Source: Zootoca vivipara
Lineage: Eukaryota
Length of the DNA stretch: 64,000 nucleotides
NCBI RefSeq assembly: GCF_963506605.1
Contig: NC_083289.1
Span: 10,974,001 to 11,038,000, forward strand
Reading direction: 5' to 3'
This document shows, in pieces, positions 1 through 64,000 of the stretch (position 1 is its first letter; every line of letters begins with the position of its first letter). Made by a program: the position numbers and the translations under genes. A model generated the notes under the pieces. That model saw only the letters and a list, made by a program, of their open reading frames with translations, was not told the origin of the DNA and searched no databases.

Positions 1-1840
1 GCTATTTTCTCCTTCGTCTATTTTTTAAAAATAGTCCAGTAGTTTAAATTGGTATGTTATGTTAAATTTAAAAGGTCGTCTTCAAAAGGCGGTACAACAA
101 TTTTTCAATGAAACTACAGACTGAAAAACAGAATGACACCAGTATAGATTTTCAGAAGCAGTCTTTTTTTCTTTTTTTAAGAACAAGAACTTCAATCCCA
201 ACCTTCAACGCTAGCCTGACTTTTCAAAGACTTTTTTCCTTGTAGTACAGAAGCTACTTCCCCTTATTACTGTGCTGGCACCAATCTTTATGCTGCATCA
301 GTAATTGTATAATTGTACAATTTATGGAGAGGGAGGTAGTTTGTTTCAACTGTGTTCTGTTTTCTTCTACTACGCATTGTATACTAGCGATTGAAATGGT
401 AAAACTAAATCGACTGGATTGCAGAAGTGCTTTGTCCATTTCACTTTGACGGAACCCCAAACTAACAACACACCTAGTGGACTGTAGTAAAGGTCCATGT
501 AAATCTGCTGTCCTGCTGCTCACAGTAGCCAAAAAGATGCTTCCAGGAAGTGCACATGAAGGGTAAGAATACAATAGTCTTTCAGCGACTAGTACTGTTT
601 TTAACTTCTGGCTTTTATTGGTAATTTAAATTTAGTTTTTTATATTTTTGTAAACTGCTTATAGGTTTTTACAATGAAGTGGTGTACTGTACAATTTTTG
701 TCAAATAGAACAAAATATTGCCACTAACATGGTGGTTGTATATACTTATCACAGTTAATAGTTGTTGATGGATCTCTCTTCTTCCATTAATTTGTCTATT
801 TTCCCTTTAAAGCCTCTCAGCTGGTGGCCTTTAATGCAGAGAGAGTAAATTCCAGAAATAACGCTTTGCGGTGAAGTGCTTTATCTGCCATGAAACTAGC
901 AATCAATTTCATTGAATGACCACAGTTCTTTTGACTTTCAAGTATAGGGAAAATAAGGGAAAAAATCTATCCACTTTCTTTTAACAATGAAATTTTTTAT
1001 GCTCTCTACATTTATAACACAGCACTAGGAGCAATTGTTGCTTAGTGAGAAGTTTTTCTTCCTATAGGTGACAAAGGAAACCCCTGTCTCATTTCCTCGA
1101 ACTAGTATGAGAAAGTGCAAAACAACCAAGTACAGATTAAAATGAAATCAAACACATAAGGCAGAATTTAATTGCAATTTCAGTTTTCCCAGCTGAATTA
1201 GATTGTATTGGTTTAAACTGGAACTTTGTGTGCCTTCCTTTTCTTCATTCACTTATCTTTTTTCATCCAACATCTGCCTGCAGTATGTTTACATCCCCCA
1301 CATATCCCCCATATTCCTGGGGAAGGAAGCACATGTGAGGGATGCCTTATTACAAACAGAGCAACTTGCACATTACATATTTTGACACAGCATGGGCTTG
1401 AACCCCAAAGCAAAGCCTTGCATGAGCAGTATGTGGTTCTGACGTCAAATAACTGAACTACACAAGCACTAAAAATACTGTTGTTGGTAACAGAATAGTT
1501 AACATGTAACCATGGCTAAGCATGAATAAATGAGCATGTGGGTAAAAAATTGCAGCCACTATGCTCCTCCCCCCATCTTGCTGCTTCTCTACCTAGAGCT
1601 AAGCCATTATCTGGCTTAGTGCTACATCTGAAGCAAGACTCATGGTTTTGCTCCAGCAAACAAGCTGTAGCCACGATTTGTTCTTGGCTTACTGCTTGTG
1701 GTTTGTCTGCAGCAATATGAACCACCAGCCTTGATTCATTCATAATGTTAAGCCAAACCATGGCTTAGTTCTAGGAAGTGCAGCAACAGCAAGACCAGCG
1801 GAGGAGCGAAGCCAGGACAATTATTGCTGTGAGGTACATA

Positions 1841-2109
1841 CAGTGGTGCCTCGCTTAACGAACGCCCTGCTTAACGAAAGGATTTTTCGAGCGGAGGTTG
1901 CCTCGCTAGACGAATTTGTTTTATGAAAAATTTGTCTAGCAAATCACGGTTTCCCATAGGAATGCATTGAAATTCAATTAATGCGTTCCTATGGGCAAAA
2001 AAAAATTTCAAAAAAATTCAATGCATTCCTATGGGATTCGCTAGACAAATTTTTCGTTATAAGAAAAGACCCGTGGAACGAATTAAATTCGTCTAGCGAG
2101 GCACCACTT
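1841..2109. mobile_element. Tc1/mariner (Tigger-like) MITE
   Basis: TIR cagtggtgcctcgct...agcgaggcaccact with flanking TA. Confidence 0.85.
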
Positions 2110-2865
2110 TATATGCTCATTCACTCATACTTAGCCATGGTTTGGTTGAGTATTATGCCCAGAATGTAAACCCCGCATAAGTGGGGGAGGGATGCTTGTA
2201 TACACCACTCTGTGCCCGCTATGGTGTGTGGTACCTGCAAGACCTGTCAAATCAACAGTGCTAGCGTATGGTGCAGCAAAGAAAAGTCGTGTTATCCTGA
2301 AACTATTAGCTATCACCAATAAGCCAAATATGTAAGTAACTAGACTAATCTAAAAATACAAGTAACTGGCTTGTGACTTTGTGCATGTCTTTTGCACATT
2401 CCCAAATTCTGCTTTCCTGGCGATATATGCCTCTGTCAAGCTCCTGCAGCATCTCTAATAGCATTTTTTTTACTCTACTACCGGTATGTGCTCTGGATTT
2501 GCAGCTTCAAAACATGAATTCATTTTTTCTTTTTCTTTAATGTCATATTTCATTTCTTGACTTTCCACTTCTCTTTATATTTTAAGTATACATGTCTTTA
2601 GATTTCATTTTAATTGAAAATTTTAATTGAAAATTAAAATACCACACACATTTTAGTTTCTCTGGGTTTCATGTTAAATTAAAATTGTGCATTTTGAAGT
2701 AATGTGAGTAATTTAATCACATTTTGTTCACCACCATCAGGGGTATCTCAAACATTCAAAGCTTCATGACAAACTGACAATATAAAGCCTCCACATTGAT
2801 AGCAGCTTCTTTTCTCTAACAAGTGGAAATTTCAGGAACTAGGTGGTGATGACAGAGTCATAGAA

Positions 2866-3212
2866 CTACGGCCCGGGGGCCGGATGCGGCCCAATTAGCC
2901 TGCCAATCCGGCCCGCAACGACCCCCGCCACCCGCTGCCCGCACTTACAGCGCGCAGCGCGGCAGCGCTCTTCCGGGTCGGGAAAAAAGCGCCGAAAATC
3001 CTTTGTGCGCATGCGTATGGGCCTCTCCCGACCCGGAAGAGGTCATTTCTGGTGCACTTCCGGGTCAGGGGAGGCCCATACGCATGCGCACAAAGGATTT
3101 TCGGCGCTTTTTCCACCCTGGAAGCGCGCCGCCAGCATGCGCACGGGCGCGCACTCCCCCGCCCGCCGGCCCGCACAGCCGCGCGTTCGACCGTCCTCCG
3201 GCCCGCCACGCG
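2866..3212. mobile_element. Internal fragment of a CpG-rich hAT-Charlie-like MITE with an internal palindrome (about 2984-3111)
   Basis: Begins (aact)acggcccgggggccggatgcggccc, typical of Charlie-family subterminal sequence. No intact TIR or TSD. Confidence 0.7.
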
Positions 3213-3313
3213 ATCCAACCCCCAGCAATACAGGAATGTGCAGCTGTCACATATGGGGATCAAGCCTGCAATCTTGGCATTATCAGCACCATGCTCTAAC
3301 CAACTGAGCTATG
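3213..3313 (-). mobile_element. tRNA(Ile-like)-derived SINE, 5' part
   Basis: Reverse complement reads tagctcagttggttagagcatggtgctgataatgccaag...gatccccat, followed by the SINE body cagctgcacattcctg. Confidence 0.7.
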
Positions 3314-4150
3314 GTGGATGGAGATTTTATCTGGGACCATAGCAGAGGAAGAGGACTCTTTGAGATTCTGATTCCTCTTTTCCCCACCTTGCCCCACCTT
3401 GCCCAGGCTGTTACGTAACAAAAAACAACAACAACCCAGATACATGAATGCAGTCTTTTATTTTTGTTATCATCTAGCTTGACATTCACAACTTCTGCAG
3501 AAGAGAGATATTTTATATCTCACATTAACAGGAATTTGCAATGCACAAAGGCAGAATTTCTAGCTAGTTCTGGAATGGGTCCCTTGCCTATTCATTTTGG
3601 ATTGACCTGCTTGATATTCAATGCAAACGAGCACAAGGGTGATATTTCCTTTGAGGGAGATTGGTGGTGGTGGTGGTGGTTATATACAGCAGACACATTG
3701 CTATAAAAAGGCTGGTTTTGTAAATGCTACTGAACATTCTGATACATATACAAGACACAGAGTACTGAAATACTGTCAGTTCTCCAAAAACATGAACCAG
3801 AAACTAAAAAGATTAAAATAGTACTGTCAAGAGCATTTTTTAATGGTTTCTCGCAAGTACATTTTGGAGAGTGCAATAACTGCCTCTAATTTCAGGTGCC
3901 TGGTGTCAATGCCTGTGAGGAGAACAATCTACCCGACACCAATGCTGGAAGGGTCCATGGAGAGGGGAGTGGTGAGCACTTTGTTATTCAGCTTCTATTG
4001 CAAATCCCTCTTACATTTTGTTTTGTTGGCATATTACAATGATGTGCTGACACTTGTAACCCAACTTCAAAAGCTCAAGTCTTATATTTTAACACCTGGG
4101 AACCACCTTCTGGTTCAAGAGCTAAGGTTCAAATTTCATGTGACAATAAA

Positions 4151-4513
4151 AAACGGCTGGATGGCTAGTCAAAGGCGACTATGGGGTTGTGGCGCTCATC
4201 TTGCTTTCAGGCCGAGGGAGCCGGCATTTGTTCACAAATAGCTTTCTGCGTCATGTAGCCAGCATGACTAAACCGCTTCTGGCGCAACAGGACACCATGA
4301 CAGAAATCAGAGCGCACGGAAACACCGTTTACCTTCCCGCCACAGCGGTATCTATTTATCTACTTGCACTGGCATGCTTTTGAACTGCTACATTGGCAGG
4401 AGTTGGGACAGAGAAACGGGAGCTCAACCTGTCATGGGGATTCGAACTGCTGACCTTCCAATCAGCAAGCCCAAGAGGCTCAGTGGTTTAGACCACAGCA
4501 CCACCCGCATCCC
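4151..4513 (-). mobile_element. Sauria SINE
   Basis: Characteristic body (gcggtatctatttatctacttgcac) and tRNA-like head. 15-bp TSD tcatgtgacaataaa at 4136-4150 and 4514-4528. Confidence 0.9.
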
Positions 4514-4800
4514 TCATGTGACAATAAATCAATGGGTCGCTATATTAAGTAAATTTGGATTTGTGGGTTGCCATACCAAAAGGGTGGGAACTGGAGAAAC
4601 CATGAAGGGTTCAAAGTCTGAGGATGCAGTCCTACAGTTACTGTTGGAAAAAAAGTTGATCCTACGGTAGGAATCAACAAAAACTTCTTCCACTTTACCT
4701 TGTTTTTCATTCAGGGCCCTTAAAATGTTTGTAACTCTTTTCACATTCATTCCCCTGATGGCATGGCCAGCTGGCATGGACACTACACATAACTGGTATG

Positions 4801-5070
4801 ATGTAAGTAAGTTGCCTAAAAATGTTTTGCATAAAGTGAAGAATTCACTGAAATAATATTTGGGTAGACCCAGAGTTTCGTTTCTGTTACCGTCTTCTCC
4901 GTTATTTCCAACAATGGAGCATCATTTGAACCTACAACACTCGTCCCACATGCTCCATTGTTGGAAATAACGGAGAAGACGGTAATAGAAACGAAACTCT
5001 GGGTCTACCCAAATATTATTTCAGTGGATTTTTCACTTTATGCAAAACATTTTAGGCAACTTACATACAT
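4801..5070. repeat. Long near-perfect inverted repeat (fold-back element)
   Basis: Arms 4801-4922 and 4950-5070 differ by 4 substitutions and 1 indel; 27-nt loop. Confidence 0.95.
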
Positions 5071-6031
5071 AATTAAAAGTTTAGCAATAGAACAATAAAA
5101 CTTAACCAGAGAGGGAGAAAGAAACAGCAAGAAACGTGATGCTCACCATCCCTCAAAAGCCTTAACCTTAAACCAAAAGGATATTAACATCTGCGTCATG
5201 CAGGCCTCACTAGGAGAGCATTCCACAGACAGGTGATCACAACCAAAAAGGCCCTGTGCTTTATTAGCAGCCTCCAAACACTACTTCATATAGTTCCTTT
5301 TGATAAAACAGAGGAGAGCCTCTTTCAATTATTAGAGATGGGACTTGAGATATAGTCAGTTCTAGGAAAAACTCCCAGCAAAGTAAGAGGCTCTAGATTT
5401 ACCACATTTCATTATGGGATCATGTAGAAACAGGGATACAGTATTTCACATTTGAAATGGAGGAAGTACAGAGTTCCCTACAGAATGATGCAAGCATAAG
5501 AGAATCAATAACTGGTTGTGGCTGAAACACCCTAAAAGGTGCTTGTCTATGTAGAGGATTGTCATCTAGGGATAACTGAGACTATCTTTAAATCTATTAT
5601 TAAATGAGTCCACAATTACAATCTGAATATAAGGGTCTACAAGTACAAGATTGTTATGTTTCACAAGTCAATTCTCTGGAGCTACAATTGCCCCAAGAGA
5701 TTATTGCTGGAGTCGCAAGGCATTCACTAAACTATCACAACCACAGAATAAAAGTACTGATCGTGGTAAACCTAAAACATTGGGGGGGAAATGCACCATC
5801 CATTCTTTGTTTTCAGCGTTCAATGAATCCTGCTTAGAATTCTTAAAATAGAATGAGGGATTGTCTGGAATTTAGAAAATTCAATACAATTTTACTGCCC
5901 ACAAAAACAAATGGGAGGAGTAGAAACAGAGTAAAAAAAAATAGAGGGGACCAGGTTTATATGAAAACTCAATATGAAAACTACAGCAGAACTGAAGAAT
6001 GACTTAGTTGCTTAAAATAAGAATACATTAT

Positions 6032-6035
<4 letters not shown>

Positions 6036-6066
<31 letters not shown>
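6036..6066. repeat. (GA)n microsatellite
   Basis: Direct reading. Confidence 0.95.
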
Positions 6067-6069
<3 letters not shown>

Positions 6070-6631
6070 AAAATAATTATTAACTTGTCTTCCCTTTAAA
6101 AGATGGCTGCATCTCAGTAACTGTTCCCATATGACTCTTTAGTTTCACATGTACTCATTTGTCTACTCTTAGAGAATTTACTTCCTTTTAACCCCCTGCC
6201 CTTCAAAATATTAGCCTGAAAGGGGGGGGCTGCTATCAATAATAAACAATTACAATTAACAGTACTTGGAATGAAACTGATGCAAATATCACTCAAATAT
6301 ACCCATTAGGCTATACCCATTAGACTTCTCTGGCCATAGAAAGAAATACAGGTTTGCAAGCAACTCTTTAGTAGTAATCTTATGGGCCACAATAAGAGAT
6401 TATAAATTAGCAACATTTTTAAGATAATGCAGTTTGTTGTTTGAATACTTTCAGAAAGAAAGCAATTTGTCTGGAACTGGCATAAAGAAGCTACCAGGGC
6501 AGGCTGAAAAAGTACAACTACTGTACTATTTGCACTTTGGTTTCTCTCACTTTCCCTTTGAAGACAGAAAGGATTACTAAATTACAAGAATAATTGCAAA
6601 TAAGAACAAATTCAGGGAAAGTGTTCTATTA

Positions 6632-6812
6632 CTATATTTACTCCAATCTAATGCTCACCTTTTTTGGCCAAATTACGTGGCAAAAATTATGGTGCACATT
6701 AGATTTAATGGCACATTTACATTCGGCAGCAAATACTTTTTTTTGGTTTCAAGGTTCTGAAAACTGAGGTGTGCATTAAATTCAATGGTGCATTGGACTC
6801 GAGTAAATACAG
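6632..6812. mobile_element. Tc1/mariner (pogo/Tc2-like) MITE
   Basis: Imperfect TIR ctatatttactccaatctaatgc / gcattggactcgagtaaatacag with TA flanks. Confidence 0.6.
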
Positions 6813-7693
6813 TACAGTATGTACCAATTTCCAGAGGGGTAGCAGTTCTTGAACTTCTTTGTAACACCTCAAAACAACAACAACACCTATCTGACTGAGT
6901 TGCCTCAGCCACTCTGGGCGGCTTCTAACAGTCTCTCTCAGCTTTAGGTTCCTATATATATTGTTGGACTACAACTCCCATCATTCCTAGTCAGAATGGC
7001 CAGTGGTCAGGGATTACAGTACTGTATGTAAGTTGCAGTTTAATAATATTTCGGTACTCCACAATTAAGAAAGGCTGTCTTAAAGACTAAATATATAATC
7101 AGATGTGTCAGATTCTTCATTGTTACTCCTAATATACAGTGCCAGATGAAGCCATGCTGGTGTATCAACCCATAATTTTCTCATTAATACGGTAATGGTT
7201 TCAGCCAAATAACATTGAATTTGCATTAGGCTGCCAGGTCTATAGTTCTATGGACCAAATGAAGGGTAGTATTCAAATTTAATAAATAAATAAAACAAAA
7301 CAAAATAAAATAAAAATTCAGTCCCTCTTCCAGCCATCTGATAAAAAGACTTATTTTAACAATAGCCTTTGCATTTTTGTTAATTGATAACTATGGACAA
7401 AAAATACAATACTGGAGATCTGCCACCAATATGCATGCTGATTTTGTGTTTTATTTATGTGAAATATTTATCTAAGAGTTACCAAATACCATAGTGGTTC
7501 ATAAAAAACACAATAAATAACAATGTTTTCCCAAAAAAAGGAATCCAGTACTGTACTGCCCATGAGTCAACTAATGCTTCTGGGAAAGCTTACAGAAATA
7601 GGAGTTACAGGTAGGTGTTGGTCTGACGTAGTCAAAACAAAATTTAAAAAATCCTTCCAGTAGCACCTTAGAGACCAACTAAGTTTGTCATAG

Positions 7694-7731
7694 GTATGAG
7701 CTTTCGTGTGCATGCACACTTCTTCAGATAC
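7694..7731 (-). ncRNA. Minimal type I hammerhead ribozyme motif
   Basis: gtat-CTGAAGA-a-gtgtg-catg-cacac-GAAA-gc-TC-atac: core boxes, stem I gtat/atac, stem II gtgtg/cacac and palindromic stem III AGCT. Confidence 0.7.
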
Positions 7732-7752
7732 ACTGGTGACTTCTGTTTCAGT

Positions 7753-7790
7753 GTATCTGAAGAAGTGTGCATGCATACGAAAGCTCATAC
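7753..7790 (+). ncRNA. Minimal type I hammerhead ribozyme motif (mirror copy)
   Basis: gtat-CTGAAGA-a-gtgtg-catg-catac-GAAA-gc-TC-atac; one G.U wobble in stem II. Confidence 0.65.
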
Positions 7791-10700
7791 CTATGACAAA
7801 CTTAGTTGGTCTCTAAGGTGCTACTGGAAGAAATAGGAGTTATTAGTATCAGGTGAAAAGTGTACCATATTGGAGCCCGTCTAACTTCAATGGGCAGTGT
7901 GCTCTACAAGGCAGGAGCCACTGGTGATTGTGATGCACTGCGCTAGATGCTGTAGTTTTAGAGACATGCAGAGGATCATTTGAAGGAAGTTTATAGACCA
8001 CTGGTAGTCCACAGACCAGAGTTTGGGAACTCGTGAGCTAGTATCTAGGGAAATGGCCTGTAGTTCATCCAAGACAAGCATAATGAAAATGAAAGAGAAC
8101 ATTACCGAGGGTGAGAAAATGAATAGATATACAATAAAAGGCACAGAAATATGCAAGAGTACAGTGGCTCAGAAAAGACCTTGCCAAAAATATATTGATT
8201 TAAGAAATATATTGAAGGAGATGTGGTTAGGTTGTGCATAGGAAGCAATACAGTATGAAAATGGCAATTTACTGGAAAGCAGAATGACAAATTTAGCATT
8301 ATGTTTTACAGTATTTCAAAATCCTTTTAACAACAAATGAGAAATTTTGCATACTGTCAGTAAATTGGAATTTGTCAATGCTCTGCTATTCCTTTGTTTG
8401 CTCCAACTAGTAATTTAAAGGAAACACTGCTAGATGGTCTAATTGACCCTATCCTTGTCTCTCTCTGTTGGTGTCTATAATTAGGCAAAACTCTGCACAA
8501 CACGCCACCCAAAACAGGCCCTTTCCAGAGCCACACCCAATCCACTACTGCCAGTTTCAGATTTTCTTCCTTCTCAATACTGTACAGGAATAAAGTTTTA
8601 TGTGATTCAACAAAGAGAAAATTCAAAGCATTTTATTTCTTCAAATACTGCCACAAATACAGCATTAATGACAAAAACAGAATTTTAAAAGCTACATTTC
8701 ATACTTTCATCTGTTCCAACACTCCTACAGAAGCCATCTACAACTACAATAAGAACACTTGCAAAACTTGCAATACTTTTGTGTAAATTAACATCTTTAT
8801 TAAAATAAAGATAGCTTTTCAAAAGGAATAAAAAAAATAATATTACATAACAGCAGAAACGACATATAGGCAGTTTTAATCTTAGTTATAGTGTTTTTGT
8901 GCAGAAACTAAATTGCATTTAAGTCAGAAGTTGACAACTGGCAGCATGTGAGTCTGATTCAGCCCCAAATCAACTTGATCTGTGGTCTAGTAGCACCACT
9001 TTTTAATCAGATGAATTGAAAAAAATGCTGATTGATTTAAGGAAGAGACTATGGAGTAGAGGGAATGTGTGTCAAATCTGAAGTAAAATATAACATTCAA
9101 AGTTACCATGACAGTTTGGGCCCACTTTTCTAATCTAAGAAAATTAAATGCAGGTGACAGTGTTCGGCATTTGAGGGGTGGGGGAACAAATCAACACACA
9201 CGTATGATGAGACACGGAAACTGGAATATGAGAAGGATCTCAGGATTCTAAGTTGTGGTGTTGTGATAGGTGAATTGCATACTAGGAATTGTACGGTAGT
9301 TTTAAAAAAGGTATGATGGAAATGAAAGAGTGATGTAGAAATGAAAGCACTGCAGTACACAAGCCATATTGGGATACTGCATTGTAGCCAATTTTAGTCA
9401 TACCTAGAGCAGACCCACTGGAAGTAATGAGCATAACTAACGTAGCAGAACCTTTCATTTCAATGGTTGTTTGAGTAAAACCAATGTGATACAACCAACT
9501 GTTTCCTCTCTCACACCATCAACACCTCAGAGTTTCTCACTCCAAAATATGCCCATATTGGATATGCCCATATCCAAACAGCAAAACAACTTTGTCAAGC
9601 AATCTGTTGTGCTACAGTGAAGTTAGACCTCCAAAATAAAAATTCATCTTTACTACCAATATCATATTGAATAATTATGACAATGAATATTTCTTTAAAG
9701 GTCAGAATAAACTTCTAGATCACTGCCAGTTCACATAGCTTGGCCTTAGTCCTAAAGCATTACTGTACAAACAGCCTCATCTCATCCAACTAGATCTTGT
9801 ATTTAGCATTCAAATTAGCACTGCACTTACATGATGAATTTACTGATATTACCAGAAATTCAATTTCAGCAGGAGTTAGGGAAACTGGAGGATCTTTACT
9901 TGGGAATGTAAACCAGTGACATAATTCAGTTGACCCACCATGATCTGTTTTGGAACTAAGTTTATGCCTAGCAGAGCTTTCTCTTTTTAAAAATATTGCT
10001 ACAACAAATGATTGCAGAAGAGGATAATTGGTACCATACTAATATGTAAAAAAATAATACATGTGAAGCATAAATTAACTTAAATACAAATTAGCTGGTG
10101 TCAATAACAAAATGAATATTGCAGTTCAAATTATTCTGCATATTCTAGTAGCAGTTTTCCAGCAGTAATGGGGCTGCATTCTTCCATGATTATGTCATTC
10201 ACTACTCCACACACAAAGTTCTATGGCATGCATCCAATGAATACAAACCACTGTGATACTGAAAGAAACAGTCTAAAACCCACCACATTTTGAATCATAG
10301 TGTTTGGGGCTGACAGACATCTTTGAAGTCAGACCCCAGCCCTTAAACAAGACCAGTACGGTATATTGAAACCATAGCTGATAGTTATCTCAGAAACTGT
10401 TAACAAACTGTGCAGTCTGGCAAAAGCAGCTCTATAACCTCCTTTGGTAATTAATTCTTCTTCTAAATTAAATCTGTCCAGACAAGTTTCTTCCCTATAT
10501 TTGACCTAATACTTAACCAGTTGAGATCAGTGAAGATTATCACCTCCATAAAATTTTCCTCCTATGAGTATGCATTGTAAATGATTCCTCGTGGAGAAAG
10601 ATTATACTGGCTGAAATTGGTTCTCCAAAGAAAGTCACACACACAAGAGGACAGGCAGGAAGCTAATATCCTGCTTGTGCATACTTCCTGAAAAATCCAT

Positions 10701-13367
10701 TTAGATGACCAATCTCAACTTAAAACCCCTCCCTTCAACATAAGCCTTGATGAGAAACATGCAAGCAATACTCTCATCAACACATTATAAAAGCCTGCAT
10801 ACAGTAAACGGGGTACATGGTGAAGAACTTAAGGAAGCAGGGGCACCAGCTTTAATAAAATATTGGGGGCAGGTAAGCCCCACATAATCGATTACAAGAC
10901 ACACACATCATGTGAATGGCAATGCCCATCAACAGGGGGCGGGGGGCTCAAATATCTTAGGGGGGGGGCAAAGGGATCTTGGTTCCTAGGAGTTGGCTTG
11001 GAAGGTAGACATTAACTTTAGCATTCAGCACAACAGCATAGCTGAAAAATAGATCCTGGATGAAACATGCGCTGAAGCAAAAAATCCAAGGCATGTACAA
11101 CTATTTGAGAGACAAATGATCATAGGCCTGCCAACACCATTATATCCCCCACAGCAAATAAACCTACAAATGATCTTCCTGGAAGGTGTGACATCCTGGG
11201 AGCAGAACAGTTGGTTTAATACATGCAGTGGGAAGGTGAGTGAGCTGGAAGAAATTAAAAAGCACAAGAGGTAGAGACATGCTCCCTGACCAGCACTCAG
11301 AAGCAGCACCGATTACATCCATACTGCTACCAACAAGCATTCCCTCTCTTCTTATACGGATATAGGCATCCATCACTCCAAGATCTGCACACAATAGCAC
11401 ACAAGTACTGCCCTATCAGCTGAATTGAACGATGGTGCACTCTGTGTGGTGCTACACCAACTTAACACACTATTCAGGGAGCGCGGGGTCTTTTTAGAAT
11501 ACCGCCACTCAGTCATGGCATCAGTTTATCACTGCTCCAAAACAAAACAAAATGGACAAAAGGCCAGAAACATATGCATGCTGTGAAGAGGTAGATAATG
11601 AGTGTGCAGCATATTACAGGCTTGGCTCACTGAAGACAACAAAGAGTATTAGGCTGACTGTAATTGCTGCCTTTGGTTGTGTTATCAGTACTTATAGACT
11701 CCCTCTATAAGAAGAAACATGAAATCTAATCCCTCTGCTACTGAACTTCATTAGCTTCTCCTACTGCCTTTACACATCTCTATTTACATTAAGAAAAGAG
11801 CAAACAACTTTTCTGGAGCAAATCAACCTTGAACAATCTAAGAAGAAGGAATGACAAAGTATACAAGGATAGGGAATTGAATCCAGATATTCAGTTTTAT
11901 ATCTGCTACACACTAACCAACGAATGGTCTCAATACCACAAAGAGTGAATGCTGCTGTTCCCATCACAACAGTTTTGCTTGCTGTGCTGATCATGATCTA
12001 CAGCACTGGTCTTCAACTGATGGGTTGGGACTCACTACTGGGACAAAGGTGATCAAACCAGCAGCATTACCAACATAAAAATATAAAGGGGGGAAGGTCC
12101 CCAAGTTAAAGGTGGGTCCTAGGTCTGGAAAAGCTAAAGAATAGAGTTATTCTTCCCAAAACATCATCATTTTTGCAATCTTTCAATGGTGTGACCCTAA
12201 TTCTGACGGAAAAGCCTAGTGTATATTCACTATGAAAACAGAAAAATCAAGTGCCACCCGGCTCTCCTGGGTTTGCCTGCATAATCCGCTAGTAGTAAGT
12301 GGAAAGTGGTTTTAGTCAGCATCATGCTTTTAAAAAAAACCTGTCAGAAATTCTAACTCCTGCACCAATAAAGTATCATGTTCTAGGTCAGTACCTCCTG
12401 AATACTGAATCCTTTTGAGGACACTTACTTCTTCTTTCCCATCCTCTCCAACATTACTAAGCAGTTGAAGGAAGCTAGGACAAAGGGTGAAAAAGGAGCT
12501 GTGAGTGGAGGGGAGCACTTTCCTCATCCATTGGACCCCCTGGGAAACTCAACAAACCTGCTGTACCTGGAACTGGGTGTGGGGAGTGCAGCTGAATGAT
12601 TAATTTCTGTACCACATAATATATTAAAAAATATCTCTAAGGGGTGTACAAAAAAGAAGCATCAGCAGCCAATAATCAAAAAATCAAAATAACATTGGTG
12701 TAAAAGGAGCCAGCTATGGAAATTCTGTAAAGCCACCTCTTTTTTTTACAGCTCTTTAAAGATGCTGAACACTTCTAGAAAAAAGCTGTTCTTGCTTATA
12801 TTAGATAGATGACAGATGACACAGCAATAAAACAGGAATGGGTTTCCAGAAGGTTTATTCAAGGAAGCCGTATCCAATAAAGCATTTAAATGGGCATGAG
12901 GCCACTAGCTAAGTAACATGGGCAGTAGCTTCAGTAGGCCATGACTCTGTTACCGGTATGATGAATCTCAGAGCTTTAGTTAAATAAAAGAGCCAGCAGC
13001 TATTTCAAAGTATAGTTATGTTTTTACTAGGAGGACACCTTTAAAAGAATTTTCAGCAACACTGAGGAAACATGTTCATTGACTTCAGGATGGGTTCTGA
13101 TAATTTTGTCAATCCTAGAGTAGGCTACAGTTCTCTCTCAGAGCACACTGTCAAATTTGAACATATGTAGTCACAGTCTAGGATACAATTATGTGGGTGC
13201 TTTCTTCTAAAATCAACAGTGGTTAGCTACACAATTCTGTGCAGGATGCATCCCCAGACATTTTCTCTAACTCTAGTCGTCTATATAACACATTGCTTTC
13301 TCAGCATATAAAGAATGGTTGCACTACACAAAGCAACAGAAACCCACAAGCAAGCAAAATTCCTAGA

Positions 13368-13611
13368 TCATGTTCAAAGTCCGTTTCGGTGGCCTAATTC
13401 GGCCCGCTGGTCAGTTTAATCCGGCCCCTATGGCAGCTTATTTCCTGGGGTAAAATTCTTTTTAAAAAATCCACAACTTCAACCTTTAAAAAAGCTGAAC
13501 AACTTCAATCCTAAAAAAAAGGTCAACAAGTTGGTTGGCCCTTCTGTCGCTCCTCACAGCCCTTCACTTCATCAAATCTGGCCCTCTTTGAAAAAAGTTT
13601 GGACAACACTG
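13368..13611. mobile_element. Degenerate hAT-Charlie-like MITE
   Basis: cggcccgc/ccggccc subterminal motifs; right end aaaaagtttggacaacactg. Confidence 0.55.
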
Positions 13612-16051
13612 TACTGTAGATGAATTGTCTTGGGTGAGTCTAAGCATCTCACAATGAAACAGACAGTCCTAATTCAGCCTTGCTTCCAGTGATGGATGGT
13701 GGCAAAGGGAAAGTGTGTGTGTCTCTGTGTGTATTAGTAAGCAAGTAAGTACGGTAAGTAAGTAGGTAAGTAAGCAAGTACACCTCCCTATACCCATGGA
13801 AATAATGCAGAATAATAGCCTTTATTTCCTGTTTCTTCACAGACAACAAATGTTTGATCAGTATATTAAAATACACACATCCAAACACACCTATATAGGA
13901 ACTCATTTCCAACAGAAACTCTTGCATAAAATGTTAAGTGTTTTCCCCTCACCCTCCCCTCCAACAGTGGATCAAACATTATGAGTACCTTGGGCCAAAT
14001 ATAATCATAAACTTGAGATTAAATTGGATGGACACTATATGCTATATTTGGATCTCAATACCTGAAACAAAAAAAAAGGTAGTGCAAAGTATTTTAACTT
14101 CTTGATTCCTCATATTGCCTCATATTATGCCCGGCCTTGACCTAGTATCAAACATGAAGTCCTCAGAGGCTGAACCAGACACCCCAGGGGTCAAGGACCT
14201 TGAGGAGATAGCAGAGTTCACTGGAACCAGTGCTGAACAGTGTTTGAAACTGGGGGGGGGAGGGAAGCTAGGAGCCAAATGGCTTCTGGAACCTGGGTTG
14301 TAGGAGCAAAAACAAAATGTCTAGCTGCCATGGGTGGGGCAACATTTTTAATTTCTTGTTTTGATATGCATGAATTAATAAGCAATTCACGTAAGTGACA
14401 AATTGTTAATATCACATTTTAGCAGAAATTGTTAATGCATGTTTAATTTGGTGTTGAAAATAAAAATATTAGTGCCATACTTCAGTTTTCAAAACACTAT
14501 ACTCTTTATTGTTAAATGTCTTAACATATTGTCTATCCTTAACATATACTTTGAGGCTTCAAAGCACATACATTTCAGTAATCCTTGAGTGTCAGGCTCA
14601 AAAAATGGCACCCAGGCCTTTTGAGGTGCTCGCAAATGGATAGCATTTTGCGCCTGGCATCCTGCGTGCTGAAGACGTCTCTAAATAGCCTTCTGTGGAG
14701 AGACCTGATGAAGAATCCTTGGAGAAGAGGAGCAGAACAACCCTCCAGTCCTCAGGAACACTGGCACCCAAGTTCAGACTGAAGAGCAATGACATGCATA
14801 GCATGTCTCTGTTGCTCCAGAGTCACTGCACAGCCCATAAGTAAGCAATCCTTGAAACATTTCCATCACCAGCAACTGTGGTCAGAGTGGGGTCTAGGAA
14901 CCAGAGCATAGAAGGTTTCCCTTCTTGAGTTTTCCAGTTTCTGGAAACACCACAGGTCTCTGGCTCTTTGTTCCCAATTCAAATTCCCCCTCCTTGCTGT
15001 GTTGTACCTTCCCTGAACTCTCTGTGATACTGACCTTGGATAATCGCCTGATCTTGCCTCTGGGTTATGTTTTAGACCTAGACAAATTATCCATGTCTGA
15101 TCTTACTGTGTTTGGACTGTGCTGTAGCCCTAAGCCTGCCTTCATTGGTGGGTGTTTGGTAAGAGACTTATACCTCCTGGGACAAAGGGTACCTACCGGA
15201 GTATAGCAACACATCAGGTAATGTATGCATTTTTATTCTCAAATAGCATTTTTATTACATAAAAAAGTATTTTCCTACCCTATAAAGCAGATGCATCTGG
15301 CAAAAGGATCATGTCCGCACAGTTTGAAACAACCTCAATTTTACTAATGACGTACTTACAATAACTAATGTATGTCCAAAGTCTATATACTTTTATCAAA
15401 AATTAACACTGATCTTTACTCAGTACACTATCCTAAGGATGAGTAACCTAGTTTACAGATCATTAGCAATATATAAAAAAAATATAAAAGGGCACTTTTA
15501 AAAGAGAAAACTTCACCACATTATCTTCCTCAGACTTGGGCTTGCCTAACTTGCAGCAAATTTCCTACTTGTTTTAATTACTGTAGACACCACTGCATAT
15601 ATCTGAGTCTTGGAATGGCAACAGCCATTTGCAAATTCTTCCTCTAGAAAATGTAATACATACTGGTCTCCTCTACTGGTGTTGCAAGTTCACTTTATTT
15701 GGAAAATATTTAACAGCTGCCCTGTGCTTTGCCCCCCTCCCCATAGACAAGGATTTTCATGAGCAATAATTAGAGAACCAAAGGTTTGTTTGTGAAACAG
15801 AAAATTTGTGTGTATTTCAGTAACTGGGAATGAAAATAAAATACAAAGTAAAGAGAAAATTCAAATTAATGCAGTTTCTGAAAATATTTGCTTTTTAATT
15901 TTTATCACCAATTCTTTAGTAATAATCAAAGATCCATTTAACTTGGCAGAATGGGTCACAGCTACACATAATTTCATTCAACACTGGAAAAAATACTTAA
16001 TGCTTGGATGCTAGCACTACCCTATAAAACCACTACCCATGTACATAGTTA

Positions 16052-16409
16052 GGGATGCGGGTGGCGCTGTGGGTTAAACCACAGAGCCTAGGACTTGCTG
16101 ATCAAAAGGTTTGCAGTTTGAATCCCCACGATGGGTGAGCTCCCGTTGTTTGGTCCCTGCTCCTGCCAACCTAGAAGTTCAAAAGCACATCAAAGTGCAA
16201 GTAGATAAATAGGTACTGCTCCGTTGAGAAGGTAAATGGTGTTTCCGTGTGCTGCTCTGGTTCGCCAGAAGTGCCTTAGTCATGCTGGCCACATGACCTG
16301 GAAGCTGTACGCCGGCTCCCTCGGCCAGTAAAGCGAGATGCGCGCCACAACCCCCGAGTCGTCTGCGACTGGACCTAACAGTCAGGGGTCTCTTTACCTT
16401 TACCTTTTA
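16052..16409 (+). mobile_element. Sauria SINE, full length
   Basis: Head gggatgcgggtggcgctgtgggttaaacc, body aagtgcaagtagataaataggtac, tail (ttaccttt)n. Confidence 0.92.
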
Positions 16410-17069
16410 CTACTCCTGTTAGCCTGCTTTTAGGGTGCTGCAAGATTCTACAGTATTTTGGTCCTTGCCTGGTTTTGCTTCATAGGGCTGATTAGTTTAA
16501 AATATTATTCAGTTTCCTCAATGTCAGCACCATATTTTTAGGAGCCTAGGAAGGCAGGTACTGGGGATTCTGCCAGCACTCTTCACTTCCTTATTTACTG
16601 GAGGTCTTTAAATGCTATTCCAGTACATACAGAGGTGTAACTATTCTTCACAAAACAGAAACTATAAATTTATTACTTTGTAGGGTTATATTTCATAAAA
16701 CTCAAATTTTGAGCAAAACCCAGCATGAGTTTAAATATATCTGAGCAGAGTTGCCAGTTCTAGGATCTGGGCAGGAAAGTGAGCATTCTGTATGGGTCTT
16801 TAAGCAGAGGGAGTGGGGTGCCTTGGCGTCTGCGCCCCTGGGGAAATGGGGGCTGGAGGACTCGGAGCTCAGGCACAAGCAGACCTGCAGTCTCCAGGGG
16901 TCTCTCCTGCCTCCATCGCAGCCCCACGGAGAGAGAGATCAGGGAGGGGAAGTCTGACTGACCCTAGAAACAAGTGGAGAGGCGACCATGGGAGGCGCAG
17001 GATGGCATGGGCAGGATGCTGCCACTGCAGTAAGGGTTTTTATACTGGGTAGTAGATTGCAGCCTGGTG

Positions 17070-17277
17070 TATTGCTTTCATTTTATGGTTCAATGGCCTT
17101 GTTAGATAGTAAAATTCATGTTAAATTGCTGTTTTAGGGGTTGTTTTCTATCATCTGGAACGGATCAATCCATTTTCTATTACTTTCTGTGGGAAAGCAG
17201 GCCTTGGTTTAAGAACGCTTTGGTTTAAGAATGGACTTCCGGAACGGCTTAAATTCGTAAACCAAGGTACCACTGTA
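17070..17277. mobile_element. Tigger-like MITE, right end only
   Basis: Ends aaccaaggtaccactg-TA; internal ggacttccggaacgg motifs. Confidence 0.65.
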
Positions 17278-19333
17278 TTTTGGATTGCAGTCCCATTCTT
17301 CCATATACGGTACGAACACAAGCCAAGGAAGCATTTATCCATCTCATCTCATCTTCCACTATTAACAGATAATCTCTGCAGCAGGTGGGACAGGACTTGG
17401 CTAGTAGGCATGCTGGGCTGGCATCACTAAAGACTTTTTAGTACACAGAGGAAAGGGGAAACAGCATGCAAACTGCTTCCAAAATATAATTGTGGGAAGT
17501 GTATGTAGCCCCCTCCCTAAGACTCGAGGAAGAGTCTCAGCCATTGCCTCTATTCAGGAAAGATTGTCCAAGTGCTGGGATGGCCAGCTGGCAGACAGAC
17601 TACAATCCTCTCTAAACAAGAGTTTTGAAAGGAAACATATCTGAAATTTTTTTGAATACTAATTACAGAAACTTTAAAAATATACTTGAAATATACTCTT
17701 AAGGACCTGAATTAACTTTTAATCTACCTTAAAATAAATATTTTGCTATTTAATAGATATTGCAGTTGCTTCAGTGATTTCAGAAACAGAACCTCAACAT
17801 GCTGTAAAATCACTTGACACTGTAAACTGGAAGAAAGGAATTCAGTCTCTTTCCAAGCTACCTTTTATTGCCATGTCAAAATCTTAACTTTATATATATA
17901 TCACATACCATATTTATTTAAATACTATATTTAGTGAAAGGAGGAGTCCGATACACACTGTCCAATAAGTAAAATAATGTTCTAGACTAGATTATTTTAC
18001 AAGCAAGAGGGAAGCTTCAGCTGACAAAGTGAATTGGCCCTAGTGACAAAACAAGCAAGTTTTGCAGCTTGGGAGCTCAGCAGCCAAGCAAAGAGGCCAG
18101 GGCAGACTACTCTTACCCTTCTATTTTAACCAAACAAATCCCAGGCTCCCAAGTAAACAACAACAAGTATGCTGGAATAAAGTCAGTAAAGGTGTAAGGG
18201 CTATCCAGAGTACTGCACAGCACATCACCTAACAAACATATCTGCCTACCAGACAGAAGTCAGGAGTGTGCCCAATGCAATGAGCTTCTAGTTCTCAGGA
18301 AATATGTTTGTTCTCTAGAGGCCAAGGTGGCTGACCTGGAAAAGCTCAGAGAGGTTGGTGGATGAAGCCTTCAATGATATGATAGTAGCATCTCACACCT
18401 GGGGTCACAGCTCTTCCACTGTCATGGAAAACCAGAGTCTCAGCTTGGGCATCACTCTGAGAAAAAGGAAAATGATCCCTTAGAAGAGACCCATTCCTTG
18501 GGGCTGAGCAATGTCCTCTCACTAAGGATACTAACTGGGGTAGGGGTGTTAGAAGCAGTGTTCAAAATTCACAAGACACCAGGCACATTTTGCACCTGGT
18601 AAGCTAAGGTTACAGTCGCCAAAATGGAATGTCTAGCTGCCATTCTGGGGTAAGATGGCACAAAAATCATTTAATATGGCTTTCTGGTTCATGAAATTTG
18701 TTCTGATTGTGCAGATAAAATATCACAGATGGAATTCTAAAGGATGTGTTGTTAGAGTGTGAAAACAGGCAAGATCCAAGGATCCCCAGGCATACACCTC
18801 CAGATGGTGAGTACATCAGGTGCCATCCTGGTGCCCAAGCATTTTCACTTGGTTGCAAGTGGCCGATAGTCAGGTGCAAAATTCACATGGTGAATTCACA
18901 CACACACACACAGGGATAAGAGTGAAAACATTTATGATTATCAAAAGCAGGGAAGCGGTAGAACTAGGCATTGAAAGTGCAGGGCACATGATAGCAATTC
19001 AAAAGGGCCAAGGGGCCATATAGCAAAATTTACACACCAAACACATTTGAAGGCACACAGTCATCAATAAGGGTTTCTATGCTAATGCTGAAGCTTCTAT
19101 GTCAAGAGGGTTAAGCTGCCATGCTTGGTCTTAAACCAGAGTATAGATATAGTGGCTGGAATGGAAAATGCCAGTGGGACATTATAATTTCTGAACACAA
19201 AATATATGAAGAACAGAGGAAATAATACTGGTGGTGGCAGTACTGCATACATCAAAGAAGACAGAGGAATCCAACAAACTAGAAATCGGAAAATGAGCAG
19301 AATCTTCCACAGAAATCACTATGGGCAGTAGTA

Positions 19334-19426
19334 AAATAAAAAAATTCCTTCAGTAGCACCTTAAAGACCAACTAAGTTTTTATTTTGGTATGAGCTTTCG
19401 TGTGCATGCACACTTCTTCAGATACC
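19334..19426 (-). mobile_element. 93-bp Penelope-like mini-insert with 12-bp TSD, nested in a CR1 fragment
   Basis: Same family as 7608-7828. TSD tgggcagtagta at 19322-19333 and 19427-19438. Confidence 0.8.
19387..19426 (-). ncRNA. Minimal type I hammerhead ribozyme motif
   Basis: ggtat-CTGAAGA-a-gtgtg-catg-cacac-GAAA-gc-TC-atacc with a 5-bp stem I. Predicted cleavage between 19392 and 19391. Confidence 0.72.
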
Positions 19427-20928
19427 TGGGCAGTAGTATCAGCCTCTGACAGTAATTCACTATTGGAGACATACTGTCACACTCCAAAATCCCCAGGGTG
19501 ACCTTGATATAGATAAAGAAATCAGGGAGACATCCAAAGGATGCAGTAATGAGTGACTTCTATTACTCTCACAAATATTGGGTAAATATGTGTTTCACTC
19601 AGAGATAGGTACCCTAAAAGAATACAGCATGCCTAGAAGATTATAAAACTGACCAGAGGGACCATGACTCCCAAGACCTGCCATCAAATTCAACACATAT
19701 AAATTAACAATTTTGAAGGAAGTCTTAAACAGCAAAATTTGACTTCAAAAGGAGAAATTCCAAAAAATGAGGGAAGTGATAAGAAAATTGAAAGAGAAAG
19801 GCAGAAAAGACAAATATCTTCAGAATGCTTGGAGTTTTTTCAAAACCACAATAATAGATGCTCAGTTTGAATATATAGGAAAGGTACCCCCAGGCTTAAA
19901 AAGGATGCAAGAAGCTTCAGAAAATGGATATCTCGTACAAAGGAGAACAAAAAGGAACTCAAATATTTGGCAAAATAAATGCCAGCAGGCAATGAGGGAA
20001 GTAAAAACAATGGTTTTTGAGGAGTACATGGATAAATGTTCAAAAAAATTATGATCAAGAAAATTATTATTGGAAAGTAACATGCTAGAAGCAAAAAAAA
20101 CTGACTAGAGAAACAGTTGGACCTCTGGGCAACAAGGGAGTTAAAGGTGTGCTAAAGGGAAAAAGGGGGGGACTGCCGAGAAGCAGAATTAGCAGCATTT
20201 GTCCACAGTGGTAGGTATAAAGCAGACTCCTGTGCCTTAACTAACTTCCTGAGGAAAGGAGTGTAAGAACTGAGACAGAAAATATTGATAAGAAATGAAA
20301 TTATAGGCCTTACTGATAAATTAAAAGCCAACAAACTGATAGGTTTAGAGAGTTCTTTACTCAAATATGAAATTGCTGATCTTCTAACAAAAATATGTAA
20401 CTTGTCACTAACATCACCCTCTGTATCTGAGGACTGGAAAGCAGCCAATGTAGTACTGGTTTTTAAAAAGGGATCCCAGAAGGAATCCAGGAAATGACCA
20501 GCTGGTTTGTTCCAACATCTTTTGGGAAAACTGGTGGAAAACCAGTTAAGGACTGGAATGACGTACTTGCACCAGCTCCTCATCCTGCAACCTAGTCGTT
20601 CACTGGACTGCCCTGTGTTTGACCTTGGAATGTTCCTGGACCTTGCCTTTTGCATTGCCCCAAGGATTTGACTTCAGACCACGACCAGAAGAAGCCCACC
20701 AATAATTAACATCTCATCCTCCACCCCTGCTGGCCAACGCCCCTGCTTTACGCCTTCCATGGGCAGCAGCCTGGATGCCAAGACCAAGGTGCAGCTCATA
20801 CAGGATGCCAGGATTCTGCTGAGGCACCCTCACTGTCTTTACTGTGGCCCATCCTCCTGCCTGGTAGACTCAGCTAGCCACCCTACTCACTCCCCTCAGC
20901 AGCTGCAGCAGCTGCCTCCTCTGCCACT

Positions 20929-21112
20929 ACATCAGCCAAGGAGCAACTGAGGAAACTGGAACAGCTGTTGGTGGATGGGCTTGTAGCACAGTAAGAGCAT
21001 CCTGAGCGTGGCAGTACTGCTGGACCTCCTGGTCAGCCTCTACACTGAGTGCAGCCATGACTCGCTACTCCAGAGGGACAAGCGCATCTCGAACTTCCTT
21101 GTTTCGGAATGG
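20929..21112 (+). pseudogene. Decayed copy of the first coding exon of an MRCK/DMPK-family kinase, most like CDC42BPB
   Basis: Translates as TSAKEQLRKLEQLLVDG-(+1 frameshift, TAG)-HSKSILSVAVLLDLLVSLYTECSHDSLLQRDKRISNFLVSEW, versus recalled human CDC42BPB [58 protein letters not shown]. The start has decayed to ACA after Kozak-like gccact. Many changes are CpG transitions. Confidence 0.8.
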
Positions 21113-21237
21113 AGCTCCTGATTATTAAGAGCAACAGGGGCAAGTTCCTCATCAACAGTGCATAGGCAGCCTACCTAGAGTCAACATCCACATTACCACT
21201 TATAGGCCCCAAAGCCACCTAGTCTCCATCAGGGACA

Positions 21238-21700
21238 TGATGAAGCATCTAAGCAGAGACATGATGAAAATGTTTATATATGCAGTGGAGACATTTCTAT
21301 TATTTTCTTTTAATACCAAAACCCAGGATCAAGGCCATCCAATTAACCTGAATGTTGGTCAGATCAAAAGAAGTATTTCTCTACACAGCACAATGTTAAG
21401 CTATAGAGCTCACTGCCATGAGATCTAGTTATGGCCTCCAACTTTGATTTTAAAATAGATTTGGGACAAATTCATGGCTTATAAGACTATCAATGGCTAC
21501 TGGACATGGTGGTGATACTGTCAGAGGGAGTATGCTTCTGAACACCAGTTGCTGCAATTCACAATGTGCAGAACGCTGTTGTACTCAGGTCCTGCTTGTG
21601 GACTTCCCAAAGGCATCTGGTTGGCCACCATGAGAACAAAATACTAGACTAGATGGGCCTTTGATCTGACATAGCAGGGATCTTCTTACATTCATATTAA
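21238..21700 (+). mobile_element. CR1 LINE 3' end
   Basis: gagacatgat... ORF2 tail and 3' UTR ggcatctggttggccac...ctagatgggcc. Confidence 0.7.
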
Positions 21701-21756
21701 CACCAACTTATTACCAACTTATGGTAAGACATAACACAGTCATACTTGGAATAGAC

Positions 21757-22134
21757 CAGGCCTCCCCAAACTTACTACGCTTTGGGCCGGTGCCTGAAGT
21801 GCTGATCGCGCGGAGGGTGGGGGAGCGCGTGGCCCAAAGGACCGATTTATCCAGCCCGCGGCGACCCCCCGCCTTCCGCTCTTAGCGGTGCGGCGCAGCT
21901 GCCCACTTCCGGCACTGGAAATACCTTGCGTGCATGTGCAAGCGTCATTTCCGGTGCACTTCCAGGTCGGGGGGAGGCCCGTGTGCATGCGCACAAGCTA
22001 TTTCCGGTGCTCCTGTGACCTGGAAGTGCTCCAGAAATAGTATGTGCGCACATGTATGGGCACGCGCTCCCCACCCTCCGCGCGATCAGCACTTCAGGCA
22101 CCGGCCCAAAGCGCAGTAAGTTTGGGGAGGCCTG
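21757..22134. mobile_element. Non-autonomous hAT (Charlie-like) element within a larger palindrome (21731-22160)
   Basis: Termini caggcctccccaaact / agtttggggaggcctg; CpG-rich interior related to 2866-3212. Confidence 0.8.
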
Positions 22135-24929
22135 GTCTATTCCAAGTATGACTGTGTTATTATACTACTGTAAAAAGTTCACATTTAAAACAATCTACCT
22201 TTTCTGAATCCTGCCACTTGCCATGTAATTCTATAACCTCACTGTCCATAAATGGAATATAGGTTGTCTTTATTTAAAAATTAACAAAGATTTTGTCTGA
22301 GTTTAGAAGTTTTAGTATCAATTTATAGCCAACATTTTCAATAGTATCTATTAAAGCAGAGCTACTGAAAGGACTGGGGAAGTTATACAGGCAGGTATTT
22401 ATTTGATTTGTAGGACTTTCAATCGCCTGTGTTGAAAATATAATGGATGAAAATAAGTATGTTTTTTATTTTGCATCATGATAACTAAATCACATAAAAT
22501 TTATGTAAAACATACATTGCTAGATACTAGCAGTACATAATTATATGTGGCTCTCTTTAATATTAAATGCAGCCGGTACATACCTGTTATGTAAGTCTTG
22601 GGTAATTTTCCTAATCAACAAAACTGAGACTAGGATCTAAAGCATAGTGCATCTAATTCTAGATACTCAAAGGGGCTTTCAAGTTGTGTTTCCAGCCTTC
22701 TACCTCATTGCCAATGTCACATAAAAGCCTGGCTAAATTGAGAGAACTGTAGAAAGCAGTTTGTGATACCACATGGTGGCCAGCTGTTTGGATAAAGAAA
22801 AGTATAAAAATCCTACTTGATGTGTGCAAGCCATTCAGCATGACTAGTCGTTTCTGCCTGACCATTTCTAGGTTTTGTACAAATTTTCAACATCTGAGGG
22901 CAAATAGCAAAATAATTTATTTGGTCTTGTTTCCATAGCATATTACCATGGAAGGCTTTTACTTCTTTCTGGATTATCTATGGACTTGCATGCTTAATAA
23001 TGATAAACATAATCCACCCAAAGTTAAGAACTTTTCAATTCTGTTGGTATTGATGGAAGAAAGTCAAATGTTTATTTAGTAATTCCACAAATTAGAATGG
23101 ATTTAGAAGAGCTTAACTTTGAAAAGGCTGTGGTCCCTTCCTTTTAAAAAAATAAAAATAAATCCACACCATCCTGCAAAGTGATCCTGAGCTACATTTT
23201 CACCTTTGCAGGACTCACATGCAAGTTCCTTAGAGTAATACATTCATTCTCCTACACTGCTGTATAACCATTTTTCCTCTTCTAAAAGGGAGCTTTGTTA
23301 ATTTCATTTCTGCAGAAAACTAATTAAGGGTTTTTTTAAGGAGGAAAGGGTCAGGAGACAAATACACCACGTACAAGAGCAGTGGAGTGCACAGACTGAA
23401 ATGTGTGTGTTTGTGTATTAAAAGGGAAGCTTGCTGAAATGGTTGGGGTGGGCTGGGATAGGGCGGCTTTTAGCCAATTTTCTGTTGATGCTGATGCCAA
23501 ACACCCAGTCACTAAAGCCTGCTTTTAAGAAGGCTTTGAAAAAAGCACAACATGACACAAGAAAGAGTGGGGATTGCATGGCTTGTCATTACTGAAAGAG
23601 TAAAACAAACACCAGCTAACCCATGATATAAACCTTTTCACACTTGATGCTTCATTTTAAATGATTTTTACATTTAAGCCCAAAAGCTCTATATACAATG
23701 CTATCCACACTGCAGAGTCATGTTGAAAATACTCTTGAGGAAGACATAGCCACAACAAATTCTGTGCATCCTTTATAGCTTACAGTGATGTTTCAGTCCA
23801 ACACTGCTTAGCAGTGATGTTACAGAATGTACTGATTTGTCTCCATACTGCAGTGTTCTAACTGCACAGCAAACCCACGGACTAAACTAAGAGTCATAGC
23901 TACTTCCAGAAATCCAGCTAAGTATAAGAAAAGGTTGCTTTGTTATCGAGTACACACAGCTGCAAAGAATAGAAGAAAAAACTGAAATACAAAAGTTTTT
24001 ACTGACAAAGTCTTAAGGAAGTGGAAAATTCTGAAATTTAAGAGATGCAGGCAAAAGAACCTCTGTATCATGTAGGAGAGGGGGGAAAGTGTTTTTGGTT
24101 TTTTTCTTCTATCAGCCAGCCTGGCCAGGAATCTTTTCATTTGGATCACAATGGAGCAGCTGTAGCCCAGATTTCAGCCCCAGACACATGCAATGCAACA
24201 GCAACCATCATTTTTTCCCCAACAGTGCCAGAAATACAAGACACTGTAGCAGGGTTCCAAAAATGGATGATCTCATACTACATCCACACCGCAGGGATGG
24301 GGGTGGGTAGCGAAGTAGAAGGCTCCATGACCTTGCAAGCAGTTTCCAAAGGGGGGGGGAGGTAATATCTAGAAGGGGGACTGGGGGAGGAATCTTTTAA
24401 ATAAATTTCGTGAGAAACACGCAGAGGAACGCGGGAGCCCCTGACGGTGGACAGAACCAGCAAAGCCGGAAGGCAGAGGGAAGGCTACCAATGCCCTGGA
24501 ATGAATGAACATCCCGCAGCTCCCTCCCACTCCGTTTAGGACGCAAGGGACTAGAAACCTGCCCAGCCACCCGCTCCGTCAGGATTAGAATCAGGATTAG
24601 GATTAGGACTAGGTCCCCCCCCCCCCGCTTCTCCCTTCCTCTCAACCATTTCCTCTTTTCCCGCCCGTCAGGTTACGAAGGAAGCAGGCGGCATCGGGGA
24701 GGCAGAGGCGGCAGCCTAGCACAGCCGCAGGTGCCGAGGCGGCGACCGGAGACCGTGAGGGGAAAGGAAGCCCGGCTCAGAAGGGCTCCGTCCGCGGTGC
24801 CGCGTCGCGCCCCCCCCCCCGGCCGCTTCATAACCGGCTGCACTGAGAGTAGCAGAAGGAAGGAAGAGCCGCCAACCCGGCGGGATTGGGTGCCCGGGGA
24901 CTCCGAAGAATGAGTGGAAAGCGCCTCAC

Positions 24930-25330
24930 CTGTGGGTCGGGCGGGGCCGCCGCATCCCTCCGCTTATCGTGCCCCCTCACGGGCTGGGAGAGGCGGGGAG
25001 GGGAAGACGACGACGACCGCCAGCACCGCCGCGCCGCAGTCTCCGCCTCCTCCTGCTGCTGCCGCCTCGCGTCCGCGCTCCTCAGTCTCCCTTCCCTCGC
25101 CCCCACCCTCCGCTGCTCTGTGAGGAAGACGCCGCTTCGCCTCGCTCCTCTTCCCTCCCTCCCGCGCGCACACACAGACACACACACACGAAGGCACGCG
25201 CAAAGCCCGCCTCTCCAATCACGCCTCGTCGTCCCCCATCAATCCCCGCCCTTCGCTCTCTCTCTCGCGCTCTCTCTCGGGCCCCCTCCTCCGCCCGCCC
25301 CTCCCTCCTCCGCCGAGCTGTGAGAAGAAC
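24930..25330 (-). other. MYO9A: Putative non-coding first exon of MYO9A (upper boundary approximate)
   Basis: Minus-strand donor CAG|GTGAGG at 24930/24929 inside the CpG island. Identity rests only on recalled head-to-head MYO9A-SENP8 synteny; no MYO9A coding sequence is in the window. Confidence 0.6.
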
Positions 25331-25559
25331 ACGCCCAAGTCGCGCGCACGAGCGATCGAGCGAGGCTCGTGCTCCCTCCCACAGCCGCGCCCCAACCCAA
25401 CCCGCACACTAAGCCCCGCCCACGCACCTAAAAGGCGAGGGAGGGGGCGCACGGGTGACAACAGCCGGAGTAGCTGCGCCTCCCACTCCCCCCTCACAAC
25501 CACAGTCTGGGGCTCATTGGTCCCGTATGTTAATGAGCTCCCCTTTCCTTTTCCCACTA

Positions 25560-25696
25560 GTGCGGAAAGGGAGCAGTGGGGAGGAAGGGGAAGTTGCTTT
25601 CCTGTTTGACAGCCCTTGGGTTGCTAAGCTCGCCGTGCTTTACGGCCGCCCGCAGCCACCGCGAGAGCGTCGTGAGGAGAATGAGGCCGGCGCCAG
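25560..25696 (+). other. SENP8: Putative SENP8 exon 1 (5' leader); 5' boundary approximate
   Basis: Consensus donor CAG|GTAAGG at 25696/25697 at the right end of the CpG island. It pairs with the acceptor at 33456/33457. The two-exon structure matches recalled mammalian SENP8. Confidence 0.65.
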
Positions 25697-26661
25697 GTAA
25701 GGTCTTCTTCTTGCGTGAAGTGTGTCAGTGCGGAGCAACGGCGGCGCCGCCGCGTGTGGAATTATCCTGCCTCTGGGGTAGAATATTATGGAGGAGGGCG
25801 ATAGAGATAGAGCTGATCGATGATAAGCGTGCTACGGCGGTGGGTCGCGTGGGTCCCTTCCCCCCGCCGGCCTCTGGGCAGCGCTTCCCTCCGCCCCTCG
25901 GTGTCAGGGACCGTGGTCGGTGGTCGCAGCCTCCGCTCAGCCGAGTGGGGGGTGGCCTTTCGCTGCCAGAACTTGATCCCCTGGCCTCCAGGGTGCTGAT
26001 TTTCAAAATGAAATAAAGTTTGACTTAATCATTCCAGAAACCTGCATGAATAGATTCATGTCCGCCAATAACGAAACTGTATTTTTAATGTTCATTACGT
26101 AGATATCAGTGCATAAGTACGGTAGTCGCAGCCAGTCTGCATTTCAATTGGATTTTGTGTTGGTGATGTTACCTAGTTGTTGTTGCTGCTGCTGCTATAC
26201 TTTAGCTTTGCTGCAGGCCATGTACCTTAGGAATCGCTGTGCCAGATCCAATCATAGGCCGCTTGACTCAACCTCCAGAGCGGTTTACAAAAGATAAAGC
26301 AGTAAAATCAAGAAAACTTCATAACCCCACTTTAGAGCATACAAAAGTTAAAATGCTGAAACAGATTTAAAATTATCTCAACTTTCAAAGCATCTTGCTA
26401 GGCTTGTCTAAACAGGAACATTTATTGCATGTGCAGAAAAGCATAGCCCTCTCCTGCTTGCATTCCCAAACAAGGGAGCTTCTGTATAGCATTAGTAGCT
26501 CTTGACAGACTAATTCCCTTCATTAATTTGTTTAACTACCTCTAGTGGCAGTGATTTGTGTAAGTTTGATCATGTCCTTCCGTATTTGCATTTTTTTTTC
26601 TATAGGAAAAGGCCCCAAACATCGTGCTTGTTCCTAATAGGGGAGGTGCTACAGCCCCTAT

Positions 26662-26969
26662 ATTGTTGTTTAATCGTGTCCGACTCTTCGTGCCCCCCTG
26701 GACCAGAGCACGCCAGGCACTCCTGTCTTCCACTGCCTCTCACAGTTTGGTCAGTCAGACTCATGTTGGTAGCTTCGAAAACACTGCCCAACCATCTCAT
26801 CCTCTGTCATCCCCTTCTCCTTGTGCCCTCAATCTTTCCCAATATCAGGGTCTTTTCCAGGGAGTCTTCTCTTCTCATGAGGCGGCCAAAGTATTGGAGC
26901 CTCAGCTTCAGGATCTGTCCTTCCAGTGAGCACTCAGGGCTGATTTCCTTAAGAATGGATAGGTTTGAT
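26662..26969 (-). mobile_element. BovB (RTE LINE) 3' fragment
   Basis: Remnant C-terminal ORF peptides RWLGSVFEATNMSL and EDRSAWRALVQGGTKSRTRLNN, followed by a (CAA)n-like tail. Confidence 0.88.
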
Positions 26970-27477
26970 ATTTTTGGTTATTTTCTGCACCTCTTGCAAC
27001 TCAGTACATTTCTTAAATAAACTGAAGGTAACCTAAGAAGCCATGCTTATGAGACATTAAAGAAATTCACACATTATGGCACATAAATGCATTTGGCAAG
27101 GCACAAAAAGATGGAAGTAAAAACATATAATCAAGTTGGCGCACTTATGAAATTAACAATGCAATCTTACACATTGCTCTCTAGTATGTATAACTAGCAT
27201 CACGTTCTTAGATATTAGCTTCTTACTGCTTATTAATGTGCTTGACAGGCCACAATAAATCTATTAGCATTTTAAGGTGCCAGAAGACTCATGGTTTTGT
27301 TTTGTTTTTTAACAATAAACAAGCAGTTGGGTTGGAGAGGAGAGAAGCACCCATTTTCCATGTTAATAGTTTGTTGTGGTATAAACTTGTGCGTAATAAA
27401 TATGCTAATATTTAAGTGACACAATACTTTTGGGTTGTGTTTTTCTGTAACAGACTAATCTGAGCAACCACCTATAG

Positions 27478-27614
27478 CAGGCATCCCCAAACTGTGACCC
27501 TCTAGATGTTTTGGCCTACAACTCCCATGATCCCTAGCTAACAGGACCAGTGGTCGGGGAAGATGGGAATTGTAGTCCAAAACATCTGGAGGGCCGACGT
27601 TTGGGGATGCCTTG
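27478..27614. mobile_element. ~136-bp palindromic hAT MITE
   Basis: TIR caggcatccccaaact; 8-bp TSD acctatag. Confidence 0.9.
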
Positions 27615-27829
27615 ACCTATAGGGTTGTGGTACATCAAGAAGTAAGCTCTGCTGAGTTCAATGGGCCACATTCCCTTGGTAGTTATGGTATTATATACAA
27701 AATTTGAAAAAGCATATGTTGTAATAAAATCTGTTAAATCTTTCAGGTGTCACAATACTTATTTTTTCCCTTTTTGTTGCTGCAACCAACAAATATAATT
27801 ACCTCTCTGAAAAAGGTTAAAACCTTAGA

Positions 27830-28040
27830 TTGTTCATGGAAACAGACTGGGAGCAAATATCGCCATTTTGAAACTGGAGAGGTATGTTCCCTTCTGTTGG
27901 CCCTACTTAGCAATCTAGACATAGCATTTTCAACCATCTGCTCATTATGGTAGTCCAAATGAGATGCTACCAAAATATGGATAACTGTGGCCACGCTGTC
28001 TCTGTCCCCAAGGGCTATGACTGGTGCTTTCAACCCAACT
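27830..28040 (-). mobile_element. L2-type LINE fragment
   Basis: Remnant peptide ATVIHILVASHLDYHN resembles L2 ORF2 LVTSRLDYCN. Confidence 0.6.
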
Positions 28041-28789
28041 GATGAAGGTACTTCATGCCACAGAATATACTTTAGTCTCCAAAGACAAAGGTAGACCTAC
28101 TAACACCCTCAGACTATGTGTTTGTGAACACAGACTATGTGAAAACTTGTGTTTTCTGAGGGAGTGTGGCCTGAGCATCCTTCAGAAATATTGTAAGAGC
28201 TACCTGTTAGGAAAGAGGCCACATCTCAGTGTTTGAGGCTAAGATTTGTTTGGAGAAGGTTCCAGGCTTGATTTTGGGTATCAGCAATAAAATTTCTACC
28301 TTGCCATCATGTGGGAAACTTGCTGGGCCTAAAAAAGCCCCTGGCATGCTTCCCCCCCTTGCTAATTGTAGGCTCCATTTCCTCTCTGTTCTATAGCATA
28401 TACCATATGCTTTGTCACATCTCCCAGGAAACTGAGTTGGTGTTCAACAAGGATTTTCTTTAGATGTGGGATTTATATGGTGAGTCACTGTCAAGAGGTT
28501 TCAAGTAACAGCTAATAGAACGAGCAGTGCTTCTTTTCTTTTGGGAACAAATATATGCAAGAGACTGCCAGTTATGTGCTCTGGGAGAAAACTGAAAAAC
28601 TACTGCATTGCTGTAAACATGAGTTTGCAGGTGTTTAAGCAAAGAACAGAATGCAGATTAATTCTGTAGCTGTGCAAGGCCTGGTGGTTAAATTTTGAAG
28701 TTTGTGGCCATTGGCCATCAGCATATCTTGTGGCAGCAAATTCTATAGGTTAACTATGTGCCGTGTTAAGTAGTACTTATTTTTCTTTA

Positions 28790-29960
28790 ACAAAATGTAC
28801 ATAACACTTGATTGTAAGAAAACCTCTAAGTGGTTTACTTCCTTCTGTCTGACCTGAATCTCCTACAATGAAACAGAGAAGAACTCTCTATCTACATTTT
28901 CCATACCATGCATAATTTCAGATCTCTAACATCTTTCCTCTTTCCTCACCTTTCTTCTGACCTAAAACCCCAAAAACGTACATTTCCTCATATGGGAATT
29001 GCTCCACCTCCTATTTCATCTTAGTTGCCTTTTTCTGCATCTTTCCCGGATCTACAATATCCTTTTTTGAGACGTAGTTGTATTGCATTACAATATTGGC
29101 AGTTTTGTTTTTTATTAATTTCATAATAATTCCTAGCCTGGAATTAACCTTCTTCATAGCTGTTGCACACTGGTGCATTTTTTTCTTTGGATTCTCCACA
29201 TGACCAAGATCTCTTTCCTGGCCAGTCATCACCAGCTCAGACTCCATCAGCATGTATGTGAAATTGGAGCTTTTTGACCCAATGTGTATCATTTTACACT
29301 TAACTTCATATTGAAATGTATTTGCCATGTTATTGCCTATTCATCCAAATTGGAAAGACCCTTTAGGGGCAATCTGCAATCTCTTTTTATTTTTAAAATT
29401 CTGTTGTCAGCAAACTTGGCTACATTACTGACCATCCCTAATTCTAAGTCATTTATAAGCAAATCAAAATCCCAGGAGTGATTCTTATTTAATCTTTAAT
29501 TTGTCAATAAGGTTTAGAAGTTCATTTATTTTGTCGTCACTATTTGCCTCAGGTCTTCAGCCTCCCCCGTCCTGCAAAAAGTCAGTTCAGATACAGGTAT
29601 CTGCCCTTCATCTTCCACAAGATGTAGGGCAGGGGCAAATAATTTATTCAGGTTTTCTTCAATGTCTTTATTCTCCTTCAACACAACTTTTAAATTCCTT
29701 TTTGTCCAGCAGTCTAACCACCTCACCAGACTGTTTCCTGCTTCTGTTGTATTTAACTATTTTTTATTGTTGGTCTTAATGATCTTAGCAATATATTCAT
29801 CAAATTCTATTTTTGTATCCTTAATTACCTGCTTGCATTTTTGTGGGTGCATGTTTGTAGTTAAATTTATTCTTCTAATTTGAGGAAGATTTCCATTTTC
29901 TGAAGGAAGTCTTCTTGCCTCCAATAACTTCCTTGACTTGACTTCTTCACCACACTTGGC
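28790..29960 (-). mobile_element. Decayed CR1 LINE fragments
   Basis: Remnants KCKMIHIG...ERDLG...QCATAMKKVNSRLGII and KMQKKATKM. Confidence 0.8.
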
Positions 29961-32900
29961 ACAAGAATAGATTATAATGGCATTTCAAGGATACTCATAC
30001 ATTAGAAGAGATCATTAGAAGAGAATCACAATCTTCTAGGATTCAATGCCAGACATTCCCTTTCAAATCATCATGGAAAATGGTAGATTATTTAATTGTG
30101 AAGACTGGTAAGGTTGATAATTGTTTCTTGGGGTCTGGCCTTGTCTTGAAAGTTGCACTTATGGCTGCAATTAGGAAACAACCTCTTTTGTGAAATGGGT
30201 TGTTTGTTCAGGTTTATTTAGAACGGGTTCTCAAGCTGTAGTTTGTGAACCACCAGTGGTCCACGAGCTCCACTCAGGTGGTCTGCAGGAGGCAGGGGGG
30301 ACACGGACAGCTAGATGTTAATAAGTTAGCCAGCATCTGAACACATTAGCTATTCCTTGCCTTGGCCCTGTCTACCCACAGGTCAGTACTAAACCCCAGC
30401 GTTAAGTGAAGTCATGTGATTTGAACCACCTATGGAATCCCTGGCGGCTAAGGGTGCAACGGGGTTTCTGCTGATGATTTTGAGTAGCTGCACACAGCCA
30501 CGGTGCGATCAAGTTGGTGTGAGAGCTCCTGCGGAGAGGCACAAAAGGAATTTTGCAGGATTAACTCTCAGCCCTCTGCCTGAGAGTTTTAAACCACCCG
30601 GTACCTGGACTTGCAGTGGAGCCCATATCCCCACCTGCAAAGAGAGTTAAAGAACAGTGAGGTCAGCACCCCTTCTCTGAGATTGCTTTGGGTTGTTTTT
30701 CACCTGTGAATATATACACTCAGCATTAAGAAAGATGATTGCGTAATCCACCAAGATCCTTCACAATTTTCAAGTGGTTGGGGGGGGGATTTGAGAATAG
30801 ATAGCTTTGTGTACGATTCCATAAGCCACAGCAGTTCAGGACTCCAGCAGTAGTTTCCAGTATTATCTGCTAGCAAACTCTGAGGATTACTCACGTGTGT
30901 AAAAGGTGTTGTTTTTGCAGCCATAAACATCGGAACCAGCCCTGCCTTTTTTCTTATTTTGAATCTCAAGGATGATTAAGAATAGAGCTGGCTGAGTGAC
31001 AAGTTGTGTTAGGTAACTGTAACTGCTCCCCTTACATTTTATTATATGTTTGATAACACTCAACTGGAATGATCAGTGCCTTGTGCATTGGTTGGAAAGA
31101 CATTTCATTTTGACATACAGTATGTGGAAAATTCTAGACGCTTAAAAGAGTATACAGTATATAAAAAATCTGGTTCCCTGGAGATGTTCCCTCCCACTGG
31201 TATATGCATCCAGTATGTTTCATGTATATCACTTTAGTTTCCTTGTACTGTACAGATCTTAAAAGGATATTGCTTATTTTTTGACGTAACAATGCTTGAC
31301 AAGGTTCACTGGTTCATCTGAAGTAGTAGTGGGTAAATTTGACTTCTATTTGTCCCATAATCATTTATACTGCAGTTATAAGCGTCCCACTTCCTTCCTG
31401 ATGAGTAAATAAACCAGCACATTTGAGTTCATTCCTGCTGAATTGGGTGGGTGCACCCTGGTTTGCACTGAGTCATGCCAGAGGGACAATGTTTGCAGTG
31501 TGCAAGCTGTGCTTTCAGAAGGCTGGACCAGATCCTGGGTGATAAAGAGTTGATATTTACAGAACATGAAGCCTCAAATAATTTCACAGCTACATTCATT
31601 TTACCAGTAAGCCCTGTTGAACTCTACAAGTCTCTGATTTCAGGGCTAATCTGGGGCTGATTAGTACTGGTAATTAAAAATATGCTCTCAAGTTCAGTTG
31701 ATGTTAGACCACCTGTCGTGGAGCATCCTGCATATCAGATTATTGTTTCCTACCTGGCTTCTGCTTTCACTTCCTATTGCACTCTTGCCAACCTTCCTCA
31801 TAATGAGAGCACTCTAGAATCCCTTCCAGTTTATCTGGAAAGACAGTTCAGTTTAGAGAAGCAGCGTGGGCATGTTGGATGCCACAGTTAATATGAAACT
31901 AGAAGTTATACTGGATACAGGACAGGTGCTAAAAACTGCAGCCATGTGTCCTGCACTCCTTAGGTACATTTACACATGGCAGCATGCCACCATTTCCTCA
32001 TTCCTGCGCCATACAACTGGCAGCTTTGGCAGGAATTGAAGAAATGGAGGAAAGGCATCTGTAAGCGTGCAGAAATGTTCTTGAGAGAAGACTCTGCATG
32101 GGGCTGTCATTTTCAGCAGCAGCCCCATGCCTGGCATAATGTCTAGTTGCAGCCTGAAGGCAAATCCTGAAAAAGTCTATTGAATAGAAGAGAAGGCGGT
32201 TGTGGAATTTTTCCTTCCTGCTGCCTAGTGGGTTTGTTAGAAGAAAGGCGGAAAGTTCTCTGGAATTGTTTTTAAATAAAGCATGCAGCATAAGTCCATC
32301 ACTTGCTAGGGTGCTTTCTATAGTGCCATGGGCTGTCCTCTCGTGTTTTAAAAATAACTTTGAATATTTAAAGGAGCCATCTTAATGATCGACTAAGTAG
32401 ATCTGTTTTATTTAAGCAAGCCTTGGTATTTGAATCTGTGTGTCATCAACTATATCACATCTTATTTCAGATCTAGCTGGTAAATTATGCCATAAAACTA
32501 CTTACTTTAAAGTGGTTTGCTACATGTGACTTTCCCCCTGATTTTGCTTTTTTGTCCATCTAGAGGAAGTAGTGTCTCTGGTACTGGCACAAAACTTATA
32601 CAGCCTTGCAGATTCTAGTATTGGTTTAAAAATAGAAGTTGTACCTCATCCCCTCCCGTGGACTGTAATGGAATGTTACTGTTTAGTGGTTTATTGTGGT
32701 ACCTTACATAGTTCTACCTGGCCTTATTTGCAATACTTAGGCTTGTTTCTTTGGTCTGTTATTCTGGTATGTCTTTTATTTAAGTTTATATCCCTCCTTT
32801 CCTCCAAAGAGCCTTAAGTGATATACTGTACATGTCCTTTTCTATCCTCACTACAACCCTGAAAGTTAGATTAGGCTGAAATATGGCAGCTGTAGGTGAA

Positions 32901-33498
32901 CCTGTCCCTTTTATTTTGGTTGTAGCTGAACTAATTGGTTCTCCTGTTTACCAGTTACAAGTATCCACAAAAATGATGGCTGGGGAAAGAATCTCTGGTC
33001 TTTTAATAAGAAGGATGCCTAGCAGCACATATCCAGTCCCACATAGGCAGAAGTTTAGAGAAGGCAACTAACAGCAGAGTCTTCTGCTGTTTGTTCCTTC
33101 TCTGTACTCCAGTACAATACCCTCAAGCTCTCCAGCAAGCTCCCAGAATTTGAGAGAGGGACAGGATCTTCCCTCACCTATGCTCAGGTTTGAGTATGAA
33201 AAGGATTCTTCTCCCACTGTTTCTTACCTTTTCCCTACCTCAGGGAGACTAAATGCTGTTTCTTCCTCTTCTGCATGTGCCAGAAAAATTTGGGGGGGAG
33301 GGAGTTTGGTGGCAATCCTAATCACATAGGGAGGCCAATAAGACCCTCAGCAGGTTAACTGGCACAATTCCATGACTGTGTTGGTCATCTTCGGCAGTGA
33401 GAAAAGCCCAACCTATTTTAATAGTAATCTGTTCTTTTCACCTTTGATTATTTTAGGCATTGGTATTTCTCTGGCTGCCGTGAGTCTGCCTGGATAGA

Positions 33499-34134
33499 AT
33501 GGACCCTGTTGTCCTAAGTTACATGGACAGTTTGCTGAGACAATCAGATGTCTTGTTGCTGGATCCTCCCTGCTGGCTCAACGACCACATCATTGGGTTT
33601 GCCTTTGAGTACTTTGCCAGCGACCAGTTCCAAGACTTCTCTGATCAAGTGTGCTTCGTTGGCCCCGAGGTGGCTCAGTTCATCAAGTGCACGAGCAGCC
33701 AAGAGGAGCTGGCCCTATTTCTTGAGCCTTTGAACCTCCTCCACAAGAAAATAGTGTTCCTGGCCATCAACGACAACTCCAGCCAGGCTGCTGGCGGCAC
33801 ACACTGGAGCCTACTAGTTTACTTCCAAGACAAAAACCGCTTTGCTCACTATGATTCCCACACCAGGAGCAACTCTGCCCATGCCAGACGGGTAGCAGGG
33901 AATTTGGAGGTCTTTCTCGGCAAGAAAGGCAAAGTTGCCTTTGTAGAGGAGAAGGCCCCTGCCCAGCAGAATAGCTATGACTGTGGGATGTACGTAATCT
34001 GTAACACAGAAGCTCTGTGTCAGGAATTTTTCCGGGGACAGCAGCAGCCAGTGCTTCAGCTCCTTACTCCCTCCTACATAACAGGCAAGAGAGAAGAATG
34101 GAAGGAACTCATTGCTAAGCTGTCCCAGAAGTGA
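33499..34134 (+). CDS. SENP8: Sentrin/NEDD8-specific protease 8 (DEN1/NEDP1), 211 aa, single coding exon
   Basis: The ORF MDPVVLSYMDSLLRQSDVLLLDPPCWLNDHIIGFAFEYF... closely matches the recalled vertebrate SENP8. C48 protease catalytic motifs GGTHWSLL (His), HYDS (Asp) and QQNSYDCG (Gln/Cys) are present. Strong Kozak context (agaATGg). Splice acceptor ttttag at 33451-33456 lies 42 nt upstream of the ATG. Confidence 0.98.
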   Translation: MDPVVLSYMDSLLRQSDVLLLDPPCWLNDHIIGFAFEYFASDQFQDFSDQVCFVGPEVAQFIKCTSSQEELALFLEPLNLLHKKIVFLAINDNSSQAAGGTHWSLLVYFQDKNRFAHYDSHTRSNSAHARRVAGNLEVFLGKKGKVAFVEEKAPAQQNSYDCGMYVICNTEALCQEFFRGQQQPVLQLLTPSYITGKREEWKELIAKLSQK

Positions 34135-37100
34135 CCTGCCAGTCTCCAATTATTGTCGTTCTTGTCTTGCTCTCAGTGCCTGAGAGGAGGGAAGCTTGTA
34201 CATAGGGTTTTCCCAACAGAAAGAATGTATTTATGTTTCTGCACTGCCTTTATTCTGCTGCTGATCAGAATAGAGCTGAGTCGTAGGAAAGGTACATTTC
34301 TTCCCTGAAGTGTTGGGCAGTTCTGGCTTTGGCCATTTATCCCACCCCCTTCCAATATCCCAAAAAATTCTCACAACACCCAACTTCTTTGTGTGTGGTC
34401 AATTTTCAGTGATGTCAGTGACATTGTATATTTCTGCCTTTATTCAATTGTTTCAGCCATCTTTCAAAACTCATGCAGAAACCACCAGAAGTCAGATAAG
34501 ATGTGATAATGGTACCAGCCATCTTGTTTCAAAACTCCCCAAAACATTGTTCCTGCTTTTCTGAATAAGGATTGTTGTATTAAATGTTTTGACTACCTTG
34601 AGAAAATTGTACACATCAGTATGATGACAAAGAATTTCTATATTGTAAACCTTGCTGGCAAGAAATACGGTCGTTTCTGCTGTTGAGTTTCTAGCAGTAC
34701 TTCCTGCATCACTTTGATGTGTTTAGCTGGACTTAGTTCCTAGAACTAAGGATTTCTGGATACACTTATGAAAACAGGAGGGCAGTTTTGTATATCTGCA
34801 TTTATTAGGAGCACGGATTGGCTTTGATTCCACTACAACAGCAAGTGGACAGCAGCTTGCTTCATTAATCTGCTCTATGCCTTGTGGGGAGTAAGTTGGG
34901 AATCCGAAACTTAGAAAAGCAGCATACTGGTAACAAAAGGAAGCAATGGATTCATTAGTCCTCTTGATGTGTCTCCTGCTTGCAGTTACTCTTCACCAGT
35001 AACAATATGTGGGGTGGTAGGGGAACTATCCTCAGCTGCATATGACACCCTTCTATTGCTGGGTAACATTGGATTGCTTCCTTCTGTGAAACATGCAGCT
35101 TTGCTTAAAAAAAGTAAGTGGATCTATCCTGTTGGATCGCATACCCTGGTGGGTGGTGGAGCCCAAATGGCTGTATCCTTTGTTTTTCCTGCTAGCTTTC
35201 TTTTTAAAAAAATTACCAAGAAATGATGCCTTAGCCACACATCCTATTTCCTAATGCTGCACAAGGAAACACAGCAAACAAGTTCTGCAATTATTCAAGT
35301 GTGTGATGGCACTGTTGGGGCAGAAAAGCTTTAATCATTTTTTCATTGCACATGTGTAGAGAGGAGGCCTGATGACTTTTACTCCGTTTAGGAAAATCTG
35401 CAGCCAAAAATAAAGAGAATTGGCACTTCTAAGTGTTGTGTTCAGGTTTATCATGGGGGCTTTTGTTCTCTTAGCTCCCTTAAATAAGCAAGGGATGTGT
35501 AGGATACATACATAACAGGAAGGAGGAGGAGGAAGGTCTTAGAGCAAGCATCCCTAGAACAACTGCTCTGTGCATACCTGCTGTCAACCTGCTGTTGTGC
35601 CTGGCTAGAACAAACTCGTTAGACTCAAGCCCCTTCCATTTGTTTATTGTTGCCCCAAAAGAAAATGAGCCTATCTACCGTAGCAGCCTGTCAAAATATT
35701 TGTGGAAGAGTAGTGTAACATAAAAAATTGAATCACAGTGAAAGCAAAGAGTATGAGTTCATTTTTGTAGTGGGGGGGATGTTCAGAACAAATTAAGACT
35801 TCAGAAAAGTTTAATAAATAGCTATATGTTCCTGCACATGTCTGCTTTCTGTTTGATTCCAGTTGCTGCTAATGGAATTATTTGGGATTGAAGAAGGGGT
35901 GTCAGGAGTTAGCATCTTGGAGGGTAAATACAGGTGATGGTGGTGGGATAAAACTTTCACAAGAAATAGCGAAGAAAGGTTTAGGTGACTTTGAGCTGTT
36001 TATTTTGAAATGCTTGACGCTGCATGACATGATACTGAGCATTGGGGAAGATTCATTTTCTCCCATCTCTCCCTTGATACTACAAAAGACTAGGGAACTT
36101 GCAATGCAGTCCTATGCACATTCGCTCAGAAGTAGTTCTCACCTTATTCGATAAAACTCTCTCCAAGGTAAATATGCCTAGAGAGGTTTAGTACAGTAGC
36201 CTTCAGGTGAAACTACTTCTCTTTATATATGGAGAAACGCAAACAATTTCAAAATAACAAGGGCGTCAACAAGTAGAAAGAGAAAGACAAACACTTTTTT
36301 TTGTAAGATTGGAGCTGCTTATATAGTGTTTGTCAGATAAGCATCAACTGATGGTGTGCTGTGTGGGTGGGGAAAGAGGGAAGCAGCAGTGCATCCAGTT
36401 AAGATTGCTCACTGCTTGCCATATGATGCCTTGCCAGTGGGAGCCTCCAGTGTTCAGAACTTAACCGTTTAAACAGATCAACAATGGAAACAGTTGCTCA
36501 GGGAGATTGTGGAAATGCTTGAAGAGGATGCTGGAAAGGGAAGGTGTGAAAGCACCTCTCACATGTTTTAGACATGCAGCTGTATATAGAAATGGAAGGT
36601 ATGAGCAATAATCCCCAAATTCAAAAAGGAAGCCGTATTCTGCCGCTCAAGGTGTCCATCTAATCTGGCCATGTGCTACAGCCAGCCCTGTTTTGATAAA
36701 GGATAAACGTAGCTGACTAGTACATTGGGTTGCACCCAATTTGGTAGGTGTTCGAAAAACTTACATGCCTCCTCTCTAAAGAGTGACATAATGGGGGAAA
36801 CGTCTTTTCATAGAACCCTTAATTTGAAAATCCCAAATTGTCTGTAGTTGGTATCTCATAGCAACCGTTATATGTGGCATGTGTCCTAAATATAGAAGAG
36901 ACAGCTTCAGTGTGTATGAAGTGTGGAATGAGTTGTTTTCCCATGTTTTTTTAAAAAAAATCTTGCAGAGCAGCTTTTCAGGAAACTAAAGAAAGCCTTA
37001 TTGCACAGGGGAATAGAGGAAATGCTAAGGCTTTCTACCCACATAAGTGAAACAACTTTGCTGTTTGGGAGAGTCAAAATCCCACTTAGGTTCCAGCCGA

Positions 37101-39374
37101 TACCTTGACAAAACCTCTGGAGGCTTCCTGCTGACCTCTGATCTACACACCTTTCTTCCTCTGGAGTGGGACTGGGGGTTGGGCATACCAGCAGGCTTAT
37201 CTTTCAGAGTGTCATGTCGATCACGGAAAAATTTCACCCAGGAAACTGTGCAACCACTTTTCTTAACCCTTAGCCTATTCCACTTTTCATGAATGGATTG
37301 TTAAAGCCCAGTCTGTAAACACTGTAATCCATGCATTGTGTTTTTGATAGCCTTAAAAATCTATAGCATACTCGCAGTGCCAGAAAAACCTGCTGGACAG
37401 CTACTGGAGCGAAGGCCAAAGGCCTGCTCCTTTCTGGGTGCAGCCAGGGCCATCTCTAATGGAATATTGATGTAACAGCTGGGGAGAGAAAAAAGGATGG
37501 GCAGGACCCTAAGCATTGTGGTCCCTCTGTTGAGAGGAAGGGCTGTGTTTTAATTAGATACTTATGTGGGTTTTTATGTTGCTCATAGTGCAAAATTCAA
37601 GGCTGTATGCCTGGTTCTCCCGCCGCCGCCCCACTTTTTCTCACAATAACCCTGTGAAGTAGATCAGGTAGGGACAGGCCCAGTGAGCTGCATGAGTGAG
37701 CAGGGAGTTGAAGCACCCACACAACACCATCTCTTAATCTGAAGGTTATTGATTAAGCCAGAGGTCTGCTCCACTAACCTGTTGCCCTGACTTGGTCACA
37801 GCAACCTTTTTGAGATGGTAAAAGTGGATAGTTGTGCCATCTAACCAAATAGTACAGAAGATCATAGAGGAGTTGGCTACAGCTGTTGTTATCTGTAGAT
37901 CCTGTGCACCTATGATACAGGCGATTGCTGACAATCTCAGGCGAAGTTCATAGATGTACAAAAACATTATTGCTTGCCTTTTGAGAGTGTCTATCAAGTC
38001 TCATTTAGATATCTTCACAATTGCTTATTTACATATGGATGTTTTCTGCATGTGCTGGTCCAAATACGTCGAGGCCCTTTCCTGCTTCGTAGGATATGGA
38101 GAAGGACCACAATTCTTTGGTCGAGGACACACACTGCATGCAGAAAGTGAGTCTCCAGTTGAAAGGATCAGGGTGACAGGAGATGGGACAAAGCCAGATC
38201 TCATCACAGTGGGCAATACCTGGAGAAACAGTCTGACTTGGTATAACGCAGCATCTGCCTCTGATCTGTGCATAACCCTGTTTTGATTGGACAGGGTAGA
38301 TAAAGCAGCTAGAGCTGGAAAAGCCACAAAGAGGCTAAAGCACTTTTGCAGGCTGCGTGAAAAAGATACAAACCAAACTTATATTTCCCTGTGCTATTTG
38401 GACAATTTCTCACCACTACAGAAGATCTATGGAGAAGCTGGGTTGGTGGCAGGCGTGGGATAGGATGACACAGCTTCCATGCTAAAGAAGGCACTAATAA
38501 TGAACTGGGAAGCATCACTTGCAGGAGACAGAGGGCAGGATCCAGTCAGTGGGGGGACGGTAGAATCAATGGGTAACATTTTCTAGATCTTGCTTATTTC
38601 ATTGAAGCAGCTCACCTAATTCCCACCCCCTCCACAGGCATGTGTTTTTATTGTTTGTAGTTACTGCAAAGATAGTCGCTGCTGAATAAGCTGGGTGAGG
38701 TTGCAATTTGTGTCTCATTGGCAGTGCAGAAGCACAGCTCCTTCAGGAGAAAACCAGGGGCAGCTCCAATGGGACATGTTCTCCAGTTGTCACCCTAGCA
38801 AGCTACCTCTCTCTACTTTCCAGCACTGCTAATTCTTTAGGTAAACTGGACAGTAGAATGGAAACAACAAAGAAAAAGCATCTAGGCTGGCTGTGATGTT
38901 CCCCCTTCAGGGTATTCCCCCCCCCTTTTGCATGCACGTGGAGGATTTTACTGTCCTCTTGTGTACATAAGAGTAATAGGACACTTCCATTTAAGCATTT
39001 ACTGCTGAACACCTCTAAGGAAAATAAACAGTTTGCTGTGCTCTCAGTGCTTTCCTTTGGAAGTATCCTGACATGGTCACAGCAGCAAGAAGAACCAGCA
39101 CTCAATGTGCTGTGGAATAGGTAGAGGAATCTCTGGATAGACCAACAGGCAGGCTCATAGTGGTGCTGGAGTGGCAAACATTCAGGCTGGATGGTGAGCC
39201 TTTTTATTAGCCCAGACCTTTCAAAATGAATAAGCAATTTTATTCACTGATGCTGGAGATTTTCTGCTGCACTCGTTTGCTTCCACTTTATTATTGTTCA
39301 GGTGGAGCTTTAATGGTTTGTTATTTTAAATAATGATGATGCCCCCACATTTGTTACTTTGAAATGTTGTAGGG

Positions 39375-39695
39375 CAGGGTTCCCCAAACTAAGGCCCAGG
39401 GGCCGGATGAGGCCCAATCACCTTCTAAATCCGGCCCGTGGACAGTCCAGGAATCAGAATGTTTTTACATGAGTAGAGTGTGTACTTTTATTTAAAATGC
39501 ATCTCTGGGTTATTTGTGGGGCCTGCCTGGTGTTTTTACATGAGTAGAATGTGTCTTTTTATTTAAAATGCATCTCTGGGTTATTTGTGGGGCATAGGAA
39601 TTCGTTCATATTTTTCCCCAAAATATAGTCCGGCCCCCCACAAGGTCTGAGGGACAGTGGACCGGCCCCCTGCTGAAAAAGTTTGCTGACCCCTG
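39375..39695. mobile_element. Non-autonomous hAT-Charlie element, 321 bp, with an internal ~70-bp tandem duplication
   Basis: Ends cagggttccccaaact / agtttgctgacccctg; perfect 8-bp TSD ttgtaggg (39367-39374, 39696-39703). Confidence 0.9.
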
Positions 39696-40897
39696 TTGTA
39701 GGGCAAGGGAGACCTGTGGCCCTCCAGCTTTTGAACTGTAGGGCCAGAGATTCCCCACATTGCAAGGGCTGCAACAGATTTAGTGTTATATTTGTAATTA
39801 TGAGAAAGTTTGTAGTAATAATTGGCAGGTATACATTTTGACCCTGAAATCTACCCTCTGCAGTTTATTCTAACGGTGCAAAATCTAAATTTGCTTGCAC
39901 ACGGCAGCATAATTGGTGTGTGGTGAAATGAGGCATAAGACATAGAGAGAGGGAGAAATGGGGCAGGGAAAGAGATGAGTCTTAGCAGTACCTAAAACAT
40001 TATATGATAGAGCACACTTCTTGTTTCTTAAAATCCTTCCTGGCCTGTCTGCTGTTCTCGCATTTAAATGTCACATAAGCGGAAGAATACGCAATTGATG
40101 GAGCCAGCTAGTACATCTAGCTTTCGCGCCAAGGAATCAGTGGCAGCTGGGCAGCGTACTTAAATCAGAAAAACAGCATAGTAGAGGAAGCATTAAACAC
40201 CACCTCTTCTCTCCCCCTACCCCAGCTTTTCAGCAGAGATGCTAAGGGACTGAAGCTGGGTGTGGGACATTCTGCAAGCAAAATAGCTGCCAGAAAAGCA
40301 GCTGTCTTTATGACATACATCCCCATGCCCAGATTAGTTCTGTTTTCCTTTTTATCTGCATTAGGCACATAGGAGCCAGCCTTATAGTAGGCCAAGAAAA
40401 TTGTCTGTCTAGCTCAGTAGTACTCTGACTGGCCTCAGCTGCCTAGAGTTTCAGGCCCCCGTCTTTCCCTGCATCTGCTACCTGATACATTTACTCTCAT
40501 TTCCACTTTCCTTCATTTAGGTTTCTTTTCTGGTTTTAAAAAGGGTGCACACAGCTTGCTTTTGTGCTGTGTTTTTTTTGCTGCAGCATTTGGCCGTGGG
40601 GGAGGCAAGTCTCCCAATGCTTCTGAGATTTTAGCACCCCAGAATGCAGATGCAGTGAAAGTGGGGGGGGTTCCTCTTAAGGGTAAGCGGTAAGAGGCAT
40701 TTTAAGCTGACTGCCTTTCCATTTCCAGGGAGTGTTTTGCACATGGGAGCTTTCAAAGTGAGATTTTAAAGGTGCTGTAGAGACCCTGGGGAGAGAGCTG
40801 AGGCCTGAAAAATAGCAATTGGTTGTATCCAGCTAAGTTCTACTCAGACCCATGGAACTGGATGGACCTAAATTAGCCATGCCCATTAATTGTAATA

Positions 40898-41262
40898 GGG
40901 ACGCAGGTGGCGCTGTGGTCTAAACTACTGAGCCTAGGGCTTGCCGATCAGGTCTGCCGTTTGAATTCCTGCGACCGGGGGGGGGGGGACTCCCGTTGCT
41001 CGGTCCCTGCTCCTGCCCACCTAGCAGTTTGAAAGCACGTCAAAGTGCAAGTAGATAAATAGGTACCGCTCTGGCGGGAAGGTAAACGGCATTTCCGTGC
41101 ACTGCTCTGGTTCGTCAGAAGCGGTTTAGTCATGCTAGCCACATGACCTGGAAGCTGTCTGTGGACAAACGCTGGCTCCCTTGGCCTATAGGGCGAAATG
41201 AGCATCACAATCCCAGAGTCATCCGTGACTGGACCTAACGGTCAGGGGTACCTTTACCTTTT
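40898..41262 (+). mobile_element. Sauria SINE, full length, nested in an older gttgtatcc...ggatacaac element
   Basis: 12-bp TSD attaattgtaat (40885-40896, 41263-41274). Confidence 0.92.
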
Positions 41263-41680
41263 ATTAATTGTAATTGGTATTCTCGAGTTTGAAAAACCTT
41301 GGATACAACTCAGTGTTAGCATTGTGCGCTATCAACATTTTAACACTACACTCCCCGAGACCAAAAACACGGGAAAGGAAAATGAGAAATCAACCATGGT
41401 CCCTGATATTTAGTAACAATCGGAGAGGGGGTTTTTCCCCTACCAAATCCCTTGCTTTGCAGAATCCTGTTGAATTGCCGCAAGGTCTTCAAGGCAAGAA
41501 GGGACTGCAGGAGATTAGGATGTGTATCATTCACACATGAGATGGTAGCAGCCAGTTTTATTAACCTTAGCTTGTACAGAATAAGTGTTGCAGCACAGTG
41601 AAAAAACAGCTGCTTGTGTGGCTCTAGCGTTTTAAGAAAAATGTTGAGGTTTTTATTTGAAACAGTATTACACCCTACAG

Positions 41681-41816
41681 CAGGCATAGGCAACCTTGGC
41701 TCTCCAGATGTTTTGGAACTACAACTCCCATGATCCCTGACCACTGGCCCTGTTAGCTAGGGATTATGGGAGTTGTAGTTCCAGAACATCTGGAGAGCCA
41801 AGGTTGCCTATGCCTG
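41681..41816. mobile_element. ~136-bp palindromic hAT MITE
   Basis: TIR caggcataggcaacctt; TSD ccctacag/ccctgcag. Confidence 0.88.
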
Positions 41817-44270
41817 CCCTGCAGCAAGAGAGTGCAATCTATTCCCCCTGGAAATGCCCAGTAGCCAACACACAAAGTGGCACAGAACAGGAACTTGCAT
41901 GGAGGGACTTGGCTGGTTCACAAGCATCCTGATAAAACAAGCAACAGAGATTCTTCTTCTTCCTCCTCCTCCTCCTCCTCCTCCTCTTCTGAAGTCCAGG
42001 GGCAGCTTCTTCTTCTCTCAACTGTCAGGCTCCGCTATATTAGACAGTAAATCGTTGTGGGAAGCAAGAGACACAATGGAGCTTCTAGACCCCTTAAGCA
42101 TGACAAATGCTGGGCAACATCTGGAGTTGTAACCATGCTGAAAGGCAACAGAAGATTTAACCGAGGAGTAGCCAGAATGTTGATGGACCATTGGCCACCC
42201 TAGCTGGGGCTGGTGGAAGCTCAAGTCCAACAAACACCAGGACAGCCACAGGTTCTCCGCTCATCCCTATGTAAGTGATACATAGGCAAGTCCTGTATTT
42301 GGCTGGCTCCTCTCACAAATGCAGCCTTCCTTTGAAAGAACGAGTAAACAGCAGAGTGACAGTTCTAATCTCTGCAATTGCTACCACAGACTATGTAGTG
42401 ATTAAACTAGAATAAGAGGATTATGGAAGTATTTCTGTGAACAAACATGGAAATATTTGGGGGAGAGGGGGGAGGACATTCATTTCCCTGGCACTGAATG
42501 ATCTGGAGGAAACCTTCTCCACTTCAAACATAAGCCAGGAAGGGGACTCTACAATTCTATGAAATATTGCTAAGTGCCCTGAGCCCTTTCTCAGCACCAC
42601 CATCCAGGCAAGCCCCTCCCCACCCACCACCCCGGCAAGGCAGCAGATGTTACCAGGTTGTAATTTCACAAACCCGGGAGCTTTTCAGTCAGAATGGGGT
42701 CAGAAAGCTCAGCAGCTGCTTGCCACTGAACTAGCAGAAGAGGATGCTGTTAATCTGCCCTCATTGCAATTGCGGAACCTCAGAAGTCGTAACCTACAGT
42801 TCTCCCCCAGCAAAAACCAAGCTGATTAAGCCACAAGGCCAAGGCAGACAAATCGGGGAATGCCCAGATGGCAGCTTTCCTGTTTGGCCGGGGAGCACCA
42901 GACAGAGGCCCCCCAAAAGTCCTCAGGAGAATCAGTCAGCTTAGGAGAGTTCTGTCGTCGTCCTCACTAGAAGTTGGTCACATGGGCTAGCTTCTCCTAG
43001 GCTTGTAGCTTGGCAAAGGACCCACCTCAGCATCTTGCAGAAGGTTGCCATATGTCAAGCTAGTGTGCCTGTACTTTTAAGACAGAGTTAGGGAACCTGC
43101 AGCCTTCCAGATGTTGGACTCCCAACTCTCATCACACCTGGTTACTGGCCATGCTGTCTGGGGCTGATGGAGTCCAGCAACCTCTGGAGGGCCACGGTTT
43201 CTCAATTGTCCCCGTTGTTCACATGTTTTTCTGCAGGACATAATTGCTGCATCCTAAGCAAGCAAAGAAAGGGAGAGGCAAAGGGACCTGTGGATCACCA
43301 GGCTGGAAGGCAAAGCAATCTCAGCTATAAGATTCAGATCTTTTTACAAAACAAAACAAAACAAAACACTGCCTGCATTTTAATATTTAGCAACCCAAAA
43401 CTTTGCTGAAGCGCTGCAGACATTTGAGGACATCAATACTTTTTAAGATATTGGTGAGGTGGTTTACCCTACACTGCCAAGTTGCAGCATAGCATCTGGG
43501 AGTCAAGGTTGGAAGAGAAAACACCTTTATCCTTCAGGAGAATCACACTGGAGAGTCAGCCTTTGTTGCAAAAATGCCTCAGCAGCACACTGTGCAAGAG
43601 GCAGAGGTAGGAGCATTCAGCGTCAAACTTGCATTGCTGTGAAAGCCAGCACTGCCACAATTCACAGCAGCATTCATTCTGCCCTACATCCGAAATACCT
43701 TACCCAAATATGCATAGCTTGTAGTGGCAGACTGCTAGGCATGTGTCCCATTCAAGCATAGCTGATCCGTGATACCTCTGCCTCGATGGGAACGTGGCAC
43801 ATGCCAAAAAGGATTTACAAAACACTAAAGGACTGTTTCTCCTGGCCTTGGGTGGCAGAGGTTCCTGGCTCGTCTCCACAAGAGAATCTCAACACTTCAG
43901 CTCTCAACAGCTGAAATGTGAACTCCTGAACTCCCGACAGCTGTGTGTTCAAGCCGTTAAAATTGAATTACCTGCGTGCACACAGGCTTGGGAAACCAAC
44001 ACAGACCTTTGACTGTACATTTCCCTCCTGCCTTAGCAGAAGCAGCGCCATCATCACAGCTCTGCAAATGGCAGCTGAAATCAGGAAAGCCTTACTCCCA
44101 TGCTCTTCCAGGATGTGGAACTTGTGGCCCTCCAGATGGGGTTGGATGTCAGCTTCCAGCCACCAATATCCACTGGTGAGGGAGAACGGGACTTTTTCGT
44201 CAAACCACACTTGTAGGTGCAACATGCCTGCTCTATGACAACCAAGCAGATGCCCGTTCCTTGCCTAGAG

Positions 44271-44406
44271 CAGGCACCCCCAAACTTCGGCCCTCCAGAT
44301 GTTTTGGACTACAATTCCCATCTTCCCTGACCACTGGTCCTGCTAGCTAGGGATCATGGGAGTTGTAGGCCAAAACATCTGGAGGGCCGCAGTTTGGGGG
44401 TGCCTG
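44271..44406. mobile_element. ~136-bp palindromic hAT MITE
   Basis: TIR caggcacccccaaact; TSD gcctagag/tcctagag. Confidence 0.9.
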
Positions 44407-47400
44407 TCCTAGAGCAATTCCGTGCCCCTGGGATCAATTCAGATAATTCAACCTTTTTGGCATTTCTCAGCAGCCTCGCTTTTTCCATTAATACGTAGAA
44501 CAGGTGGATTCAGGTTATGGCTGGTGCCATGACGGACACCTGGGCCTGCAACTCTTTGAATAAGCTAGTCAACAGTAGAAGCTGGCCCATAGTAAGATCA
44601 CATTATCTTTTGTGATCAAATCAGAAATCTGGGCTGTGGAGGTATGGGCAAATCAGAGTCTCATCGTGCAGCCAGGTGAATTTTGCCAGACACACTTCAA
44701 ACTTTGTTCTATGTGCCCGGATACTGCCAAGAAACTCCCTATTTTCTTGCAGGGCCAAATCAGACAGCGTAGGCAGGCTTGCAGGTGCTTCCAGATGTTG
44801 CTCTTTTGCAGGTGGGATTAAATCACATGCCAGGAAATTCTGGTTATGTGATTAAAGCGGGTTTGGCAATCTTGTGCAACACACCTACTAACAAAACAAC
44901 ACTTTTTTTTTGCTGTAAAGGAAAGTGACTCAAAAATGCACAAAGTGTGTGGAATGGCAATTGCTTGATGTGACTCGTGGCATCACTTTCCCCACAAGCA
45001 AATCAGAATGAATGCTCAATAAACGGCCAGTCGGTGTATACCCTGCCGACTTTGTGCAAACAAGCAAGGACTGATGATAAATAAACGAGTCATCTACAAC
45101 TGAAGCAACTTGTGTAACATGGCGTACTTTTTTAAAGCAGGAAAAGCTGCTGCATCCAGAAGGGTTAAGAGAAACAGGAAGAGGTGTGCATGTGTATGTG
45201 CTTAACACTTTCACTGCTTGCCAAAGATCTGTTCTTCAGATGTTCAACTCCCATCATCCCTTGCTGGCAGAGGCTTATGGGAGCTGCAGTCCCAACAGTA
45301 CCTAGAGAGCCACATATTCCCTACCACTGCCTTAAAGAGAATTCCAAGGGGACTAAAGAGGCTTCAAGGTCTGCTGTGCCTCTGCTGGTGTTTATATCCT
45401 CCCACAGCTATGAACACGTGTCATTTACAGGACAACAAAGCCAGAAAACAACGAGCTTGTAGGATATTTGTGCAATTGTTCTGAACTTTAGAAAAGGAAA
45501 GGACAATGAAAAATAGAACCGTTGCTTACACTGAATAACACTAATGATAATACTTAGTATTTATAGAGCACTTTTCCGAAGCGTTCAAAGCGCTTTACAT
45601 TACCTTGAAATCCTTACAACATCCCTGTAAGGTAGGCCAGTACTGTTATTCCCAAAATTAGAGAAAAGAAAGAGGGCTCCCAAGAACTGAGAGACAGCAG
45701 CTCACCAAAGGCCAGCCAGCAAATTCGTAGCTCAGCTGAGATTTGAACTGGGACCTTCTGGCTCATAGCTCATGCTCTGAACCATTATGCTCGAGCACAG
45801 ACTTGCAGGGAGTGATAGAAAATGCAGCACACAACTGCCTTGCTAGAAATCGGGTTTTCTTGGCACTTCCTGGGCCTGCTTGCCTCCACCTGCCCCTCAG
45901 ACCCTGGACACACAAACACACCTTGTGGTACCCACTGCCGAGAGCACCAGGACCCCACAGCCAAGACAACTCTCCAGCAAACAAAAGGGCTTTGTCTTAG
46001 CAGCTCCTTCCAAAATAGTAATCATCATAATGAGCACAAATATTACATTTACCTCCCATGAGATGGGAGATCTGATTAAAAAGAAGAGGAACACCTGAGA
46101 CATTATTGCTAAGAAAGAAGCCAACTGGCTGTCCAGCAGCCCAGTAAACTTCTGGCACTGGGAGCAGGGAAAGAAGAGCAGAACACAGGTGGGGTGTGCT
46201 TCTTCGAAACGACATGCCACAGCCAGACCCACTGGGCCTCCTGAACCCTCCATTCTTGCTCATTCAAGCAGTCCTGGAGCTGCAGAAATTACAATACCAA
46301 AAAAATCCCTAGTCATCAGGTCAGCACTATATGAAAGCTTCCATTTCCCACAGACACACTCATGAAAATACCCACAACGGTGTCACCCCAGGGCATTCTG
46401 GGAAATTTCGACAGCATCTTCCAGAGGCACCGACCCAGCCTCTGTCACTGATCCAAGCACCGCCAGATGAACCCATTCGGGCCCTTTACATCCGCACCAC
46501 ACATGTAAAGCCCTTTCATACCACTTTATAGGATTCCTCTCCAACGGAACGTGGGAACTGTGGTTGGTTAAGGGTGCCGAGAGTTGTCAGGAGACCCCTG
46601 TTCCCCTCACCTAGTTACAATTACTCAGAATTCCTAGGGGGAAGGGATTGTTAAACAGCTCTTAAGAACAGTAACTCTATGAGAGGAAGGAGGGGCCTTA
46701 GTCCTATTCTAGTGCTCGAACTACAGTTCCCAGGATTCTTTGGGGGGAGCCACAACTGCTATCATAGTTAAGTATTTGGTGCGGATGTGGCCTAGGACTG
46801 CCAGTAGTCCCCCTGTCGGATGTGGGGGGGGGGGCTCCCATCAGAATGCAGCCCCTTCAAATCTGGAACCGTATAAGAACATGTTCCTTTAATGCAATGT
46901 TCTTCAAACTGTGTGCTGAGAGACCCAGGCGTTCCCTCAATAAGACGACCAAGAATGGCAGACAAGCGTCCCTAGAGGGCTGCCCCTAGAGGGCAGACAA
47001 GCCCTCCTTTCCCTGCAAGATGCTGGCACGTGGGTGCAATTTCCTGGGTGCAATTCCAAGACATTGCTAGTGGAGCACCAAACACAAAGGGCCAACACGC
47101 CAGCCTGCCTCCATCTACCCCACCCCCAGCTAAATTCTGCCCCCTACCCAAGCAGCTCCTTTGGCTTGCTGCACGGTTGCCACACACAATCCTGAGCCCC
47201 GAGACCAGGACATGTCACCCAAGATGACTTTATACCCAGGAACATGCGCTGAAATCTTTACACGACACTCAAGGTGGTCTACTGGAAGATGTGAAGGAAC
47301 TTTCCCGGCAGACCAGACCACAAGGAAAGGGTTCCCAGAAAGCAGGAAGTTTGAAAAGCTATGCCTTTAAACCCCAAGAGGATCCCAGGTCCCTTAACGT

Positions 47401-49154
47401 CCCACAGCTAGGGCCCACTTCCTCCTGAACGGGACCGTTCCCAAAGTGGTCTGCTTGCTCTGTATTTGAAGGCCACACACTAGCTCATACACTCGTTCAT
47501 TCATTCAGTCTGTGCTACAGAGGCGTTCATTCACGTGGCCTCATGTCCATCTTGGGAGAACTTTGCTTGCGAAGACAACCAGCTTCTTCAGCATGGTCCT
47601 CACTCTCATGGGCCAGGATCCTGGCTTCTCGGTGATCCAATGGGGCTTCTCACAGTTACCCATCAGGGTTCTTCCGATGTTCTTAACTGCTCCCTGGGTG
47701 TTCTGCCTCCATGATGCTACCCTTGGCCAACTCTCCCAGTTTGTCCAGGGCAGTAGCAGTGATGGGAGCAGACAAACCCTCTCCCCCTGCCCCCAATCAC
47801 AGCCCAAGTCATCTAAACAAGCCATTCAAGGCTTCCATGGCTAGGGATGCAGATGGCTGACTCCAAGCCTGCATATGAATTGGCCTCTCAAGGGCTTGGA
47901 GTTCAGAGAGCTGCCTTTTGTTGTGCTGCAGAACGATGGAAGGGGGCATGGCCTTGGCTCTACCTGCTTCCGAGGAGAGAGCTGGCGCATGTGCAAAGGA
48001 CCACAAACCTCCCCTGCGACAAAGAAATGGAGCAATCAGCTTGCTTTACCCCAGCCAAGCCCCCTGTCTCTGCTTCCTCGTGTCCGTGCCAAGCTGCAAA
48101 GCCCTTGGGTTAAGTGGGGCAGACCCATGTAAAGTGCTTCGAGGGCCACATGCACCCCTAAGTCATATCTGTCCCCAGAAAGTGCATACCCATGGCGTCT
48201 TTCCATGAGTGTTCAGGGCCTGCCTGGCAGTTTGCAGGTTCCCTTAGCTGAACGTTGCTGCAGCGGTTACAGTAATTTTGCAGGGCCACCAGAATTGCTC
48301 CAGCAGCATCCCCTGGACGACAGGAATCCTGTTAGTGCAAGAAGATGGATTCTAATGGAGATGATTTCACTGCCCTGGGCAAAGGATACGTCCGTCTTCC
48401 TTCCAAGGCAGAGCTTTCCGCTGCAGCAAAAAAAATCCAACACCAACTTTCTCCCGCTGCCCCTTTCCTGCAGGGGAAAGAAAGCAGCGAGAACTAGCAG
48501 CAGTCCAGAGTCCAGCTACTTCTCCAGACCTTGCTAGGATGCATTAGGATGTGACAGAGGACCAGCCACAACAGTTTGCTGGTGGTAACAGTCAGCCCTT
48601 CTGGAGCAAAGCCCCAGGAAGACATTGCAGTTCTGAAATACAGAGGGGAGCCTCAGAGGAAGTCCTGCAGTTCCAAATTTTCTTGCCACTCTAGAGAGCA
48701 AGCGTCCCAACGTATTCAGTGGCTGAAGAGCCTTTGGAAGGTACGGCCAGAGACATCATCAATGAAGACACTATCACACTGGCAACCCTTGGCAACTCTC
48801 ACAAGCACCACTGCTACCCATGTACAGCCTGTTTGGCAGCCAGCACAGTCCCCTCTAGATGTTGCTGGACTCCCGCCAACAGCCAGGGACAATGGACGTC
48901 ATCGCCCAACAACATCTGGAGGCTGCTGCATTGGCTACTGTTGGCCAAGCATCCCAATGGGTTGCTGACAGCAAGAAAGCACTTCTAGATTTCGCCACCA
49001 GAAGCAGAGAGCTTTGGTCCAGGAGGAGCACAGAGGAAGAGCATGGGGCTCATTTGCTGTGGCTTCACAGCAGTTGTGTTAACTCCTTGGACGCAGCACA
49101 GATCTATGTTTGCGGGTGCTGTTTTCTCCATTGTTGTCTTTATTGAGCCCACAG

Positions 49155-49158
49155 TCAC
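49155..49158 (-). CDS. GRAMD2A: Putative GRAMD2A terminal exon coding part (G TGA), followed by 3' UTR
   Basis: Polypyrimidine tract and acceptor tctttgtctgtttctgacag|G TGA complete the Arg codon AG|G and add the stop. Confidence 0.55.
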
Positions 49159-49542
49159 CTGTCAGAAACAGACAAAGATGCCATTGTTAGCAGGCTCTGA
49201 ACCAATCCTATGGGAAATCTGACTGCCCCACAAATGGCAAGAGAACTTCTCCTGATTTAATGCAGCTCCTTGTTTGTGTGTGACCAGGGCCGGCCCTAAT
49301 ATTAGGCAGAGTGAAGTGTGATGCGAGCCACCATGGAAATGAAGCTGATGCGAGCCACCATGGAAAGGCATCAAGCTGTTTGTTACTTAATTTTTTACTA
49401 TTGCATTTCTACTGCTACAAAGAAGGAAGAGGTGCCTATGGCATCACTTGCTTATTTACTTCAGTTATTTATACACCGCCCTTCATTTCAAAGCAAAATC
49501 AAGGTGGTTTGCAAGACCACAAGACAACAGCAATATCTAAAC

Positions 49543-49678
49543 CAGGCATCCCCAAACTTCAGCCCTCCAGATGTTTTGGACTACAATTCCCATCATCCCT
49601 GACCACTGGTCCTGTTAGCTAGGGATCATGGGAGTTGTGGGTCAAAACATCTGGAGGGCCGCAGTTTGGGGGTGCCTG
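49543..49678. mobile_element. ~136-bp palindromic hAT MITE
   Basis: TIR caggcatccccaaact; TSD atctaaac/atctaaat. Confidence 0.9.
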
Positions 49679-50693
49679 ATCTAAATGGTACCAACTTGGC
49701 TGGCCTTGAGTTCTCTGCACCTTAACTCAGAGTGGGAACAGGGGAGGTATGTCACAATTTGCTGCTCTACCTCTGCAGCAAAAATATTTTGGACCAGTCC
49801 TGCATGGATGCATGTGCATTAAAAAAAAAGTTCCAGGGTTAATGACTCAAGTCAAAAGACCTTTTTAAGGCAATTAATGATATACATTTAAGGGAACTAA
49901 AGCTCACTTGGGGGGGGGAGGGAATTTCCAGGAATCATCTTAACTCAGTACAACTCAAGTCTTTGTCCATGTCTAACATCTGTGCTCCCACCTTGAGGAA
50001 TATGATACCACCCACATCCCAGTCCATAAAAGGAAACAAGTGCAGATGCAGAATTGCCTTTTGGCAGGGGCAGGAGCAGGAATCAAGTAAACATTCATTG
50101 AAATGTGCACAATTTATTCCAGCCAAGAACTGGGGTATTCTAACTGCAGAATTGGGATTTTTAGAAGCAGTCTAAGCAGAAGAACAGAATCATAGAATTG
50201 TAGAGTTGGAAGGGACCGCAAGGGTCATATAGTCCAATGCAGGGATCTTTTACCCAATATGGGGCTTCCACAAGTCACCAACTATTAGTAGTAGTAGTGG
50301 TGGTGGTGGTAGTACTGTCTACAGGCCATGCTTTGCTGCCACTAAAGCTGGTGTCAATCGGCCCTTTAAAAAAGGAGAAGTACACAAGCTGCAGGCTCCT
50401 GAAGCAATGCTGAACCTTTGCTTATAGCAGAAATAGAAAGCCTGCGGGGCCCTCCAGACCTGTCGCTGGACTTCATCTCCCCTCATCCATGACCACTGGC
50501 CATGCATGATGGCAGCTGAAGTCCAAAAGCACCCAGACCACCCCTGCAGGGTCCCCATCCCTGCCTTATGTGGCGACCAAGGACATCTTTCAATATTGGC
50601 ATAATGAGAACAAAAGGTTATCCATCCCAACTTCCAGACCCCAAGGAAGGGCTCCTCTGCAGACACTCGCTGGGCTTCAGAAGGCTTTCCTAC

Positions 50694-50801
50694 CTCCGGG
50701 GCACACGTGAGAGATAGTCCCGGTTCAAAGAGCAGAGCTGCTGCTCCAGGCGGAAGATGCGAAAAGCCAGGTAGGAGGAGGACACCACCAGGAGGCAGAT
50801 C
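50694..50801 (-). CDS. GRAMD2A: GRAMD2A exon: ICLLVVSSSYLAFRIFRLEQQLCSLNRDYLSRVPR(R)
   Basis: Acceptor cttcctcag after a 99-nt intron. Resembles human ICFLVMSSSYLAFRISRLEQQLCSL. Ends AG|GTAGGA; read-through gives AGG TAG (stop at 50690-50692). Confidence 0.9.
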
Positions 50802-50900
50802 CTGAGGAAGCAGAGACAAAACGCACCGTTGAGCTCAGAGTCAGAAAACCAACCCGAAGATAGGATAGGAATGGGAGGGGGTGTGTGCCTGGAGGCTTAC

Positions 50901-51000
50901 AAGACAATGAAGATTTTCAGCAGCTGGTAATCAGATGGCCTCAACTCTGCTTGGTAGCTCTGCTCCACCTCCAACTCCTCTTCAGTGTTTATTGCACTTT
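50901..51000 (-). CDS. GRAMD2A: GRAMD2A exon: (E)SAINTEEELEVEQSYQAELRPSDYQLLKIFIV(L)
   Basis: Acceptor attccag, donor gtaagc; 100 nt, phase 1/2, consistent with both neighbours. Resembles human ELRLWDYRLLKVFFVL (start of the transmembrane segment). Confidence 0.88.
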
Positions 51001-51372
51001 CTGGAATAATAATAAAAAGGCATCAGGCACTCGAATATTAAAAGTATATATAACGCAAACACACACACACATATACAGGGTGAGATCCAATATAGTGTGA
51101 GTGGACATCTGCTAACACAGTGCTGGGGAAATTTTTAGCCCTCCAGGTTGTTGGACTACAGCTCCATCAGCCCCAGCAAGCATGGCCTATGGCCTGGGAT
51201 GATATGAGTTGTAGTTCAGCAACATCTGATGCAGGGACAGGGCAAAAACTCACCATATCTGCCCTAGCCCAACAGGGCTATTCTCTCCAACCTTTCTGCC
51301 TTCTGCGCCCCTGCAACATTTGCTTTGGAAGGTTAGGAGACACGAGTTCTGGGGAAATATTTTTGTTGAAGA

Positions 51373-51629
51373 GTAAGGTAAAAGGTTAAGGACCCCTGGA
51401 CGGTTAAGTCCAGTCAAAGGCGACTATGGGGTTGCGGTGCTCATCTCGCTGTCAGGCCAAGGGAGCCAGCATTTGTCTGCAGACAGCTTTCTGGGTCATG
51501 CGGGCAGCATGACTAAACTGCTTCTGGTGCAACAGGACACCATGATGGAAACCAGAGCACATGGAAACACCATCTACCTTCCTGCCGCAGCAGTACCTAT
51601 TTATCTACTTGCACTGGTGTGCTTTCGAA
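51373..51629 (-). mobile_element. Sauria SINE, 5'-truncated
   Basis: aaggtaaaagg tail and conserved body. Confidence 0.85.
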
Positions 51630-51649
51630 GAGTAGAGGTTCTTTTCAGA

Positions 51650-51698
<49 letters not shown>
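51650..51698. repeat. (TA)n microsatellite
   Basis: Direct reading; one interruption. Confidence 0.95.
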
Positions 51699-51704
<6 letters not shown>

Positions 51705-52790
51705 CCAAATGAAATCTCAAGCAGTCCACCAGTGGGCTAGTTCCACACACGCATGGAAGTGTGTGGAGGTTCACCAAATCAAAGATTGGGTAAAACAGCG
51801 GTTAGAATACCCATCGCATGTTTTTGCTCATGCATTGAGCAATACAGAAGGTAAAGATTAATTAGATTAAATCCTATCTTTCAGACAGGAATTTGTTTAT
51901 ATATGTAGGAGCAGAATGTTAAAAAAACCAATCAAAATGTGCTAGCAAATATTTGAATTTTCGTTGCCGCAGCACACCTCCTTCAACAGGCAGTCAATAC
52001 TGCCTTGCTGCTTTCCTTTGAACAACATGGATATTTTAGAGGTGAAATTTAAAAAGTTATCTATAACAATAAAAGGGGTTTGGATAAAACTGGGCCCACA
52101 ATACTGAGTGCACAGCTCCTGGTGGATCCAAGGGGTGCATTTGCAGCTCAGCTGCACACAACTGAGAACACAGCACAGAGACTTAAAGCCAACTATTGCA
52201 TTTGCACCTGGGTAGAAGCTCCTACTGGTGTCTGATGCTTCTGCCCTGGTGGAAAAGGCTGCTTTGTGGGCTACCCAGCAGCAAAGAGATGGTAGCCATC
52301 TCTTCTGCTGGGCAAAGGTCACTGGAGCTTCAGAAGGCGCAAGTAAGGCCCACGTGAAGGCTATATGTTTTCGGATAGTAACAACCCGCCATCTAAAACC
52401 AGGTTTCGTACAAGAATTCTGAGAAGGAAATGGTGTTTGCTTGCATCCATGTGGTCGCTGACGGGATGAACTGCCCCGGGCGTCTGAAGCGAAATAGAAA
52501 AGGAGAGCATGTGTCTCCCAAGTCTGAACAAAGAGCACGGCCATCTGTGCGCAGCCGACACATGGATGCACTCAGGAGGGACGTGATGGGGCGGCTGGCA
52601 TGACGGAGATTACATAGGGCAATCGAGACGCAGCTTATGTCCTTGGGACAGCTGAACAGTCGGTGCTCCTGCCAGCACAGCTGTTCGATCAGGCGGGGCA
52701 GAGGAAGCTCTGCCTGAGAGTCCGCAGGTGCCAGATGATAAACATGCAGCGGCACCAAGGGCCTTTTCCCAGCCCCCTGTTGCCCTGTAC

Positions 52791-52947
52791 CTGATACTAG
52801 GGGCTCCTCTGAGTTACAAGAGCTCTCCTTTGTGCTGAGGCTGCTGATAGATGCCCGGTGGATGCACTGGAAGCCTGCATCTGGGAGGGCCAGGGACAAC
52901 GAAGCCGGCGAGCCCTTCCTCCACTTCACTTCTGGGACAATCACCTC
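52791..52947 (-). CDS. GRAMD2A: GRAMD2A exon: EVIVPEVKWRKGSPASLSLALPD...EEPLVS
   Basis: Acceptor ttccacag, donor gtacag; 157 nt, phase 0/1. Resembles human EVLIPEMKWRKVCPSSRSLSLPD. Confidence 0.85.
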
Positions 52948-53129
52948 CTGTGGAAGGCATGGAATGCGGGTTAGCTGGCTGCAGGAAGGAGCCCCGATCT
53001 TTCACTGCAGTGTCAACCTACAGGCGGAGCTAACACAGCAAGAGGTTTGTCAACAAAGCCTGCTAGGCTAGTTCTTCCCAGTGCAACACTGCCCCCTCCT
53101 GGACATTGTGAGCCTTCTCCTCCAGGGAG

Positions 53130-53345
53130 AAGTCATCGCTCAGTGGCAGAGCACCAGTTTTGCATGCAGAAAGTCCCAAATTCAACCCCTGGCATCTCCA
53201 ACTGGGGAAAAAGAAAAAGAACCAGGCAGAAAGTGAGGGGGAAGGCTTTCTCTGCCTGAGATCCTGCAGAGCCAATGCCAATCAGAGTGGACAATAGCAA
53301 GCTAAACAGACAATAGACTGACCCGGGACTAAGCAGATTTCTATA
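53130..53345 (+). mobile_element. Squam3-like tRNA-derived SINE
   Basis: gctcagtggcagagcac...tgcatgcagaaagtccca...ctgcctgagatcctg; related copies near 38110-38250 and 63655-63810. Confidence 0.65.
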
Positions 53346-53367
53346 TTAAAGAGAGTGAGGAGGAAAG

Positions 53368-53518
53368 GAATCATAAAATCATAGAGTTGTAGAGTTGGAA
53401 GGGACACTGAGGGTCATCTAGTCCAACCCTCTGCAACGCAGGAACCTTTTTGCCCAAAGCGGGGTTCGAACTCACGACCCTGAGATTAAGAGTCTCATGC
53501 TCTACTGACTGAGCTATC
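53368..53518 (-). mobile_element. tRNA-Lys(CTT)-derived SINE with CR1-like tail
   Basis: Head gatagctcagtcagtagagcatgagactcttaatctcagggtcgtgagttcgaacccc; tail ttccaactctacaactctatgatt. Confidence 0.85.
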
Positions 53519-54057
53519 TGAAAGAAGGTGCCCTTCAGTACTTTGAGGCAATGCAGTGAGCAAAGCATAGAGGCCCAGCTTTAATAGTTATCATTTATGC
53601 CAATAAACCTGGTTAAGAGAAAGCAGCAACTGGCAGGCTCACCTGTGCAAAACAAGTATGCTGCTAATTGGGTTGCAGCCAATGAAAATTCTACTCAAAG
53701 GAGACCCACTGAAATCAATAGCTCTATGTTAATTATGCCTGTTTATTTCAATGATTCTATGCTGAGTAATACTAATGCTGGATGCAATACAACTCAGTAT
53801 ATTTAGCTTAGCACTGCATTGGATACAACTCATAACATATATATACAGCATACCCAGGCAGTATGGGTCATAACCCTAAGCTGGTCCTACTCAAGAGTAG
53901 ACCCATTGAAACTAATGAATCTAAGACAGGCTTGTTCACTAACTTCAGTGGGTCTATTCTGAATAGGATTAGCATTGAATACCATCCTAAATATTCTTAC
54001 TATATCCAGATAGTATGTCTTGATAGTATATATCGTGGTATGGTATGGTTTGGACCT

Positions 54058-54344
54058 AGGTAAAAGGTAAAGGACCCCTGGATGGTTAAGTCCAGTCAAA
54101 GGCAACTATGGGGTGCAGAGCTCATCTCACTTTCAGGCCGTTTGTCCACAGATAGCTTTCTGGGTCATGTGGCCAGCATCACTAAACCGCTTCTGGCACA
54201 ACGGGACACCGTGACGGAAGCCAGAGCGCATGGAAATGCTGTTTGCCTTCCCGCCACACCTATTTATCTACTTGCACTGGCCTGTTTTCAAACTGCTAAG
54301 TTGGCTGGAACTGGGACAGAACAACGGGCTGTAGTGGGGATTCA
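54058..54344 (-). mobile_element. Sauria SINE, partial, ending 14 nt from a GRAMD2A exon boundary
   Basis: Tail aggtaaaaggtaaagg and conserved body. Confidence 0.85.
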
Positions 54345-54358
54345 AGACAACATCTTAC

Positions 54359-54421
54359 CAGTGAAACGGTGTCAGGTTCTTCAGTCAGTTCCTTCAAGCT
54401 CAGGCTCTTTTTGCTTGAGAC
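54359..54421 (-). CDS. GRAMD2A: GRAMD2A exon: VSSKKSLSLKELTEEPDTVSL
   Basis: Acceptor ctctgcag, donor gtaaga; 63 nt, phase 0/0. Resembles human PSSKKSLSVREFSGEPESL. Confidence 0.88.
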
Positions 54422-55078
54422 CTGCAGAGAGAATGAGGCATTAACAGACAGGAGTTTCTCTACGGAGGCGCCACTCGCTTTAAGGGTCTCCGGAAGGATG
54501 TGCAACCAACCGAAGGGCAGTTCCCTGTGGGCTGGATCCTGAAGCATGAGTGACTCCCTTTGCCCCCAAGAGCTGACTGAGCAGCCTGTACTGTATCACC
54601 AGTTTTCAGGGACTGTAAGACTCTTGTCATGACCTAACCCCACATATCTCTCTTAGGACTCGTAGCATTTTAACTATTAGCCACACTGGGAAAATACCAA
54701 CATCGTTCCCCTTCTGCACCCAAGGCTGTGCTGAGCCTACAGACTATATTGTGTGTGTAATAAACCTTGCCCAGAAAGCAGTGCGAGTAACACTGCTTTT
54801 TCTCCAGCTGTAATGATAAACCTCGACATCACCTCCCTCATTGTTGCCCTTCTTTTAAAAATAGCAGCCAGGGAGAGCTGATCCAGATCAGGACCAGAGG
54901 GAGGGAGGGAGGGAGGGCTAACTTTTCCCTCTGTCCTATTTCCCTGCCCAAAATCACCCCCTCTCAGAGCTGCCATTCCACACCTAATATGGACCAGGTG
55001 CAACCACCTCAAATGCAGGTTTAATTCCCAGGCATATCATTGAGTAGACCGGTAACTTCAGAACAGGTCTGTCTAGCT

Positions 55079-55725
55079 CAGTGGTTCCCAACAGGTGGTC
55101 CGGGGACCCCCAGGGGTCCGCGAGCTATGCCAGAGGGGTCCGCAATATGCTATTAGAATAAAAAATATATTAAATATATTTCGTATGATAACAGATTTTT
55201 TGTTTTGGCCGTTTACTGCATGAGCAGAGTCTAGCGCAAAACTAGAATTAGATAGAGGCAGTAGTTCTGCTGTATGCCGTTAGGTGGCGCTTTACAAACA
55301 CTACTGTTTTGCAAAGAGGCAGTGCACGCATTCTACTAACGCTCACCTCCCCAAGATGCTTTGCGCGCGTTGGCTTCATTTGTGCGCTACTGGGCTGGTA
55401 CCCTGTCTTCTCCATTCCCCTCCCTCCTCCCTGGCGCGCGCTGCCTCTTTGCAAAACAGTAGTGTTTGTAAACAAAGCGTTGTTTTTCGCGGAAGCTACA
55501 GTTCGCGTAGTTAAAAATGGACCGTTGGTTAAAAAGTGGTTCGTTAAAACGACAAAGGCCTACAGATGAAGAGGAAGAACTGTAAAAAACGTATAAATAT
55601 AAAATATAAAAAGACTCTTAATTTGGCTCTCACTTTTTAATTTTAGGATTAGGAATTAATGGGGGTCCTTGTCACAATAGCGGCTCGATGAGGGGTCCTC
55701 GAGAAAATTTTGTTGGGAACCCCTG
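55079..55725 (+). mobile_element. Young hAT (Buster/Charlie-type) internal-deletion derivative, 647 bp
   Basis: TIR cagtggttcccaaca / tgttgggaacccctg; perfect TSD gtctagct (55071-55078, 55726-55733). Truncated ORF MDRWLKSGSLKRQRPTDEEEEL* at 55517-55585. Confidence 0.9.
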
Positions 55726-58371
55726 GTCTAGCTTAACTATTTCATGGCACAGTATCTAACAAGCTTAACACAAGTCCTTGTTGTTTCTTAAGAGAAAGTC
55801 ATGGAAAGTTGCCTTTGTACTGAGTTATACTTTTTTGCATTTTAAGTGGTCTCTGTATTATGGCACCAAAAATCCAGTTAAAAATAATTGTTTTTTTGTT
55901 TTTTTTAAAGGGAAGCCATGCTGAGCTCCTGAACTGAGAGGTCCGTAGCTCAGTGGCAGAGCACATGCAACTCCAGGAGTGAGGGAAAGCTCAGCAAGGT
56001 GACCTAATGTGGCCCTCCAGGCCTCTCTATGTGGCCCTCAGGGCTCTCCTCAGATCACAAACACCCTTCGCCAGCCACACCTCTCCTAGCCCTGCACCAT
56101 GGCTTTCCTGAGCGCTGTTGCCTGGCTGACATGGATCTTTGAACTATGCCTCTGGAGAGAGGATGTGTGTGAGCCGAAATCTGACTTATTTCTGTATCTG
56201 CAATGCTGGCAGCTCTACAAGGTGCTGCAATGAATTGGGGTGCTAACTTGAATAAAATATTGGGGGGGCTGGTAGACCCCACCCTGCACAATCGATCACA
56301 AGAGGAAGCACACACATACCATTTGAATGGCAATTAACTTGGGAGGCAACCCCCTCAAATCTTTTATTGGGGGGACCAAAGGGACGTTGGCTCCTATGCC
56401 CCCCCAAATGTCCATGAGGTTGCCTCCCAAGTTAATTGCCAATTAGCAAAAAATGGCTGAAAAGGGTTCCCCATTCCTGAGTTAGGAGGACCAGAGAATC
56501 GGAAACCCCTTTTCTTGAGACCCCTGGGAGCCACTGCCACGCACACACCTGAGCTTCCATCATCACCATGAATAAAGCACCTGGCTTCCCCCAAATAATT
56601 CATGGAATTGTAATTTGCCTCTCATAGAGCCGCAATACGCACCCTTAGCAAACTACAGCTCCCAAGATTCTTGGGGGGGAGTCGTGTGCTTTAAATGGGT
56701 GGTGTGGATGGGGCCGAAGGTGGTCCGGTGGTTTGACTTTGGTGCAAAGCAACTCTATGCACTCACACGGCCATCAAGGGCAAAGTTGGAAAAGGAACAT
56801 TTGTCCTTCAGAAGGCATTTAACAGTGTCTCCCGTGTGTTCTGTCACCCAGCTAGCATGCTTTTGTAGTCATGAAAGGCCTGGCTGTATTTCAAGAAAAC
56901 CTCAAAACAAAAGCCTCATCCAGACAAACAAAAGGAGAGTTTTCCCTGAACAAAAGCACCCTAGGACTGCTTGGGAGGAGCTCGGGGTGGGGGCTGATCC
57001 TAAGATCCCAGTAAGACGATCTGCTCCTCTGCCACAAACACCAGCCAAAAATAGATCCAGCTGAAGCTTGTGACAAGAGTTATCTAATTCACGTCCTATG
57101 ACTACCGATTGTGAAGTGAAGAAATGGCACAATGCCTGTCTGATAGAAAGGCCGGCTAAGAAGCAAGAAGGGAAGGACAGAATGTTAGCCAAGTGCCCCC
57201 CCCTCTTTTTGCCGGTCGAGCAAGGAACGAAATGTACTCCAGACAAATCAGACAGGTCTTTAGAGCGTTAATTGCCTAGTTACCTACCAAAAGCAGACCT
57301 TCAGGCCAGTGCAACCCAAACATTGGGTTGTTAAGGCATCCCACAAGATGCCATCGCCACCAACTCCTGATTCTCTCTCAAGATTACAGGACTCTGTGTT
57401 CTTCTCTGGGTATCATGAAAGGGAAGTGGGGGAAGTGTCTTGGGATAAAACCTGAGTTTTCAAATAGTAGTTTTTGCTTCTGCAAAGTGATTCCCCCACT
57501 TACTTTTTACCCAGGATGGAGAGAGATAGCTGCCTCGTACACACGTGGCTCACAAATGCAAGCTTACGAGGAATGGGAAATAGACAAGAAAAACAGCCTT
57601 TAGTTGGCCCTTCAAATCTTTGTTGGACTCCCAGCAACACCTCCATTCAGTGTGGATAATGCTTAGGGATAATGGGAAATGTCCTGTGGCAGCAGGTCCC
57701 TCAGCTTTGCTTTAACTAATTAAGTGCCATGTTTTCAAAGCTAGCCCTTCTATTAGACAGAGGCAGCTCACCTTGAGCAACAGTTCTGGAGAAACCATTA
57801 ATGAGGAAACTCGTGTGTAAGATTTTTTTTAAAATCCCATGGCTATAATGGCTGCAAAAGGGATACATGCAGAAAGTGATCCCTACTCAATAATCTCTCC
57901 TTTTATTTTCAAATCCTGTAATTTTTTTGAAACCTATATAACATTAATAACAAAACATTGGTTTTGTTTTTTAAGTTTTTACAAAATTGTTGATTGTGAA
58001 ATCAAATTAACGGCAATACCACAATTCAGAATATAACTTTGTAAATCCAAAATCATCAAATAGCAGAAATAGTTTTGGGTTTTTTTTAAAGGTATGGTAT
58101 AATAAGAAGGGTTTTGCCTGGCAATGGAAATGATAGCAGGGAGAGATTTCCATAGCTGGGGTGCCACCTCAAATAAAAAGCCTCTCCCTTCTTGTTGCCA
58201 CCAACATCTCAACTTAAATGGCAAGACACCCAAGGGCGATTGCAATGGACAGGCTTTTAAAAGTGAGCTCCTCCACAACCTGGATCTTTTGACCCTTTGC
58301 TGAGACCAGCTGACCAATTCTTTTAAGTGATACCATGAGGGCTGTCAGGGAGGAAGTGGAAGGGGAAGTAC

Positions 58372-58443
58372 CTGCAAGTGGGTGCAGACTCTCCGCAGCA
58401 CATCGTACACACTGTCTCTAGAGATCAGGGACACGAAGATGTA
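58372..58443 (-). CDS. GRAMD2A: GRAMD2A exon: YIFVSLISRDSVYDVLRRVCTHLQ
   Basis: Acceptor tttccag, donor gtactt; 72 nt, phase 0/0. End of the GRAM/PH-like domain. Confidence 0.93.
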
Positions 58444-58644
58444 CTGGAAACAAAACAAAAATTAGGAGCAGTGAATAATCCAAGCAGCAAAGTTTGAAGC
58501 ACGGCAGCTGGCCAGGCTGATTCAGCATTTGCATGTTTAATGACACACAAACACACACAGACGGATATTAATATGCCCCCTTCGGAGGGCACTTGCAAAG
58601 AACTGTAAGCCTGCAAGCTTCAAAGGCTTCATAGAACGTTTTAT

Positions 58645-58935
58645 ACAGGCCATATCCACCCCAAACATTTCAAGCGCTATGATAACACTTTGACCTGTCA
58701 TGGCTTCCCCCAGAGAATCCTGGGAGGTGTAGTTTGTTAAGGGTGCTGAGAGTTGTTAGGGGACCTTGCATACCCGTGTGCCTTAATAATCCCTCTTCCC
58801 AAAGAACTCTGGGAATGGTTTCTCGCAGAGTCCTAACAACTCTCAGCACCCTTAACAAACTACACTTCCCAGGATTCTCTGGGGGAAAGCCATGACAGGT
58901 TAAAGTGTTGTCATAGTGCTCTGAACGCATGGCGG
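58645..58935. mobile_element. Palindromic MITE family (related copies about 46480-46795 and 63160-63350)
   Basis: Inverted arms catggcttcccccagagaatcctggga...tcccaggattctctgggggaaagccatg. Confidence 0.7.
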
Positions 58936-60478
58936 AGAGAAGACCTTACTTATTCTATTTTTAATTATGCCTTTCGCACAGGGAGCTCAGGGAACATGCT
59001 CCCCTCTATTTTATCCTCACAACAATCCAAGTAGCAATAGGCCCATGACTACCTGCCACCTTCGTCACCTACCCCCAAGAGGCCGTTGTAACCAGCTGCC
59101 CTGCAAGGACATCACCAGGGCTCACTGAGCCTTTCCTGCTGCAATGGGAGCGATGAGACTCCAGCAGACCCAGCAAGGCTCCAGAAGGCCGAGGCCCCAC
59201 CCAGCAAGGCTGCATTATGCCAGGCCTCCTGGGGCCTCTTTCTGAAATGCCAGCAGCCCGTCCGCAATGGGTGGCTTGAAATGGAAGCCACGCATGCATC
59301 TGGAAGAGTTTCACGGGTTTCAGTTTCGGAAAGCCCATGAAAGGAAAACCTATCAGGCGGCAGCCAAAATAGCAAAAGTTCATTTAGCCGTGGTGTACAT
59401 GCCTAGTTCGAAAAACCACATTCCATCCACCCCTGCTCTTCTAGGGTTTCAACCAGAGGCGTAGCCTTCATTTCCTGTGCTCAAGTTGCTGTGCAATTTT
59501 ATGGACATTTTTTCGTGTTATTTATTCTGAATCGTAAGCTGTTGGCACAAAACTTAACTTTTTCTTAATCGAAAGGCAGGGTTAGAATGTTTTAAAAAGC
59601 AGGGATGGAGAACCTCTGTCCCGTCAGGTGTTGTACTCCAGATGTAGGTGGACTACAACTCCCACGAACCTCAGAAAGCACAGACGGTTCAGGAACATTT
59701 GGAGGAATAAGGTTCCCTGCCCCAGCTGCAGTACTACAGTTCCCCAAATCCCTGAGGCTGGTGGGCGTCGGGAGTCCCAAGCCTGTTTTAAACGAATAAA
59801 TATTGTGAGCATCTGCTCTCACCGGAGAAGGATGCCACATTTCTGGTAGTTCCATCTGCCTTTTCCCCTGCCCTCTGTGGCAAAACTAGTACTGCACTTG
59901 GCCACAGGGAGCAGGTGGGTCCATTGTGCACGAACAGGCTGAAGCACAGACAGGAGCTCCAGGTTCCTCATCTCAAACAAGGTATCAACTGAACTCAACA
60001 CGGCACTCGATATGAAGGCGATGTAAGGAGGATCATCCACCTTCAAGAAGAGGGCGTGCTAGCAGAACCAAAGGTGAGGAGGCAGTGGCCGCAGAAGTGC
60101 TGGCAATCCTTTCATGTGGGGCAGGGATGGGCAAGGTGTGGCCCTTCCAGAAGCTGGATTACAGCTCGATTCATCCTTGGGCCATGCTGGTTTGGGCTGA
60201 TGAGAGTTGGAAACAGTCAACATCCAGGGAGCCACAGGTTCTCCATCCCCGATGTGACACAAGGAGTAAAGGGCACTAGATAATAGCAGGTTTTTACACA
60301 CAAACGAAAAACATATACAGTATAAGTACTGAGTGGGAAATCATTGTCTCCAGACATAAATGCCAAGGACATGAAGGGGGGGGGGTTGCATGACACATCT
60401 AAGGTGAACAGATTTATTTACATCATAAGCTTTCACCAGCAAAAGTCAATGGGCGAATAAGTGTACTAGAACCTGCTA

Positions 60479-62032
60479 CCGTGTTTCCCCCTTTTTAAGG
60501 CGTAGTCATAAAATAAGCCATAGCAGCATTTCTAAGCATTTGAGAAATATAAACCGTACCCCGAAAATAAGCCATAGTGATAGGCGCTGTGCGGAAGAGA
60601 GCACTGAGCTCCCCGAGTCAGCAGCAGCAACGCCGGCCGCAGCAGTGTTTGCTGAGTCCTTTCTTGCTTTTGGGACTTGGTTACTGTGCTGGCTTGGGAT
60701 GGTGTGTGTGCAATTGCTGTTGCTGCTTCGTGTTTTTCAGCTGGATTCTCTGGGTTCTAAGCACTTTCCCCCGTTTGTTTGCGAAGCAGCACTCGGCTGC
60801 AGCCCCTGCCTCTCCCGGCGGCTGCATGAATGCGAGGCTGGTCGATCCCCAGGAGGCTGCAGTTGATCGCTATCTCCTTTTCCATTTCTTTTGTCTTTGA
60901 GCACCCGCCCCCGCCCCCTCTCCCCTTCGTGGAATGAAGAACGGAGTTTTAGCAGCATTTCCTCATTATAAAAAAAAGGTCAGGAACTTTTACTTAAACC
61001 TCAAAAATGGGATATTTCCTCTCTCTAAAAACAACTCTGACCTGAACACCAATATAACGGGGGTAGATCACCTCCAGTTTATAAATCCGCAAGTAGATCG
61101 CAGTCTCCTGGAAGTTGGGCTCTATACTTTGGCTGATTGCAAGCCTTTGCATCTTTAAAAAACAAAAACCATGCGCTTCTCAGTCTTAATTTTCCTTTAA
61201 TTCATCCCCCTATACCCTCCTCCAACCATTGCCTCCTTCCATTCCTTACCCCCCTCCCTCTCTCCCCACTTCCCTCACTCCTGTGCGATCTCATTTAGTG
61301 ATATACTTGCTTTTTCTGTTGTGTTGTCTATTTTATATTTAATATTATTACCCTTTATGATGTTATTTTTTTCCTTGCGATAATTATTTATTTTTTATCT
61401 TTAACTAACTTTCCTTTCCATATTTTTCCATATATAACTCAACACTTTCCCATTCCTTCTTAACTCTTTGGATAGAGTGCCCCCTCCATTATTGTTGTTA
61501 ATTTTACAATTCCTGGATTTTTATGGAACCGAACAGCTCGGGTGCTTCAGAATGTGCCTTCTGTTGCTACAGGGCTATGGGGCTTCACTATTTGACCCCC
61601 CCCCCAGGTTGGGATTTTTAAAGTAGTTCTGTGGGTCCCAGGGTGCAGAATCACCCCCGATCCTTTCCTTTGTCTAAACAGACCTCTTCCCCCCTGACGT
61701 TGGAAGGCTGTGCTTCAAGGGTGATACCAGGGTTTTTTTAAGACCTGCGCCTCTTAAGGATTGTTACGGTCCATAACTTCCATTGCTTTCTACAGGGTTG
61801 GGGGTTTAAAGCACTGCCACCCCCACCCCACCCTGCAGGCGCTCGGAACTGGCAGCGCCAACAACGCACCCAGCAGCGCGCAGAAGAGAGCACTGAGCGT
61901 CCTGAGCCAGTGGGTCCCAGTTGTACAAGCACTTTTTTTAAAAAAAAAAGACACCCCCCGAAAATAAGCCACTGTGTGTTTTTTTGAGGGAAAAAAGTTA
62001 TAAGACGGTGTCTTAAAAAAGGGGAAACACGG
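60479..62032. mobile_element. Non-autonomous Tc1/mariner (pogo-like) element, 1.55 kb, with heterogeneous cargo
   Basis: TIR ccgtgtttcccctttttaag / cttaaaaaaggggaaacacgg with TA on both sides; repeated subterminal ccccgaaaataagcca. Confidence 0.85.
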
Positions 62033-62634
62033 TAGCCGCTGACGTGGAGCCTACTAGACTCTGCTGAAACAACCAGCAACTTCCCGTTCCCTTCCGAGTT
62101 GACATAACTCATGAAGAGGGCAGGCTGGGACTGAACCCAACATCGTAAAGGGACACAATTCGGACTGGGGGAGTTCTGAAGGGCTGGGTGGAAATGTGGA
62201 GAGGTCCTGATTTGCGCTGCAAACCCAAGGCTCAAAGCCAGGGTGGCTGATCTGTGGCCTTCCAGAGGTTGATTCCCATCATCCCTAGCTGTCGGTCATG
62301 AAGGCTGGGTCTGATAGGTGCTGGAACACAACAACACCTGGAATGCCAAAAGCTGCCATTCCTTAGGCCAGTTTCTGTCAAGGGCCACATTGCCTTGGCA
62401 GTAACTTATCAGAAGCTGCAGGCCTGGAGTGGGCGGGGCCATAAGGCAGCTCCGTACATTCCTAGGTGCAGCGGATTACATGGGATATCTGCACATGGGC
62501 ATTTAATGTCCCTGCACCCCCCCCCCAAATACAGTAGATTTATTGCTGTAGTGGCTAAAAGGCCAGGTATTTATAGGTGAAAATGTTCACAGCTTTGACC
62601 TCAAATAGTACAGATTTTTGCTGGCGTCACTAAC

Positions 62635-62733
62635 CTTTCGGCTGGCATTGGTGGTGATAGCAAGTCCATTTGGCAACAGGCGAGCTGTTTTGTGCTTTTT
62701 TATCAGTTGGACAGAGACAACAGGAATGACAAC
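62635..62733 (-). CDS. GRAMD2A: GRAMD2A exon (GRAM domain): VVIPVVSVQLIKKHKTARLLPNGLAITTNASRK
   Basis: Acceptor tttcag, donor gttagt; 99 nt, phase 0/0. Matches the recalled human GRAMD2A segment VVIPVVSVQMIKKHKMARLLPNGLAITTNTSQK. Upstream exons lie outside the window. Confidence 0.93.
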
Positions 62734-63880
62734 CTGAAACGGAGAAGAATGGATGTAGTTTGTGCGTGAGCCAAGAGCTGAAGTCATGGGATCACACACA
62801 ATAACTCCCTGGGTCATTAATTTCTGGATGCAGAATCATCACCCAAGTCCTAACCGTATTCAGTCTGCAAACAAGCCACATAGATTTCTATGAGAGGAGG
62901 CTTGTGCAACTAGAAGTAAGACCCCATTTGCACTATGCATTTAAAGCCGTTTCCTGTCACTTTCCTAGCATCACAGAACTGTAGACTTGGAAGGGGCCCG
63001 ATGGTCATCTAGTCCAGCTCCCTGCAATGCAGGAATCTCAACTAAAGCATCCACGACAGATGGCCATCCAACTTCTGCTTTAAAATCTCCAAGGAAAAGA
63101 GTCCAACCCCTTCCAAGGGAGTTCATTCCACTGTCATCCGAAAGTTTTTAAATATTTGTGGCTTCTTCCAAAGAATCCTGGGAACTGTGGTTTGTTAGAG
63201 GTGCTGAGAGTTGTGAGGAGACCCCTCAGAGAGCAACAATTCCCAGAGTTCCCTGGGAAGAGGGACTGGCTGTTAAAACCAGTATGGGAATTGTAGCTTT
63301 GTGAGGGGAATATGGGGATCACCTGACAACTCCGGGCACCTTTTAAAAACCGCCCATCAAATGCTTGCAAGCAGAAAAGTCTGTCTACTTGCTTCTTTAA
63401 CCTTATTGGCCAGTCAAACATTGGTGTTTAAAAACAACAACAACCCATGAGTAGTTTTTCCTACCCACATTCTGCTCACTGTCAATAACGGCTAGAAATA
63501 CTTAGGCTGTGAACAGATGAAACAGAAGGCACTGCAGAGGCTGAAATGAAGCACCAGGAAATTGCTCTTGCCTGCAGTACACATTTTCTGCCCCATCATG
63601 GGCTCTGATGAAATCGGTTATGCAACTTTTTATAGTAATTCCAAGCTGCAGGAAAAGACCATAGCTCAGTGCAGAGCATGCAGAAGGTCCCCATTTCAGG
63701 GAGAACTGAGAAAGGCTCCCTTCCCAAATTCTGCACAGCTGCTGCAGGTGTAGATGACCAGAGCTAGATAGATCAATAGTTTGACATAGTGCAGAAGCAG
63801 ATTCCTATATATCCTGGGGGGGGGAACCAAGAATTGCTATAAATAAGCATGTGCTGGGTGCCAGGTTTCATGGCAGGGCC

Positions 63881-63884
<4 letters not shown>

Positions 63885-63927
<43 letters not shown>
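63885..63927. repeat. (ATT)n microsatellite
   Basis: Direct reading. Confidence 0.95.
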
Positions 63928-63929
<2 letters not shown>

Positions 63930-64000
63930 CAAATGCTCTGTAATGGTGCAATTTCCAGACCATTGCACTTGGAGAAGAATTAGGACAGTGACCACAAATG

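Follow-up and report, generated by a model that had tools for sequence, protein, structure and literature searches.

A 93-bp hammerhead-bearing insert in the lizard Zootoca vivipara: a likely short copy of a Penelope-like element, with a genome-wide peak of copy starts at the first base of the ribozyme

A stretch of 64,000 nt of the Zootoca vivipara genome (contig NC_083289.1, positions 10,974,001 to 11,038,000 of the forward strand, hereafter the window) contains a TSD-flanked insert of 93 bp that is little more than a hammerhead ribozyme. An earlier note, made from the letters alone, had tentatively placed it in a tiny non-autonomous, retrozyme-like family, and had proposed that it could dimerise with an identical core 11.7 kb away and cut the intron where both lie. 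The locus raises the question of what kind of mobile sequence starts where a ribozyme starts, and whether the ribozyme takes any part in making the ends of such copies or in cutting the host transcript.

The perfect 12-bp TSD (TGGGCAGTAGTA) is present at both sides of the insert, as previously noted. On the minus strand its first four bases (TACT) coincide with the element's own continuation, thus leaving the 3' boundary ambiguous by 4 nt (Table 1). A minimal, dimer-type hammerhead was confirmed on the same strand, with stems, core and palindrome as earlier described: the conserved core, a helix I of 4–5 bp, an extra base after A9 and a palindromic stem III, by which minimal PLE hammerheads are recognised, are all found. 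The ggtat start proposed for stem I stands for the native GTAT and not for the first G (19426), which does not belong to the element, long copies carrying a T at that position; native stem I has 4 bp, and a fifth pair is created at the junction by this G. Minimal hammerheads of metazoan PLEs are characterised by a short helix I, an extra base before helix II and a palindromic 15.2–16.2, occur in reptiles and are mostly single copies ascribed to truncated PLEs (PMC4209133). The motif described here is no different from these type I hammerheads (Cervera and De la Pena 2014, PMC4209133), apart from the fact that its first base is also the commonest start of the copies. The 35-nt core has 17,000 exact matches in the 1.44-Gb genome against 0 for the reversed control, thus indicating that it is not a chance occurrence. 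A scan of the window with Rfam gave no hammerhead match, but only miRNA-type hairpin matches on the inverted copy at 7.7 kb.

Table 1. Features of the insert, of the second insertion and of the putative host gene (positions in the window; strand given where reported).
Feature	Position	Strand	Remarks
TSD, left copy, 12 bp	19322..19333	.	19330-19333 also match the 3' continuation of the element (4-nt microhomology)
3' part of PLE terminal repeat, up to the tail-less 3' end	19334..19386	-	
Minimal type I hammerhead	19387..19425	-	
Hammerhead stem I (GUAU/AUAC)	19425-19422 / 19391-19388	-	
Hammerhead core CUGAAGA	19421-19415	-	
Hammerhead extra A	19414	-	
Hammerhead stem II (GUGUG/CACAC)	19413-19400	-	
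Hammerhead GAAA	19399-19396	-	
Hammerhead palindrome AGCU	19396-19393	-	
Hammerhead C17	19392	-	predicted cut between 19392 and 19391
Single G, in neither target nor element	19426..19426	-	putative copy of the 5' cap
TSD, right copy	19427..19438	.	
Second PLE insertion, another subfamily	7594..7842	-	14-bp TSD 7594-7607 / 7829-7842
Second PLE insertion, tailed direct arm with core	7694-7731 (core)	-	
Second PLE insertion, inverted arm	7753-7830	-	pairs with the direct arm
RA and myosin-head exon	~14 kb left of the window	-	located within the adjoining 100 kb
CpG island	~24250-26000		
Peptidase_C48 CDS, single long exon	33484-34131	+	

The Penelope origin already suggested for the insert was borne out, its sequence being identical over 91/91 nt to the 3' repeat of a copy (L211) that has an ORF with RT and GIY-YIG domains. 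This ORF codes for 901 aa, with homology to RVT_1 (E 4.5e-12) and, at the C-terminus, to GIY-YIG (E 5.9e-05). The element's ORF carries a CX4CxxC linker before the GIY-YIG domain and cysteines within the GIY-YIG core, a mark of the Neptune/Nematis type, which is defined, in the accessible part of Craig et al. (bioRxiv 10.1101/2021.04.23.441226), by a CX2-5CxxC linker in this position; judged from the linker motif read in the ORF, the element would be an EN+ PLE of this type. A 32-nt anchor at the 3' end gave 19,159 matches in the 1.44-Gb genome and 0 control matches (all genome copy counts given here are exact pattern matches), and the population carries pLTR, tail, inverted and tandem arrangements and TSD. 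In the same accessible passages, the EN+ PLEs of Craig et al. share with it the pLTR with hammerhead, the optional tail of 30–40 bp, the inverted 5' arms, the partial tandems, the variable TSD, and an RT followed by the linker and by a C-terminal GIY-YIG with internal cysteines. As far as these passages and PMC4209133 go, PLE copies with minimal hammerheads were already known in truncated, inverted and tailed form. The insert itself has neither the TATA-like box nor any ORF sequence, and is therefore probably a dead end; it is likely a very short, dead copy of this abundant PLE. As such the locus is ordinary, one among tens of thousands of PLE stumps.

The lengths of the copies were analysed in two ways. 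An unselected sample was formed by the first 100 matches of the 3' anchor, whatever their 5' end; these lie in 3.5 Mb of a single contig and are not all independent, since paired arms and a four-copy tandem are among them. Their 5' ends form a continuum, from 8 nt to over 1700 nt upstream, with 38/100 at positions 30–55 (1.46 ends per nt, versus ≤0.17 elsewhere) and only 2 exactly at the G of stem I. No end (0/100) was found within 2 nt of the ribozyme cut site, and 5' ends defined by that site were ruled out. The start peak was derived from genome-wide exact matches with a non-native base just 5' of each position, a count which includes later mutations. The resulting numbers are 653 at core C3, 1243 and 1569 at two and three bases 5' of it, and 4023, the peak, at the G of stem I; one base 5' of this G the count falls to 610 (A/T flank only), and three bases beyond it to 137 in one subfamily and 72, with G, in other subfamilies. 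Copies continuing past stem I (native TGTAT) amount to 10,478. About 26% of the copies that reach the stem I G stop there, compared with about 9%, 7% and 5% at the neighbouring positions. The first 100 places at the peak comprise 94 junctions, calls that depend on the motif filter, and 6 mutated long copies.

Copies that share exactly the 82 nt of the insert from the junction G onward number 873 in the genome, and with this count and the sharp peak at stem I the insert proves to be a recurrent unit, as had been supposed. The further claim, that of a defined unit of about 90 bp as opposed to random truncation, survives in part: there is one sharp class of starts at stem I, within a continuum of ends extending beyond 1700 nt. 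The direct copies with TSD starting at stem I fall into two length classes, 87–96 bp without the tail and 116–136 bp with it. At several stem I junctions (L007, L026, L148, L280 and L286) the fillers are often short stutters of the first 10–15 nt of the hammerhead, in either orientation, which suggests repeated re-priming at the RNA 5' end, and in one flank (L128) a filler resembling a degenerate telomeric repeat (TAGGGTTAGCGTTAGG) lies between the inverted arm and the hammerhead start. In the sampled 3.5 Mb (G000:C1:1-3.5 Mb) the 100 anchor matches correspond to about twice the mean genome density, and copies starting at stem I are rarer there (10, against 64 native copies) than genome-wide (4023 against 10,478). 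One locus of this contig (L090, G000:C1:2777400-2779800) consists of four head-to-tail repeats of 598 bp, each made of the ORF end, the pLTR with hammerhead, the tail and the ORF start; this tandem could form hammerhead dimers and looks like a nascent retrozyme.

A G was found just before the stem I start in 68/94 junctions and in 12/56 at two control positions (Fisher p 1.3e-9); as a further comparison, G makes up 26% of non-T flanking bases. Among 16 direct copies with TSD and a filler of 0–1 nt, 6 show G as the sole filler base, in 7 the TSD ends in G, and 3 have a C; the insert at 19322-19438 is a seventh lone-G case. Upstream, a TA[TC]AWAWR box has its first T at -31 in 31/44 long copies and at -32 in 6/44, where -31 is the usual spacing of the TATA box to a Pol II start. 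Two other origins of the peak were considered. The best match to the Inr consensus (TCA+1CT/GT) would place the start at an A 3 nt upstream, where the 137 and 72 copies mentioned above form no peak. A 5' splice site at the GT of stem I, joined to a T-rich/CAG stretch, was absent from the 15 joints listed of 64, and is disfavoured because no exon would fit within the TATA spacing.

Expression was evaluated on three raw RNA-seq runs of the same species, from one study, about 6% of each being mapped on one pLTR-ORF junction. Reads are deep over the hammerhead unit and mostly continue into unrelated sequence, which indicates that they derive from host-transcribed copies; host sequence precedes the stem I G in 254 and 171 reads in two runs. 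Neither at the stem I G nor at the cut site was a pile of read starts or ends seen in these data, in which host-transcribed reads dominate and depth at the ORF start is ≤12.

It is known that PLE transcription starts lie inside the pLTR (PMC2377424), and rotifer pLTRs have a TATA and Inr-like pair, according to the accessible part of PMC3846280. In full-length LINE-1 insertions a terminal extra 5' G was interpreted as a sign of the cap (PMC2831318, accessible part), and the terminal G is taken here likewise as a cap copy; unlike in LINE-1, the 'complete' product would be only about 90–135 nt long, with RT thought to start near the RNA 5' end. Frequent 5' truncation is described in the passages of Craig et al. 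cited above, but these passages mention neither a start peak at one base nor a terminal G nor the TATA spacing. No previous report of a start peak or of a cap G in PLE copies was found in openly accessible main texts, although Figure S2 of PMC11167929 (genomic copy coverage) may show the edge.

We consider it probable that the insert is a terminal-repeat copy of an endonuclease-bearing PLE, reverse-transcribed from an internal site near the 5' end of the RNA up to the cap. According to this proposal, the TATA-like box of the terminal repeat would direct transcription to begin at the opening G of stem I, so that base 19425, the start base common to the short copies, would be a transcription start. 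Reverse transcription may begin internally, at two sites flanking the 'tail', by analogy with the Anolis Poseidon element PAc, for which such initiation at two sites bounding the tail was described, with ribozyme cleavage not needed and the hammerhead cut site free of RNA ends (Frangieh et al. 2024, PMC11167929). Short copies would then be cDNAs, newly generated from several subfamilies, that extend from the internal initiation site up to the capped 5' end; copying of the cap G would add a terminal C to the cDNA, giving rise to the filler G or to the TSD ending in G. On this view thousands of copies would start at stem I with an extra G because RT runs from that initiation site as far as the cap. 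The population does have the two 3' ends bounding the tail and lacks copies ending at the cut site, as in PAc. The precedent, however, is a Poseidon element and ours is of Neptune/Nematis type, another PLE clade; moreover, the PAc ORF starts in stem II, whereas here the first ATG of the long frame lies after the tail, and the main text of PMC11167929 does not cover RNA 5' end mapping and run-off copies.

A single-base start peak, an untemplated G and an upstream promoter spacing, as a run-off to the cap would leave them, were all observed. Against it, at many G junctions there are fillers or inverted arms copied from element sequence close by, the best Inr-like match would set the start 3 nt upstream of the stem I G, and ends in the unselected sample are spread over positions 30–55 rather than set at the stem I G; structure was resolved in all but 21 of the 94 junctions. 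With a slight preference over the contrary, we regard about a quarter of the ribozyme-bearing PLE insertions as complete 'strong-stop' cDNAs of a capped RNA starting at the first base of stem I, and, in that case, the ribozyme would be the 5' leader of the RNA and not the maker of its 5' end.

The main rival keeps the same PLE origin and invokes a structural stop, in which RT, on a longer RNA, dissociates at the folded hammerhead's 5' edge; the end of the cDNA then folds back on the complement of stem I and gains one templated C. The G is exactly predicted by stem I complementarity; ends are enriched over the whole hammerhead, at positions 30–55 as reported above, and fold-back does occur, being continued for at least 3 bases in 7/68 G junctions and being full at L246. 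Even so, although 30/68 G junctions match at least one more base, 38/68 show no further match, and the predicted next base is present in only 2/7 of the lone-G cases (the 6 direct copies and the insert). RT normally stalls when entering a structure, not when leaving one, and the TATA-like box at -31 is left unexplained; altogether we rate this origin of the peak as rather unlikely. Ordinary random 5' truncation, with a start at stem I by coincidence, agrees with the continuity of 5' ends to more than 1700 nt and with the frequent truncation that the accessible part of bioRxiv 10.1101/2021.04.23.441226 describes as standard for PLEs; the crowding of ends at positions 30–55, the genome-wide single-base peak and the G bias disfavour it, and make it very improbable.

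The family envisaged in the earlier note, i.e., a self-propagating non-autonomous unit of about 90 bp (a mini-retrozyme or SINE-like) with its own transcription and mobilised by the PLE protein, would account for the 873 exact copies of the 82-nt unit, G included. Non-LTR retrozymes are indeed proposed to derive from pLTRs in the accessible part of bioRxiv 10.64898/2026.07.22.740005, and the internal promoter of Drosophila Penelope would be kept in such a copy (PMC2377424). Like metazoan non-LTR retrozymes (PMC7229834; bioRxiv 10.64898/2026.07.22.740005, accessible parts), the insert is small, non-coding, related to a pLTR and endowed with a type I hammerhead; these sources describe, however, tandem repeats of 150–450 bp cut into circular RNAs, with canonical hammerheads in PMC7229834, whereas here a lone TSD-flanked 93-mer carries a minimal motif that begins 34 nt ahead of the cut site. 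Head-to-tail arrangement, as a sense core within ≤600 nt, was found in 1/94 copies starting at stem I and in 0/30 exact-unit copies, and none of the 100 sampled ends lies within 2 nt of the cut site, as those of a unit bounded by cut sites would. Nor did the subfamily comparison in the sample of 94 reveal a lineage with diagnostic changes of its own, as a SINE-like family would have: copies starting at stem I belong to at least four subfamilies, which are also represented by long copies (29, 23, 20 and 11 of 94), and the insert has no private change with respect to the full-length element. Of the exact-unit copies examined (30), 16 represent arms within inverted insertions, 10 are direct with TSD and 4 are unclear, 13 of the 30 having the tail that the insert lacks; furthermore, a 93-bp unit does not include the ORF sequence needed by the anole protein for template use (PMC11167929). 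With the start continuum added to these data, a separate family is quite improbable, and that part of the earlier interpretation is not supported.

The proposal of a cut in the host intron is independent of the origin of the copies. The orientation on which it rests holds: the two cores probably lie in sense orientation within a 5' intron of the host gene, as suggested by the minus-strand myosin exon and the CpG island, and the site fits the 5' intron of a class IX myosin gene, read from its first coding exon and this island. The gene is presumably MYO9A; the Pfam search on 112 window ORFs of at least 90 aa found no myosin exon within the window, and MYO9A and MYO9B could not be told apart by a PDB search. 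The Peptidase_C48 CDS, which we take to be SENP8-like, SENP8 being a neighbour of MYO9A, shares the CpG island region at 24–26 kb with the myosin gene.

The partner core is identical to that of the 93-bp copy, as had been noted; its setting is a different one, since it is one arm of an inverted repeat (7654-7830, about 177–178 bp) that belongs to an insertion with its own 14-bp TSD. This core is transcribed right after its own reverse complement, forming a predicted 177-nt hairpin of -152 kcal/mol in which the pairing probability of stems I and II is 0.0. Dimerisation of the two sense cores in the nascent myosin pre-mRNA, with cutting of the intron, could still be argued from their being both intact, identical and on the host strand, and from stem I of the 93-bp copy forming with probability 0.4–0.8 in its local context. 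Against it are the locking of the 7.7-kb core in its hairpin, and an interaction limited to two 4-bp AGCU duplexes (-2.5 kcal/mol each), free cofolding pairing stem II between the molecules instead. In vitro, no cleavage was seen with single minimal motifs and weak cleavage with adjacent dimers (PMC4209133), and the anole motif needed the PLE protein (PMC11167929). Depth of RNA-seq over all transcribed copies shows no drop across the cut site, which argues weakly in the same direction. About 0.9 sense exact cores per 150 kb are expected by chance at genome density, and a further inverted core pair lies further down the same myosin gene. In the openly accessible literature no report of intronic cleavage of host genes by such motifs was found. 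Cutting in cis at this locus is thus extremely improbable. Under the proposed run-off to the cap the hammerhead would be a passenger, and meaningful cutting of the host pre-mRNA is unlikely.

Other repeats were observed in the window. A family of 84-bp hairpins (27504-27587, 41707-41790, 44297-44380, 49569-49652 and 51145-51225), matching Rfam mir-5408 below the gathering score, is probably a transposon-derived repeat. A tRNA-like match of 46 bits (53451-53523, minus strand) could be a tRNA gene or a SINE head, while an inverted repeat pair of 104 bp with 97% identity (21731-22160) and an AT-rich hairpin (1924-2054) are possibly DNA-transposon remnants.

The transcription and copying of PLEs, and the role of their hammerheads, are still open questions in the field, for which the population pattern matters more than this locus. 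The start peak argues against ribozyme cleavage setting the ends of inserted copies and, with its cap-like G at the first base of the ribozyme, makes an exact prediction for CAGE and for in vitro TPRT. If the strong-stop reading is true, the transcription start of a vertebrate PLE is recorded to the base about 3,800 times in the genome, and longer copies would need templates that start further upstream, such as tandems, read-through transcripts or circles. The 'monomeric retrozymes' and mini-families called from short hammerhead repeats may likewise be by-products of autonomous PLEs.
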